DNA of 47,605 nucleotides from Candidatus Aenigmatarchaeota archaeon (GTDB lineage: Archaea; EX4484-52). This document shows, one piece after another, positions 1 to 47,605 of this stretch. The DNA lies in assembly GCA_023137195.1 (NCBI GenBank), contig JAGLPV010000016.1:1-47605 (forward strand), written 5' to 3'. Within the stretch, counting starts at the first letter, position 1. The number at the start of each line of letters is the position of its first letter. The translations under genes and the position numbers were made by a program. Below the pieces are notes generated by a model that was given only the letters and a program-made list of their open reading frames with translations, did no database searches and was not told the DNA's origin.

Positions 1-1
1 T

Positions 2-1663
2 CCAAATATACCAATTTTAGACCTCCTCGAAAACAATACAAACACAACCAACAACACCCCTTTCTTCAACTGGACAATCTCGGCAGACATAGACGACGAC
101 ACAATAACATACGCCATACAAATAGACAACAATTCCGATTTCACCTCACCAGAACAGGTAAACCATTCCTTAACTCTCAACAACTACACCGCCAATATAC
201 TGACAGACGACACCTACTTCTGGAGAGTAAAAGCAATAACCTCAGACGCAAACTCAACATACACAACATACAGAATTTTCACAGTAGACACAACCCCTCC
301 AAACATCACAATAATAAACCCGCCAAATAACACAAATATTCCGGCAGGACTGGACTGGACATGGATAAACATTTCAACAGACGAAAATGCAATCTGTAGA
401 TACAACATTACAGATTCAAATTTCAATTTCGCAACAGAAGGAGCAGACTTCACAAACACAGGCGAACTAAATCATTCATTCAACTACTCTGTGGAGGATG
501 ACTATACATACACTTTTTTCTACAAGTGCAATGACTCTTTTGGAAATACAAACACCGGGTCAACTACGCACACCTTTTGGGTTGATCCAACAACTCCGCC
601 ATACAAACCAGAATTAAATTCCCCTGAAAATGACACATATATAACAAAGAATTATGCATTGCTCAACTGGACATGCACTGACCCGGAAGGAGATATGATG
701 ACAGCATACATCTATGCAGACAACTCAACAGCAACCACATTGATTAACACAACAACAGGTTGCCAGAACGGAAGCTCTTACACATTCAACTGGACTAATC
801 TAAACGACACAACATATTATTGGAGAGTTAACTGTACAGACACAGGCGGTTTTTCTAATATATCAGATACCTGGCAATTCACCGTTGACACAGCACCACC
901 GGAAATTAACATAATATCTCCATTGGCAAAAAAATATTCAGACAATACAATATGGTTCAATGTTACATTAAATGAAGTAGGAAACTGGTGTGGATACTCT
1001 TTAGACGGCGCATCAAACATAACCATGACAAACGCCTCAGGAAACTGGAATGCAAAAAACACATCTATGACAATAAAACAGCACAATGTAATATTTTACT
1101 GCAATGACTCTGCAGGAAACATGGATTCAACTCCAACAAGATATTTTGAAATCATACAGCTGACCGGGAAATTATATGTTTCATTAGCCCTTCCAAACAG
1201 CAATTATGTCTGTTCCAGGCAATCAGGCATCGTGGATGCAGGCGCAGTAAGCTTTAATTATTCAAACCCGGAAGAGGCATATGTAAATTCTTTCGGAAGC
1301 AATATAGTTTATTCTCTCTCCTCAGACCGTGCAGCAATCATAAACGCGCAAAATTATCCGGTCAACCATAAGATAAGCATATATACAAACAGTGATGTAT
1401 ATCTCGGATTCACAAAAGGAGACTGCCAGACAATAACCAAAAAATACAGCATGATAAAAGACAGCACCCTGCTTTATGAGTTGTCGCCTGCATTTGCCTA
1501 CATCGACGTTGATGACAAGGTCAGCATAAGGGCAGGCGCAAGATACAGCAATACGAACCTAACCGGAGATATAGGTCTGACTGCCGGAGCATACGAACTA
1601 ATGATAAAAAACAAAGGCAGGGATTCTTCAAGAGAAGAGATAATAAATATAAGAAGAAATTGA
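2..1663 (+). CDS. Large secreted/surface protein, 5'-truncated by the window; Ig/FN3-like repeats plus conserved C-terminal module
   Basis: Frame 2 is open from base 2 (PNIPILDLLENNTNTT...), so the GTG at 491 is internal. Repeated 'YxWRV', 'FTVDTTPP' and 'YCNDSAGN' motifs and many N-x-S/T sequons. Confidence 0.8.
   Translation, partial: PNIPILDLLENNTNTTNNTPFFNWTISADIDDDTITYAIQIDNNSDFTSPEQVNHSLTLNNYTANILTDDTYFWRVKAITSDANSTYTTYRIFTVDTTPPNITIINPPNNTNIPAGLDWTWINISTDENAICRYNITDSNFNFATEGADFTNTGELNHSFNYSVEDDYTYTFFYKCNDSFGNTNTGSTTHTFWVDPTTPPYKPELNSPENDTYITKNYALLNWTCTDPEGDMMTAYIYADNSTATTLINTTTGCQNGSSYTFNWTNLNDTTYYWRVNCTDTGGFSNISDTWQFTVDTAPPEINIISPLAKKYSDNTIWFNVTLNEVGNWCGYSLDGASNITMTNASGNWNAKNTSMTIKQHNVIFYCNDSAGNMDSTPTRYFEIIQLTGKLYVSLALPNSNYVCSRQSGIVDAGAVSFNYSNPEEAYVNSFGSNIVYSLSSDRAAIINAQNYPVNHKISIYTNSDVYLGFTKGDCQTITKKYSMIKDSTLLYELSPAFAYIDVDDKVSIRAGARYSNTNLTGDIGLTAGAYELMIKNKGRDSSREEIINIRRN
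947..1552 (+). repeat. Copy 1 of a ~600-bp diverged direct repeat (coding)
   Basis: Aligns with 2493-3101 with one codon indel; shared blocks include gcatcaaacataaccatgacaaac and gagttgtcgcctgcatttgccta. Confidence 0.9.
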
Positions 1664-1697
1664 AGAAAATATATAAAAATAAAATACAGAAGAATCT

Positions 1698-3212
1698 ATG
1701 AAATTTCAAAAAAAATCAAAAATCGTTGTGCTTACACTTTTTCTTCTACTGTTTTTTTTGACATCTTTTTCTTATGCGTTTTCCCCAACATTTTATGATA
1801 ATTTTTGCGAAACAGAAAAAATTACAGATTTAACAATACTCAATACTCAATCATATCCAATAGTCGGAGGCAACTGGACTGTCAAGTTCAATACAACAGG
1901 AATTGCAGATTTGACAATTTTCCCGGCAGATGAAACTAATTGGAATAAAGCAGAAAAAAATAATGACCTGGAATTCCTGGAACTAAAATGCGGCAGTCAA
2001 ACATTAAATTACAGATGGACAAATAATGCAGTTTTTATTGAAAACTACTCCTGCGACCAGACCAGTTATGAAATATCAAATGTTTTGACTTCCGGCAAAC
2101 ATGCATTGAAATTTAGTTATGGAAATATCATAAGATATGCCAACAATTTTGCATCGGAAAATATAACTTTTGTCCTGCCTACAAAAGAAAACAATTCTTA
2201 TACTCCCAGCAACTGGGTCTATATAAACATCACCTCTGATGAAGACCTGAACCAGTCTTTGGTGGAATGGGGAAACTCTTCGGGATATACCAATATTTCG
2301 ATGAGCAATTCTTCCACAACAAATTGGCATATCAACATAACAGATTTGCAGGATTATGCTTATAATTACACTATTTTGGCTCAAAATACATCTGGCTATT
2401 GGGTGCAGACAGGGATAAGATATATCGATGTAGATACGACAACAACTTTAATTAATATACAATCCCCTTTATCTTACAACTATTCCACCCCCACAATATG
2501 GTTCAATACCACACTAAATAAGCCGGGAGACTGGTGCGGCTACTCTCTTGACGGAGCATCAAACATAACCATGACAAACTCTTCCGGCAACTGGAATGCA
2601 AAAAACACATCAATGACAATAGGACAGCACAATGTGAGATTTTACTGCAACGATACAGCAGGAAACATGAATTCAACTCCGGTAAGATATTTTAATGTTA
2701 AACAGCAGATGACCGGAAAGCTATATATCTCTTTATCTCTTCCAAACACAAACTATGTCTGCTCCAAACAATCAGGAATTATTGATTCAGGCACAGCAAG
2801 CTTTAATTATCCAAACCCGGAAGATGCATATGTAAATTCTTTTGGAAGCAATATAGTTTATTCTTTATCCTCAGACCGCGCAGCAAACATAATAGCGCAA
2901 AATTATCCATCCGACCACAAGATAAGCATATTTACAAACAGCGAAATATATCTTGGATTCACGAAAGGAGACTGCTCAACAATCACAAAAAAATACAGCA
3001 GGATAAAAGACAGTACCCTGCTTTACGAGTTGTCGCCTGCATTTGCCTATATTGACAGCACTGACGAGATTTGCGCAAAGGCAGGAGCAAGATACAGCAA
3101 TCTGAAACTCTCAGGCGAATCAGATATTCCATCAGGAAAGTACAATTTTCTGGTAAGCAAGCTTGACCCGGACAGCCAGGGCAGACCAACAGTAGATGTA
3201 AGACGAAGTTGA
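1698..3212 (+). CDS. Secreted surface glycoprotein, paralogous to the upstream gene in its C-terminal half
   Basis: Basic N-terminus plus hydrophobic signal peptide ending SYA; Ig-like repeats; C-terminal ~240 aa highly similar to the upstream ORF. Confidence 0.85.
   Translation: MKFQKKSKIVVLTLFLLLFFLTSFSYAFSPTFYDNFCETEKITDLTILNTQSYPIVGGNWTVKFNTTGIADLTIFPADETNWNKAEKNNDLEFLELKCGSQTLNYRWTNNAVFIENYSCDQTSYEISNVLTSGKHALKFSYGNIIRYANNFASENITFVLPTKENNSYTPSNWVYINITSDEDLNQSLVEWGNSSGYTNISMSNSSTTNWHINITDLQDYAYNYTILAQNTSGYWVQTGIRYIDVDTTTTLINIQSPLSYNYSTPTIWFNTTLNKPGDWCGYSLDGASNITMTNSSGNWNAKNTSMTIGQHNVRFYCNDTAGNMNSTPVRYFNVKQQMTGKLYISLSLPNTNYVCSKQSGIIDSGTASFNYPNPEDAYVNSFGSNIVYSLSSDRAANIIAQNYPSDHKISIFTNSEIYLGFTKGDCSTITKKYSRIKDSTLLYELSPAFAYIDSTDEICAKAGARYSNLKLSGESDIPSGKYNFLVSKLDPDSQGRPTVDVRRS
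2493..3101 (+). repeat. Copy 2 of the ~600-bp diverged direct repeat (coding)
   Basis: Aligns with 947-1552. Confidence 0.9.
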
Positions 3213-3240
3213 TTTAAAAAAGTTTATTCTTAATTTACTC

Positions 3241-4605
3241 ATGGACTTGGATACAAAGACAATGATAATTGAAAACAACAAATGCGCATGGGGAAAATGC
3301 ATATTTTGTTCATTCAGCAAAAAGCAGAATGTGCAGATTCTTAGCGAAGACAAATTAAAACAATTAATTGAAAACGAATTAGATGGAATAACAACCTTAA
3401 AACAATTAAAATTTTTTAATTCCGGCAGTTTCCTGGATGAGAATCAAATACCCATTCCGGTTCAGGATTTTTTATTAGAAAAATGCAAACAGCTAAAGAC
3501 AGAAGAATTAATTTTCGAGTGCCACCCGATGTTTATTACCGACAAGAACATCAGCAGAATCAGGAAAAAACTAAACGATATTAATTACAGCCCCAAAATC
3601 AATGTTGCAATAGGATTGGAGAGTGCAGATAACACAATCTTAAAAAAAATTAAAAAAGGCATCACAAGAGAAACATACACAAAAGCAGTAGAACTACTAA
3701 AAAAATACAATTTTTATGCAAGAACATATCTGATGGCGAATCTCCCGTATAAAAAAGATTATTCCAAATCATTAAATGATTCTGTTGATTTTGCGCTTCC
3801 AATGAGCGACACAATATGTATAATAAATGCATATCCTTACGGCTATGCAGAATTGTTCGACATCTGGCTTAGCCGAAAATGGCACCCTCTAAACAAAAAT
3901 GAATTTGAAAAAATCACCAAAAAATACAAAAACAACAAAAAAATTGAGATATTTTTTGATGATTTCATTTCCTATCCGAAATTTTCACTTCCTAAGCAAA
4001 AAAAAGTTGATTTGTACGGGGCAAACAAATTCAATCTGACTCATCCATATTACGAAGTATGGCAGGAATACCTTGCAGATTTTTATATCCCTCCAAAAGT
4101 CAAAGAACATGTTTTAATCCTTCCATGCAGTTATAGAAAGCCGTATTCAATGTCAAAGACACACAAGGCAATTATTACACGACTCAAAGGAGCATATAGT
4201 TACGGGAAAATCCACCAAATTATGGTATCCAATCCGGGACTTATCCCGAGAGAGTTTGAGTCCAAATATCCTTTTGCCAAGTATGACTGGCCCGAAGCAC
4301 AGGAAACGCCAAATATAAAAAAATTATATACTGTTGTGACACAGGCAAGAATAGAGAACTATTTAAAAAATCACAAAGATTACTATTCTTACAATTCAAA
4401 AAAGCCTGTTTTTTGCTATCTGAAATACGAAGCAGAATCTTACATTGCATTAAAAAATGCATGCAAAAACCTGGATATTTCTCTAATAAATCTTGTAGAC
4501 AAAGACACATATGACTTGTTTAAAAAACAGGGAATGAAGGACATATTAATCAACGAGATGCTTCTGGACAAGATGTTTTTGGGTCTGGCAAAAAGAAAAC
4601 TATAA
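3241..4605 (+). CDS. Fusion of RaSEA-like radical SAM domain and ArcS (DUF5591) domain; putative archaeosine synthase
   Basis: N-terminal CAWGKCIFC cluster motif, KFFNSGSFLD, ECHPMFI and VAIGLESA (TIGR01210/RaSEA-like). C-terminal PCSYRKPYSMSKTH matches the ArcS motif PCx3KPYx2Sx2H; also GLIPREFE..YP...YD. Confidence 0.8.
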   Translation: MDLDTKTMIIENNKCAWGKCIFCSFSKKQNVQILSEDKLKQLIENELDGITTLKQLKFFNSGSFLDENQIPIPVQDFLLEKCKQLKTEELIFECHPMFITDKNISRIRKKLNDINYSPKINVAIGLESADNTILKKIKKGITRETYTKAVELLKKYNFYARTYLMANLPYKKDYSKSLNDSVDFALPMSDTICIINAYPYGYAELFDIWLSRKWHPLNKNEFEKITKKYKNNKKIEIFFDDFISYPKFSLPKQKKVDLYGANKFNLTHPYYEVWQEYLADFYIPPKVKEHVLILPCSYRKPYSMSKTHKAIITRLKGAYSYGKIHQIMVSNPGLIPREFESKYPFAKYDWPEAQETPNIKKLYTVVTQARIENYLKNHKDYYSYNSKKPVFCYLKYEAESYIALKNACKNLDISLINLVDKDTYDLFKKQGMKDILINEMLLDKMFLGLAKRKL

Positions 4606-4746
4606 TTATTTGAAATACAATCCCCCCAAATGGCATAAACAATCGTCTTAGAGGCAATAAAGAGGCATGTTCGGAAAATAGAAAAGCACTAAATATTTTG
4701 ATGGATTCTGGTTTCCATTTATAAAATTTTTATCCAAATAATAAAC

Positions 4747-5196
4747 ATGAAAAAACAAGACAAAAAGTTAAACAACACTACAACAGAATTAAAATCATCA
4801 AAAAAAGAAGAAACCAAGACAACTGAAAAAATCAAGGAAGATAAAACCAAAAAAAAAGAAAAATCCAAAAAAAAGAGAAAATCAGATAATCTTGACAAAG
4901 TAATGACAATAGTCGCAGTTCTTCTTCTTCTTTGCGCAATAGGAGGCTACCTTATTTTGAAAGATAAAAATGAAACAGAAGCCTTGGTTGAAAAGTGCTT
5001 TGCAATCCAAAACAGCCCGGACCTCCAATATGAATGCAAATGCGTCCCGACATTTCTTTTAAATAGGACAGACACAGGCGAATATGTAAAGAAGAGAAGT
5101 AAAGAGATGTGCACCTGCTCCTGCGACATTGGAACAGGAACCCCTTATGTCGTGGAATTAAGGGTTGCAGAAAACCCGGATGAATTGAAGCAGTAA
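4747..5196 (+). CDS. Hypothetical single-pass membrane protein, Lys-rich N-terminus, Cys-rich C-terminal domain
   Basis: One hydrophobic helix (VMTIVAVLLLLCAIGGYLIL) followed by six Cys; TATA-like tttataaa upstream. Confidence 0.75.
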   Translation: MKKQDKKLNNTTTELKSSKKEETKTTEKIKEDKTKKKEKSKKKRKSDNLDKVMTIVAVLLLLCAIGGYLILKDKNETEALVEKCFAIQNSPDLQYECKCVPTFLLNRTDTGEYVKKRSKEMCTCSCDIGTGTPYVVELRVAENPDELKQ

Positions 5197-5252
5197 ACTT
5201 CTATTTAAACTTTTAAACTTATCATACAATTAAGGTTGACGAAGAATTCAAT

Positions 5253-5456
5253 ATGGCAAGTAGTAAAATGCATAAGATGATGTTATATATCAAGAATTAT
5301 GCAATCAAATGCAAAAGGGTGTTAAAACTACTGAAATATCCCGCAAAACAAGAATTGATGATGTCTATGAAAATAACAATAGCTGGTTTTTTAATAATTG
5401 GCTTTATTGGATTTTTGATAGCATTAATAATAAACAAATTGGATTTATTCGTTTAA
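5253..5456 (+). CDS. secE: Protein translocase subunit SecE/Sec61 gamma
   Basis: RVLKLLKYP...ITIAGFLIIGFIGFLI motif; conserved position before spt5-rpl11. Confidence 0.9.
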   Translation: MASSKMHKMMLYIKNYAIKCKRVLKLLKYPAKQELMMSMKITIAGFLIIGFIGFLIALIINKLDLFV

Positions 5457-5462
5457 TAGATT

Positions 5463-5912
5463 ATGGTAATATATGCAATAAGGACGACAAGAGGCAGGGA
5501 AAAGCTTATAATGGAAACCCTTTACAGTAAATTGGAGACCAATGAAGACAGCGACGTGTATGCTTTATTTCATCCCCCAAGTTTAAGAGGCTATATTTTT
5601 ATAGAGGCAAGAGACAAAGATGCCATAAGAACAGTAACTTCTCACGTACCAAATATTAGAGGAATGTTAAACGAGGAAGTGACAATAGAAAGTTTGGAAC
5701 ATTACTTTGCCAAGAAAGAAGAAAAAATAGTATTCAGGCAGGGTGATCTTGTAGAAATTATCCGCGGACCATTCAAAAAAGAAAAAGCAAAGATAAAGAC
5801 AGTAAATGAGGCAAAGGAAGAGGCAAAAATAGAATTGATAAACAGCGTTGTTCCAATACCAATTACAATTAAATTAAACCAGTTAAAACAATTAGAGACA
5901 CAAAGTGATTAA
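5463..5912 (+). CDS. spt5: Transcription elongation factor Spt5 (NusG family)
   Basis: IYAIRTTxGxE, LRGYIFIEA and KOW motif GDLVEIIRGPFK. Confidence 0.95.
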   Translation: MVIYAIRTTRGREKLIMETLYSKLETNEDSDVYALFHPPSLRGYIFIEARDKDAIRTVTSHVPNIRGMLNEEVTIESLEHYFAKKEEKIVFRQGDLVEIIRGPFKKEKAKIKTVNEAKEEAKIELINSVVPIPITIKLNQLKQLETQSD

Positions 5913-5913
5913 T

Positions 5914-7258
<1,345 letters not shown>

Positions 7259-7266
7259 AAAATAAT

Positions 7267-7701
7267 ATGGAAGAAAAAAAAGTAAGAAACATAATCAACG
7301 GCACAGTGATAGACCATATAAAACCAAATTGCGCAATGAAAGTGCTGTCTATTTTAAAGGACATAGACCAGGAATGCCTGATTGTCTGCATCAATACAGA
7401 TAGTAAAAAATACGGCAGAAAGGATGTGATAAAAATAGAAAACAAATTCCTACAGGAAAACGAGTACAATGAACTTGCCCTTATCAGCCCGGAGGCAACA
7501 ATAAGCATGATAAAAGACGGGAAAATAACAAGCAAGGAAAAAGTAAAAACACCAACACATATCAAAGGAATAGGAAAATGCAAAAATCCGCGCTGTATAA
7601 CAAACTGCCAGGACATAGAGACAGAATTTGATGTAGAGAACGGGGATAAAATTATTCTAAGATGTGTTTATTGCGAAAGCACCAACGAGTACAAAAACTA
7701 A
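7267..7701 (+). CDS. pyrI: Aspartate carbamoyltransferase regulatory subunit
   Basis: INGTVIDHI, CxNPRCIT and LRCxYCE zinc motifs; ATG at 7267 follows the pyrB stop. Confidence 0.95.
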   Translation: MEEKKVRNIINGTVIDHIKPNCAMKVLSILKDIDQECLIVCINTDSKKYGRKDVIKIENKFLQENEYNELALISPEATISMIKDGKITSKEKVKTPTHIKGIGKCKNPRCITNCQDIETEFDVENGDKIILRCVYCESTNEYKN

Positions 7702-7702
7702 T

Positions 7703-8617
7703 TTATTCTTCCTTTTTGAATTCTTTTTCTTCATCCAGCATCCGGTGAATCCTCTCAACAAGTCTCTTTGCAATATTGACTTCTGTTGCCTCTGTCAGTC
7801 CAACAATCCCTGGATTAATATTGAGTTCAATGCAGTAATAATTACCCTCCATGTCCTCGACAAAATCCACGCCGCAAATATCTGCATTGATGAGTTTTGT
7901 GCATTTAAATGCCATTCTTTTTAGGTTCATGTCGGGTTCAAATTTCTCACCTTTATTTCCGCATTTTATATTGGCACGGGTTGTGTCTTTATCCTTTATC
8001 ACTCTTTTCATTGAGCCAATTACTTCGTCACAGCATACCAGTATTCTTATATCCTCGCCTTTGTTTTTCACAAATTCCTGGATAAGCATGGTTTGCTTCA
8101 TAGATTCAAGAGAAGAGACAACAGAGTCAAGAGTAGTTAAATCCTCGATATACATAACTCCCTTGCCGCCGGAGCCCTCGAGCAGTTTCAGCATAATAGG
8201 AAAGCGTAATTTTTTCCCGACATCAGAAATGGTCTCTTTATTTGCCAGATATGTTTTTGGCGTAAGAATACCGTTTTTTGCCAGGAGCATGTTTGTCAGG
8301 AATTTGTCATGCACTGTGTTTATGGCCCCAGAAGGGTAATTTGTCTTTATTCCCAATAAACCAAATGCCTCGATGATTTTATATCCTCTACCCTTCCTAT
8401 GAGAATCTATTTTTGCAAAAACATAATCTGTTTGCGTCAAATCCACTTCCTTCCCGTCAACAAAAACTGTAATTTTAATACCACCATTAATCGTCAGGAT
8501 AACTTCCTCAATAAAGGCATGCGTGACATCAAAGACTTCTTCTGCTTCTTTAAGAATCATTTTTGTTGTTTTAGCGAAGTTCTTAGGGGTTAAGAGTAAA
8601 ATACGATGTTTATTCAT
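7703..8617 (-). CDS. RimK/LysX-family ATP-grasp ligase
   Basis: DKFLT, PKTYL, FPIMLKxxxGSGGKGV, IQEFV, DIRILV, GVD and IELNxNPG. Confidence 0.9.
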   Translation of the reverse strand: MNKHRILLLTPKNFAKTTKMILKEAEEVFDVTHAFIEEVILTINGGIKITVFVDGKEVDLTQTDYVFAKIDSHRKGRGYKIIEAFGLLGIKTNYPSGAINTVHDKFLTNMLLAKNGILTPKTYLANKETISDVGKKLRFPIMLKLLEGSGGKGVMYIEDLTTLDSVVSSLESMKQTMLIQEFVKNKGEDIRILVCCDEVIGSMKRVIKDKDTTRANIKCGNKGEKFEPDMNLKRMAFKCTKLINADICGVDFVEDMEGNYYCIELNINPGIVGLTEATEVNIAKRLVERIHRMLDEEKEFKKEE

Positions 8618-8651
8618 TGTAATTAAAGTTTGTTTTTTTTAAAAAACTTTG

Positions 8652-8670
8652 TTTACAACATAATTGTAAA
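8652..8670. promoter_or_regulatory. Palindrome TTTACAA-N5-TTGTAAA upstream of the RimK-like gene
   Basis: Perfect 7-bp inverted repeat ~35-55 nt upstream of the start codon. Confidence 0.4.
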
Positions 8671-8685
8671 ATGTTTCCTTAATCC

Positions 8686-8788
8686 AATCCACAGGAACGC
8701 ACGGAACGGGGAAAGGAACAGTTAGAACCAGTTTATTCTTCTCTATGTTCTTGTGCTTTCCCGTGTCTTCCTGTGCGTTCTGTGGATT
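8686..8788. repeat. MITE/REP-like inverted-repeat element, copy 1 (AATCCAC...GTGGATT)
   Basis: Left arm aatccacaggaacgcacggaac; right arm ttcctgtgcgttctgtggatt; related to 18587-18740. Confidence 0.75.
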
Positions 8789-9171
8789 TAATTGGTCCAC
8801 AGACCGTGAATGTTGCACAATGCCCTTGCCTTAATCCCTTCTGTGTCTTCTAGATGGAATTCTGCCTCTGGTTTGTCGCCGGGGCTTAATCTCTTGCCGA
8901 CCAATATATTTCCGTCACGGACAATCTGTATCAATAGTATATGATGGCTTTCTTCCATAGGATGCTCTATTGACCCTACCTTTACAGTCACTTTGTTTTC
9001 ATCTATATCCACAACAGGAACATGCTTTTCTTTTCCCTCCTGCTCAACAGTCTTTTCTTCCAGCAAAGTCATATCCTGTCCGCAGCAGACTAATGTCCCC
9101 TGACCGGCTTCAAGCACAGAAACTACATTGCCGCATATTTCGCATTTATATATCTGATTTATTTTTGTCAT
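8788..9171 (-). CDS. dfx: Desulfoferrodoxin (2Fe superoxide reductase)
   Basis: YKCEICGN...LVCCG desulforedoxin domain; EKHVP, HPMEESHHI and CNIHGLW. Confidence 0.95.
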   Translation of the reverse strand: MTKINQIYKCEICGNVVSVLEAGQGTLVCCGQDMTLLEEKTVEQEGKEKHVPVVDIDENKVTVKVGSIEHPMEESHHILLIQIVRDGNILVGKRLSPGDKPEAEFHLEDTEGIKARALCNIHGLWTN

Positions 9172-9181
9172 TTTAATCCCT

Positions 9182-10180
9182 CTAATTAACTACATTCGTA
9201 TAATTTTTATCGCAATAAGATTCAATGTTTTGGGCTGTCGTATCGAGTATCCTTATCAATGCCTCTTTACTATTGAATGCATTATGCAGTGTAAATACAA
9301 CATTATCCATCTTGAATATCCTGTGATCCCGCAAAATCGTTTTCCATTTATCAACATTGTCCTCGTACAACAGCTGTTTTTCTTCTGTTATAAGTTCCTC
9401 TCCTTCAATGACATCAATGCCTGCCCCGGAAAGTATCTTGTTTTCAAGAGCATACAGGAGAGCATCAGTATCAACTATTTGTCCTCTTGCGGTATTTATC
9501 AGTATTGCTCCTTTTTTTATCAGGTGAATTGTTTCTTTATTTATCATATGGTGCGTGTATTTGTTGTAAGGCACATGCAGGGAAATTATATCTGATTTTT
9601 TCAGCAGGTCTTCAAAAGAGCTGTACTCAAAACATAGCACTTCAGACAAAAAAGTCTGCCTGTGCAGGTCATATACCAAAACATTCATGCCAAACCCTTT
9701 TGCTATTTTTGCGACATTCAGCCCAATATGCCCCCCTCCGACAATCCCTATGGTTTTCCCCTTGAGGTCAAAGCCAGTAAGCCCCTCAATAGAAAAATTA
9801 TTCTTGAGCGTCCGGACATAAGATTTATGAACATTTCTTGAAAGAGACATAATAAGCGCAAATGTGTGCTCTGCAACAGTATTTTCTCCGTAATAGGGAA
9901 CATTGCACACAGGAATCTTTTTTTTCTTTGCCTCTTTTACATCTATGTGGTCAAAGCCGGTAGATCTTGTTGCAATCAGTTTAAGGCTTGTTAATTTTTC
10001 AAGAACCTCAACATCAACTTTTGAATAAATAAAGACAGAAATAATGTCAGCGTTTTTTGCCTTCAATATATTGTTTTCATTGAGTTTTTCTTCAAAAAAA
10101 AGAAGGTCGTGTTCCTTTAATTTTTTCTTCAGGTATGCTTTTTCCCACGGCTTTACTTCAAAAAATGCTATTTTTGACAT
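9182..10180 (-). CDS. D-2-hydroxyacid dehydrogenase (D-lactate dehydrogenase-like)
   Basis: RSTGFDHID, NVPxYG, VAEH, GxGxIG, INTARG and HNAF. Confidence 0.92.
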   Translation of the reverse strand: MSKIAFFEVKPWEKAYLKKKLKEHDLLFFEEKLNENNILKAKNADIISVFIYSKVDVEVLEKLTSLKLIATRSTGFDHIDVKEAKKKKIPVCNVPYYGENTVAEHTFALIMSLSRNVHKSYVRTLKNNFSIEGLTGFDLKGKTIGIVGGGHIGLNVAKIAKGFGMNVLVYDLHRQTFLSEVLCFEYSSFEDLLKKSDIISLHVPYNKYTHHMINKETIHLIKKGAILINTARGQIVDTDALLYALENKILSGAGIDVIEGEELITEEKQLLYEDNVDKWKTILRDHRIFKMDNVVFTLHNAFNSKEALIRILDTTAQNIESYCDKNYTNVVN

Positions 10181-10194
10181 TTCAGTTCACCTTT

Positions 10195-11322
10195 TCATAT
10201 TATTATATTGAATATATATCCTAATATTAATATCTGCGGAACAGTTATAAAAGGCAGCCATAATGCTGTTTTTTTCCCGATATTGCTCCATATAAGACCT
10301 ATCTCAGTATAGTCTGTTGCAACACCCGCCATAAGGAAGGTGAAACTGTTTCCAAAAGCTTGTGTCTGGTCAAAGATTTCAAAAGCAAGGACAGAACTTC
10401 CTTCAGAGCACACTTCTATTATTGTCGCAAAGAGTAATGTAACGCCAAGACCCAATAAGGTAGGTCCCATGTATCTGACAAAAAAATCATGAGGCACAAA
10501 TGTTCTTGCAAAAGCAGCCATAATCATTCCAATCAAGATCCACCATACGACCATCTTTGCCAATGCCCACGAACCGCTCATAATTCCATTCACATCCTTA
10601 AAAGAGAACTTATGATTTTTGAATCTTTTTTTCATGTCTTTTATCACTGAAAATTCTTTTTTTATATTAGATGTATTTGGATTTTTTTCTATTTTATTTT
10701 TCTTGTCCAATATCTGGTAAATAAACCCCGTCACAATAGCAATTATTATTGCCGAGACTATCAGGTAAAGGGCATTCGCGCCAAAGAATCCAAACAATAA
10801 AATAGTAATCGGCAGGTTGGCCCATGGAGAAGCCAGTAAAAAGGCAATTACAGCAGGAGGAGAAGCTCCTTTCTTGTAAAGCTCCATGGAAATTGCCAGT
10901 ATTCCGTGAGAACAGGCACTCATAAGGAATCCAAGACCAACAGCATAGAATATTGTTCTTTTTTTACGCCTGGAGAGAAATTTTAAAATATATTCTCTCG
11001 GAACCGAATAATCAATAATTCCTCCGATAAAAAGACCCAAAAGTATTGCCCACCAAACCAGATTAAAATAATCCATAAATGCATTGAAAAACCGGGGCAG
11101 AGTAAAATAACTGACAATCATCAAAACAACAGTTATCAGACCGACAACATATAATTTTTCTTTATACCACGGCAGGGATTTGTCGCAGCTTGCGCATTCC
11201 TTGACATGAGCAATATTATGCTCTTTTTCATATTTCCTTATGCAGTTGTAGGAACAGAAATAATGATTATGCGCCTTAATTGTTCCTTTCATGCCGCATA
11301 CAGGATCTGTTTTGTCTTCCAT
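10195..11322 (-). CDS. DUF318/ArsP-type permease with N-terminal YHS-like metal-binding motif
   Basis: DPVCGM...YFCSxxC; CASC; ACSHG...FLLASP and EVCSEGS repeats; multiple TM helices. Confidence 0.8.
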   Translation of the reverse strand: MEDKTDPVCGMKGTIKAHNHYFCSYNCIRKYEKEHNIAHVKECASCDKSLPWYKEKLYVVGLITVVLMIVSYFTLPRFFNAFMDYFNLVWWAILLGLFIGGIIDYSVPREYILKFLSRRKKRTIFYAVGLGFLMSACSHGILAISMELYKKGASPPAVIAFLLASPWANLPITILLFGFFGANALYLIVSAIIIAIVTGFIYQILDKKNKIEKNPNTSNIKKEFSVIKDMKKRFKNHKFSFKDVNGIMSGSWALAKMVVWWILIGMIMAAFARTFVPHDFFVRYMGPTLLGLGVTLLFATIIEVCSEGSSVLAFEIFDQTQAFGNSFTFLMAGVATDYTEIGLIWSNIGKKTALWLPFITVPQILILGYIFNIII

Positions 11323-11367
11323 GATTTATGCCGTCAGATACTATAGAATAATATCTGTCGCATTTAC

Positions 11368-11886
11368 CTATTTTAATCTCGCTTCCGAGAGTTCCAGATG
11401 GTCAGTTTCTATTTCAACAAGAGCATCAAATATTTCCTTTAATCTTCTATTATCTGATTCCCGTGATGCTTTACTGTAAAATTCAATAGCATTTGTCTCT
11501 CTCCTGTGAGAATCTTCAAGATTTTCAATATTATCTGTATGGCATATATCCTTTCCTTTTTCAATTGATTTGAGTTTCAGTATTTTCCTCCATATGCTTG
11601 CATGTTCAGCCTCGACTTTTCCAAGTGCCTTGAAAAGGAGTTTCCCCTCTGCATCATCTGTTTGTGAAGCAGCACAGAAATAAAAAGCAGCATTGCTTAT
11701 TTCAACTTCCAAGGCATGTTGGGCATTTTTCCTGTCTGTTTCATTCAGCTCAACATCGAAATCAACTACAGCATTTTTTGCCTCTTTTATGTATTTTCTT
11801 TTTGCCCCGCAAAAAGGGCAGTTTGCAGGCGCTTCATCTCCAACATAGGAGTCGCCGCATATTTCACATCGGTATAATTTTACCAT
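11368..11886 (-). CDS. Rubredoxin-like domain plus ferritin-like domain protein (reverse rubrerythrin type)
   Basis: MVKLYRCEICG...CPFCG followed by ExxH motifs (EAEH, ETDH). The start is 11886; the longer ORF overlaps the upstream gene. Confidence 0.88.
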   Translation of the reverse strand: MVKLYRCEICGDSYVGDEAPANCPFCGAKRKYIKEAKNAVVDFDVELNETDRKNAQHALEVEISNAAFYFCAASQTDDAEGKLLFKALGKVEAEHASIWRKILKLKSIEKGKDICHTDNIENLEDSHRRETNAIEFYSKASRESDNRRLKEIFDALVEIETDHLELSEARLK

Positions 11887-11891
11887 AAGTT

Positions 11892-12410
11892 TCAAAACAT
11901 GTCCTGTGGCTCGTAATATTCTTTTGGATGCTTGCATGAAGGGCATTCTTCGGGTGGTTCTGTGCCCACATGAATATACCCGCACTTTGAGCATTTCCAT
12001 TTTATTGGTTTTTCTCTTTTGTAGACTGTGCCTTTTTCGACCATCTCAAGCATTTTTATGTATCTTTCCTCGTGCTTTTTTTCAACTTCCGCAATTTCCC
12101 TAAATAATTCTGCGGCTTTGTCATTTCCTTCCTCCTCTGCATCTTTTTGCATCTGAGGATACATCTTTGTATGCTCGTAATTCTCTCCTTCAATCGCATC
12201 CTTCAGGTTTGCTTTTGTATTGCTGATGCCGTTCAATAATTTGAATTCATCCTTTGCGTGTTGCACTTCATTCATTGCAGTTTCCTCGAAAATCTTTGCG
12301 ATGTAGTGGTATCCTTCTTTTCTTGCGACTTTAGCAAAATAAGTGTATTTGTTCCTTGCCTGACTTTCCCCCGCAAAAGCGGCTTTTAAATTTTCTTCTG
12401 TTTTTGACAT
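11892..12410 (-). CDS. rbr: Rubrerythrin
   Basis: NLKAAFAGESQARNKY, ExxH motifs and C-terminal WKCSKCGY...CPSCKHP. Confidence 0.95.
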   Translation of the reverse strand: MSKTEENLKAAFAGESQARNKYTYFAKVARKEGYHYIAKIFEETAMNEVQHAKDEFKLLNGISNTKANLKDAIEGENYEHTKMYPQMQKDAEEEGNDKAAELFREIAEVEKKHEERYIKMLEMVEKGTVYKREKPIKWKCSKCGYIHVGTEPPEECPSCKHPKEYYEPQDMF

Positions 12411-12464
12411 TATAATTACCTCTATTATATAGTAAATAAATGTTAATAAATGTTTGTGGTTTTT

Positions 12465-12514
12465 TATCGATTATAATCGATAGAATTCGCAAAAATTGTC
12501 GATTATAGTCGATA
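12465..12514. promoter_or_regulatory. Twin palindromic operators upstream of the rbr operon promoter
   Basis: Perfect TATCGATTATAATCGATA (12465-12482) and near-copy TGTCGATTATAGTCGATA (12497-12514), 32 bp apart, upstream of a minus-strand TTTATTAA box. Confidence 0.7.
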
Positions 12515-12517
12515 GAT

Positions 12518-12883
12518 TTAACTCTCCAAAATCCCCACAATAGCACTTATCACTTCATTAATCTTTTCATCTGTCAAAGAACCGATTTTATACAATATAA
12601 TAGACTTATCTGCCGTAAATATTCTGTTTGGTCTTATCCTGCTTGTTAAATTTAGATTTCCTTCTTTGAGATCTGAATTTTCAAGAATAACAGAATATTT
12701 ATCATTTCTGTATTTGCTGGTTATCTGGCACAAAATTATGTCCTTTCCTTCTAATTGAGCAACAACCAAAGCAGGTCTTTTCTTGGAATCGCTCAAGTCT
12801 GAAAAAGGAAAAGGCAAAACAACAATATCGCCTTTTACAGTTGTGTATAAACTATATCTTGCGTACAAGTTTAGACACAACAT
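12518..12883 (-). CDS. PemK/MazF-family toxin with altered N-terminus
   Basis: KGDIVVLPFPFSDL..KKRPALVV...CQITS; the native start appears separated from it by an insertion. Confidence 0.85.
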   Translation of the reverse strand: MLCLNLYARYSLYTTVKGDIVVLPFPFSDLSDSKKRPALVVAQLEGKDIILCQITSKYRNDKYSVILENSDLKEGNLNLTSRIRPNRIFTADKSIILYKIGSLTDEKINEVISAIVGILES

Positions 12884-12935
12884 GAAAAAATCCTGCACAA
12901 TCTAAAAAAAATCAAATCCGCGGGATTTTTGCTTG
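12841..12935. mobile_element. ~95-nt two-hairpin insertion in the antitoxin/toxin overlap
   Basis: Deleting 12841-12935 gives ATGGAAAGACCTGTAAAAGG on the minus strand (antitoxin WKDL-stop overlapping toxin MERPVKGD). Contains inverted repeats ttgtgtataaact/agtttagacacaa and aaaaatcctgc/gcgggattttt. Confidence 0.6.
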
Positions 12936-13199
12936 GTCTTTCCATGCTTCGTCCTCTTCTTTTGTGTTCCAGTCCTTTGCCAGCACTTTTTGGCTTGCCA
13001 AAGCGCATTCTCTTTTTTCGTCCAAATTTTCCAAAGAAGACTCTATCTGTCCCATGGGTCTTAATTCAATGTGGTCATCATAAGATAGGATAGTGATTTT
13101 TGAACCTTCCTTAAAACCGCTTGCTTTTCTTATGTCTATCGGAATGGCAATCTGACCTTTTTTCGTGATGGTTGCTGTCTTTATTTCTTTTAATAACAT
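12912..13199 (-). CDS. AbrB/MazE/SpoVT-family antitoxin
   Basis: TATITKKGQIAIPxDIR; C-terminal LASxKVLAKDWxxKEEDEAW; ATG at 13199. Confidence 0.9.
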   Translation of the reverse strand: MLLKEIKTATITKKGQIAIPIDIRKASGFKEGSKITILSYDDHIELRPMGQIESSLENLDEKRECALASQKVLAKDWNTKEEDEAWKDQAKIPRI

Positions 13200-13203
13200 A
13201 TTA

Positions 13204-13228
13204 TTCTTATATGTAATACAAGTAAGAA
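13204..13228. promoter_or_regulatory. Imperfect palindrome, likely TA autoregulatory operator
   Basis: ttctta-ta-tgta-a-taca-ag-taagaa between the TATA box and the antitoxin ATG. Confidence 0.5.
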
Positions 13229-13305
13229 AATTATATAAATGTTTCATTTAGATTCCAAAATTGTTTTCTGAGCGGTCTATTCTTTCTTCTGATTTTATGT
13301 ATTTC

Positions 13306-13357
13306 TTGTCCCTACATTTCTTTAAAATAACAAACATTTATATATTTGTAGGGACAA
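13306..13357 (+). promoter_or_regulatory. fic promoter: TATA box flanked by an 11-bp perfect inverted repeat
   Basis: TTGTCCCTACA (13306-13316) ... TTTATATA ... TGTAGGGACAA (13347-13357). Confidence 0.65.
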
Positions 13358-13366
13358 CATAATAAT

Positions 13367-14251
13367 ATGACAATAATCCGAAAGAAAAAAGCAGGCAACG
13401 AAGAATATTACTCTCTCGAGCATAGCTTCAGGGAAAACGGCAAAATCAAGAAAAAAGAGAAGTACCTGGGGAAAAATCTGCCGAAAAACATAGATGAAAT
13501 CAAGCGCGCCTTTATTCTGGAACTTTATAGTGAACGCTGGTTTTTGAAGTTTGATAAAATAAAAGAAGGATTCTTAAAAGAAAAAAAAGCAATGCCTAAG
13601 TCTGCTCTTGAAAAAGAAACCCAAACATTTGCAATCCGATTCACATATGACACAAACAGGATAGAAGGCTCAACCCTGACATTGAGAGAAACAGCCACTC
13701 TGCTCGGGCAGGGAATAACTCCATCAGAAAAACCACTGCGTGATGTAAAAGAGGCAGAAGCCCACATGAATGCATTTTACGAGATGCTTGATTACAAGAA
13801 AGACTTATCATTGCAGACCATCCTGTATTTTCACAAAAAAATGTTTGAAAGCACCAAACAGGATATTGCCGGAAAAATCCGGGAACATCAGGTAGCAATT
13901 GCCGGGAGCAAATTCCTTCCGCCGTTCCCCGCAGAAGTATATCCTCTGCTTGTTGATTTTTTCAAGTGGTACAATAAAAACAAAGCGTCTTTGCACCCTG
14001 TAGAACTTGCGGCATTAATCCATCTAAAGCTTGTGACAATACATCCTTTTGCAGACGGGAACGGAAGAATAAGCCGAATGATGATGAATTTTGCGCTGCA
14101 TAGGAAGGAGTTTCCTATGTTTAACATACTGTATGAAAAAAGGGAGGGGTATTATAATGCATTGGAGCGTTCGCAAGTTAAGGGAGATGAAGATGTTTTT
14201 TTGCGGTGGTTTTTTAAGAGGTATTTGGATGGGTTTGAGGGATATATGTAA
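13367..14251 (+). CDS. Fic family protein
   Basis: TNRIEGSTL and HPFADGNGRISR. Confidence 0.95.
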   Translation: MTIIRKKKAGNEEYYSLEHSFRENGKIKKKEKYLGKNLPKNIDEIKRAFILELYSERWFLKFDKIKEGFLKEKKAMPKSALEKETQTFAIRFTYDTNRIEGSTLTLRETATLLGQGITPSEKPLRDVKEAEAHMNAFYEMLDYKKDLSLQTILYFHKKMFESTKQDIAGKIREHQVAIAGSKFLPPFPAEVYPLLVDFFKWYNKNKASLHPVELAALIHLKLVTIHPFADGNGRISRMMMNFALHRKEFPMFNILYEKREGYYNALERSQVKGDEDVFLRWFFKRYLDGFEGYM

Positions 14252-14392
14252 TTGGAAGCATGGAATTTATTATTGTTTTGTACTTTGTGTAAAAAGAAAT
14301 AATGTCAATCACATTTTTACATAGAATATATTTCACACAATGCTCTTTTCGTATAAATATTTATAATAGATGATATCCTTTAATATTATAAT

Positions 14393-16144
14393 ATGGATTT
14401 TCTACTTCCGCTCACGATAATAGGATTTGTTATCTCGATATATCAAATTAGTGAAGAGTATAAAAAAAGAAATTTTGTATTCAAGATTAATTGGATTGAT
14501 AAAGCATTATTCTTTATCTTTGCCGTCTTTTTAGTTTGCTCCATATTTCTTCAAAATTTTTATCTTATCCAAGAACAGGAACCTATTTTTAGGACATTTA
14601 ATTGTAACAGTCAAGGAAATTGTTATGACATAACTTATTCTTATTTATTTTCCATCATTGCATTTTTACTAGCGGTCATCCTCATCATATGCTTTATTAT
14701 AAAATTAAATTCAAAAAAGCTTTCAAAGAAAAAAGAATTTATTAACAATGCCTTGGATATGCTGAGTAGACAAAAATACGATGAACTTTCAGCGGATTTG
14801 GAATTGTTTCATGATGAATTATTGAAACATTACAAAAGACCAAAACAAAGGAACTTTTATTTTTTGAAGTATTTTCAATATATTCTATCAGAATATAATA
14901 AAGTTTTCAAACAAAGCAAACAAAAATCTAAATTTATTATAATATTGAAGAAAACATCCATGAAAATGAAGTCATATTCTAAATATAAAAAAGAAAGTCA
15001 AGAAAACTTTACCAAATTAGGTCATATGATTCGATTTTTTGAACCGAAAAAACCCATCTGGCAAATTAAACTAACAAAATTAATTGAAAAATTACAATTC
15101 ATGAAAAATAGTCGAATAAAATATTGTGATATGATTGATGATTTTTATTATGAGCTAATCAACAATACTGATTTTTTAGAGTATATAACAATGAATAACA
15201 CAGATCTAATGTTTAAATTATTGGATAATAAATTAAATTATAGAAAAGAAGAAGTTTGGTCGGTAATAGGAACAAAATTAATTAGAGATAAAAATAGTAA
15301 ATTGTGGAAAGAACTTCATTCTGACACAAGAAACAATACTAAGATAATAAACTTCTTATTTAATGATACTCGCAAAAGTGAACAATGGTGGGTTTGGAAA
15401 CCAATTGGAGATTACGTATTACAATATTTGAGAGAGCAAAAAAGAAAGGCTGTTGACGAAGAAAATTATTATGAAGAAAATTATGATGATATGAAATATA
15501 AGTCTCCTATTTATACAGGAATTAGATATTTTAATGTTATGATAATGGAAGCATTAAAACAAAATAATTCTCACCATATGTGGATTTTCTACCTTCAATA
15601 TTGGACGCGTAAAATTGTAAAAAATATTAAGTATGAAGATGAAAAACCCGCGGAATTTAAAAACATGTATGAATATTTTTTGTATCAAATTTTTGAGATT
15701 TATATGGATTGTATTAGATATATAATTGAAAATGATGATTATACTGTTAAATTCAAACCAAAGAGAGGTCCTAATATGATTCAGAATGCAATTAGCTCTT
15801 TTATAGTTGCTATGAAATGCATTTATGAATCCAATATTAGAAATAACGCTAAAACTTATTTTAGAGAACTGTTTATCGATTCTTATTTTGAACTTGCATC
15901 CCACCATAATCAAAAAAAAATTGGTTGTTATGTTGACTATTTTAGGCAACAATTAAGAAACGAAATAGTAGATTCTACTAACATAAACAAAAGATTTATC
16001 GCGTTTATAAAAGTCCCCATTGAAAATTACCGAGATAGGTCTATTTGGTATAAAGGAATATCTTATCCTGAGGAAGTAAGGCAAGAATTTGTTACTTTCT
16101 TAAATTCGTTGAATAATATTCAAAAAGAAATTGCTTTAAAATAG
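14393..16144 (+). CDS. Hypothetical membrane-anchored protein, low GC
   Basis: 583-aa ORF with ~3 N-terminal TM helices and a large soluble domain (WKPIGD, PIYTGIRYF, HMWIFY). Confidence 0.8.
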   Translation: MDFLLPLTIIGFVISIYQISEEYKKRNFVFKINWIDKALFFIFAVFLVCSIFLQNFYLIQEQEPIFRTFNCNSQGNCYDITYSYLFSIIAFLLAVILIICFIIKLNSKKLSKKKEFINNALDMLSRQKYDELSADLELFHDELLKHYKRPKQRNFYFLKYFQYILSEYNKVFKQSKQKSKFIIILKKTSMKMKSYSKYKKESQENFTKLGHMIRFFEPKKPIWQIKLTKLIEKLQFMKNSRIKYCDMIDDFYYELINNTDFLEYITMNNTDLMFKLLDNKLNYRKEEVWSVIGTKLIRDKNSKLWKELHSDTRNNTKIINFLFNDTRKSEQWWVWKPIGDYVLQYLREQKRKAVDEENYYEENYDDMKYKSPIYTGIRYFNVMIMEALKQNNSHHMWIFYLQYWTRKIVKNIKYEDEKPAEFKNMYEYFLYQIFEIYMDCIRYIIENDDYTVKFKPKRGPNMIQNAISSFIVAMKCIYESNIRNNAKTYFRELFIDSYFELASHHNQKKIGCYVDYFRQQLRNEIVDSTNINKRFIAFIKVPIENYRDRSIWYKGISYPEEVRQEFVTFLNSLNNIQKEIALK

Positions 16145-16227
16145 ATAATTGATTTTATTAGAATACTCTCATTTGCTGTAGCAAGTTTCCTTTTTTAAAT
16201 ATAAGTTTATCTTATTATTGAAATAAT

Positions 16228-16941
16228 ATGACAAATGAATTATATCATATGAGCCAAGCAATGATTAGACTCTTTAATTTTGGACAAACACAGAGTCAAA
16301 ATTATATATATGGTCTTATAGTAATTTTATTGGTTGCTTGGCTGGCTTTTAGCACGTATTTATTATTTTATAAGCCACGAGTATTAGAAAAATGGAAATA
16401 TCCCACATTATGTTCTTTAACCATAATAACACTTATAGGCATATCTTCTTTTTTTGTAGCTTATTTTTTTATTAATTTTTTAGATTCTCTCTTTTATCTC
16501 TTTCGTAATATCGTAAATTATAAAGAATTATCAAATCCTTTTTTAGTTATTTTAGTCGTTATGTTTTTTTACATTATATTCGCCTTAAATCGTAGTAAAT
16601 CCCAAAAATCAGAATCTAATGACTTTATACCTGCGGAACTAAAATTATTTATTCCAGAATCTTTTAGTTTAGCAGTCGCATTATTTTTTTTCTATTCTGT
16701 TTTCTTTGGCTTAGCATTGGTTCCAAATTTCATGGCTCTTGGCGGAATTGAAAATATTACAATTAAAATATTGTTTGTTTTTATTATTCCATTTATTATG
16801 GGCTCAATAATATTAATTGCTATTTATCGTCCAGTTTATTATAATAAATGGAACAAATTATTCAAAGAAAAATTTAAGATTTCTCTTTCTAATATTTTTT
16901 GGATTAATTTATTATATTTTATAGTTCGTTTATTATTTTAA
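16228..16941 (+). CDS. Hypothetical multi-pass membrane protein, very low GC
   Basis: 237-aa ORF with about 5-6 hydrophobic segments. Confidence 0.65.
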   Translation: MTNELYHMSQAMIRLFNFGQTQSQNYIYGLIVILLVAWLAFSTYLLFYKPRVLEKWKYPTLCSLTIITLIGISSFFVAYFFINFLDSLFYLFRNIVNYKELSNPFLVILVVMFFYIIFALNRSKSQKSESNDFIPAELKLFIPESFSLAVALFFFYSVFFGLALVPNFMALGGIENITIKILFVFIIPFIMGSIILIAIYRPVYYNKWNKLFKEKFKISLSNIFWINLLYFIVRLLF

Positions 16942-16981
16942 AAATTTTAACAAGATTTTATTTTTACACAGTAAAAAATTT

Positions 16982-18550
16982 CTACATCCCAAAAACATTC
17001 TTCCGAACCTTCCCTTCCGCAACATCATCCACAACATCCTCAAACAGCGGACAATAAATAGGAACAGCAAACGGCACAAACGTAGAAGAAACAATCGCCT
17101 CTCCTTTATTCAATGACGCAATATTCTTAGAATCTTCAGACAAATCCTGCGAAGTAGTGCTTATAATCGCCTCCCTTTCCACAGCCATCTCAATCCCCAT
17201 AATAACTTTAGTATTAATATTCGCCAAAATCTCCCGCGGAATCAAACTAGGCAATTGCGTAATAGCAATCAACCCAATCTTAAACTTCCGCCCTTCCCGC
17301 GCAATAGTCCCGAAAATATTATTCCCTTTAGCAAGAACATCCTTCCCAATCACACGTGGAGCCTCTTCAATCACAACAGAAATAACCGGCTTGCCCGAAA
17401 GCTCCCCGGACTTTGAATAATTTTTATACCGATAAAACATCTTTTCAGCTATCATCGAACCCACAAGCATTTCAACACTCCCCGAAAAATGAGAACAGTC
17501 AATAATCACAGTCTTCCCACTTTCGAGTTCATCTGCAATATCAGAAATCGTCCTCTCCCCTTTAGAATCAGAAAAAACATCACTAAATTCAAGAACATTG
17601 TTCTTGCTCTTCTGGCATGACAAAATCCTGGAGAATTTTCTTCTAAGCACAAGAAGAGTCCCTTTCTGCACTTCTTCATATGCCTCGATATTGTCGTCAT
17701 TGAATATCTCTTCAATCCATTTCTCCCCAAACAAAGAGTGATAAAATCTCATCCCGTCCTTCTGCGCATCTGAGAAATTCCCCGCACCTTCAAAATGGGA
17801 CGGACGGACATCTGCAATATTTATAAAAAATGTTTTTGAGCCCACAGGCGCATCATAGTTCGTATAATACACAGCATTATCAGAATACTCTTTATGATTT
17901 TTCAGCCCTTTCTTTCCACCGCGACCGAAATATTCATCATGCGCATCCAGCACCAGCATCCCGTTTGAAGTCACTTCAATATTGTGCCAGAGCATGTTTT
18001 TTATAAAATTAGACTTCCCCTTACCTGTAGTCGCACAGAACAAAATATGATGGCTAAGGACATCATTTGCATCAAGATAGACATCCTTTTCAAATACATT
18101 TGAACCGCTTCTCAATTTCCCAAGGTACAATGGCTCAGCAGGTTTTTTCAAAAAGCAGATGTCCTTTTCGCTAAGGCGATAGATATTGCTGAAAAAATCC
18201 GGCAGTGTTTTTGGCGCCTTTACTCTATATTTATCATTCTCCCGCTTTTCGATGACAGCCAGATTCTTCATGTTCACGATGATGTAGGAGCGAAGGTCAG
18301 AGTCAAAAAAAGCAATTTCATCATTTTCCTCGTTTTCAAGATGCATCCCGCTCATAAGCTCAATTGTCTTTGGATCCATCTGCGTAGAATAAGAAATATC
18401 ATTCACCTGGTAAATTGCATATTCCTTTTCATTAAAATAAGACACAAGCAATTCCCCCAACTCTATTGTCTGCTTGTTTTTCTGCCTCGCGATTAAGTTC
18501 CCGATGCTCCCACCAATTATCTGGCAGACCTGCTTTTTGTTTTCATCCAT
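16982..18550 (-). CDS. herA: HerA helicase (HAS barrel + FtsK/HerA ATPase)
   Basis: ATTGKGKSN Walker A, LDAHDEY, VIEEAP and AREGRKFxIGLxxITQxP. Confidence 0.9.
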
Positions 18551-18586
18551 AGAAATAAAGTAGGAATTAATTATATAATGTTTCCT

Positions 18587-18740
18587 AATCCACGGGAGAC
18601 ACAGGAAGACACAGACCTGTTGAAATCCACAAGATTCTTGCGATTACACAAGATGACTTAGTTTAGTGAATTATCTTTAATCTCGTGGAAATCTGTGTTA
18701 ATCTGTGGATTAAATCACATTCCTGTGGGTTCCGTGGATT
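18587..18740. repeat. MITE/REP-like element, copy 2, with a nested inner element (18624-18711)
   Basis: Outer arms aatccacgggagacacaggaa / ttcctgtgggttccgtggatt; inner arms aatccacaagat / atctgtggatt. Confidence 0.75.
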
Positions 18741-18796
18741 TAATTACGCATATGTCTTGTGGATATATTTATATAATTTTATGAATATATTTTACC

Positions 18797-19333
18797 ATGG
18801 GAGCTATCATAAATGGTTTAGAAAAAATAAAAAAATGGCATCCTCTTGGGAAAAAAGAGGATACTTCTTTTTCAAAGCGGGTTCTGGATGCAAATGAAAA
18901 TTACGAGAAAAGCGAATTTGTGGAAAACAATGCAAAAGAGGAATTTAATTCACTCCAGAAATCAAATCATCACACGCCGGAAAGACAAGAAAATTATAAA
19001 ATGGACTCCTACGAGCCAACACAACCACCCACCGAGTCATATACACCCTCAGACAGACAAAGACACTCTTCCTCTGCAAGAGAGCAGAACTACAATCAGG
19101 AACCAATATGGGAACGCAACGGACAGCAAAATCCAAGGCAGAATAATTATGGCGAGCAAAGAGGAATTCCTTTCGAGGAGCCACCCCCACTTTCAGTAGG
19201 AATGGATTCAAACTCCCCCGAAATGGAAAAACTAGACACAGTGATGATTGAAATAAGAAACATAAAAGCGCAGAACATACAGATATTAAGCGAACTTCGG
19301 CTTATCCAGGACAGGATAAGAAGAACATATTAA
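18797..19333 (+). CDS. Hypothetical protein, disordered middle with C-terminal coiled segment
   Basis: 178-aa ORF after a TTTATATA box; co-directional with recJ. Confidence 0.75.
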   Translation: MGAIINGLEKIKKWHPLGKKEDTSFSKRVLDANENYEKSEFVENNAKEEFNSLQKSNHHTPERQENYKMDSYEPTQPPTESYTPSDRQRHSSSAREQNYNQEPIWERNGQQNPRQNNYGEQRGIPFEEPPPLSVGMDSNSPEMEKLDTVMIEIRNIKAQNIQILSELRLIQDRIRRTY

Positions 19334-19385
19334 TTTCAAATGAAAACATATTAAAAGATATTTTTTAATATACAATTATTAGTTT

Positions 19386-20816
19386 ATGGAAAGAGAAGAA
19401 ATTTTACAAAACATTAAAAGCAAGATAAATTCCTCGAGGGAAAACATTGCTCAATGCAAAGACATTTTAATTGTCGGGCATCTGGATGCAGACGGAATCA
19501 GCTCAACTGCAATCGCAAAAAAGACATTTGAACACAATGGATTCAACGTCGACTACAGGGTAGTAAAACAGCTCGATAGTGTAATAATAAAAGATATTGA
19601 AAAAAGCAAAAAAGACCTCACTGTATTTGTAGACCTTGGTTCAGGACAGCTGGATAACATCAGCGACTACATCGAAAAAAACAAGATAATGGTTCTTGAC
19701 CACCACGATCCTTCCCAAAAAACACACCCAAATATTCTCCTTCATCTTAATGCCCATCTGCTCGGGATGGATGGCTCAAAGGAAATCAGCGGCTCGGGAA
19801 TGTGCTATTTATTTTCAAGATATTTTCTGGAAAAAGATGAGAATCTATCAAAAGAATTGCAGAAGATTGCAATAATAGGCATGATGGGAGATATGCAGTT
19901 AAGGGAAGGCGCTGTTGGAATGAACAAACACATAATCTCATGGGCAGAGGACAATGAAGTAGTGAGCGTAAAAAAAGACATCTGCTATTTTGGCAAACAG
20001 ACAAGACCAATATGTAAATTACTCGAATACGCAACAGACCCGATAATACCCACAATATCATTTAGCCCGGAAAATACAAAGGCATTTGTAGGCAGTGTAA
20101 TCAACCCGCGGGACAATGACAATTTCTGGAAAAGATGGATTGACCTGAGCCAGTCTGAAGTGCAGGACATTACAACAGGCATAATAAAACTTTTCCTGTC
20201 CAACAACAACGGCAGTGCAAAATTTGCATTAGACCAGTTGTTTTGCGAGACATACCAATTTTTGGACGAGACAAAAGGCACAGAATTCCGCGATGTGATG
20301 GAATTTTCAACAGTATTGAATGCCTGCGGAAGGCATGACAGATGGAAGGACGGCGTCGAGCTAATCGTCGGAAACAGGGACAATCTCCCGGTAATAAGCA
20401 CTTTGCTTGAAAATCACAGGAGATATCTTGCAGAGTCAATCGATATCATAAAAAAAGCCAAGATCAAAAAGATGAAGAACATCCAGGTATTTTTTGCAGG
20501 AAACCGGATAAAGCCAACAATTATCGGAACTGTTGCCGGTATGGCATTGGGCGCAAGAATACTGGACTATAGGATTCCGGTACTGGCAATATCAGATGAC
20601 ACAGACGACCCGGATTATTCTAAAGTATCTTCCAGGGGCAATAAAAAAATGGTCTGGAAGGGTTTAAGATTAAACACAGCAATGAAACTCTCTGAAAAAT
20701 TCGGCGGAGAAGGAGGCGGACACGATATTGCGGCAGGATGCAGAATCCCAAACAAAAACAAAGAGGCATTCCTCGAAGCCGTTGACGAATGCATCGGGGC
20801 GCAGATAAAAGGATAA
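19386..20816 (+). CDS. recJ: Archaeal RecJ/Cdc45-like DHH phosphoesterase (GAN type)
   Basis: HLDADG, FVDLGSG, LDHH, LNACGR and GGGHDIAAG. Confidence 0.88.
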   Translation: MEREEILQNIKSKINSSRENIAQCKDILIVGHLDADGISSTAIAKKTFEHNGFNVDYRVVKQLDSVIIKDIEKSKKDLTVFVDLGSGQLDNISDYIEKNKIMVLDHHDPSQKTHPNILLHLNAHLLGMDGSKEISGSGMCYLFSRYFLEKDENLSKELQKIAIIGMMGDMQLREGAVGMNKHIISWAEDNEVVSVKKDICYFGKQTRPICKLLEYATDPIIPTISFSPENTKAFVGSVINPRDNDNFWKRWIDLSQSEVQDITTGIIKLFLSNNNGSAKFALDQLFCETYQFLDETKGTEFRDVMEFSTVLNACGRHDRWKDGVELIVGNRDNLPVISTLLENHRRYLAESIDIIKKAKIKKMKNIQVFFAGNRIKPTIIGTVAGMALGARILDYRIPVLAISDDTDDPDYSKVSSRGNKKMVWKGLRLNTAMKLSEKFGGEGGGHDIAAGCRIPNKNKEAFLEAVDECIGAQIKG

Positions 20817-20817
20817 T

Positions 20818-21531
20818 ATGGATAATAAAAAAATTGTGATTTCCCTTGGAGGGTCACTCCTAAGCGACGATTTTACTTACCAACACATAGCCGAATACGT
20901 AACTGTATTTGAAAAGCTATATGATGAAGGATACAGTTTAACAGTAACTGTCGGCGGAGGCAGGAGCGCAAGAAAATACATAGATATCCTCTCTCAAAAA
21001 CAGATGAAAGAAAAGAAAGAAAAGCACATAAAATGCGACATGATTGCAGTAAGCGTCACCCACTCCAACGCACTTCTCTTAAAATACATGACCGATGACA
21101 AAAAGACATACCCGAAAATCCCAAAGTCAAATTTCGCAATAAAAACAGCAATAAAAACACAGCAGAAAACAAACAATATAATTTATTGCGGCGGCACAAA
21201 ACCATTCCAGTCCACAGACGGTGTTGCAAGTTTCTGCGCACTTAATTCAGGCGCAGAGTTAATAATCAATGCAACAAACATAGACGGCGTCTATGACAAA
21301 AACCCAAAAGAAGACTCTAATGCAAAAAAAATAGACAAATTATCTTACGAAGAATTCAGAAAAATCATCGCCCCCAACCCCCAATCCCCGGGAAAATATG
21401 CTCTTTTTGATTTAAAGGCAATACCGCTCCTGGAAAACCAAAAGATAAAGCTGGTAATTCTAGACGGCAGAGACCCGCAAAATATTCTAAAGGCAGTAAA
21501 AGGAAACAAATCAGGAAGTTTAATTTCCTGA
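20818..21531 (+). CDS. pyrH: Uridylate kinase
   Basis: VISLGGS, VGGGRSARKYI, STD and NIDGVYDKNP. Confidence 0.93.
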   Translation: MDNKKIVISLGGSLLSDDFTYQHIAEYVTVFEKLYDEGYSLTVTVGGGRSARKYIDILSQKQMKEKKEKHIKCDMIAVSVTHSNALLLKYMTDDKKTYPKIPKSNFAIKTAIKTQQKTNNIIYCGGTKPFQSTDGVASFCALNSGAELIINATNIDGVYDKNPKEDSNAKKIDKLSYEEFRKIIAPNPQSPGKYALFDLKAIPLLENQKIKLVILDGRDPQNILKAVKGNKSGSLIS

Positions 21532-21536
21532 ACGCA

Positions 21537-22148
21537 TCATCTCCAAGGTCGCCACAAATTAAGTTTATATTTTATAGCCGCCAGTCTCAGGACAAAACAG
21601 GAGAATAAAAGCACATACACATATCTCATATCCTCCCTATACCCACCACATGCCGCATAAACCACACCAAAGAGTATTGCCACAGAAGCATAAAAATCAT
21701 GATAGAGAATTTCCGGCATGGTGTTCATAGCAATATCCCTCAACATACCACCACCAATAGCAGTAATTGTTGCGCAAAATACAATGGCAAAGAAGCCCAG
21801 TCCCAATTCATTTGCTTTGGATGCACCGATAAAAGCAAAAGTCACAAGTCCGACAGAATCCACTACAAGCATCCCCTTGTTGATTTTATAAAACAAATTA
21901 TATGCAACTATAGAAAATACAATTGCCGAGATAATAGTAAAAACATAATTGTTGTCATAAAAATAAAACGGAACATTCCCAAGAAAAAGTTCCCTGATGG
22001 TTCCGCCACCCAGAGCCGTCAAAAAAGCACAGACAAAGACGCCAAAGATATCAAACTTCTTTTTTATGGCAAAATAACTGCCGTAAGTTGCAAACGCAAA
22101 TGTTCCCAACAAATCCAGCATATAAATTTCATTGAGCATATAAATCAT
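21537..22148 (-). CDS. Trimeric intracellular cation channel / UPF0126 family membrane protein
   Basis: LDLLGTFAFA..G, TALGGGTIRE and TAIGGGMLRD tandem repeats. Confidence 0.9.
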   Translation of the reverse strand: MIYMLNEIYMLDLLGTFAFATYGSYFAIKKKFDIFGVFVCAFLTALGGGTIRELFLGNVPFYFYDNNYVFTIISAIVFSIVAYNLFYKINKGMLVVDSVGLVTFAFIGASKANELGLGFFAIVFCATITAIGGGMLRDIAMNTMPEILYHDFYASVAILFGVVYAACGGYREDMRYVYVLLFSCFVLRLAAIKYKLNLWRPWR

Positions 22149-22310
22149 CAGACAATATCTTTATGAAACTTTTTACATTGTATATAAAGTGTAAATTTCG
22201 CAAGGAACTTTAGATATCAACATGAAAATTTTTTCTTCATTTTCGTTAAAAAATTTGCTTGAATACAATTCATAAAATACTTTTTTATATTTCATATCTA
22301 TTTATTTACA

Positions 22311-23192
22311 ATGAAAAAACAAAAAGACAAAGATGAATCTTCTTTGGAATCAATCAGGACAGAACTCAGCGACTCAGGAAAATTGCTGGAGCGTATGAGT
22401 ATAGCCGTTGCAAATGGACTGATAGATAAAGATTTTTATAAAAAAACAGAAAAAAAGATTGCCTCTGATTTGCTAAGTACATATGTCCAGCAGAAAAGAG
22501 TGGATTTTCTGGAATCACAGAAATCTCTTTGCTCGAAAAAAGAGTTGAAGGAAAAACTAAACGAAGATGTAAAGGAAATTCTAAAGAAAGCCAAAAAGAA
22601 AGTTAAGATTTCAAGAAAAAAAATACTGGAAAGAAAAAAACAGGTTTTAAAAGAAGAGGACAAAAAAATATTGTCTGATATCCCCGTATTAAGAGAGTTG
22701 TTTTTGAGAAATGCAATCGACAAAAAAGACTATGTGGCGGCAATGGAGTCCATAGAAAAGGAGCATGAAAAAATCGAGAAGCAATTATACGATTACATGA
22801 AGCAGGAAGACATGGAAAGGTTAAAAAAGAAGGTAAATGCCCTAATACACAGGCACCTGAAAAAAAGCCTGCTAAAAAAAGAAACAGATGAACTTGCCCT
22901 GGAACTCTCGAACCTGGAAGTTCTTTTTGAAAACAAGTTGATTTCACAGGAATTGTATGCCAGCAAATGCCACCTCATAAGAAACAAGGTAAACCTATAT
23001 GAGAGCCTTGCTTCAAAAATAGACGTTGTTTTTGATTTATATTCAAAGGTTGTGGATTCTGTAAAGCAGGAAGAAAAAAATCTTCAAAAAAACCTCGCTA
23101 AAGACACAAATATACAGGACAGTCAAAAAAAGAAAGTAGAGGAAGAAAAAAGAAGAGTTATCAATAAAATAAAAGAACTAACTGCGGATTAG
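22311..23192 (+). CDS. Hypothetical Lys/Glu-rich coiled-coil protein
   Basis: 293-aa ORF; repeated 'GLIDKDFY / NAIDKKDY / KLISQELY' SHOCT-like motifs. Confidence 0.7.
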   Translation: MKKQKDKDESSLESIRTELSDSGKLLERMSIAVANGLIDKDFYKKTEKKIASDLLSTYVQQKRVDFLESQKSLCSKKELKEKLNEDVKEILKKAKKKVKISRKKILERKKQVLKEEDKKILSDIPVLRELFLRNAIDKKDYVAAMESIEKEHEKIEKQLYDYMKQEDMERLKKKVNALIHRHLKKSLLKKETDELALELSNLEVLFENKLISQELYASKCHLIRNKVNLYESLASKIDVVFDLYSKVVDSVKQEEKNLQKNLAKDTNIQDSQKKKVEEEKRRVINKIKELTAD

Positions 23193-23941
23193 CTGAAATA
23201 CTTATCAATCTTTATCTCTCCTTTGTCTGTTTTTTTGAATAGTTTAGTAGTGCGTTGAACCAACTGATTAAAATGAACAAGACCAAAAACACGCGAATCC
23301 ACTAAAAATCCGCCCTTTATATCTGCATTGTCTGACAAAACAAGACAGTAATCTTTTGGGATAACACCATTATTTGTTAATCTTAAAATATGCTCCTGCT
23401 CAAAGTCAAAAAAATTATGTCTGTAATGCATATTTGAGCCATCAATATACAAATATCCATTTCTGAACTCTATTTTATTAAACGGAACTGCCTTTATTCT
23501 TTTTCCAAGCATGGCGTGACCGGTTAAAAGGGGATTATTATATATATCATCAGATAGATTGTCCTTTTCTTTAGCCTCCATTTTCCGTTTTATATTTTTT
23601 TCAATATAAAAGATAGATGTATTAATAGAATCCTGAGCCCATGAAGGATCAAATGCAATCCCGACGATATGCCCTATTTCCGGTTGAAAATGATTGTAAT
23701 AATTATGGTCTCCTTCTACTATGCCCGAACTTGGAAGTGTCGGTTGCATGGAGGCTCCTTCTATCGGAACAATTCTTTTCTTTGATTTATACAACAATGT
23801 TGCAATAACAGATGCTATCAAAATGACGACGACAACTTCAATCGGAAAACTACCCGTATCAATGCTTGAAAGTGAAGAAAAATCATAAGATTGGGAAAAT
23901 GTCTGTTTTGGAAGCTCAAATGTCGGCAATTCAAATGCCAT
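23189..23941 (-). CDS. Signal peptidase I (S26), bacterial P-type (Ser-Lys)
   Basis: TM helix, then GASMQPTL, KRIKAVP...NGYLYIDG and VLSDN...DSRVFG. Confidence 0.8.
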   Translation of the reverse strand: MAFELPTFELPKQTFSQSYDFSSLSSIDTGSFPIEVVVVILIASVIATLLYKSKKRIVPIEGASMQPTLPSSGIVEGDHNYYNHFQPEIGHIVGIAFDPSWAQDSINTSIFYIEKNIKRKMEAKEKDNLSDDIYNNPLLTGHAMLGKRIKAVPFNKIEFRNGYLYIDGSNMHYRHNFFDFEQEHILRLTNNGVIPKDYCLVLSDNADIKGGFLVDSRVFGLVHFNQLVQRTTKLFKKTDKGEIKIDKYFS

Positions 23942-23945
23942 AAAT

Positions 23946-24959
23946 CTACATATCTTCTACGCCGTTAGATGTTATCTTATATAGGATTTCCCCATCAGGC
24001 AAATTAGGACTGTCAACCAGTTTTGCAACTCTGGTATCCCCTTTACTTTTCCTTAAATATATCCTGAAAGTCGCCGCATGATGCAGTACATGACCGCCTA
24101 CTGCCTGTGTCGGGTCCCCGAACATCATATCCGGTTTCGACATGACCTGGTTTGTAATATATACCACAAGGTTGAAACCATCTGCCAGTTTGCTCAAAAC
24201 GTGAAGATGCTTGTTTAATTTTTGCTGCCTGTCTGCCAGGCTTCCACGCCCGACATAATCAGACCTGAAGTGGCTCATCAAAGAGTCTACAATTATCAGC
24301 TTGATATTTTTTTCCTTTATCATATCCTTTGCCTTTTCAACAAGCAGCATCTGGTGGTCGCTGTTGTATGCCTTACCGACAAAAATATTTGAAAGCACTT
24401 TTTTCTCATCAAGACCTTTTGCTCTTGCCATCTCTATTATCCTTTCTGGTCTGAATGTGTGTTCTGTATCAACATAAAGGCATGCACCGTTTGCGCCGCC
24501 GTCCGCCCTGGGGCACTGGACATTCACTGACAACTGGTGAGCAAGCTGGGTTTTTGCAGAGCCGAATGCTCCATAGCATTCTGTGATTGATCCGCTCTCA
24601 AATCCTCCTCCGAGAAGTTCATCAAAAGAATTGCTTCCTGTTGTTATCTTGATTATATCCTTCCTTTTTTCAAGCACTTCCAGCCCTGTTTCATATCCCA
24701 TGCTAAGCATAGCACGGGCAGCCGCAATAACTTTATTTGCTGTAGGAACACCAATCTCGCAAATTGCACTTATTTCTGATGCGCTTGCAGTTGCAATCGC
24801 CATAATGTCGCTGTAGCCCGTCTCTTTTAATTTCTCTGCTGTCTTCGGACCAACGCCGGGAATTGAATCTATCTGTATTTCTTCTTCTTCCTTTTTTGTA
24901 GAATTATCTTCTGGTTCTTCTACTATTTCATCCAATGGTTTTTCTGTTGTTTCTTCCAT
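23946..24959 (-). CDS. radA: DNA repair and recombination protein RadA
   Basis: N-terminal HhH (IPGVGPKTA), GAFGSAKTQ, DTEHTFRPER and RGSLADRQQKL. Confidence 0.97.
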   Translation of the reverse strand: MEETTEKPLDEIVEEPEDNSTKKEEEEIQIDSIPGVGPKTAEKLKETGYSDIMAIATASASEISAICEIGVPTANKVIAAARAMLSMGYETGLEVLEKRKDIIKITTGSNSFDELLGGGFESGSITECYGAFGSAKTQLAHQLSVNVQCPRADGGANGACLYVDTEHTFRPERIIEMARAKGLDEKKVLSNIFVGKAYNSDHQMLLVEKAKDMIKEKNIKLIIVDSLMSHFRSDYVGRGSLADRQQKLNKHLHVLSKLADGFNLVVYITNQVMSKPDMMFGDPTQAVGGHVLHHAATFRIYLRKSKGDTRVAKLVDSPNLPDGEILYKITSNGVEDM

Positions 24960-25296
24960 AAATTTTAATGCATTATAATTTTAAAAGATTTTATGTTTAC
25001 TATTCTTAGATATATCGCGGCACAAAAGTAATCATGGAAGTTTCCTTACAATCCATACTACTTCTAAGCTTTTGTTCTTGTTTCCTTGCAGTTATGCAAC
25101 AACAACAAAATGCAAGTAATGTGGCGTGATATAATCTCAAACGCAATTGTATTACTTGTTGTGATAATTGCGTCTTCGAATATATTTGCCTGCTTAACTT
25201 TTGAATTTTATTCGCAGTCAAATATACAAGTAGAATACATAAATACTATATGAATGTCAAGTATATCTTTATATTATTTATGTGTTTTGCTATAAT

Positions 25297-26592
25297 ATGT
25301 TTGATTTAAAAAAATTGGCGCTGGACGTCTGCGATACCCTTAAGATATCACAAAAGGATAATGAAAATATTGAAAAAGCAAGGAATGAATTTGGGTCTGG
25401 CTTTATTGACCAACTTCTTCAAAAAAAGAATTTTGAACTCAACGGGTTTTTAGATGATGAATTAAAGACAATAGAAAAGCTAAGGCATCCTGATTACGGT
25501 CCATTAATATACAAGATAGACAACACATACTACACCAAGGAAAAGGTTTCAGAAAATATAAGGATAAGATATGTTTTTGAGTCAGAAGAGTGCTTTGCAT
25601 TAGCAAAAATAATAAGAGAAGAATGTTACAGGAGAGGATGCACTTGCGCCATAATACCTCTTTTCGAGGGAGACCAAAAAGAATATCTCTCTATGATTCC
25701 CGAGGACGTTCTGTTTGAATTAAATCCAATGTCGATTGCAATTGCCAAAAACATGGATGTAAGCATATTCATCGGAGACATAAGCGACCCGAACTGGTCA
25801 AAAGGTCTTGAAAAAAAGATTTCGATGAGCTCTCATTCAAATATGATTTTCTGGGGCATTTACGAAAAATTCAACATCCGCGGTGCTTTGCTGGCACTGC
25901 CTGTTGAAAGAAAAGAGACCTATGTTTCAAAAGACAAATACCGGCAGGTTTTTTACGACAGTCTTTTGGCAAGTTTTTCAGATGAAATGAGAACACTAAT
26001 TGACATTTACGAAAAAAAACTAAAAGATATAGATACAATAAGGATTGTTGCAGATGACGGCACAGACCTTTCCTTTTCCATAAAAGACAGAAAAATCCTG
26101 CGCGACGATAAATATGCAGCCACCAAAAAAAAGAGCGAGACATACAATTTCCCCACAGGAGAAGTATTTGTTGCGCCGGTTGAAACTTCTGCAAACGGCA
26201 GGATAATTTTTGATTATGTCACACCAAGAGGATTTGGTCTGATTGAAAATCTCGACATTACTTTTAAGGACGGCAAAGTATCAGAGTACACAGCAAAAGG
26301 TGACGGTGCAGAAAAGTTCAAAAAATTCCTTGATGCAAACACCGGCGAGAAAGACCGCATTGCAGAACTGGGAATAGGATGCAATCCCAAAGCAGAATTC
26401 ATAGGAACCACAATAGTGGACGAAAAGATATTCGGCAGCATACACATCGCCATAGGATTCAATCTCGGCTCATTCCAGGGGAAAAATCAGGCATCTTCGC
26501 ACCAGGATATGATAAAGATTATGAAAGACCGAGGTGGGTGCCTTTACGCAGACGGGAAAATGATAATGAAAGACGGTATGCCTCTTGACTGA
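25297..26592 (+). CDS. M29-family (thermophilic) aminopeptidase
   Basis: NFPTGEVF, IAELGIGxNP, DEKIFGSIHIAIG and SxxHQD. Confidence 0.88.
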   Translation: MFDLKKLALDVCDTLKISQKDNENIEKARNEFGSGFIDQLLQKKNFELNGFLDDELKTIEKLRHPDYGPLIYKIDNTYYTKEKVSENIRIRYVFESEECFALAKIIREECYRRGCTCAIIPLFEGDQKEYLSMIPEDVLFELNPMSIAIAKNMDVSIFIGDISDPNWSKGLEKKISMSSHSNMIFWGIYEKFNIRGALLALPVERKETYVSKDKYRQVFYDSLLASFSDEMRTLIDIYEKKLKDIDTIRIVADDGTDLSFSIKDRKILRDDKYAATKKKSETYNFPTGEVFVAPVETSANGRIIFDYVTPRGFGLIENLDITFKDGKVSEYTAKGDGAEKFKKFLDANTGEKDRIAELGIGCNPKAEFIGTTIVDEKIFGSIHIAIGFNLGSFQGKNQASSHQDMIKIMKDRGGCLYADGKMIMKDGMPLD

Positions 26593-26635
26593 TTGTTTTA
26601 GATGAATATATAAATATTGGTCTTTAATATCTCTT

Positions 26636-27538
26636 ATGGAATTTATAAAATCAGGAAAAGTAAAGCAGATATACGATGCAGGAGAAAAGGAACTGGAATT
26701 TTTTTTTACAGACAATGTCTCTGTTTACGACTGCATCATACCGAGCAAAATTCCTCACAAGGGAGAGACGCTTTGCAGGGAAAGCGCATTCTGGTTTGAA
26801 AAATTAAATAAAATCGGGATAAAAAGTCATTTTATCCGACTGGCGGCGCCAGACAAGATGAGAGTAAAAAAAGTGGATGTAATCTATGATTATGACAAAA
26901 TAACTTCTAAAACAGTCAATTATTTAATTCCCCTGGAGGTAATCGCCAGGTATTATGTTGCAGGGTCTTTGTTCAGGAGAGTACAGGCAGGAAAAATAAG
27001 CGCAGCACAGCTGGGCTTTGAAGAAGGATACACCGTAAAATACGGCGACAAACTACCTCGTCCTTTTATCGAGTGCACAACAAAACTAGAGGAATATGAC
27101 AAAGAACTCACCGATGAAGAGGCAGTTAAAATGGCAAGCCTCTCCCCCGAAGAATTTGACAATCTCAAAAAAACCATACTAAAGACAGATGAATTAATCT
27201 CCCAAACAATAGAAAAAAACAATTTAATCCACGTCGACGGTAAAAAAGAATTTGCATTCGACGAAAACAGGAATCTAATGATAATAGACACTTTCGGCAC
27301 AACCGACGAAGACAGGTTCTGGGACAAGGCAGAATACGAAAAAGGAAATATCGTCGAACTGAGCAAAGAATTTGTAAGAGAATATTATACAAAAACCGGA
27401 TTTAAAGACGAGTTGGATAAAGCAAGACAGGAAGGAAAAGAAATCCCGAAGATACCTCCTTTGCCGGACGAATTAATAGATAAAACAAGCAAACTCTACA
27501 CCGATATGTTTGAGAAGCTGACCGGAGAAGCGTTTTAA
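26636..27538 (+). CDS. purC: Phosphoribosylaminoimidazole-succinocarboxamide (SAICAR) synthase
   Basis: GKVKQIY, IPHKG, IPLEVIAR, VDGKKEFA, DEDRFW and SKEFVR. Confidence 0.95.
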   Translation: MEFIKSGKVKQIYDAGEKELEFFFTDNVSVYDCIIPSKIPHKGETLCRESAFWFEKLNKIGIKSHFIRLAAPDKMRVKKVDVIYDYDKITSKTVNYLIPLEVIARYYVAGSLFRRVQAGKISAAQLGFEEGYTVKYGDKLPRPFIECTTKLEEYDKELTDEEAVKMASLSPEEFDNLKKTILKTDELISQTIEKNNLIHVDGKKEFAFDENRNLMIIDTFGTTDEDRFWDKAEYEKGNIVELSKEFVREYYTKTGFKDELDKARQEGKEIPKIPPLPDELIDKTSKLYTDMFEKLTGEAF

Positions 27539-27558
27539 TACTCTTTTTTAAGAGGTGT

Positions 27559-28638
27559 ATGTCTATGAGTGAAAATCTATCTCCTGCTGATTTTATCGGA
27601 GTTTGCGGCGATGGGATAATATCCTTTGGTTCAGGTCAACCCGATCTCCCTCCTCCAAAAGAAGTCTATAAAATATTGCCCAATTATTCTGATTTCAAGT
27701 ACGGTCTTATACAGGGAAATGCCAATCTGAGAGAAGTCCTGGCAAAACAATACCCTTCTTCAACACCAGACAGTTTTGTTGTTACTAACGGCGCGTCTGA
27801 AGCCCTTGATTTAACCCTGAGAGTTATCTCAGCAAAGGCAGGCAAAGGAAAAAATAAAGTCCTGCTGCCAAAACCATATTACTATTCATACCCACACATG
27901 ATAAAATTCGCCGGTATGGAGCCCGTGTTTACAGAGCTGATTGACGGAAGAATAGATTTTGATGACTTTAAAGAAAAAATAAAGGAATGCAGTGCAGTTA
28001 TAATTAATTCTCCATCCAACCCCACAGGCAGAGTTGAGTCAATAAAAACCCTAAAGCAAATCGAAAAAATAACAGAAGAGTTGGGCGTTTATGTATTGTC
28101 TGACGAGGTCTACAAGGATTTGATATATACCCGGGAAAACTACCTGATAAAAGGACCTCGTGTTGTGACAATAAATTCTTTCTCAAAGACATACGCCATG
28201 TGCGGATTCAGGGTAGGGTATTTATGGTCTCGTGACCAGGAACTGGTTGATGAAGTCATAAAGATAAAGACCCACACTTCAATGAACACCAACATTTTAG
28301 GACAGGAAATGGCATACGAAGCCGCGACAAAAGTCCCCCGAAGCTTTATAGACAACCAGTTAAAAATATGGGAAGCAAGAAGGGATATGATTTACGAAGG
28401 GCTGGTAAATCTCGGTTTAGACCTATGGAAGCCAGAAGGAGCTTTTTATGTCCTGCCAAAAATCAAGAATCCAAAAGATTTCGTGATGGAGATGTTCAAA
28501 AAACACAAAGTGATAACCTATCCCGGCGAATGGTTTGGAGCACCCGACAGAGTAAGGTTTTCTTATGCTCTGGACATTGAAAACATTGAAGAAGGCTTAA
28601 GAAGAGTAAAGAAGTATTTAGACGAGCACGGGAATTAA
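27559..28638 (+). CDS. PLP-dependent aminotransferase class I/II
   Basis: NSPSNPTG, SDEVY, SFSKTYAMCGFRVG and PEGAFY. Confidence 0.95.
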   Translation: MSMSENLSPADFIGVCGDGIISFGSGQPDLPPPKEVYKILPNYSDFKYGLIQGNANLREVLAKQYPSSTPDSFVVTNGASEALDLTLRVISAKAGKGKNKVLLPKPYYYSYPHMIKFAGMEPVFTELIDGRIDFDDFKEKIKECSAVIINSPSNPTGRVESIKTLKQIEKITEELGVYVLSDEVYKDLIYTRENYLIKGPRVVTINSFSKTYAMCGFRVGYLWSRDQELVDEVIKIKTHTSMNTNILGQEMAYEAATKVPRSFIDNQLKIWEARRDMIYEGLVNLGLDLWKPEGAFYVLPKIKNPKDFVMEMFKKHKVITYPGEWFGAPDRVRFSYALDIENIEEGLRRVKKYLDEHGN

Positions 28639-28698
28639 GAACCGAAAATTATATAAGTGTCAACCAAATATATCCATATAATCAAAAGGAGGTGAAAT

Positions 28699-28998
28699 AT
28701 GGTTAAGAAAAGAAATATTTTGGTGGTGTACTTGTTGACTATAGTAACATTCGGACTTTACGGAATATACTGGACAATTTCAACAAAAACAGAAATGAAC
28801 GAGCTTGGAGCAGAAATCCCAACAGCATGGTTGATGATTATTCCTATCGTTAATCTATACTGGTTATATAAATATTGTGAAGGATTTGCGACAAAAGTCA
28901 AGAAAGACAACAATACTGTTTTATGGTTTGTAGTATATCTGTTCATAGGTATAGTTATGCCGTTCATAATACAATCAGAACTGAACAAATTAGCATAA
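28699..28998 (+). CDS. DUF4234-like small membrane protein
   Basis: LLTIVTFGLYGIYW...IQSELNK; Shine-Dalgarno AGGAGGTGA upstream. Confidence 0.8.
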   Translation: MVKKRNILVVYLLTIVTFGLYGIYWTISTKTEMNELGAEIPTAWLMIIPIVNLYWLYKYCEGFATKVKKDNNTVLWFVVYLFIGIVMPFIIQSELNKLA

Positions 28999-28999
28999 T

Positions 29000-29040
29000 T
29001 TAACTATTTTTTTAATTATTTTTCTTTAATTTTCTTGTTT
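29000..29040 (+). terminator. Oligo-T tract, possible archaeal terminator
   Basis: Multiple T runs immediately after the stop at 28998. Confidence 0.35.
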
Positions 29041-29127
29041 ATCAATTCATATCTAAAAAATACTTTTATTCCAATTTTATTCTTTTCAGGAAAATAATAT
29101 AAATCTGAACAAATAATATCATATAAG

Positions 29128-29706
29128 ATGACAAGAATAAACGCAACCGGAAAAAAAGCCCAGATGTATCTGGCAGGAGGATTCATGCTATTTATAGTTT
29201 TATCTCTTTTTATCGTATCCCATATTTACAGGAATATCATAATAGTCCCGGACTATATGCCCCAAAACATTGCATCAGAATTTCAAAGGTCATTAAATGC
29301 ATTATTTATTGAAAACAACAGCATCGCATACATCAATTCCGGTCTGGATGATTATTCCCTTCTTATCGGGAATTTCACCAAATCAAAAGCCTACGGGCTC
29401 CGGGCATACTACGTTGTGGTAATGCCCAATGTCAGTGTGATATTCGGGAATTATTTCAATGAAACAATAGCCAATGTCAGCATATCAGTAAATAATGAAA
29501 CCCTGTCGCAGTCAATGCCTCCAAGAACCAGCCAAGTATTTTATTTCAATGCTTCAGGTTCAGACATATTAAATTTCACCTACTCTTTTTTTGCAGATTC
29601 AAAAACATTTGAAAAAAACAAGACAATCCAAAATACAATGTTTTATGTCCATTGGATAAAATTAACAACAGCCAATGATGTAATCATCAAAGAAGTTGTT
29701 GAATAG
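29128..29706 (+). CDS. Pilin-like protein with class III signal peptide
   Basis: KKAQ followed by a hydrophobic stretch; many N-glycosylation sequons. Confidence 0.65.
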   Translation: MTRINATGKKAQMYLAGGFMLFIVLSLFIVSHIYRNIIIVPDYMPQNIASEFQRSLNALFIENNSIAYINSGLDDYSLLIGNFTKSKAYGLRAYYVVVMPNVSVIFGNYFNETIANVSISVNNETLSQSMPPRTSQVFYFNASGSDILNFTYSFFADSKTFEKNKTIQNTMFYVHWIKLTTANDVIIKEVVE

Positions 29707-29771
29707 AGTCCATATTGTCAAAGCCTGTTCTTGCGCCGAAACCATTATAATAATTTCTATATATTTTACCT

Positions 29772-30245
29772 ATGAATTCTTCAATAATGAAAGGTTTTAG
29801 TTTTGGTCTAACCTCCGGAATCATAACTACTTTAGGACTTATGGTAGGATTATATTCCTCTACTTCTTCAAGACTCGTAGTTATTGGCGGTATTATTACA
29901 ATAGCAATAGCAGACGCCCTTTCAGATGCTTTAGGGATTCATATATCTGAAGAAGCAGAAAATGTGCATACGGATAAAGAAATATGGGCGGCGACAATAG
30001 TTACTTTTATATCCAAATTTGTTTTTTCATTGACTTTTTTAATTCCTGTTCTGTTGCTTCCTCTTTCTGTTGCAATGATTGTTGGCATAATATGGGGATT
30101 CTCAACCATAGCAATATTTAGTTATTATATTGCCGGGCAACAAAAAATAAAACCCCATATAGCAGTCACAGAACATCTACTCATTGCAGGTATAGTTGTT
30201 GTTGTAACTTATTATGTGGGATTGTGGGTGGCTGCTTTTTGTTAG
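29772..30245 (+). CDS. VIT1/CCC1-like membrane protein
   Basis: FGLTSGIITTLG...ADALSDALGIHISEE. Confidence 0.8.
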   Translation: MNSSIMKGFSFGLTSGIITTLGLMVGLYSSTSSRLVVIGGIITIAIADALSDALGIHISEEAENVHTDKEIWAATIVTFISKFVFSLTFLIPVLLLPLSVAMIVGIIWGFSTIAIFSYYIAGQQKIKPHIAVTEHLLIAGIVVVVTYYVGLWVAAFC

Positions 30246-30354
30246 TTGCGTGAATCAATACATAATATAAATACAAGTTTCCTAACATTCAGGGGAGTAT
30301 ATTAAAATATATAAACATGCGCGTAATTTAATAAGCAGACAACACAGAGTTAAT

Positions 30355-31527
30355 ATGGAACTTAACAAAGAGGAAACAGAGATTTTAAATGGCAGGGACG
30401 GCAATGCCGCGGCAAAGTCAATGGAAATTTTATATGCCCTCGGCGAGATTTTCGGAGCTGAAAAATTAATAGATATCTCATCTGTTCAGGTTGCAGGAGT
30501 TTCTTATAATAATCTGGGTGATGCAGGATTAGAATACCTGAACAACCTTGCAGTTGACGGCAAAGTAAAGGTAAAAACAATGCTCAACCCGGCAGGGATG
30601 GATTTAATTGACTGGAAAAAGATGGGAATTGAAGAGGATTTCGCGCAAAAGCAGATAAAAGTCATTGAAGCATTTAAAAAACTGGGCATCCGGATAAGCG
30701 CGACATGCACGCCGTATTTAATCGGCATTGAACCGAAAATAGGAGAACACATCGCATGGTCTGAGTCATCTGCTGTAATATATGCAAATTCAGTATTGGG
30801 CGCAAAGACAAACCGCGAAGGCGGTCCTTCAGCTCTTGCCGCCGCGATAGTCGGCAAAACCCCGTGTTATGGTCTGCACCTCGACAAAAACAGGCAGGCA
30901 GAGATAAAAGTATTTGTAGAATCAAACCCAAAAAATGAAGCGGATTTCAGCGCTCTTGGCTATTCAATCGGGAAAAAAATCGAAAATAAAATTCCTCTTA
31001 TTTACGGAATAAAAAATGCAACAGGAGAAGAGTTGAAGAACTTCGGCGCATCCCTCGCAACCTATGGAGGAACTGCAATTTTCCATATGGATGGCATCAC
31101 CCCAAACAAAACAACAATTCCTGGAGATTCAGTAAACATCAGCAAAACAGATATTGCAGATGCCTATGATTTTTTAAATGACAGAGAGGAAATAGATTTT
31201 GTAAGTGTCGGCTGTCCACACGCGTCCATTGCCGAAATCCAGAGCATAGCAAAACAAATAGAGGGAAAAAGCGTAAAAAAACCATTCTGGATATGCATAG
31301 CAAGAAAAACAAAAGAAAAAGCAGATGAACTGGGGCTGGTAAAGCCAATAGAGCAGGCAGGAGTTTTATTTGCATGCGATACATGCATGGCTGTCTCGCC
31401 GCTGAAGAACAGATTCAAATGCATGGCGACAAACTCAGCCAAAGCATGCTTTTATGGTAGGGGAACAAACAATTTTAATGTAAGATTGATGAGTCTGGAA
31501 GATTGCATAAAAGAGGCCACAGAATAA
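30355..31527 (+). CDS. Aconitase X catalytic subunit (DUF521); candidate phosphomevalonate dehydratase large subunit
   Basis: LNPAGMD, TCTPY, AWSESSAVIYANSVLGAKTNREGGP, GCPH and DTC. Confidence 0.9.
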   Translation: MELNKEETEILNGRDGNAAAKSMEILYALGEIFGAEKLIDISSVQVAGVSYNNLGDAGLEYLNNLAVDGKVKVKTMLNPAGMDLIDWKKMGIEEDFAQKQIKVIEAFKKLGIRISATCTPYLIGIEPKIGEHIAWSESSAVIYANSVLGAKTNREGGPSALAAAIVGKTPCYGLHLDKNRQAEIKVFVESNPKNEADFSALGYSIGKKIENKIPLIYGIKNATGEELKNFGASLATYGGTAIFHMDGITPNKTTIPGDSVNISKTDIADAYDFLNDREEIDFVSVGCPHASIAEIQSIAKQIEGKSVKKPFWICIARKTKEKADELGLVKPIEQAGVLFACDTCMAVSPLKNRFKCMATNSAKACFYGRGTNNFNVRLMSLEDCIKEATE

Positions 31528-31577
31528 TCGTGCAAAAAAACACAATACACCAAACAGATACGATTCTTTTTAAGAAA

Positions 31578-32423
31578 TTACAAAGAAATAAGAAAAATAC
31601 CGGCAACCACAATAAATATTCCAATCAATCTATGCCAGTGGAATTTTTCCTTTAAAAATAAAGAAGCAAATATGAATATAAAAACTGACTCCAGTCCACC
31701 CACAGAATATACTTTAGATGCATTCCCTACAGAAAGCGCAGAATAAAGCAAAAATACTCCTGTAGCGGCAAAAAAAGAAGATAAGATAATTTTATGTTTT
31801 TTTGTATCGAGTAATTTTTTTTGTTTCCCGGATAAGAACATATAACAGGACAATATAATCGTTGCTGAAAAATACATCATTATTGCCAGGGTAATTGGCT
31901 CGATATCAAACAATAATTTCTTTACTGCCAGAGAATAAACAGTATTCAGGATAACCACTACAGAGATTAAAAATATGCCTTTATCCAATGTCGGAACTTT
32001 AAAGCCATTTTTTGAAAGCACGACATAAACCCCGATTAAAATCAAGGCAACTCCCACGCAATTATATAAATTTACAAACTCGTTAAACAGCACAGTTGAA
32101 CTGATAAAAATTAGCAAAATTGCAAAGGATTGAAAATAAGGCATTATTATATCAACATCTTTTAATTTTAGTGAAGTAAAATATATTATTGCTGAAAGTG
32201 CATACAGTATTCCAATAACAGATGCCCCTAAAAGAGATTCAAATGTAAAAGTTAAATCAAAGAATAATAGTCCAAACATAAGCAATATTATGCCGTCAAA
32301 AAACATTTTTAATGTGGTGGTGCCGGCTGTGTCGTATCCTTCATTCATAAAATATTTGTCCATGGAAGTGGAAATCGAATAAGAAAAATAACTCAATATT
32401 GCTAAGACTAGCCAAAGTTCCAT
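31578..32423 (-). CDS. EamA/DMT family transporter
   Basis: Two repeats of five TM helices; C-terminal FLKEK...RLIG. Confidence 0.85.
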   Translation of the reverse strand: MELWLVLAILSYFSYSISTSMDKYFMNEGYDTAGTTTLKMFFDGIILLMFGLLFFDLTFTFESLLGASVIGILYALSAIIYFTSLKLKDVDIIMPYFQSFAILLIFISSTVLFNEFVNLYNCVGVALILIGVYVVLSKNGFKVPTLDKGIFLISVVVILNTVYSLAVKKLLFDIEPITLAIMMYFSATIILSCYMFLSGKQKKLLDTKKHKIILSSFFAATGVFLLYSALSVGNASKVYSVGGLESVFIFIFASLFLKEKFHWHRLIGIFIVVAGIFLISL

Positions 32424-32473
32424 ATCACCAGAGGCGACAAATCATTATATAATTGATAGATAATTTATATACA

Positions 32474-33196
32474 ATGAAAAAAGCAGCATTTTTTGATATA
32501 GACGGAACTTTAATCAAAGGTCAGATTGTAATGGAATTTCCACTCCATTTGATGAAGCGCAATTTTTTCAGCAAACGGGCATACCTGAAAATTCTGGCAA
32601 TCATCACAGCATATGGATCGGGCATCATGACATACAGGCAGGCAGGAATAAAAATCCTTGAAATATATTCTTATGCCCTCAAAAACAGGAGTGAAAAAGA
32701 GATAATAGAATGTTCAAAAGAGTTTGCAAAGGAACATATCAAAAAATCATATTCCTATTCATCACCCCTATTAAACTACCTCAAAAAAAATTACATACTT
32801 GTTGCCGTCAGCGCCTCCCCAATAGATCCAATTAATGCATTGACAGATTATTTTCCTTTCGATAAAGTATTTGCGACAGAAAGAGAGATAAAAAACAATC
32901 TATGCACAGGAAAGATAAAACTCGACATGCTTCAGAAAAACGCAAAGAAAAACACATTGCTGGATTTTTCTAAAAAGAACAATATTGACTTGACAAAGTC
33001 GTTTGCATTCGGCGATTCAAGTACAGATGCAGAATTTTTATACACTGTTGGTCATCCAATATCCCTTAACCCAAACAGGAAATTAAGAAAAATCGCATTA
33101 AAAAATAACTGGACTATGTTGACAGAGAGGGATGACGTTGTTGGAATAATCAAACAGATGATTTTAACAAATGGCAACAAATCCTCTCTTGACTAA
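32474..33196 (+). CDS. HAD-IB family phosphatase
   Basis: AAFFDIDGTL, VSAS, FAFGDSxxD and NP. Confidence 0.9.
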   Translation: MKKAAFFDIDGTLIKGQIVMEFPLHLMKRNFFSKRAYLKILAIITAYGSGIMTYRQAGIKILEIYSYALKNRSEKEIIECSKEFAKEHIKKSYSYSSPLLNYLKKNYILVAVSASPIDPINALTDYFPFDKVFATEREIKNNLCTGKIKLDMLQKNAKKNTLLDFSKKNNIDLTKSFAFGDSSTDAEFLYTVGHPISLNPNRKLRKIALKNNWTMLTERDDVVGIIKQMILTNGNKSSLD

Positions 33197-33757
33197 AAAA
33201 TCACTGATGATTTTGACTTCCCCATCCTCTGTGTTGTTTTCACAATCTACCACTAAATCAAAAGGGCTTTCATCCCCCAGGGTAAATCCGTATAATTTTT
33301 TGTAGTGGGCAATGTTTATTTCATCTCTCATGGAAATTGCTTTTTGGGCTTTCTCTTCAGAAATACCATCTCTACCGGCAAGTCTTTTTGTCCTCTCTTC
33401 TTTAGAGACTTTCAGGTATATTTTGATGGCCTCACAGTCCAGATATGGCAATGTCCAACTCGTCAGGGCAACAGGTTTTTCTTTGACCAGTTTCAGCATT
33501 TCTTTATCCAGTTCCCTGTCGAAACTGTCATCATTTTCTCTTTTTTCAAAAAAAGCAAAACCTTCATCGGTTTCCCAGAAATCCCCGGAATCAACATGCG
33601 TTTCTTTGCATGATTTTTCCTTCATCATTTTTTTTAATATGTCTCCTGCGCAGGTATATTCGAGATTAAAAATCTTTGCTATTCTTTTGGCAATGGTCGT
33701 TTTGCCGGAAGCAGGATATCCGCAGAAAACAACGGATTTGTATTTATCTTTTTCCAT
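33164..33757 (-). CDS. cmk: Cytidylate kinase, archaeal type
   Basis: GYPASGKTT, FDRELD, RxxRxxxRDG and YKKLYG. Confidence 0.85.
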   Translation of the reverse strand: MEKDKYKSVVFCGYPASGKTTIAKRIAKIFNLEYTCAGDILKKMMKEKSCKETHVDSGDFWETDEGFAFFEKRENDDSFDRELDKEMLKLVKEKPVALTSWTLPYLDCEAIKIYLKVSKEERTKRLAGRDGISEEKAQKAISMRDEINIAHYKKLYGFTLGDESPFDLVVDCENNTEDGEVKIISDFLVKRGFVAIC

Positions 33758-34026
33758 TAAATATATATGAGCGTAAATATATAAATTTTTGCAATGGATT
33801 CACTTTATGTAGTATCCTGATATTATTGCATGGTGAATTTAATATATATTTTTTATTATCCAGTTAATCACTATTTTCAAACATCAATCCAATAAGACAA
33901 TCTCTTGTGTTTAGATTTACCCCATATAAGGTAAATATCCAAAGGAATAAGAGTACAATAATTTTAGGATACTACGACCAGATATACAATAAAACAGTTT
34001 TATATAAGTTATTATCAGATAACCTC

Positions 34027-34896
34027 ATGCAAAAAATATATTTATTACCTTATCTAATTATTTTAGACATAAAGAGAAAAATATTTGGTACGAAGTATTT
34101 TGCTGAAGTTGACGTGACAGATAATTGTAATCTTAGATGTAAACATTGTTATCACTTCAATGGCAAAGAAGACTTTAAAGCAAAAGAATTGCCCATCGAA
34201 GTATGGGAAAAAAGATTCAATGACCTTCATAAAAAAGGTGTAAGATTCATTCTATTGGTGGGTGGCGAACCAACACTTAGAAAAGACGTACTTATGCTTG
34301 CAGACAAAATATTTCCATTTATTCATGTGATTACTAATGGAATTCTTAGGATTTCCAGTAAATTTGATCATCTTTTGTTTGTTTCATTGGAGGGAGATCA
34401 GAAAACTAATGATATGATTAGAGGTAATGGTGTTTTTTCTAAAGTAATAAATAACTATGAAGGAGATAAGCGTGTTGTTGTCAATATGACCATAAAGAAA
34501 GATAATTATAAAGAACTTGAAACTGTTGTTAAGATAGCTAAAGAAAAGGATTTTCGTGGTGTTGTTTGCAATATGTATACTCCGACAATAGGAGAAAAAA
34601 GTAATTCATTTATAGAAAAAAAAGAAAGAAAAATAATTATTAATGAATTAAGAAGAGTAAAATCAAAATATCCTGATCATTTCCTTTTAACAAAATCAAT
34701 GATAAACTGGTATGAGTTTCCAAATCATGTTGGGTTTTGTCATTGGGGTGATGAAGTACTGCACTTTGACGTTTCATGGAAAACAAGAAGATGCTTTGCA
34801 AACGCAGATTGTTCGAATTGTGGATGCCTGGCAGGAGCAATACAAAATCCTTTAACATTAGTAAGGAATCCTAAAGAGATGATAAAATTAATTTAG
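34027..34896 (+). CDS. Radical SAM protein with Cys-rich C-terminus
   Basis: CNLRCKHC, GGEP and ITNG; C-terminal C..C...CxxCxC. Confidence 0.88.
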   Translation: MQKIYLLPYLIILDIKRKIFGTKYFAEVDVTDNCNLRCKHCYHFNGKEDFKAKELPIEVWEKRFNDLHKKGVRFILLVGGEPTLRKDVLMLADKIFPFIHVITNGILRISSKFDHLLFVSLEGDQKTNDMIRGNGVFSKVINNYEGDKRVVVNMTIKKDNYKELETVVKIAKEKDFRGVVCNMYTPTIGEKSNSFIEKKERKIIINELRRVKSKYPDHFLLTKSMINWYEFPNHVGFCHWGDEVLHFDVSWKTRRCFANADCSNCGCLAGAIQNPLTLVRNPKEMIKLI

Positions 34897-35035
34897 AATT
34901 GTTCTTAATGCATTGTGTCAAATTAAAAAAAGAAAGCTCAGATCACCATTATTAAAAAGAACTCAAGAAGATTTTTTACATCTCCAACTTCTCCATAAAG
35001 TTGTAGACCGTGGAATTCTCACTTCTTACAAAAAC

Positions 35036-35247
35036 ACGGAAAATTCCTTTGCTCACTCATCAAACAGTTATTTCTTCGCTCAATACGACTTTTTCTGCAT
35101 CCTTACAAAATTTACATGCAGGAAAAACCACAAAAATCCTTCTCTTTTCAGGTTATACTCGGCTTTTTGAGGTTTTTGATGGCTCACTGCGGAATTTCCT
35201 TTTTCTTCGAAATTTACGGGAAATTCATTTGCTCGCTCATCAAAAAC
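35036..35247. repeat. Short direct and inverted repeat cluster overlapping the ATPase 3' end
   Basis: 29-nt direct repeat (35036-35064 and 35216-35244, 3 mismatches) plus hairpin arms gtttttgatg/catcaaaaac and gaatttcc/ggaaattc. Confidence 0.6.
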
Positions 35248-36536
35248 AACCATGCAGGAATGAACAGAATCTTTCCTCCATTTATTTTTTGTTCTTCAAA
35301 ATAATTTCTGGTAACGACAATGCCTTTCCTGGCTTTATATTCCTCCATAAAAAACAGGACATTTTGAAAATCTTCTTTTCTTATTGTTGAACGGTATTTT
35401 ACCTCTATCGGCAAAGGGTTTTTTTTGCCCAATATTATGTCAACCTCGCGGCTTTTTTTGTCCTGCCAGTAAGATGGTCTGTTGGAATATTTTAACAGGT
35501 GATTAAAAACGCATGTTTCTACAACAAGACCCGTTTGAGTCCCGTTAAGCAAAAAAAGAGCATTGTCCGCAACATAGATTTTCGGGTTCTTTTCGAAAGT
35601 TTTTCTTGTGCTTTTTGAGAAAAACAAGCTTTTTTGTATCATAAAAGAAGTATCCAGATAGTCAATATATGTTTTGATGGTTTCAAATTTCGTCTTCAGG
35701 GAAAAGGAGAGATTATTGTAATTTACTGTATTTCCTGACTCTTTTACAAAACAATAGAATAATCCTTCCATTATGTCTGTTCTTTTTATGTTGAATATAT
35801 TTACAATATTCCTGTAAAAAGTCAGATCAATTATTGTTTTGACGGCTTGTTTTAACTGCGACTCTTCCAGTTCGTACAGCCCGGGAAGCCCGCCAATTTT
35901 AAGATAGTTTTCAAATAAAATCTTTATTTTTTCTGCTTCCGGAGGGTATTTTATGTTGTATATGGACATTGCCCCCGGGTTTATTCCATTGTATTTTAAA
36001 TATTCCCTGAAAGAGAACGGGTAAATCTTATGGATGTTGATTCTGCCGATTAAACTTTCTCCGCCGCCTTTCAGGATATTCATGCTCGAAGAGCCGGAAA
36101 TAAAAATTTTCAGGGGGTATTCCTTGTCATAAAATGATTTTAAATCTTCGCTCCAGTCTTTTATTTTCTGCACTTCATCAAAAAATAAGTATATTGTGTC
36201 TTTCAATTCATAGGCTGGTTTTTTTAATATTCTGCTAAAATACAGGAAGATTATCTTTTTGATGATCTTTTCTTCTTTGATTGAGTCAAAAGAGAAATAC
36301 AGGATGTTCTTTTTGTTGATGTTGTTATTTAACAGGTGATTTATTTGCTGTTTGAGGATGGTTGTTTTGCCAATTTGTCTTAAGCCTATTAGCCCGGTTA
36401 TTTGCTTTGATTTTAATTCATTGATGAGTTGAGGGTATATGTCGCGGGTTATTAGGTTGTCTTTTAGTTTTATTTTTCCGTCACGCCACCATGGGTTTTG
36501 TTCTGTTAGTTCGGTTAATAGTTCTTCTTCGTTCAT
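35214..36536 (-). CDS. AAA_14/DUF4143 ATP-binding protein
   Basis: QNPWW, GLRQIGKTT, FFDEVQ, ISGSS, PFSFREY, GGLP and EVD...PIEVK. Confidence 0.92.
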   Translation of the reverse strand: MNEEELLTELTEQNPWWRDGKIKLKDNLITRDIYPQLINELKSKQITGLIGLRQIGKTTILKQQINHLLNNNINKKNILYFSFDSIKEEKIIKKIIFLYFSRILKKPAYELKDTIYLFFDEVQKIKDWSEDLKSFYDKEYPLKIFISGSSSMNILKGGGESLIGRINIHKIYPFSFREYLKYNGINPGAMSIYNIKYPPEAEKIKILFENYLKIGGLPGLYELEESQLKQAVKTIIDLTFYRNIVNIFNIKRTDIMEGLFYCFVKESGNTVNYNNLSFSLKTKFETIKTYIDYLDTSFMIQKSLFFSKSTRKTFEKNPKIYVADNALFLLNGTQTGLVVETCVFNHLLKYSNRPSYWQDKKSREVDIILGKKNPLPIEVKYRSTIRKEDFQNVLFFMEEYKARKGIVVTRNYFEEQKINGGKILFIPAWLFLMSEQMNFP

Positions 36537-36569
36537 GGGTTAAATATAGAGGGAATGTTTATATAGTTG

Positions 36570-36620
36570 ACTCCAGTAACTGGAGTGAAAATGGGGGTTT
36601 TTGTTCCGGTTAGGGGAGTG
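36570..36620. promoter_or_regulatory. Palindrome ACTCCAG-TAA-CTGGAGT with a degenerate copy 33 bp away, upstream of the ATPase TATA box
   Basis: Perfect inverted repeat at 36570-36586; gttccggttaggggagtg at 36603-36620. Confidence 0.55.
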
Positions 36621-36659
36621 GATGATTTGTTAATTGGGACATATAGGACTTCGAGAAGT

Positions 36660-36800
36660 TTGCGAAGTGAAAATTTAGATGGAACGTAGCGAAATCCTAG
36701 GTTATATTCTCATCTGAAAGATTGTAAGGAGCGGAGCGACGAAGAGTTTTTGGATTACCAATAGATTCGACCGAAGGGAGTCAATATGTGCGTAGCACAG
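36660..36800 (+). other. Structured non-coding element with several GNA-triloop mini-hairpins
   Basis: GCGGAGC (36731), CCGAAGG (36771), TGTGCGTAGCACA (36787-36799), degenerate GCGAAGT (36662) and ACGTAGC (36684). Confidence 0.5.
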
Positions 36801-36919
36801 AGGCTGAGATGGTTTTTAAAAGACAAATTATATTATCATAAACAAGAAAGGGGGCGAGAAAATTCTAAAATAGCAATATTTATAACGATTTGCGGATATT
36901 TACTTATAGCAATAATATT

Positions 36920-39900
36920 ATGATTTCAAAAAACATCAGGGATTTAACTTTTATTACGAATGAAGAAGGAAATAAGTTATCCGATAAGTTTAGTATCCTT
37001 CTTAAAAATACAAAATTTTTTGATTGTTTGGTAGGATATTTCTATACGAGCGGATTTCATGCAATGTATAAATCTCTTGAAAATACAGATAAAATCAGAA
37101 TTTTAATTGGCATTAGTACGGATAGAAAAACATACGAATTAATTCAAGAAGCTGAAAATTCAGAATCTCAAATACAATTAGGTTTTTCAAGCAAGGAAGC
37201 AAAAACTCATTTTTCTGATAAAATAGTTGAGGAGATGAATAATTCTAAAGATTCAAAAAATGTAGAAGACGGTATTTTGAAATTTATTGGATGGCTGAAA
37301 TCGAAAAAGTTAGAGATTCGGGTTTATCCAGCAGAAAAAATTCACGCTAAATTATATATTATGACTTCCAGTGGAGGGGGTTTTGGAGATAAAGGTAGGG
37401 TGATAACAGGTTCTAGTAATTTTACAAAATCAGGATTAAATGATAATCTTGAGTTTAATGTTGTTCTGCAAAGACCAGAGGATTATGAATTTGCTTTAGA
37501 AAAGTTTGAGGGATTATGGGAAGATTCAGTTGATGTTTCTGAAAAATACATTGAAACTATTAAAACAAAGACTTGGCTAAATGATGAAATTACACCCTAT
37601 GAATTATTTTTGAAATTTTTGTATGAATACCTAAAAGAGAAGATACAATTAGATCAAAACCAGCTTTCTGATGATTTTAAACCTGAAAATTATATGAAAT
37701 TAAAATATCAGGAAGATGCGGTTTGGGATGCAAAGCAGAAATTAGATGAGTTTGGAGGAGTATTTATTTCTGATGTTGTAGGTTTGGGTAAAACATATAT
37801 GGCAACAATGTTAGCTCAAGAATTAAGGTGCAAAGTTTTGGTTCTTGCACCACCAATCCTATTAAATGATAATAATCCTGGTTCATGGCCTAATGCTTTT
37901 AGAGATTTAAGGGTTGGAGGGGTTTATTTTGAGTCATTGGGAAAATTGGATAATGTATTGAAAAGAGGCACGGAGAAATATGATGTTGTAATTATTGATG
38001 AAGCTCATAGATTTAGGACAGAAACTACACAAATGTATGAAAAGCTCTATAAAATTTGTAGAGGAAAAAGAGTTATTTTGGTTACAGCAACACCATTAAA
38101 TAATACGCCCATGGATATTCTTGCTCAAATAAAATTATTTCAAAATGCCCATAAATCAACATTGCCTAATCCCAAAGTAAGAGATTTAGAAAAATACTTT
38201 AAATCTCTTCAAGCAAAATTAAAAAATCTTCATAGGCAAGAAAATAAAGAAGATTACCTTAAAATTGTTCAGGAGAATGCAGAAGATATCAGAAAAAATG
38301 TTTTAAAACATTTAATGGTTAGAAGGACAAGAACCATGATTGATAATTATTATAAAAAAGATTTAGAAAAACAGAAATTAAAATTTCCGAAGATAAAAGA
38401 ACCAGAGGCAGTAATATATAATTTTTCAGAACAAACAGATAAAATATTTTTCAAAACATTAGAATTAATTGTTCATAAATTTAAATATTCTCGATATACA
38501 CCATTACTTTACTTAAAGGAAGAACTTCCAGAAAACCAACAAACACCTCAAAAGAATATGGGAAAATGGATGAAGATTCTCTTAATGAAACGATTAGAAA
38601 GCAGTTTTTATGCTTTTAAGAAATCAATTTCAAGATTTATTTATTCCTATACGAGATTTTTAGAAGAGTATAAAAACGGCAAAGTTTTCATTAGTGAGAA
38701 ATATACTTCTAAAGTATTTGAACTTTTGGAAGACGAGGATTTTGATGCTGTTGATAAATTAATTACTGAAGATAAAGCTAAAAAGATTGATTCAAGTAAA
38801 TTCACAAAGGGTTTTATTGATGATCTTAAGGCAGATTTAGCCATTCTTGAAGATGTTAATTTAATGTGGCGTGATGTTGATATAGATCCAAAGCTTGAAA
38901 CTTTTATTGAATTATTAAAAAATAATAAAATTCTTAAGGAAAATAAAATGATTGTATTCACAGAATCAAAGGAAACTGCTCAATATTTAGAATCTAAATT
39001 AAATCCTATATTTAATAACAAAGTTATTTCTTATTCTAGTGTTTCTGGAGAATCAACAAGAGAAAAGATTATTGATAATTTTGATCCTGCATCAAAGTCA
39101 AAAAAGAATGATGTAAGAATATTAATTTCAACAGAAATTTTATCTGAAGGCGTAAATTTGAATAGGTCTAATATTGTAATTAATTATGATATCCCTTGGA
39201 ATCCAATAAGAATGATGCAACGAGTAGGGCGTATAAACCGAGTTGGAAAAAATCTTCCTTTTGATGAAATTTATACTTATAATTTCTTTCCTGCCGGACC
39301 TATTAATGAGCAGATAAGTTTGACAGAGGCAGCAGAAGTAAAAATTCAATCATTTATAGAAATGCTTGGAAATGATGCGAAACTTCTTACTAATGAAGAG
39401 GTAAAATCTCATGAATTGTTTAAAAGATTAAATTCTAAAGAAATTTTAACTGGTGAAGAAGAAACAGAAGATATGGAATTAGAATGGCTTTTGAAGTTAA
39501 GAAAGATTAGAGATAACAAACCAGAACTTTTTGAAAAAATTAAAAGATTGCCAAAAAAATCAAGGACCTCAAGAAAAATGACCACAGAATTTGGACTTTT
39601 TACATTTTTTAAGAAGGGCAAATTAAGAAAATTATATTTTAATAATGGCAGATTTATTAATGAAATTGATTTTGATAAAGCTGTTGAAATGTTAAATGCA
39701 AAACCAACAGATAAAAAGATGAAATTAGCCTCTGATTTTTATAAGATGCTTAAACAGAATAAAGAAGAATTTAGTGACTTCTTCATAAATGAAGCAGATG
39801 CTCAAAAAGGAGGGAGTAAAGGACATGAAGGAAAGATTAAAAAAATCGTGAAAGCGATATTAAAGAAACCAGATGGATTAACTGATGATGATGAGGACTA

Positions 39901-40129
39901 TTTGAAAAATATACTAAACCTTATTCAAGATGGCGTAATTCCAAAAGAAACCCTGAAAAGAATAAATAATGCAATCAAAAAAGAAGAAATCAATCCCTTA
40001 AAGATATTTGCGAAAATTAAAGTTATTATCCCAGAGAATTCTGAATTTTTCAAAGAAACATATGCGAGTTTTTCAGGAAATATTGAAGGTCCAAAAGAGG
40101 TAATTTTATCGGAGATGTTTATAAAATGA
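36920..40129 (+). CDS. PLD-nuclease + SNF2-type helicase (restriction-associated)
   Basis: IHAKLYI...GSSNFT (HKD-type), DVVGLGKT, DEAH, TATP, SEGVNL and QRVGRINR. Confidence 0.9.
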   Translation: MISKNIRDLTFITNEEGNKLSDKFSILLKNTKFFDCLVGYFYTSGFHAMYKSLENTDKIRILIGISTDRKTYELIQEAENSESQIQLGFSSKEAKTHFSDKIVEEMNNSKDSKNVEDGILKFIGWLKSKKLEIRVYPAEKIHAKLYIMTSSGGGFGDKGRVITGSSNFTKSGLNDNLEFNVVLQRPEDYEFALEKFEGLWEDSVDVSEKYIETIKTKTWLNDEITPYELFLKFLYEYLKEKIQLDQNQLSDDFKPENYMKLKYQEDAVWDAKQKLDEFGGVFISDVVGLGKTYMATMLAQELRCKVLVLAPPILLNDNNPGSWPNAFRDLRVGGVYFESLGKLDNVLKRGTEKYDVVIIDEAHRFRTETTQMYEKLYKICRGKRVILVTATPLNNTPMDILAQIKLFQNAHKSTLPNPKVRDLEKYFKSLQAKLKNLHRQENKEDYLKIVQENAEDIRKNVLKHLMVRRTRTMIDNYYKKDLEKQKLKFPKIKEPEAVIYNFSEQTDKIFFKTLELIVHKFKYSRYTPLLYLKEELPENQQTPQKNMGKWMKILLMKRLESSFYAFKKSISRFIYSYTRFLEEYKNGKVFISEKYTSKVFELLEDEDFDAVDKLITEDKAKKIDSSKFTKGFIDDLKADLAILEDVNLMWRDVDIDPKLETFIELLKNNKILKENKMIVFTESKETAQYLESKLNPIFNNKVISYSSVSGESTREKIIDNFDPASKSKKNDVRILISTEILSEGVNLNRSNIVINYDIPWNPIRMMQRVGRINRVGKNLPFDEIYTYNFFPAGPINEQISLTEAAEVKIQSFIEMLGNDAKLLTNEEVKSHELFKRLNSKEILTGEEETEDMELEWLLKLRKIRDNKPELFEKIKRLPKKSRTSRKMTTEFGLFTFFKKGKLRKLYFNNGRFINEIDFDKAVEMLNAKPTDKKMKLASDFYKMLKQNKEEFSDFFINEADAQKGGSKGHEGKIKKIVKAILKKPDGLTDDDEDYLKNILNLIQDGVIPKETLKRINNAIKKEEINPLKIFAKIKVIIPENSEFFKETYASFSGNIEGPKEVILSEMFIK

Positions 40130-41463
40130 GATTTAGCGAGAATGAAACTTTAGAGCTGAAGAAATCAACTTCAGAATTAAAAGAAGGAATAATTTCTATT
40201 GTTGCTATTCTTAACAAACATAATTCAGGAGAGTTAATTTTTGGAATTAATCCAAAAGGAGATGTAAATGGACAACAAGTTTCAGAAAAAACAATTAGAG
40301 ATATCTCTCAAAAGATTGCAAGTTCAATAGAGCCAAAAATTTATCCGGAAATCAATAAAAAAATAATTGAAAGCAAAGATTGCGTAATTGTTAAGTTTAT
40401 GGGCGATGAACCAATCTATTATGCGGAAGGAAAAGCATATATTCGGGTTGGAGATGAAGATAGGCAGATGTCTGCCAAAGAGATTGAAAAACGAATAATC
40501 TCAAAAAGTAGCATGAGATGGGATTCAAAACCTTCTGACAAAAAAATAACAAATGTTAATGAAGAACTGCTTAAAAAATATTTTTCTGAAGCTAAAAATG
40601 CAGGCAGAATTAGTTTTTCTTATTCTAATAAAAAAAGTGTTCTTGAAAAACTTGAGTTAATTCATGGAGATTATTTAGTAAATGCAGGAAAGATCCTTTT
40701 TTGTGATGAGAATTCATTGGAAGTTCAAAGTGCAGTTTTTGCCGGAACGGACAAAAATACATTTCTCGATATAAAAGATAAAACCGGAAATCTTCTTGAT
40801 TTAATTGATTTTTCCGAAAATTACATTAAAGAGCATATTAATTGGAGAGCGGATTTATCCAGCAGTACCAGAATGGAGATTCCAGAAATACCAATAAGAG
40901 CTATATCTGAAGCATTAGTAAATTCATTTTGTCATAGAGATTATACTGCACCAGAGAGCAATAAAGTTGCGATATACAAAAATAGGGTTGATATATGGAA
41001 TCCAGGAGAATTTCCTTCTGATTTCAAACCTATGGATTTTATAAAAAAAGATTTGCCATCAATTCTTAGAAATCCTAAAATTGCTAAAATTTTGTACTAT
41101 AATAAGAAAATTGAAAGGTGGGGTTCTGGATTAAAAAGGATTTATGATGAATGCAAAACTCACAATGTTAAGGTTGAATTCAAGGTTTTAAGCTATGGAT
41201 TTAGCGTTATTTTTTATCGGACACAAATCGAACAGGAATTAGCTGCAAATCGGACACAAATCGGACACAAATCGGACGCTGAAACAAGGCAAAAATGGAT
41301 TCTTGATTATTTGAAACAAAAGAGTATAATTAAAAGTATGGAGATTATTAATAAATTTAAAGTCGTAAAAGATACTGCTTCTCATGATTTGAATAATCTG
41401 ATTGAGGAAGATAAAATTGTTAAAAAAGGAGCAGGAAATAATGTGTGGTATGAGTTAAAATGA
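40126..41463 (+). CDS. AlbA_2 (Schlafen-like) + HATPase_c_4 + winged-HTH protein
   Basis: ENETLELKKS, LIFGI, EALVNSFCHRDY, RNPKIA, IERWGSG and C-terminal wHTH. Confidence 0.88.
   Translation: MRFSENETLELKKSTSELKEGIISIVAILNKHNSGELIFGINPKGDVNGQQVSEKTIRDISQKIASSIEPKIYPEINKKIIESKDCVIVKFMGDEPIYYAEGKAYIRVGDEDRQMSAKEIEKRIISKSSMRWDSKPSDKKITNVNEELLKKYFSEAKNAGRISFSYSNKKSVLEKLELIHGDYLVNAGKILFCDENSLEVQSAVFAGTDKNTFLDIKDKTGNLLDLIDFSENYIKEHINWRADLSSSTRMEIPEIPIRAISEALVNSFCHRDYTAPESNKVAIYKNRVDIWNPGEFPSDFKPMDFIKKDLPSILRNPKIAKILYYNKKIERWGSGLKRIYDECKTHNVKVEFKVLSYGFSVIFYRTQIEQELAANRTQIGHKSDAETRQKWILDYLKQKSIIKSMEIINKFKVVKDTASHDLNNLIEEDKIVKKGAGNNVWYELK
41216..41278 (+). repeat. 11-bp tandem repeat (CAAATCGGACA) inside the coding sequence
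   Basis: Three tandem units at 41246-41278 plus two partial units at 41216-41234. Confidence 0.85.
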
Positions 41464-44400
41464 ATGAAGAACAGGCAAAATTGCTATTGGATGAGACATT
41501 TAATAAAGAGTTTAATATTTCAAGATTTTCGAATTTTTTAAAAGAATTAGTGAATACTTCAAATTTATTTTCTCAGGATAAAAGTCAATTTATTCCAAGA
41601 CAATTTAAGGATTACATTCTTGGAGTTACAAAGATAGGGCAATATAAAGACAATGCAGGAAAATCAATGGAACTTCTTGCCATAAAACTTGCGAAACATT
41701 CTTCTCTTGAAAGAGCAAGAACCATGCAGAGAAATTTTATAGCTAAATGGCTTTCAAATAATCCTGCTGAACCCGAAGGTGCCATTGTGGCATTTTATGA
41801 TGATGAACAAGATTGGAGATTTTCTTTTGTAAAATTAGAGTATACTCTTATTAAAGACGATAAAGGCAATCTAAAGGGGGAAAAAGAACTTACTCCTGCA
41901 AAAAGATATTCATTTTTAGTGGGGCGTAATGAACCAAATCATACTTGTAAAAAACAATTTGTGGATTTACTATCTGATAAACAGGATCCTTTATTCAATG
42001 AAATTGAAAATGCATTCAGTATTGAAAAGGTCACTAAAGAATTTTTTGAGAAATACAAAAATTTATTTTTGAGATTAAAAGAATCATTGCAAGAAGTAAT
42101 TGAAAAAAATTCTATTGTAAAAGATGAGTTTCTAAGGATTGCCGGAAACGATAAAGGCGAGCTTGAAAAGTTTGTAGTTGAGTTTTCAAAAAAATTGCTG
42201 GGGCAGATAGTTTTTCTTTATTTTCTGCAAAAGAAAGGATGGCTTGGAGTTCAAAAAGAGAGCAATGGAAAATTTAAAAAATGGGGAACCGGACCAAAAG
42301 ATTTTATGAAGCGGTTGTTCAATAAAGAATACGGATGTTATAATAATTTCTTTAATGATATATTGGAGTATTTATTTTATGATGCACTTGCAAGAAAAAG
42401 AGATCAGGATATACATAAATTTAATTCATTTGAATTTAAGATTCCTTTCTTAAATGGCGGTTTATTTGAGCCATTAGATGGCTATGACTGGGTAAACACA
42501 AACATCTACATTGAAAATGCAATATTCGAGGATATCTTCAAAACATTTGATGAATTTAATTTTACCGTAAAAGAAGATGAGCCATTGGAAAAAGAGGTTG
42601 CTGTTGATCCAGAAATGCTTGGAAAAGTTTTTGAGAATCTTTTGGGGGTGATCGATAGAAAATCAAAAGGGGCATTTTATACACCCAGAGAGATAGTGTA
42701 TTATATGTGTCGGCAATCTTTGATTAATTACCTGGAAACAAATACTTCTATTCTAAGGGGTGATATTGAGAAGTTTATCCAACTGGGAGATATTACAATA
42801 TCTACCAATATAAGAACATTGGACGAAATTAAAGAATTGGAAAAAAAAATGATCTCTGGTTTTGTTTCTGCAGAGGAATTTGGCAAAAAAATAAAAGAGC
42901 ATTCAGAAAAATTAGATATTCCATTAAGTATTGTCAGAAATAAAGAAAAAATTGACAATTTGCTTGAGACAATAAAAGTTGTTGATCCAGCTGTTGGCTC
43001 AGGGGCATTTCCTATTGGAATGATGAATGAAATAGTTAAGGCAAGGTCTATTTTATCCATTTTCTTGGGAAATGAAAGAGAGGTTTCTGATTTAAAAAGA
43101 CATTGTGTTGAAAATTCGCTTTATGGCGTTGATATTATGCCTTCTGCTGTAGATATATGCCAATTAAGATTTTGGTTGTCTTTGATAGTTGATGAGGATG
43201 ATAAAGATAAAGTAAAACCGCTTCCTAATCTGGACAATAAAATCATGTGTGGAAATTCATTATTAGAAGAGTTTGAGGGCGTAAAATTATTTGATGAGAG
43301 TCTGCTTGCAGAAGAAATCAAAGATATTCGCCCTGAACTCGATAGAATTGATAAAGAAATTAAAGAAACATATTTGAAGATTGGAGAGATAGAAAGAAGA
43401 GACCTTAAAGAAGACAGAACTAAACTTAAAAGAGAAATTAAAAAGTTGGAAAAGCAAAAAAAAGAGCTTCAATGCAAGCCGGAGAATACCGAGAGGAATT
43501 TGACTCTTGGGGAAATTGGAAAACAAAAGATTAAAGAATCTAAGCTAAAATTAGCTAAAATTCAGAATTTGCAAAAAAAATTATTCAATGAATATGATAG
43601 AGATAAGAAAACGGCGCTTAATAAAGAAATAGATAAGTTTGAATGGGATCTAATTGAAGTTACTTTAATGGAACAGAATAATGAAAAAGCTCTAGAAAAA
43701 CTAGAGAAAATAAAGAAAAGCAAATCAAAACCATTCTTCTTGTGGAAATTATACTTTTCAGAAGTCTTCCAAAGAGAAGATCCTGGTTTTGATGTTGTTA
43801 TTGCTAATCCTCCCTATTTGAGAGAGAAAGGGAATAAAGAAGTATTTGAAATTGTAAATAATTCGATTTTTGGTAAAAAATACCATCAAGGTAAAATGGA
43901 TTATTGGTATTATTTTTTACACAAAGCAATCGATATAGTTAGATTTAAAGGAAATATTGCTTATATCACCTCTAGATATTGGCTAAATAGCCATGGTTCT
44001 AAAAAACTAATTAATAGAATTAAGGGAGAACTTGTGTTTACAAATTTTATTGATATTGGGAAACTGAAAGTATTTGATAATGTAGTGGGGCAACATATGA
44101 TAGCCGTATACAAAAAAGATAATTTGCCCAATAAATTTATCTATAAGAAATTAGTAGATAATCTTGATGGAATAAATTCAAACTCAAATCCTCCAAATGT
44201 CGAGATAAGAACATTAAATAACGATAAGTTAATTGATGATGGAGAAATTATTTTACAAGTAGATTTTATTAATACAGATGGCACTATTCTTTTAGGAGAT
44301 ATCTGTAATACCTCGATTGGTATTCAAGAATCTGTTGATAAGATTAGCAGAAAGCAAATTGAGAACACAAAAAGGAAAGATATAGATGCTGGTAAAGGTG

Positions 44401-45125
44401 TTTTTGTTTTAACTCAAAAAGAAGTTGCAAAACTTGGCTTGAACGAAGAAGAAAAAAAGATTATAAAAAAATATGTTGATCCAAATGATATATATCGATA
44501 CAGTATAAGTCAAAAGAATAAGAAATATATAATCTATTCAGACAATTTAACCAAAAACAAAATTGCTAAAGATAAAGCCCATGTACATATCAAATCTCAC
44601 TTAGACAATTTAAACGAATTTATTACATCTTCAAATAAGCCGTATGGACTACATAGACCTCGGGAAGTAAAATATTTTACTATACCTAAGATAATATTTA
44701 AGGGCATGTTTAGAAAGAATGAGTTTTGTTATGATGAAAGTAGGTATTTTGTTGGTTTTTCGTTCTCAACAATCATTCAGAAAGATAAAAATTATTCTTT
44801 AAAATATATTTTGGCAATTTTAAACTCAAAACTTGCGTTACATTGGTTTTACAAAAACGGTAAACTGAGAGGTGGAGGGGTAGATATTGGTACTTTAAAA
44901 CTCAGGAAGTTTCCAATAAAGATAATTTCTTCAGAGCAACAAATACTATTTATCCACTTGGTAGACCAAATCCTTTCAATCACAAAAGATGACGATTATT
45001 TAGATAATCCCGACAAACAGGTAAAAGTCAAAAGATTGGAAAAAGAGATTGATGCACTGGTCTATAAATTATATGAACTGACTCATGAGGAGATAAAGAT
45101 TGTTGAGGGATTTGGTGAAAAATGA
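41460..45125 (+). CDS. Type IIG-like (Eco57I/TaqI_C) N6-adenine DNA methyltransferase with target recognition domain
   Basis: FLNGGLF, GAFYTP, DPAVGSGAF, NPPY and YILAILNSKL...LVYKLYEL. Confidence 0.92.
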   Translation: MNEEQAKLLLDETFNKEFNISRFSNFLKELVNTSNLFSQDKSQFIPRQFKDYILGVTKIGQYKDNAGKSMELLAIKLAKHSSLERARTMQRNFIAKWLSNNPAEPEGAIVAFYDDEQDWRFSFVKLEYTLIKDDKGNLKGEKELTPAKRYSFLVGRNEPNHTCKKQFVDLLSDKQDPLFNEIENAFSIEKVTKEFFEKYKNLFLRLKESLQEVIEKNSIVKDEFLRIAGNDKGELEKFVVEFSKKLLGQIVFLYFLQKKGWLGVQKESNGKFKKWGTGPKDFMKRLFNKEYGCYNNFFNDILEYLFYDALARKRDQDIHKFNSFEFKIPFLNGGLFEPLDGYDWVNTNIYIENAIFEDIFKTFDEFNFTVKEDEPLEKEVAVDPEMLGKVFENLLGVIDRKSKGAFYTPREIVYYMCRQSLINYLETNTSILRGDIEKFIQLGDITISTNIRTLDEIKELEKKMISGFVSAEEFGKKIKEHSEKLDIPLSIVRNKEKIDNLLETIKVVDPAVGSGAFPIGMMNEIVKARSILSIFLGNEREVSDLKRHCVENSLYGVDIMPSAVDICQLRFWLSLIVDEDDKDKVKPLPNLDNKIMCGNSLLEEFEGVKLFDESLLAEEIKDIRPELDRIDKEIKETYLKIGEIERRDLKEDRTKLKREIKKLEKQKKELQCKPENTERNLTLGEIGKQKIKESKLKLAKIQNLQKKLFNEYDRDKKTALNKEIDKFEWDLIEVTLMEQNNEKALEKLEKIKKSKSKPFFLWKLYFSEVFQREDPGFDVVIANPPYLREKGNKEVFEIVNNSIFGKKYHQGKMDYWYYFLHKAIDIVRFKGNIAYITSRYWLNSHGSKKLINRIKGELVFTNFIDIGKLKVFDNVVGQHMIAVYKKDNLPNKFIYKKLVDNLDGINSNSNPPNVEIRTLNNDKLIDDGEIILQVDFINTDGTILLGDICNTSIGIQESVDKISRKQIENTKRKDIDAGKGVFVLTQKEVAKLGLNEEEKKIIKKYVDPNDIYRYSISQKNKKYIIYSDNLTKNKIAKDKAHVHIKSHLDNLNEFITSSNKPYGLHRPREVKYFTIPKIIFKGMFRKNEFCYDESRYFVGFSFSTIIQKDKNYSLKYILAILNSKLALHWFYKNGKLRGGGVDIGTLKLRKFPIKIISSEQQILFIHLVDQILSITKDDDYLDNPDKQVKVKRLEKEIDALVYKLYELTHEEIKIVEGFGEK

Positions 45126-46033
45126 AAATAACCCAGAAAGTACGTGATTATCTCGCAGATCCAGATTTGTCTAAAGTGTTTTATAATGAGATTAGACTTG
45201 ACTTTGAACAAATAAAATCTGATGATGATGAAATTTTAGGTCTGTTTCATATTAATTTTCAAAAATTAAGAGGGGGAGAAGATTTTTTGGATGGATATTA
45301 TAATTATGAAGATAAAAAAATAGTCTATAATAAAGAGTTAGAATTACTTTTTATTAAAATTGAAGAAATTTTTATAATAGTATCATTAAATAAAGAAAAC
45401 ATTCAAAATTTAGTAGACAAAATTAATAAGAGTAAATTAAAGAACTTTTTTGTTCTTTCAGAGATTAAAGACTTAAAAAATTCTTCTTTTTCTATATTAT
45501 TTTATCCTTTTTTGTTAGAAGAATTTATTAATACAAAAAATAATTATACTATCGATTTTTATAACAAATTAAGCCTATCAATAAATGCATTTAGAACCGG
45601 ATTAAAAGATGATAATCAATTATATTATTATATGTCATTTATCTTACTTAGTTCTCTTTTAGAGGAATTGTTTATTTATATTGCTAAAAAAGAAAACATT
45701 TCTTTAGACAAAACTTATAGTATTGGTGATTGTATTGATAAATTGGAAGGAAAAATGTCTTTAATAGTTAAACATCCTGATGCTGTAAGAGAGAATAATG
45801 GAGAAAAAGAATTAATTGTATATTCTGAGCAAAACAATTCTAATAATCTATTTTCTAAAAACGATAAGCACATTGGAAAAAAGATAATTAAATTGCTTAA
45901 TGAAATTAAAGATATTAGAACAAAATATGTGCATTTTGTTTCGCAGAAACCTAATAATCCCTCAGATAATTTAATTGGAATAGTAAATTTTGGTCAGTTT
46001 TTAGTATGGTGTGAAAATAATGGTTACTTATAA
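45122..46033 (+). CDS. Hypothetical protein with C-terminal HEPN-like motif
   Basis: LLEE helix and IRTKYVH (Rx4H); ATGA overlap with the MTase gene. Confidence 0.65.
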   Translation: MKITQKVRDYLADPDLSKVFYNEIRLDFEQIKSDDDEILGLFHINFQKLRGGEDFLDGYYNYEDKKIVYNKELELLFIKIEEIFIIVSLNKENIQNLVDKINKSKLKNFFVLSEIKDLKNSSFSILFYPFLLEEFINTKNNYTIDFYNKLSLSINAFRTGLKDDNQLYYYMSFILLSSLLEELFIYIAKKENISLDKTYSIGDCIDKLEGKMSLIVKHPDAVRENNGEKELIVYSEQNNSNNLFSKNDKHIGKKIIKLLNEIKDIRTKYVHFVSQKPNNPSDNLIGIVNFGQFLVWCENNGYL

Positions 46034-46067
46034 TCAAGAACGGGAAAGAGAAAAAATAAAACAAACA

Positions 46068-47605
46068 ATGGATACTGAATATGAAAATATGTATCCGTTC
46101 GAAATAGAAAAAGAGTTATCCTCAATATTCAAATCTGCTGATGAAAATAAAGACGAACAATTAAAACAAGAGGTTTTATGGGAAATTGATTTAATAAATC
46201 GTGCTTTTGGGCATAAAGGAACTTATCAAGGAAAAGAAATTGTTGAAATCAGCAACAAATGGGATTATTTCATAGATGCAGTAAGATTTAAGCCATTTTC
46301 AAATCCTCCTTTTTGTGAGTGGAAAAAGGAAGCTGTTGATTATTACAAAGGAAGATATGGTCAAACAGAAAGCAATCTGACCAAAGCGAGGTATGCTTTT
46401 GCAGTTATGGTTTTTTCTTCTGGGCAGGATAAGATTAATTGGATGAAAAAATCTGTCATTAATTGGCTAAAATGTGCTGAAAAATATGTTGCAGAGGAAA
46501 AGTACAATAAAAAATATTATGAAGTACCTCCTTTTGCATATGAATTTGTTTTGAAACTAACCATTTCATTCCGAAAAAAGGATCTGGCTAAAGAGGCTTT
46601 AGATTCGTTACATAAAAGCATAATAACAATCTTGGATTCTGGAGAAAAGAGATGGCATTTAGAGTTTTTAGAAGTAGAATCAAAATATATCAATTCATTT
46701 GTTAATATTGATGAAATAAAAAAGGAAAGTACAGATAAAATTAAAGAGATTATTAAGCGGTTAGAATCTGAGTTTGAAAAAAGTGAAGACAAACAAAAAA
46801 GTAATCATTTTGTAAGAAGCCACATTAACATTTTATTGAATTATAAAACTGAAGATGATTATGTTTTGAATGAAAAAATTGCTGAATCTCATATTGTAGA
46901 AGCAGAAGCCAGAGATGAGCCTATTGTTAAATCTTCTTTTTACAATGATGCTATTAAGAAATACAAAGCCATGCAAAGCTCTTATGTATGTAAAAAAGAA
47001 ATTATTGAAAAAAGAATTAATGAATTAATCTTAAAAAGTAAAAAGATAAATTCCAAAATAACATACCAGCAGTTTCAAACCAAAATAAGTATCACTAAAG
47101 AACAGATGGATTCATATTTAACTCATCTAAAATCTCAAAAAAAAGATTTATTGATTGCATTTTTAGACGATTTTTCATTGTTTCCCAAATATGAACAAAC
47201 TAAAAAAATGAGTGAAGAACAGAAAAAACATCATCCTCTTCAATTCATAATGCCTATAATGATTTATAATATTGAAGAACCAATTATGAAAATAACTTCT
47301 GAAACAGATATTTTTAACTATCAAGTTAGAAGGAATATTTTATTAGAATTAAAAATGGGTGAGATTATGTGCAAAACTACAATAGAATCATTAAAAAAAG
47401 AATTAGGTGCTGAGATATCCAAGACTATAGAAAAGTTAATTAGTCAGGATGAATTAAAAAATATTAAACCAACATTAAAGATAGGTTTTGATTATGTATT
47501 TGGAGAACAAAAGGATGATGTTGCCAGTTTGCATATTCTTACTCCATATATCGAAGAAGTAATAAGATTACTTCTCAAAAAAGCAGGAAAGGTTGAAGTT
47601 GTATT
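46068..47605 (+). CDS. Long ORF running off the window, DUF4209-like (HEPN-related); absent from the supplied ORF track
   Basis: Reading frame from ATG 46068 (MDTEYENMYPFEIEK...) to the window end (...ASLHILTPYIEEVIRLLL). Confidence 0.75.
   Translation, partial: MDTEYENMYPFEIEKELSSIFKSADENKDEQLKQEVLWEIDLINRAFGHKGTYQGKEIVEISNKWDYFIDAVRFKPFSNPPFCEWKKEAVDYYKGRYGQTESNLTKARYAFAVMVFSSGQDKINWMKKSVINWLKCAEKYVAEEKYNKKYYEVPPFAYEFVLKLTISFRKKDLAKEALDSLHKSIITILDSGEKRWHLEFLEVESKYINSFVNIDEIKKESTDKIKEIIKRLESEFEKSEDKQKSNHFVRSHINILLNYKTEDDYVLNEKIAESHIVEAEARDEPIVKSSFYNDAIKKYKAMQSSYVCKKEIIEKRINELILKSKKINSKITYQQFQTKISITKEQMDSYLTHLKSQKKDLLIAFLDDFSLFPKYEQTKKMSEEQKKHHPLQFIMPIMIYNIEEPIMKITSETDIFNYQVRRNILLELKMGEIMCKTTIESLKKELGAEISKTIEKLISQDELKNIKPTLKIGFDYVFGEQKDDVASLHILTPYIEEVIRLLLKKAGKVEVV

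What the first reader, a model, noticed from the sequence alone, without database searches (positions are those of the whole stretch)
3241..4605. RaSEA-ArcS fusion: candidate minimal single-chain archaeosine synthase
Seen: an N-terminal radical SAM domain with RaSEA/TIGR01210-like motifs (CAWGKCIFC, FNSGSFLD, ECHP, AIGLESA) is in frame with a C-terminal domain carrying the exact ArcS motif PCx3KPYx2Sx2H (nt 4123-4164). Known: in Euryarchaeota, ArcS transfers lysine to preQ0-tRNA and a separate RaSEA cleaves the adduct to archaeosine; ArcS normally also has a TGT-like N-terminal region and a PUA domain, and neither is present here. Inference: both steps are fused in one 454-aa protein. I do not recall this architecture being characterised.
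Basis: partly seen in the sequence, partly recalled or inferred. Interest (0 to 1): 0.78.

Follow-up and report, generated by a model that had tools for sequence, protein, structure and literature searches.

The report
Fused single-chain archaeosine synthase (RaSEA–ArcS)
This gene joins, in one 454-residue protein, trimmed versions of the two enzymes that other archaea use as a complex to finish the tRNA base archaeosine, and the same fusion is the standard form in many tiny symbiotic (DPANN) archaea, though no one appears to have tested it.

Summary
Window 3241-4605 (+) is one 454-aa ORF. It has a radical SAM domain whose best family match is RaSEA, and a DUF5591/ArcS-C1 domain carrying the exact PCx3KPYx2Sx2H motif at nt 4123-4164. 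It has no TGT-like, C2 or PUA domain.

- The N-domain groups with RaSEA.
- The genome has arcTGT above its equivalog cutoff.
- The genome has no separate ArcS, RaSEA or QueF-like gene.

New here:
- The fusion is a large conserved family: 123 full-length members aligned, 181 species genomes with a relative, from many DPANN lineages.
- arcTGT is its commonest neighbour, always on the opposite strand and typically head-to-head.
- Its radical SAM part is a separate, trimmed lineage beside canonical RaSEA. It has Cx4Cx2C spacing and lacks the 4-Cys tail.
- Reverse-order ArcS-RaSEA fusions also exist.
- This genome appears to import preQ0: YhhQ is present, QueC and QueD were not found.

The AlphaFold model is compact (pLDDT 96). 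I found no paper describing the fusion, but the two key papers (Yokogawa 2019, Phillips 2010) could not be read. Function is inferred, not shown. I rate it a new variant of a known kind, of moderate interest.

The parts
3241..4605 (+). Whole ORF, 454 aa plus stop: RaSEA-like radical SAM domain fused to an ArcS C1 (DUF5591) domain
   Evidence: The AlphaFold2 model built with the 123-row alignment has pLDDT 96.0 and pTM 0.91.
3241..3975 (+). Radical SAM domain, residues about 1-245 (a trimmed RaSEA core)
   Evidence: TIGR01210 matches residues 5-192 to profile positions 15-205 of 313. VIA-align: model residues 4-243 match queuine lyase 6p78 at Z 19.6, rmsd 2.8, 209 aligned. The family N-domain HMM scores 114-145 bits against bona fide RaSEA.
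3283..3309 (+). CAWGKCIFC: Cx4Cx2C, the presumed [4Fe-4S]/SAM cluster motif (C15, C20, C23)
   Evidence: The three Cys are invariant in 123 of 123 family members. The Cx4Cx2C spacing is found in 121 of 123. The 10 bona fide RaSEA have Cx7-9Cx2C.
3415..3438 (+). FNSGSFLD (residues 59-66), a conserved radical SAM core motif shared with RaSEA (RaSEA consensus TSGSFFD)
   Evidence: G62 and D66 are invariant; F59, S61, S63 and F64 are >=90% conserved. The same block appears in the standalone RaSEA consensus.
4054..4602 (+). ArcS C1 / DUF5591 domain, residues about 272-454
   Evidence: Pfam DUF5591, 64.9 bits. 2q07 (AF0587) by sequence, E 3.6e-10. The C-domain folded alone has pLDDT 94.4. Its only clear structural match is 2q07_A at Z 14.2, rmsd 2.7, 139 aligned; the next hit is 6.7.
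4123..4164 (+). PCSYRKPYSMSKTH: the ArcS signature PCx3KPYx2Sx2H (residues 295-308)
   Evidence: Read from the translation. The exact motif occurs in 109 of 123 fusion proteins and in 28 of 29 long (>=500 aa) C-domain relatives. The motif is quoted as ArcS-C1-specific in 10.1101/2023.04.13.536721 and PMC5699537.

Best explanation
The ORF encodes a bifunctional, single-chain archaeosine synthase that completes the tRNA G15 modification pathway in this small archaeal genome.

Proposed route: preQ0 is imported by a YhhQ/Vut_1 transporter, because no QueC or QueD was found. The stand-alone arcTGT (TGT+C2+PUA) swaps it for G15 in tRNA. The C-terminal ArcS-C1 domain of the fusion adds the epsilon-amine of lysine to the nitrile, giving preQ0-Lys. 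The N-terminal RaSEA-like radical SAM domain then cleaves the C-N bond of the lysine part with SAM and a [4Fe-4S] cluster, leaving the formamidine of archaeosine.

The covalent link replaces the ArcS-RaSEA complex of Euryarchaeota. The tRNA-binding parts of ArcS (TGT-like N-domain, C2, PUA), and the N-extension and 4-Cys tail of RaSEA, have been dispensed with.

Shown here: the domain identities, motif conservation, family spread, gene content and the arcTGT linkage. Inferred: the substrates, lysine as donor, the product, and how tRNA is held.
For: Domains: RaSEA is the best family for residues 5-192; DUF5591/ArcS matches residues 234-379.

Catalytic residues: C15, C20 and C23 are invariant, and the ArcS motif residues are invariant or >=90% conserved, in 123 sequences. 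The exact motif is present in 109 of 123.

Relatives: 64 of 64 radical SAM relatives hit TIGR01210. 10 of 10 tested are true RaSEA. The N-domain profile scores 114-145 bits against them, versus 61 bits for queuine lyase and 57 for Elp3 with the whole-family profile.

Structure: the whole-protein model has pLDDT 96 and pTM 0.91. The C-domain matches AF0587 at Z 14.2. The N-domain matches queuine lyase, another 7-deazaguanine C-N lyase, at Z 19.6.

Own genome: arcTGT is above its cutoff. The fusion is the sole DUF5591 and RaSEA-like gene. There is no QueF and no QueD. The 'QueC' hit is ThiI. YhhQ scores 181 bits.

Phylum of 42 genomes: DUF5591 is in 31, the same 31 that hold the fusion, and never as canonical ArcS. 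arcTGT is in 33. My hand count gives both genes in 28, fusion only in 3, arcTGT only in 5, and neither in 6. In 20 of the 28 with both genes the two lie head-to-head within 4 kb, and in 13 of those within 1 kb.

Named loci of other lineages: arcTGT is the commonest neighbour, in 31 of 79 loci, always on the opposite strand.

Five further fusion genomes: arcTGT is above its cutoff in 5 of 5 and no RaSEA is above its cutoff in 0 of 5.

Independent reverse-order fusions exist: P0161 (DUF5591+C2+PUA+radical SAM) and P0158.

Literature: ArcS transfers lysine even to preQ0 nucleoside, so the L-shaped tRNA is not required (PMC11298593, abstract and Discussion).
Against: No experiment exists for any member.

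Both equivalog models are far below cutoff: TIGR01210 88 against 212, and NF040592 65 against 440.

The radical SAM domain is a separate lineage (SH-aLRT 96 branch on a quick tree only). It has a different cysteine spacing and lacks RaSEA's CxxC...CxC tail, so its chemistry could differ.

No RNA-binding module is present, so the substrate could be something other than tRNA.

In this genome the fusion (contig C8) and arcTGT (contig C56) are not linked.

Five genomes have arcTGT without the fusion and three have the reverse. All eight are 57-89% complete.

The preQ0 source is not explained in 27 of 42 genomes of the phylum: YhhQ is in 8 and QueD in 7, with no overlap.

Fourteen of 123 members have motif variants, including H-to-W in 7.
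Confidence: 0.72

Rival explanations
1. The protein works in the same pathway but with different chemistry. It acts on preQ0 in tRNA but uses another amine donor, or ends at a product other than archaeosine (for example a retained adduct or another 7-deazaguanine derivative). The reason would be that its radical SAM domain is a distinct lineage from RaSEA.
For: It scores below the cutoff on both equivalog models. It lies on a separate tree branch from all 10 verified RaSEA. It has Cx4Cx2C instead of Cx7-9Cx2C and has lost the 4-Cys tail. A 7-member subgroup has H-to-W in the ArcS motif.
Against: All core RaSEA blocks and the complete ArcS motif are conserved. There is no alternative archaeosine synthase (QueF-like, canonical ArcS) in the genome. 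Linkage to arcTGT is tight.
Confidence: 0.13
2. It is a salvage or recycling enzyme acting on free 7-deazaguanine nucleosides, nucleotides or bases in the manner of queuine lyase. It would supply a genome that cannot make preQ0, rather than modifying tRNA.
For: The closest solved structure of the N-domain is queuine lyase 6p78 (Z 19.6; 61 bits). The protein has no tRNA-binding domain. De novo preQ0 genes were not found. [quoted passage not shown]
Against: RaSEA sequences score about twice as high as queuine lyase. No RaSEA structure exists for comparison, so the structural ranking is biased. A preQ0 transporter homologue is already present. Head-to-head pairing with arcTGT fits a tRNA-bound step. 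Both domains catalyse the forward steps in the known system.
Confidence: 0.07
3. It is a DNA-modification enzyme that makes 2'-deoxyarchaeosine in DNA, like the C1-only ArcS2 of phages and viruses that works with DpdA.
For: Viral ArcS2 is also C1-only (10.1101/2023.04.13.536721). The C-domain hits a PHROG of unknown function, phrog_34505, at 47 bits.
Against: There is only one TGT-family gene in the genome, and it is TgtA with a PUA domain, not DpdA. There is no PADLOC defence hit. The gene is housekeeping-like and vertically spread across a phylum.
Confidence: 0.03
4. It is an artefact: a chimeric assembly, or two genes read through as one.
For: None found.
Against: The same single frame, with the same domain order, occurs in 123 aligned proteins, in 31 of 42 genomes of the phylum and in 80 named loci. 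AlphaFold packs the two halves confidently, pTM 0.91.
Confidence: 0.01

Closest known systems
ArcS-RaSEA complex of Thermococcus kodakarensis and other Euryarchaeota (Yokogawa 2019, not readable here; PMC11298593)
   Same: The same two catalytic modules: an ArcS C1 domain with PCx3KPYx2Sx2H and a TIGR01210-type radical SAM core. The same upstream enzyme, arcTGT, and presumably the same two-step lysine-transfer then radical-cleavage route.
   Different: Here there is one polypeptide in the order radical SAM then C1. ArcS's TGT-like N-domain, C2 and PUA are absent. RaSEA's N-extension of about 40 aa and its CxxC...CxC tail are absent, and the cluster motif is Cx4Cx2C rather than Cx7-9Cx2C. It is a separate branch in the domain tree. 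The alpha2beta2 stoichiometry of the known complex is recalled, not read.
AF0587 (PDB 2q07) and other short or C1-only ArcS forms, including viral ArcS2
   Same: The same DUF5591 fold (Z 14.2) and motif. It was already known that C1 can be encoded without the other ArcS domains (10.1101/2023.04.13.536721).
   Different: Those proteins carry no radical SAM domain. AF0587 has further C-terminal domains. ArcS2 acts with DpdA on DNA.
Queuine lyase (PDB 6p78)
   Same: The closest solved structure to the N-domain (Z 19.6, rmsd 2.8, 209 residues). It is of similar compact size and has the same Cx4Cx2C spacing (alignment). It is also a radical SAM enzyme bound to a 7-deazaguanine substrate.
   Different: Sequence similarity is lower than to RaSEA (61 against 114-145 bits). 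It is bacterial, stand-alone, and acts on the free base queuine.
Reverse-order ArcS-RaSEA fusions (P0161, P0158)
   Same: The same two enzyme families joined in one chain.
   Different: The order is the opposite. P0161 keeps C2 and PUA. Their radical SAM parts fall among canonical RaSEA in the tree, so they look like independent fusion events.
QueF-like and Gat-QueC archaeosine synthases of Crenarchaeota
   Same: The same pathway position, preQ0 to archaeosine (PMC5699537).
   Different: They are unrelated folds. No QueF-family hit and no true QueC were found in this genome.

Membership tests
RaSEA (NCBIfam TIGR01210 equivalog) | Score at or above the curated cutoff (212.15 bits) over the full 313-position profile | tested here: not met
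   88.1 bits, matching profile positions 15-205 only. The same holds in 5 other fusion genomes, at 91-135 bits.
RaSEA (NCBIfam TIGR01210 equivalog) | A three-cysteine radical SAM cluster motif and the conserved core blocks (SGSF.D, ESRPE-like, AIGLE, KGxT) | tested here: met
   C15, C20 and C23 are invariant, and the core blocks are shared with the RaSEA consensus. The spacing differs, however: Cx4Cx2C against Cx7-9Cx2C.
RaSEA (NCBIfam TIGR01210 equivalog) | A C-terminal CxxC...CxC tail, seen in 9 of the 10 verified RaSEA | tested here: not met
   The fusion has no such tail. After residue 230 it has only C296 (within the ArcS motif), C392 and C408. That this tail defines the family is my reading of 10 sequences, not a published criterion.
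RaSEA (NCBIfam TIGR01210 equivalog) | Works together with ArcS | tested here: met
   It is covalently fused to an ArcS C1 domain.
RaSEA (NCBIfam TIGR01210 equivalog) | Converts preQ0-Lys-tRNA to archaeosine-tRNA | not testable with these tools
   This needs an anaerobic enzyme assay.
ArcS, archaeosine synthase subunit alpha (NF040592 / NF053620) | Score at or above the cutoff (440 / 600 bits), full-length architecture | tested here: not met
   64.9 and 61.6 bits, covering the C1 region only.
ArcS, archaeosine synthase subunit alpha (NF040592 / NF053620) | C1 domain (Pfam DUF5591) with the motif PCx3KPYx2Sx2H | tested here: met
   DUF5591 at 64.9 bits against a cutoff of 26. The exact motif is at residues 295-308. 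The fold match to 2q07 is Z 14.2.
ArcS, archaeosine synthase subunit alpha (NF040592 / NF053620) | A TGT-like N-terminal domain, a C2 domain and a PUA domain | tested here: not met
   No PF01702, PF14810 or PF01472 hit at E<=1. The whole chain is accounted for by the radical SAM and C1 domains in the model.
ArcS, archaeosine synthase subunit alpha (NF040592 / NF053620) | Lysine transfer to preQ0 at tRNA position 15 | not testable with these tools
   This needs an enzyme assay.
Queuine lyase | Closer in sequence to queuine lyase than to other radical SAM families | tested here: not met
   The fusion-family profile scores 61.3 bits against 6p78. The N-domain profile scores 114-145 bits against verified RaSEA.

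The most novel reading that the evidence does not exclude
The DPANN fusion is a self-contained minimal archaeosine synthase. Its two active sites would form one composite chamber that passes the preQ0-Lys intermediate directly from one to the other. It would need no RNA-binding domain of its own, either because it recognises only the flipped-out nucleotide 15 or because it works on tRNA still held by arcTGT. If so, it is the simplest system in which the unsolved ArcS/RaSEA mechanism can be seen in one crystal or cryo-EM structure. It would also show that the large TGT-like scaffold of canonical ArcS is dispensable.
Probability: 0.3. Interest if true: 0.7.

Novelty: new variant of a known kind. 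Interest (0 to 1): 0.5.

Why it matters
Archaeosine at tRNA position 15 is a hallmark archaeal modification. Its last steps were only recently assigned to the ArcS-RaSEA pair, and authors in the field state that structures of ArcS, RaSEA and tRNA together are still needed (PMC11298593, Discussion).

This matters in three ways:
- A natural 454-residue single chain holding both catalytic modules, predicted with very high confidence and present in hundreds of genomes, is a compact target for mechanism and structure work.
- It gives independent gene-fusion evidence that the two enzymes act as one unit.
- It lets annotation pipelines, which now call these genes 'DUF5591 domain-containing protein' or 'radical SAM protein', assign archaeosine synthesis to many DPANN archaea. 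Some of these seem to depend on imported preQ0.

Tried and rejected
Complex prediction of arcTGT (residues 1-517, alignment A3) with the fusion (alignment A1): the verdict was 'no answer', with scores of 0.00 and 0.00 and no controls run. This is neither for nor against binding.

Sigma-70 promoter and terminator scan around the gene: fewer sites than in the shuffles, and not suited to archaea. Dropped.

tRNA scan of the window: no tRNA genes, so there is no local substrate information.

QueC: six weak PP-loop hits. The only one covering most of the profile is ThiI. Rejected as QueC.

QueT transporter: none found.

PADLOC: no hit.

Whole-model Foldseek and VIA lists were filled by the radical SAM domain. 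I therefore folded and searched the C-domain alone.

The careful maximum-likelihood tree did not finish in 278 s. Only the quick tree with SH-aLRT support is reported. I did not build a C-domain tree.

Literature: 6 full-text searches and passages from 7 papers gave no mention of a RaSEA-ArcS fusion. Yokogawa 2019 and Phillips 2010 are not held and could contain it. Supplements were not consulted.
Full report
OBSERVATION. Window 3241-4605 (+) is a single 454-aa ORF. PCSYRKPYSMSKTH at residues 295-308 corresponds exactly to nt 4123-4164. Pfam finds Radical_SAM (residues 14-169) and DUF5591 (274-379, 64.9 bits against a cutoff of 26). It finds no TGT, TGT_C2 or PUA domain. In NCBIfam the best model is TIGR01210, 'archaeosine biosynthesis radical SAM protein RaSEA', at 88.1 bits. 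The next radical SAM family scores 36 bits. The two ArcS models match the C-terminal part. Both equivalog scores are far below their cutoffs (212 and 440) because only part of each profile is present.

IT IS A FAMILY, NOT AN ACCIDENT. A word-indexed search found 207 homologues. Of the 120 listed, 118 carry both Pfam domains and 2 list DUF5591 only. They are 410-510 aa long. Where they are named, the names are 'DUF5591 domain-containing protein', 'radical SAM protein' or 'hypothetical', from records labelled Nanohalo-, Aenigm-, Nano-, Micr- and Altiarchaeota, DPANN, and one Asgard.

The exhaustive representative search gave 1067 hits at E<=1e-3 and 22 at E<=1e-30. Of the 267 proteins collected, 130 match both halves, 73 only the N-half and 63 only the C-half.

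I aligned 123 full-length members as A1. C15, C20 and C23 are invariant. P295, C296, K300, P301, Y302 and H308 are >=90% conserved, and S305 is invariant. The exact ArcS motif is in 109 of 123. Six members change the first P, seven change the last H to W, and one did not match my pattern. The Cx4Cx2C spacing holds in 121 of 123.

In the species-representative genome collection, 181 stretches encode a relative. The best 80 all span both domains, and 5 of them are cut by contig ends.

WHAT THE TWO HALVES ARE. N-half: all 64 non-fusion or differently arranged radical SAM relatives hit TIGR01210 at E<=1e-5. Ten long ones scanned singly are bona fide RaSEA, at 266.8-381 bits. An HMM of the fusion N-domains scores 114-145 bits against those ten. 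The whole-family profile gives 61.3 bits for queuine lyase 6p78 and 56.8 for Elp3.

The fusion's version is trimmed. Verified RaSEA have Cx7-9Cx2C, about 40 extra N-terminal residues and, in 9 of 10, a CxxC...CxC tail. The fusion has none of these.

I built a quick tree of 110 N-domains. It included 35 of the 123 fusions, sampled at random, and dropped rows whose match spanned fewer than 150 profile positions. The careful search did not finish. A branch with SH-aLRT 96 puts all the fusions (together with short fragments and a few odd proteins) on one side. All ten verified RaSEA lie on the other side.

No RaSEA or full ArcS structure is in the PDB. Structurally, residues 4-243 are closest to queuine lyase (Z 19.6, rmsd 2.8, 209 aligned). 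The next matches, Elp3 and viperin, score 17.2.

C-half: folded alone (pLDDT 94.4), it has one clear match among 48,161 chains. That match is AF0587 (2q07) at Z 14.2, rmsd 2.7 and 139 aligned; the next is 6.7. This agrees with the sequence hit at E 3.6e-10. The literature describes this C1 domain as the ArcS-specific catalytic core carrying the motif.

The whole-protein model has pLDDT 96.0 and pTM 0.91, so the two halves are predicted to pack as one body.

GENOME CONTEXT. The assembly is 1.42 Mb in 57 contigs and 84.8% complete.
- It has one TGT-family gene, on contig C56. The gene is 594 aa with TGT+TGT_C2+PUA domains, and scores 428.7 bits on TIGR00432 TgtA against a cutoff of 350.
- The fusion is its only DUF5591 and only TIGR01210 match.
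- No QueF family and no QueD were found.
- The QueC hits are PP-loop cross-matches. The fullest one is ThiI.
- A complete YhhQ/Vut_1 queuosine-precursor transporter is present at 181 bits. QueT is absent.

The simplest pathway is therefore: import preQ0, insert it with arcTGT, and finish with the fusion.

ACROSS RELATIVES. The tool's 'phylum' holds 42 genomes, all of one order.
- Near-full-length or contig-cut fusions (E<1e-100) occur in 31 of them.
- DUF5591 occurs in the same 31, including 9 of the 10 high-quality genomes. Apart from a second copy in G007 and two weak extra hits in G031, it is found only inside the fusion frame.
- arcTGT occurs in 33.

Counting by hand: both genes in 28, fusion only in 3, arcTGT only in 5, and neither in 6. 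The 8 discordant genomes are 57-89% complete. Three genera lack both genes. Kin are not independent, so I give no test.

In 20 of the 28 genomes with both genes, the two lie on one contig, head-to-head, within 4 kb. In 13 of those they are within 1 kb. In 7 genomes, including this one, they are on different contigs. In 1 genome they are 42 kb apart.

In the 80 named loci from other lineages, my ORF clustering found the fusion in 79. arcTGT (TGT+C2+PUA) is the most frequent neighbour, in 31 loci, and always on the opposite strand. Of those, 29 are upstream and 2 overlap by my ORF calls. Only 65 loci had more than 1.8 kb of upstream sequence available.

In five further fusion genomes the fusion is the only full DUF5591 gene, no RaSEA passes its cutoff, and arcTGT passes its cutoff in 5 of 5. 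One of the five duplicates a genome of the phylum set, so only four are additional.

Against a uniform salvage picture: YhhQ is in only 8 and QueD in only 7 of the 42 genomes, with no overlap. This leaves 27 genomes without a recognised preQ0 source.

OTHER FUSIONS. P0161 (DUF5591 part + TGT_C2 + PUA + Radical_SAM) and P0158 (DUF5591 + Radical_SAM) join the same two enzymes in the opposite order. Their radical SAM parts fall among canonical RaSEA in the tree. The pair therefore seems to have been fused more than once, which is classic gene-fusion support for a physical and functional unit.

MECHANISM. Known, from PMC11298593 (abstract and Discussion read): arcTGT inserts preQ0 at G15. ArcS transfers lysine to give preQ0-Lys. 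RaSEA, in complex with ArcS, converts that to archaeosine. ArcS works even on preQ0 nucleoside, so the L-shaped tRNA is not essential. The details of the radical cleavage and the alpha2beta2 stoichiometry are recalled from Yokogawa 2019, which I could not read.

I infer that the fusion carries out both steps in one chain, and that loss of the TGT-like, C2 and PUA modules is tolerable because nucleotide-level recognition suffices. How tRNA is held is open. A complex prediction with arcTGT gave no verdict and is not evidence either way.

RIVALS. I considered four: different chemistry or product in the same pathway, a queuine-lyase-like salvage role, DNA modification in the manner of viral ArcS2, and an assembly artefact. 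They are weighed in the rivals section. The single TGT gene being TgtA with a PUA domain, the absence of any PADLOC hit and the arcTGT linkage argue against the last three.

NOVELTY. The parts and the pathway are known. C1-only ArcS forms were already noted in print. The fusion is present in public databases under generic names. Six full-text searches and passages from seven papers gave no description of it. The two key primary papers and all supplements were out of reach. I rate it a new variant of a known kind, of moderate interest. It is a sound and useful functional prediction and an attractive minimal system, not a new principle.

Noticed in passing
proteins P0161 and P0158: These are reverse-order fusions of the same two enzymes. 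P0161 is DUF5591 (partial) + TGT_C2 + PUA + Radical_SAM, and P0158 is DUF5591 + Radical_SAM. Their radical SAM parts group with canonical RaSEA, which suggests independent fusion events.
   Followed up: partly
fusion family members P0058, P0078, P0079, P0082, P0091, P0092, P0094: A subgroup of 7 of 123 members has the last motif residue changed from H to W (PCxYxKPYxKSKTW). It includes the one record labelled Asgard. This may mean altered chemistry.
   Followed up: no
phylum genomes G001-G041: 27 of 42 genomes have neither a YhhQ transporter nor QueD. Several nearly complete ones (G037-G041) still keep arcTGT and the fusion, so their source of preQ0 is unexplained.
   Followed up: partly
G013:C53:1266-2738 and G007:C46:7814-9001: In G013 the fusion matches as two pieces (profile positions 1-168 and 161-433) inside one 502-aa open frame, suggesting an insertion between them. 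G007 has a second, partial copy. P0124 (635 aa) has an insert of about 190 aa between the domains.
   Followed up: no
window 1698-3212 (+): The 504-aa ORF just upstream has a hydrophobic N-terminus and many N-x-S/T sequons (read by eye). It has no Pfam match at E<=0.001. It is possibly a secreted or surface glycoprotein.
   Followed up: partly
window 36001-46000: This stretch has low GC (0.26-0.33) and a strongly positive GC skew (0.16-0.30) compared with the rest of the window. It holds very long ORFs at 36890-40129 (1079 aa) and 41460-45125 (1221 aa).
   Followed up: no
window 5253-7258 (+): Downstream genes look, by eye only, like a SecE / Spt5(NusG) / ribosomal protein L11 cluster followed by an aspartate or ornithine carbamoyltransferase-like ORF (6332-7258). 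No tool was run on them.
   Followed up: no
handles G046 and G015: The two handles give identical contig numbers and coordinates for the fusion and arcTGT hits, so they are the same assembly. The taxon label in the title of the record that led to G046 does not fit the tool's grouping with the window's phylum.
   Followed up: no
window 3241-4602, residues 266-383: The C-domain matches phrog_34505 (unknown function, 47 bits). This is probably the viral C1-only ArcS2-like family.
   Followed up: no
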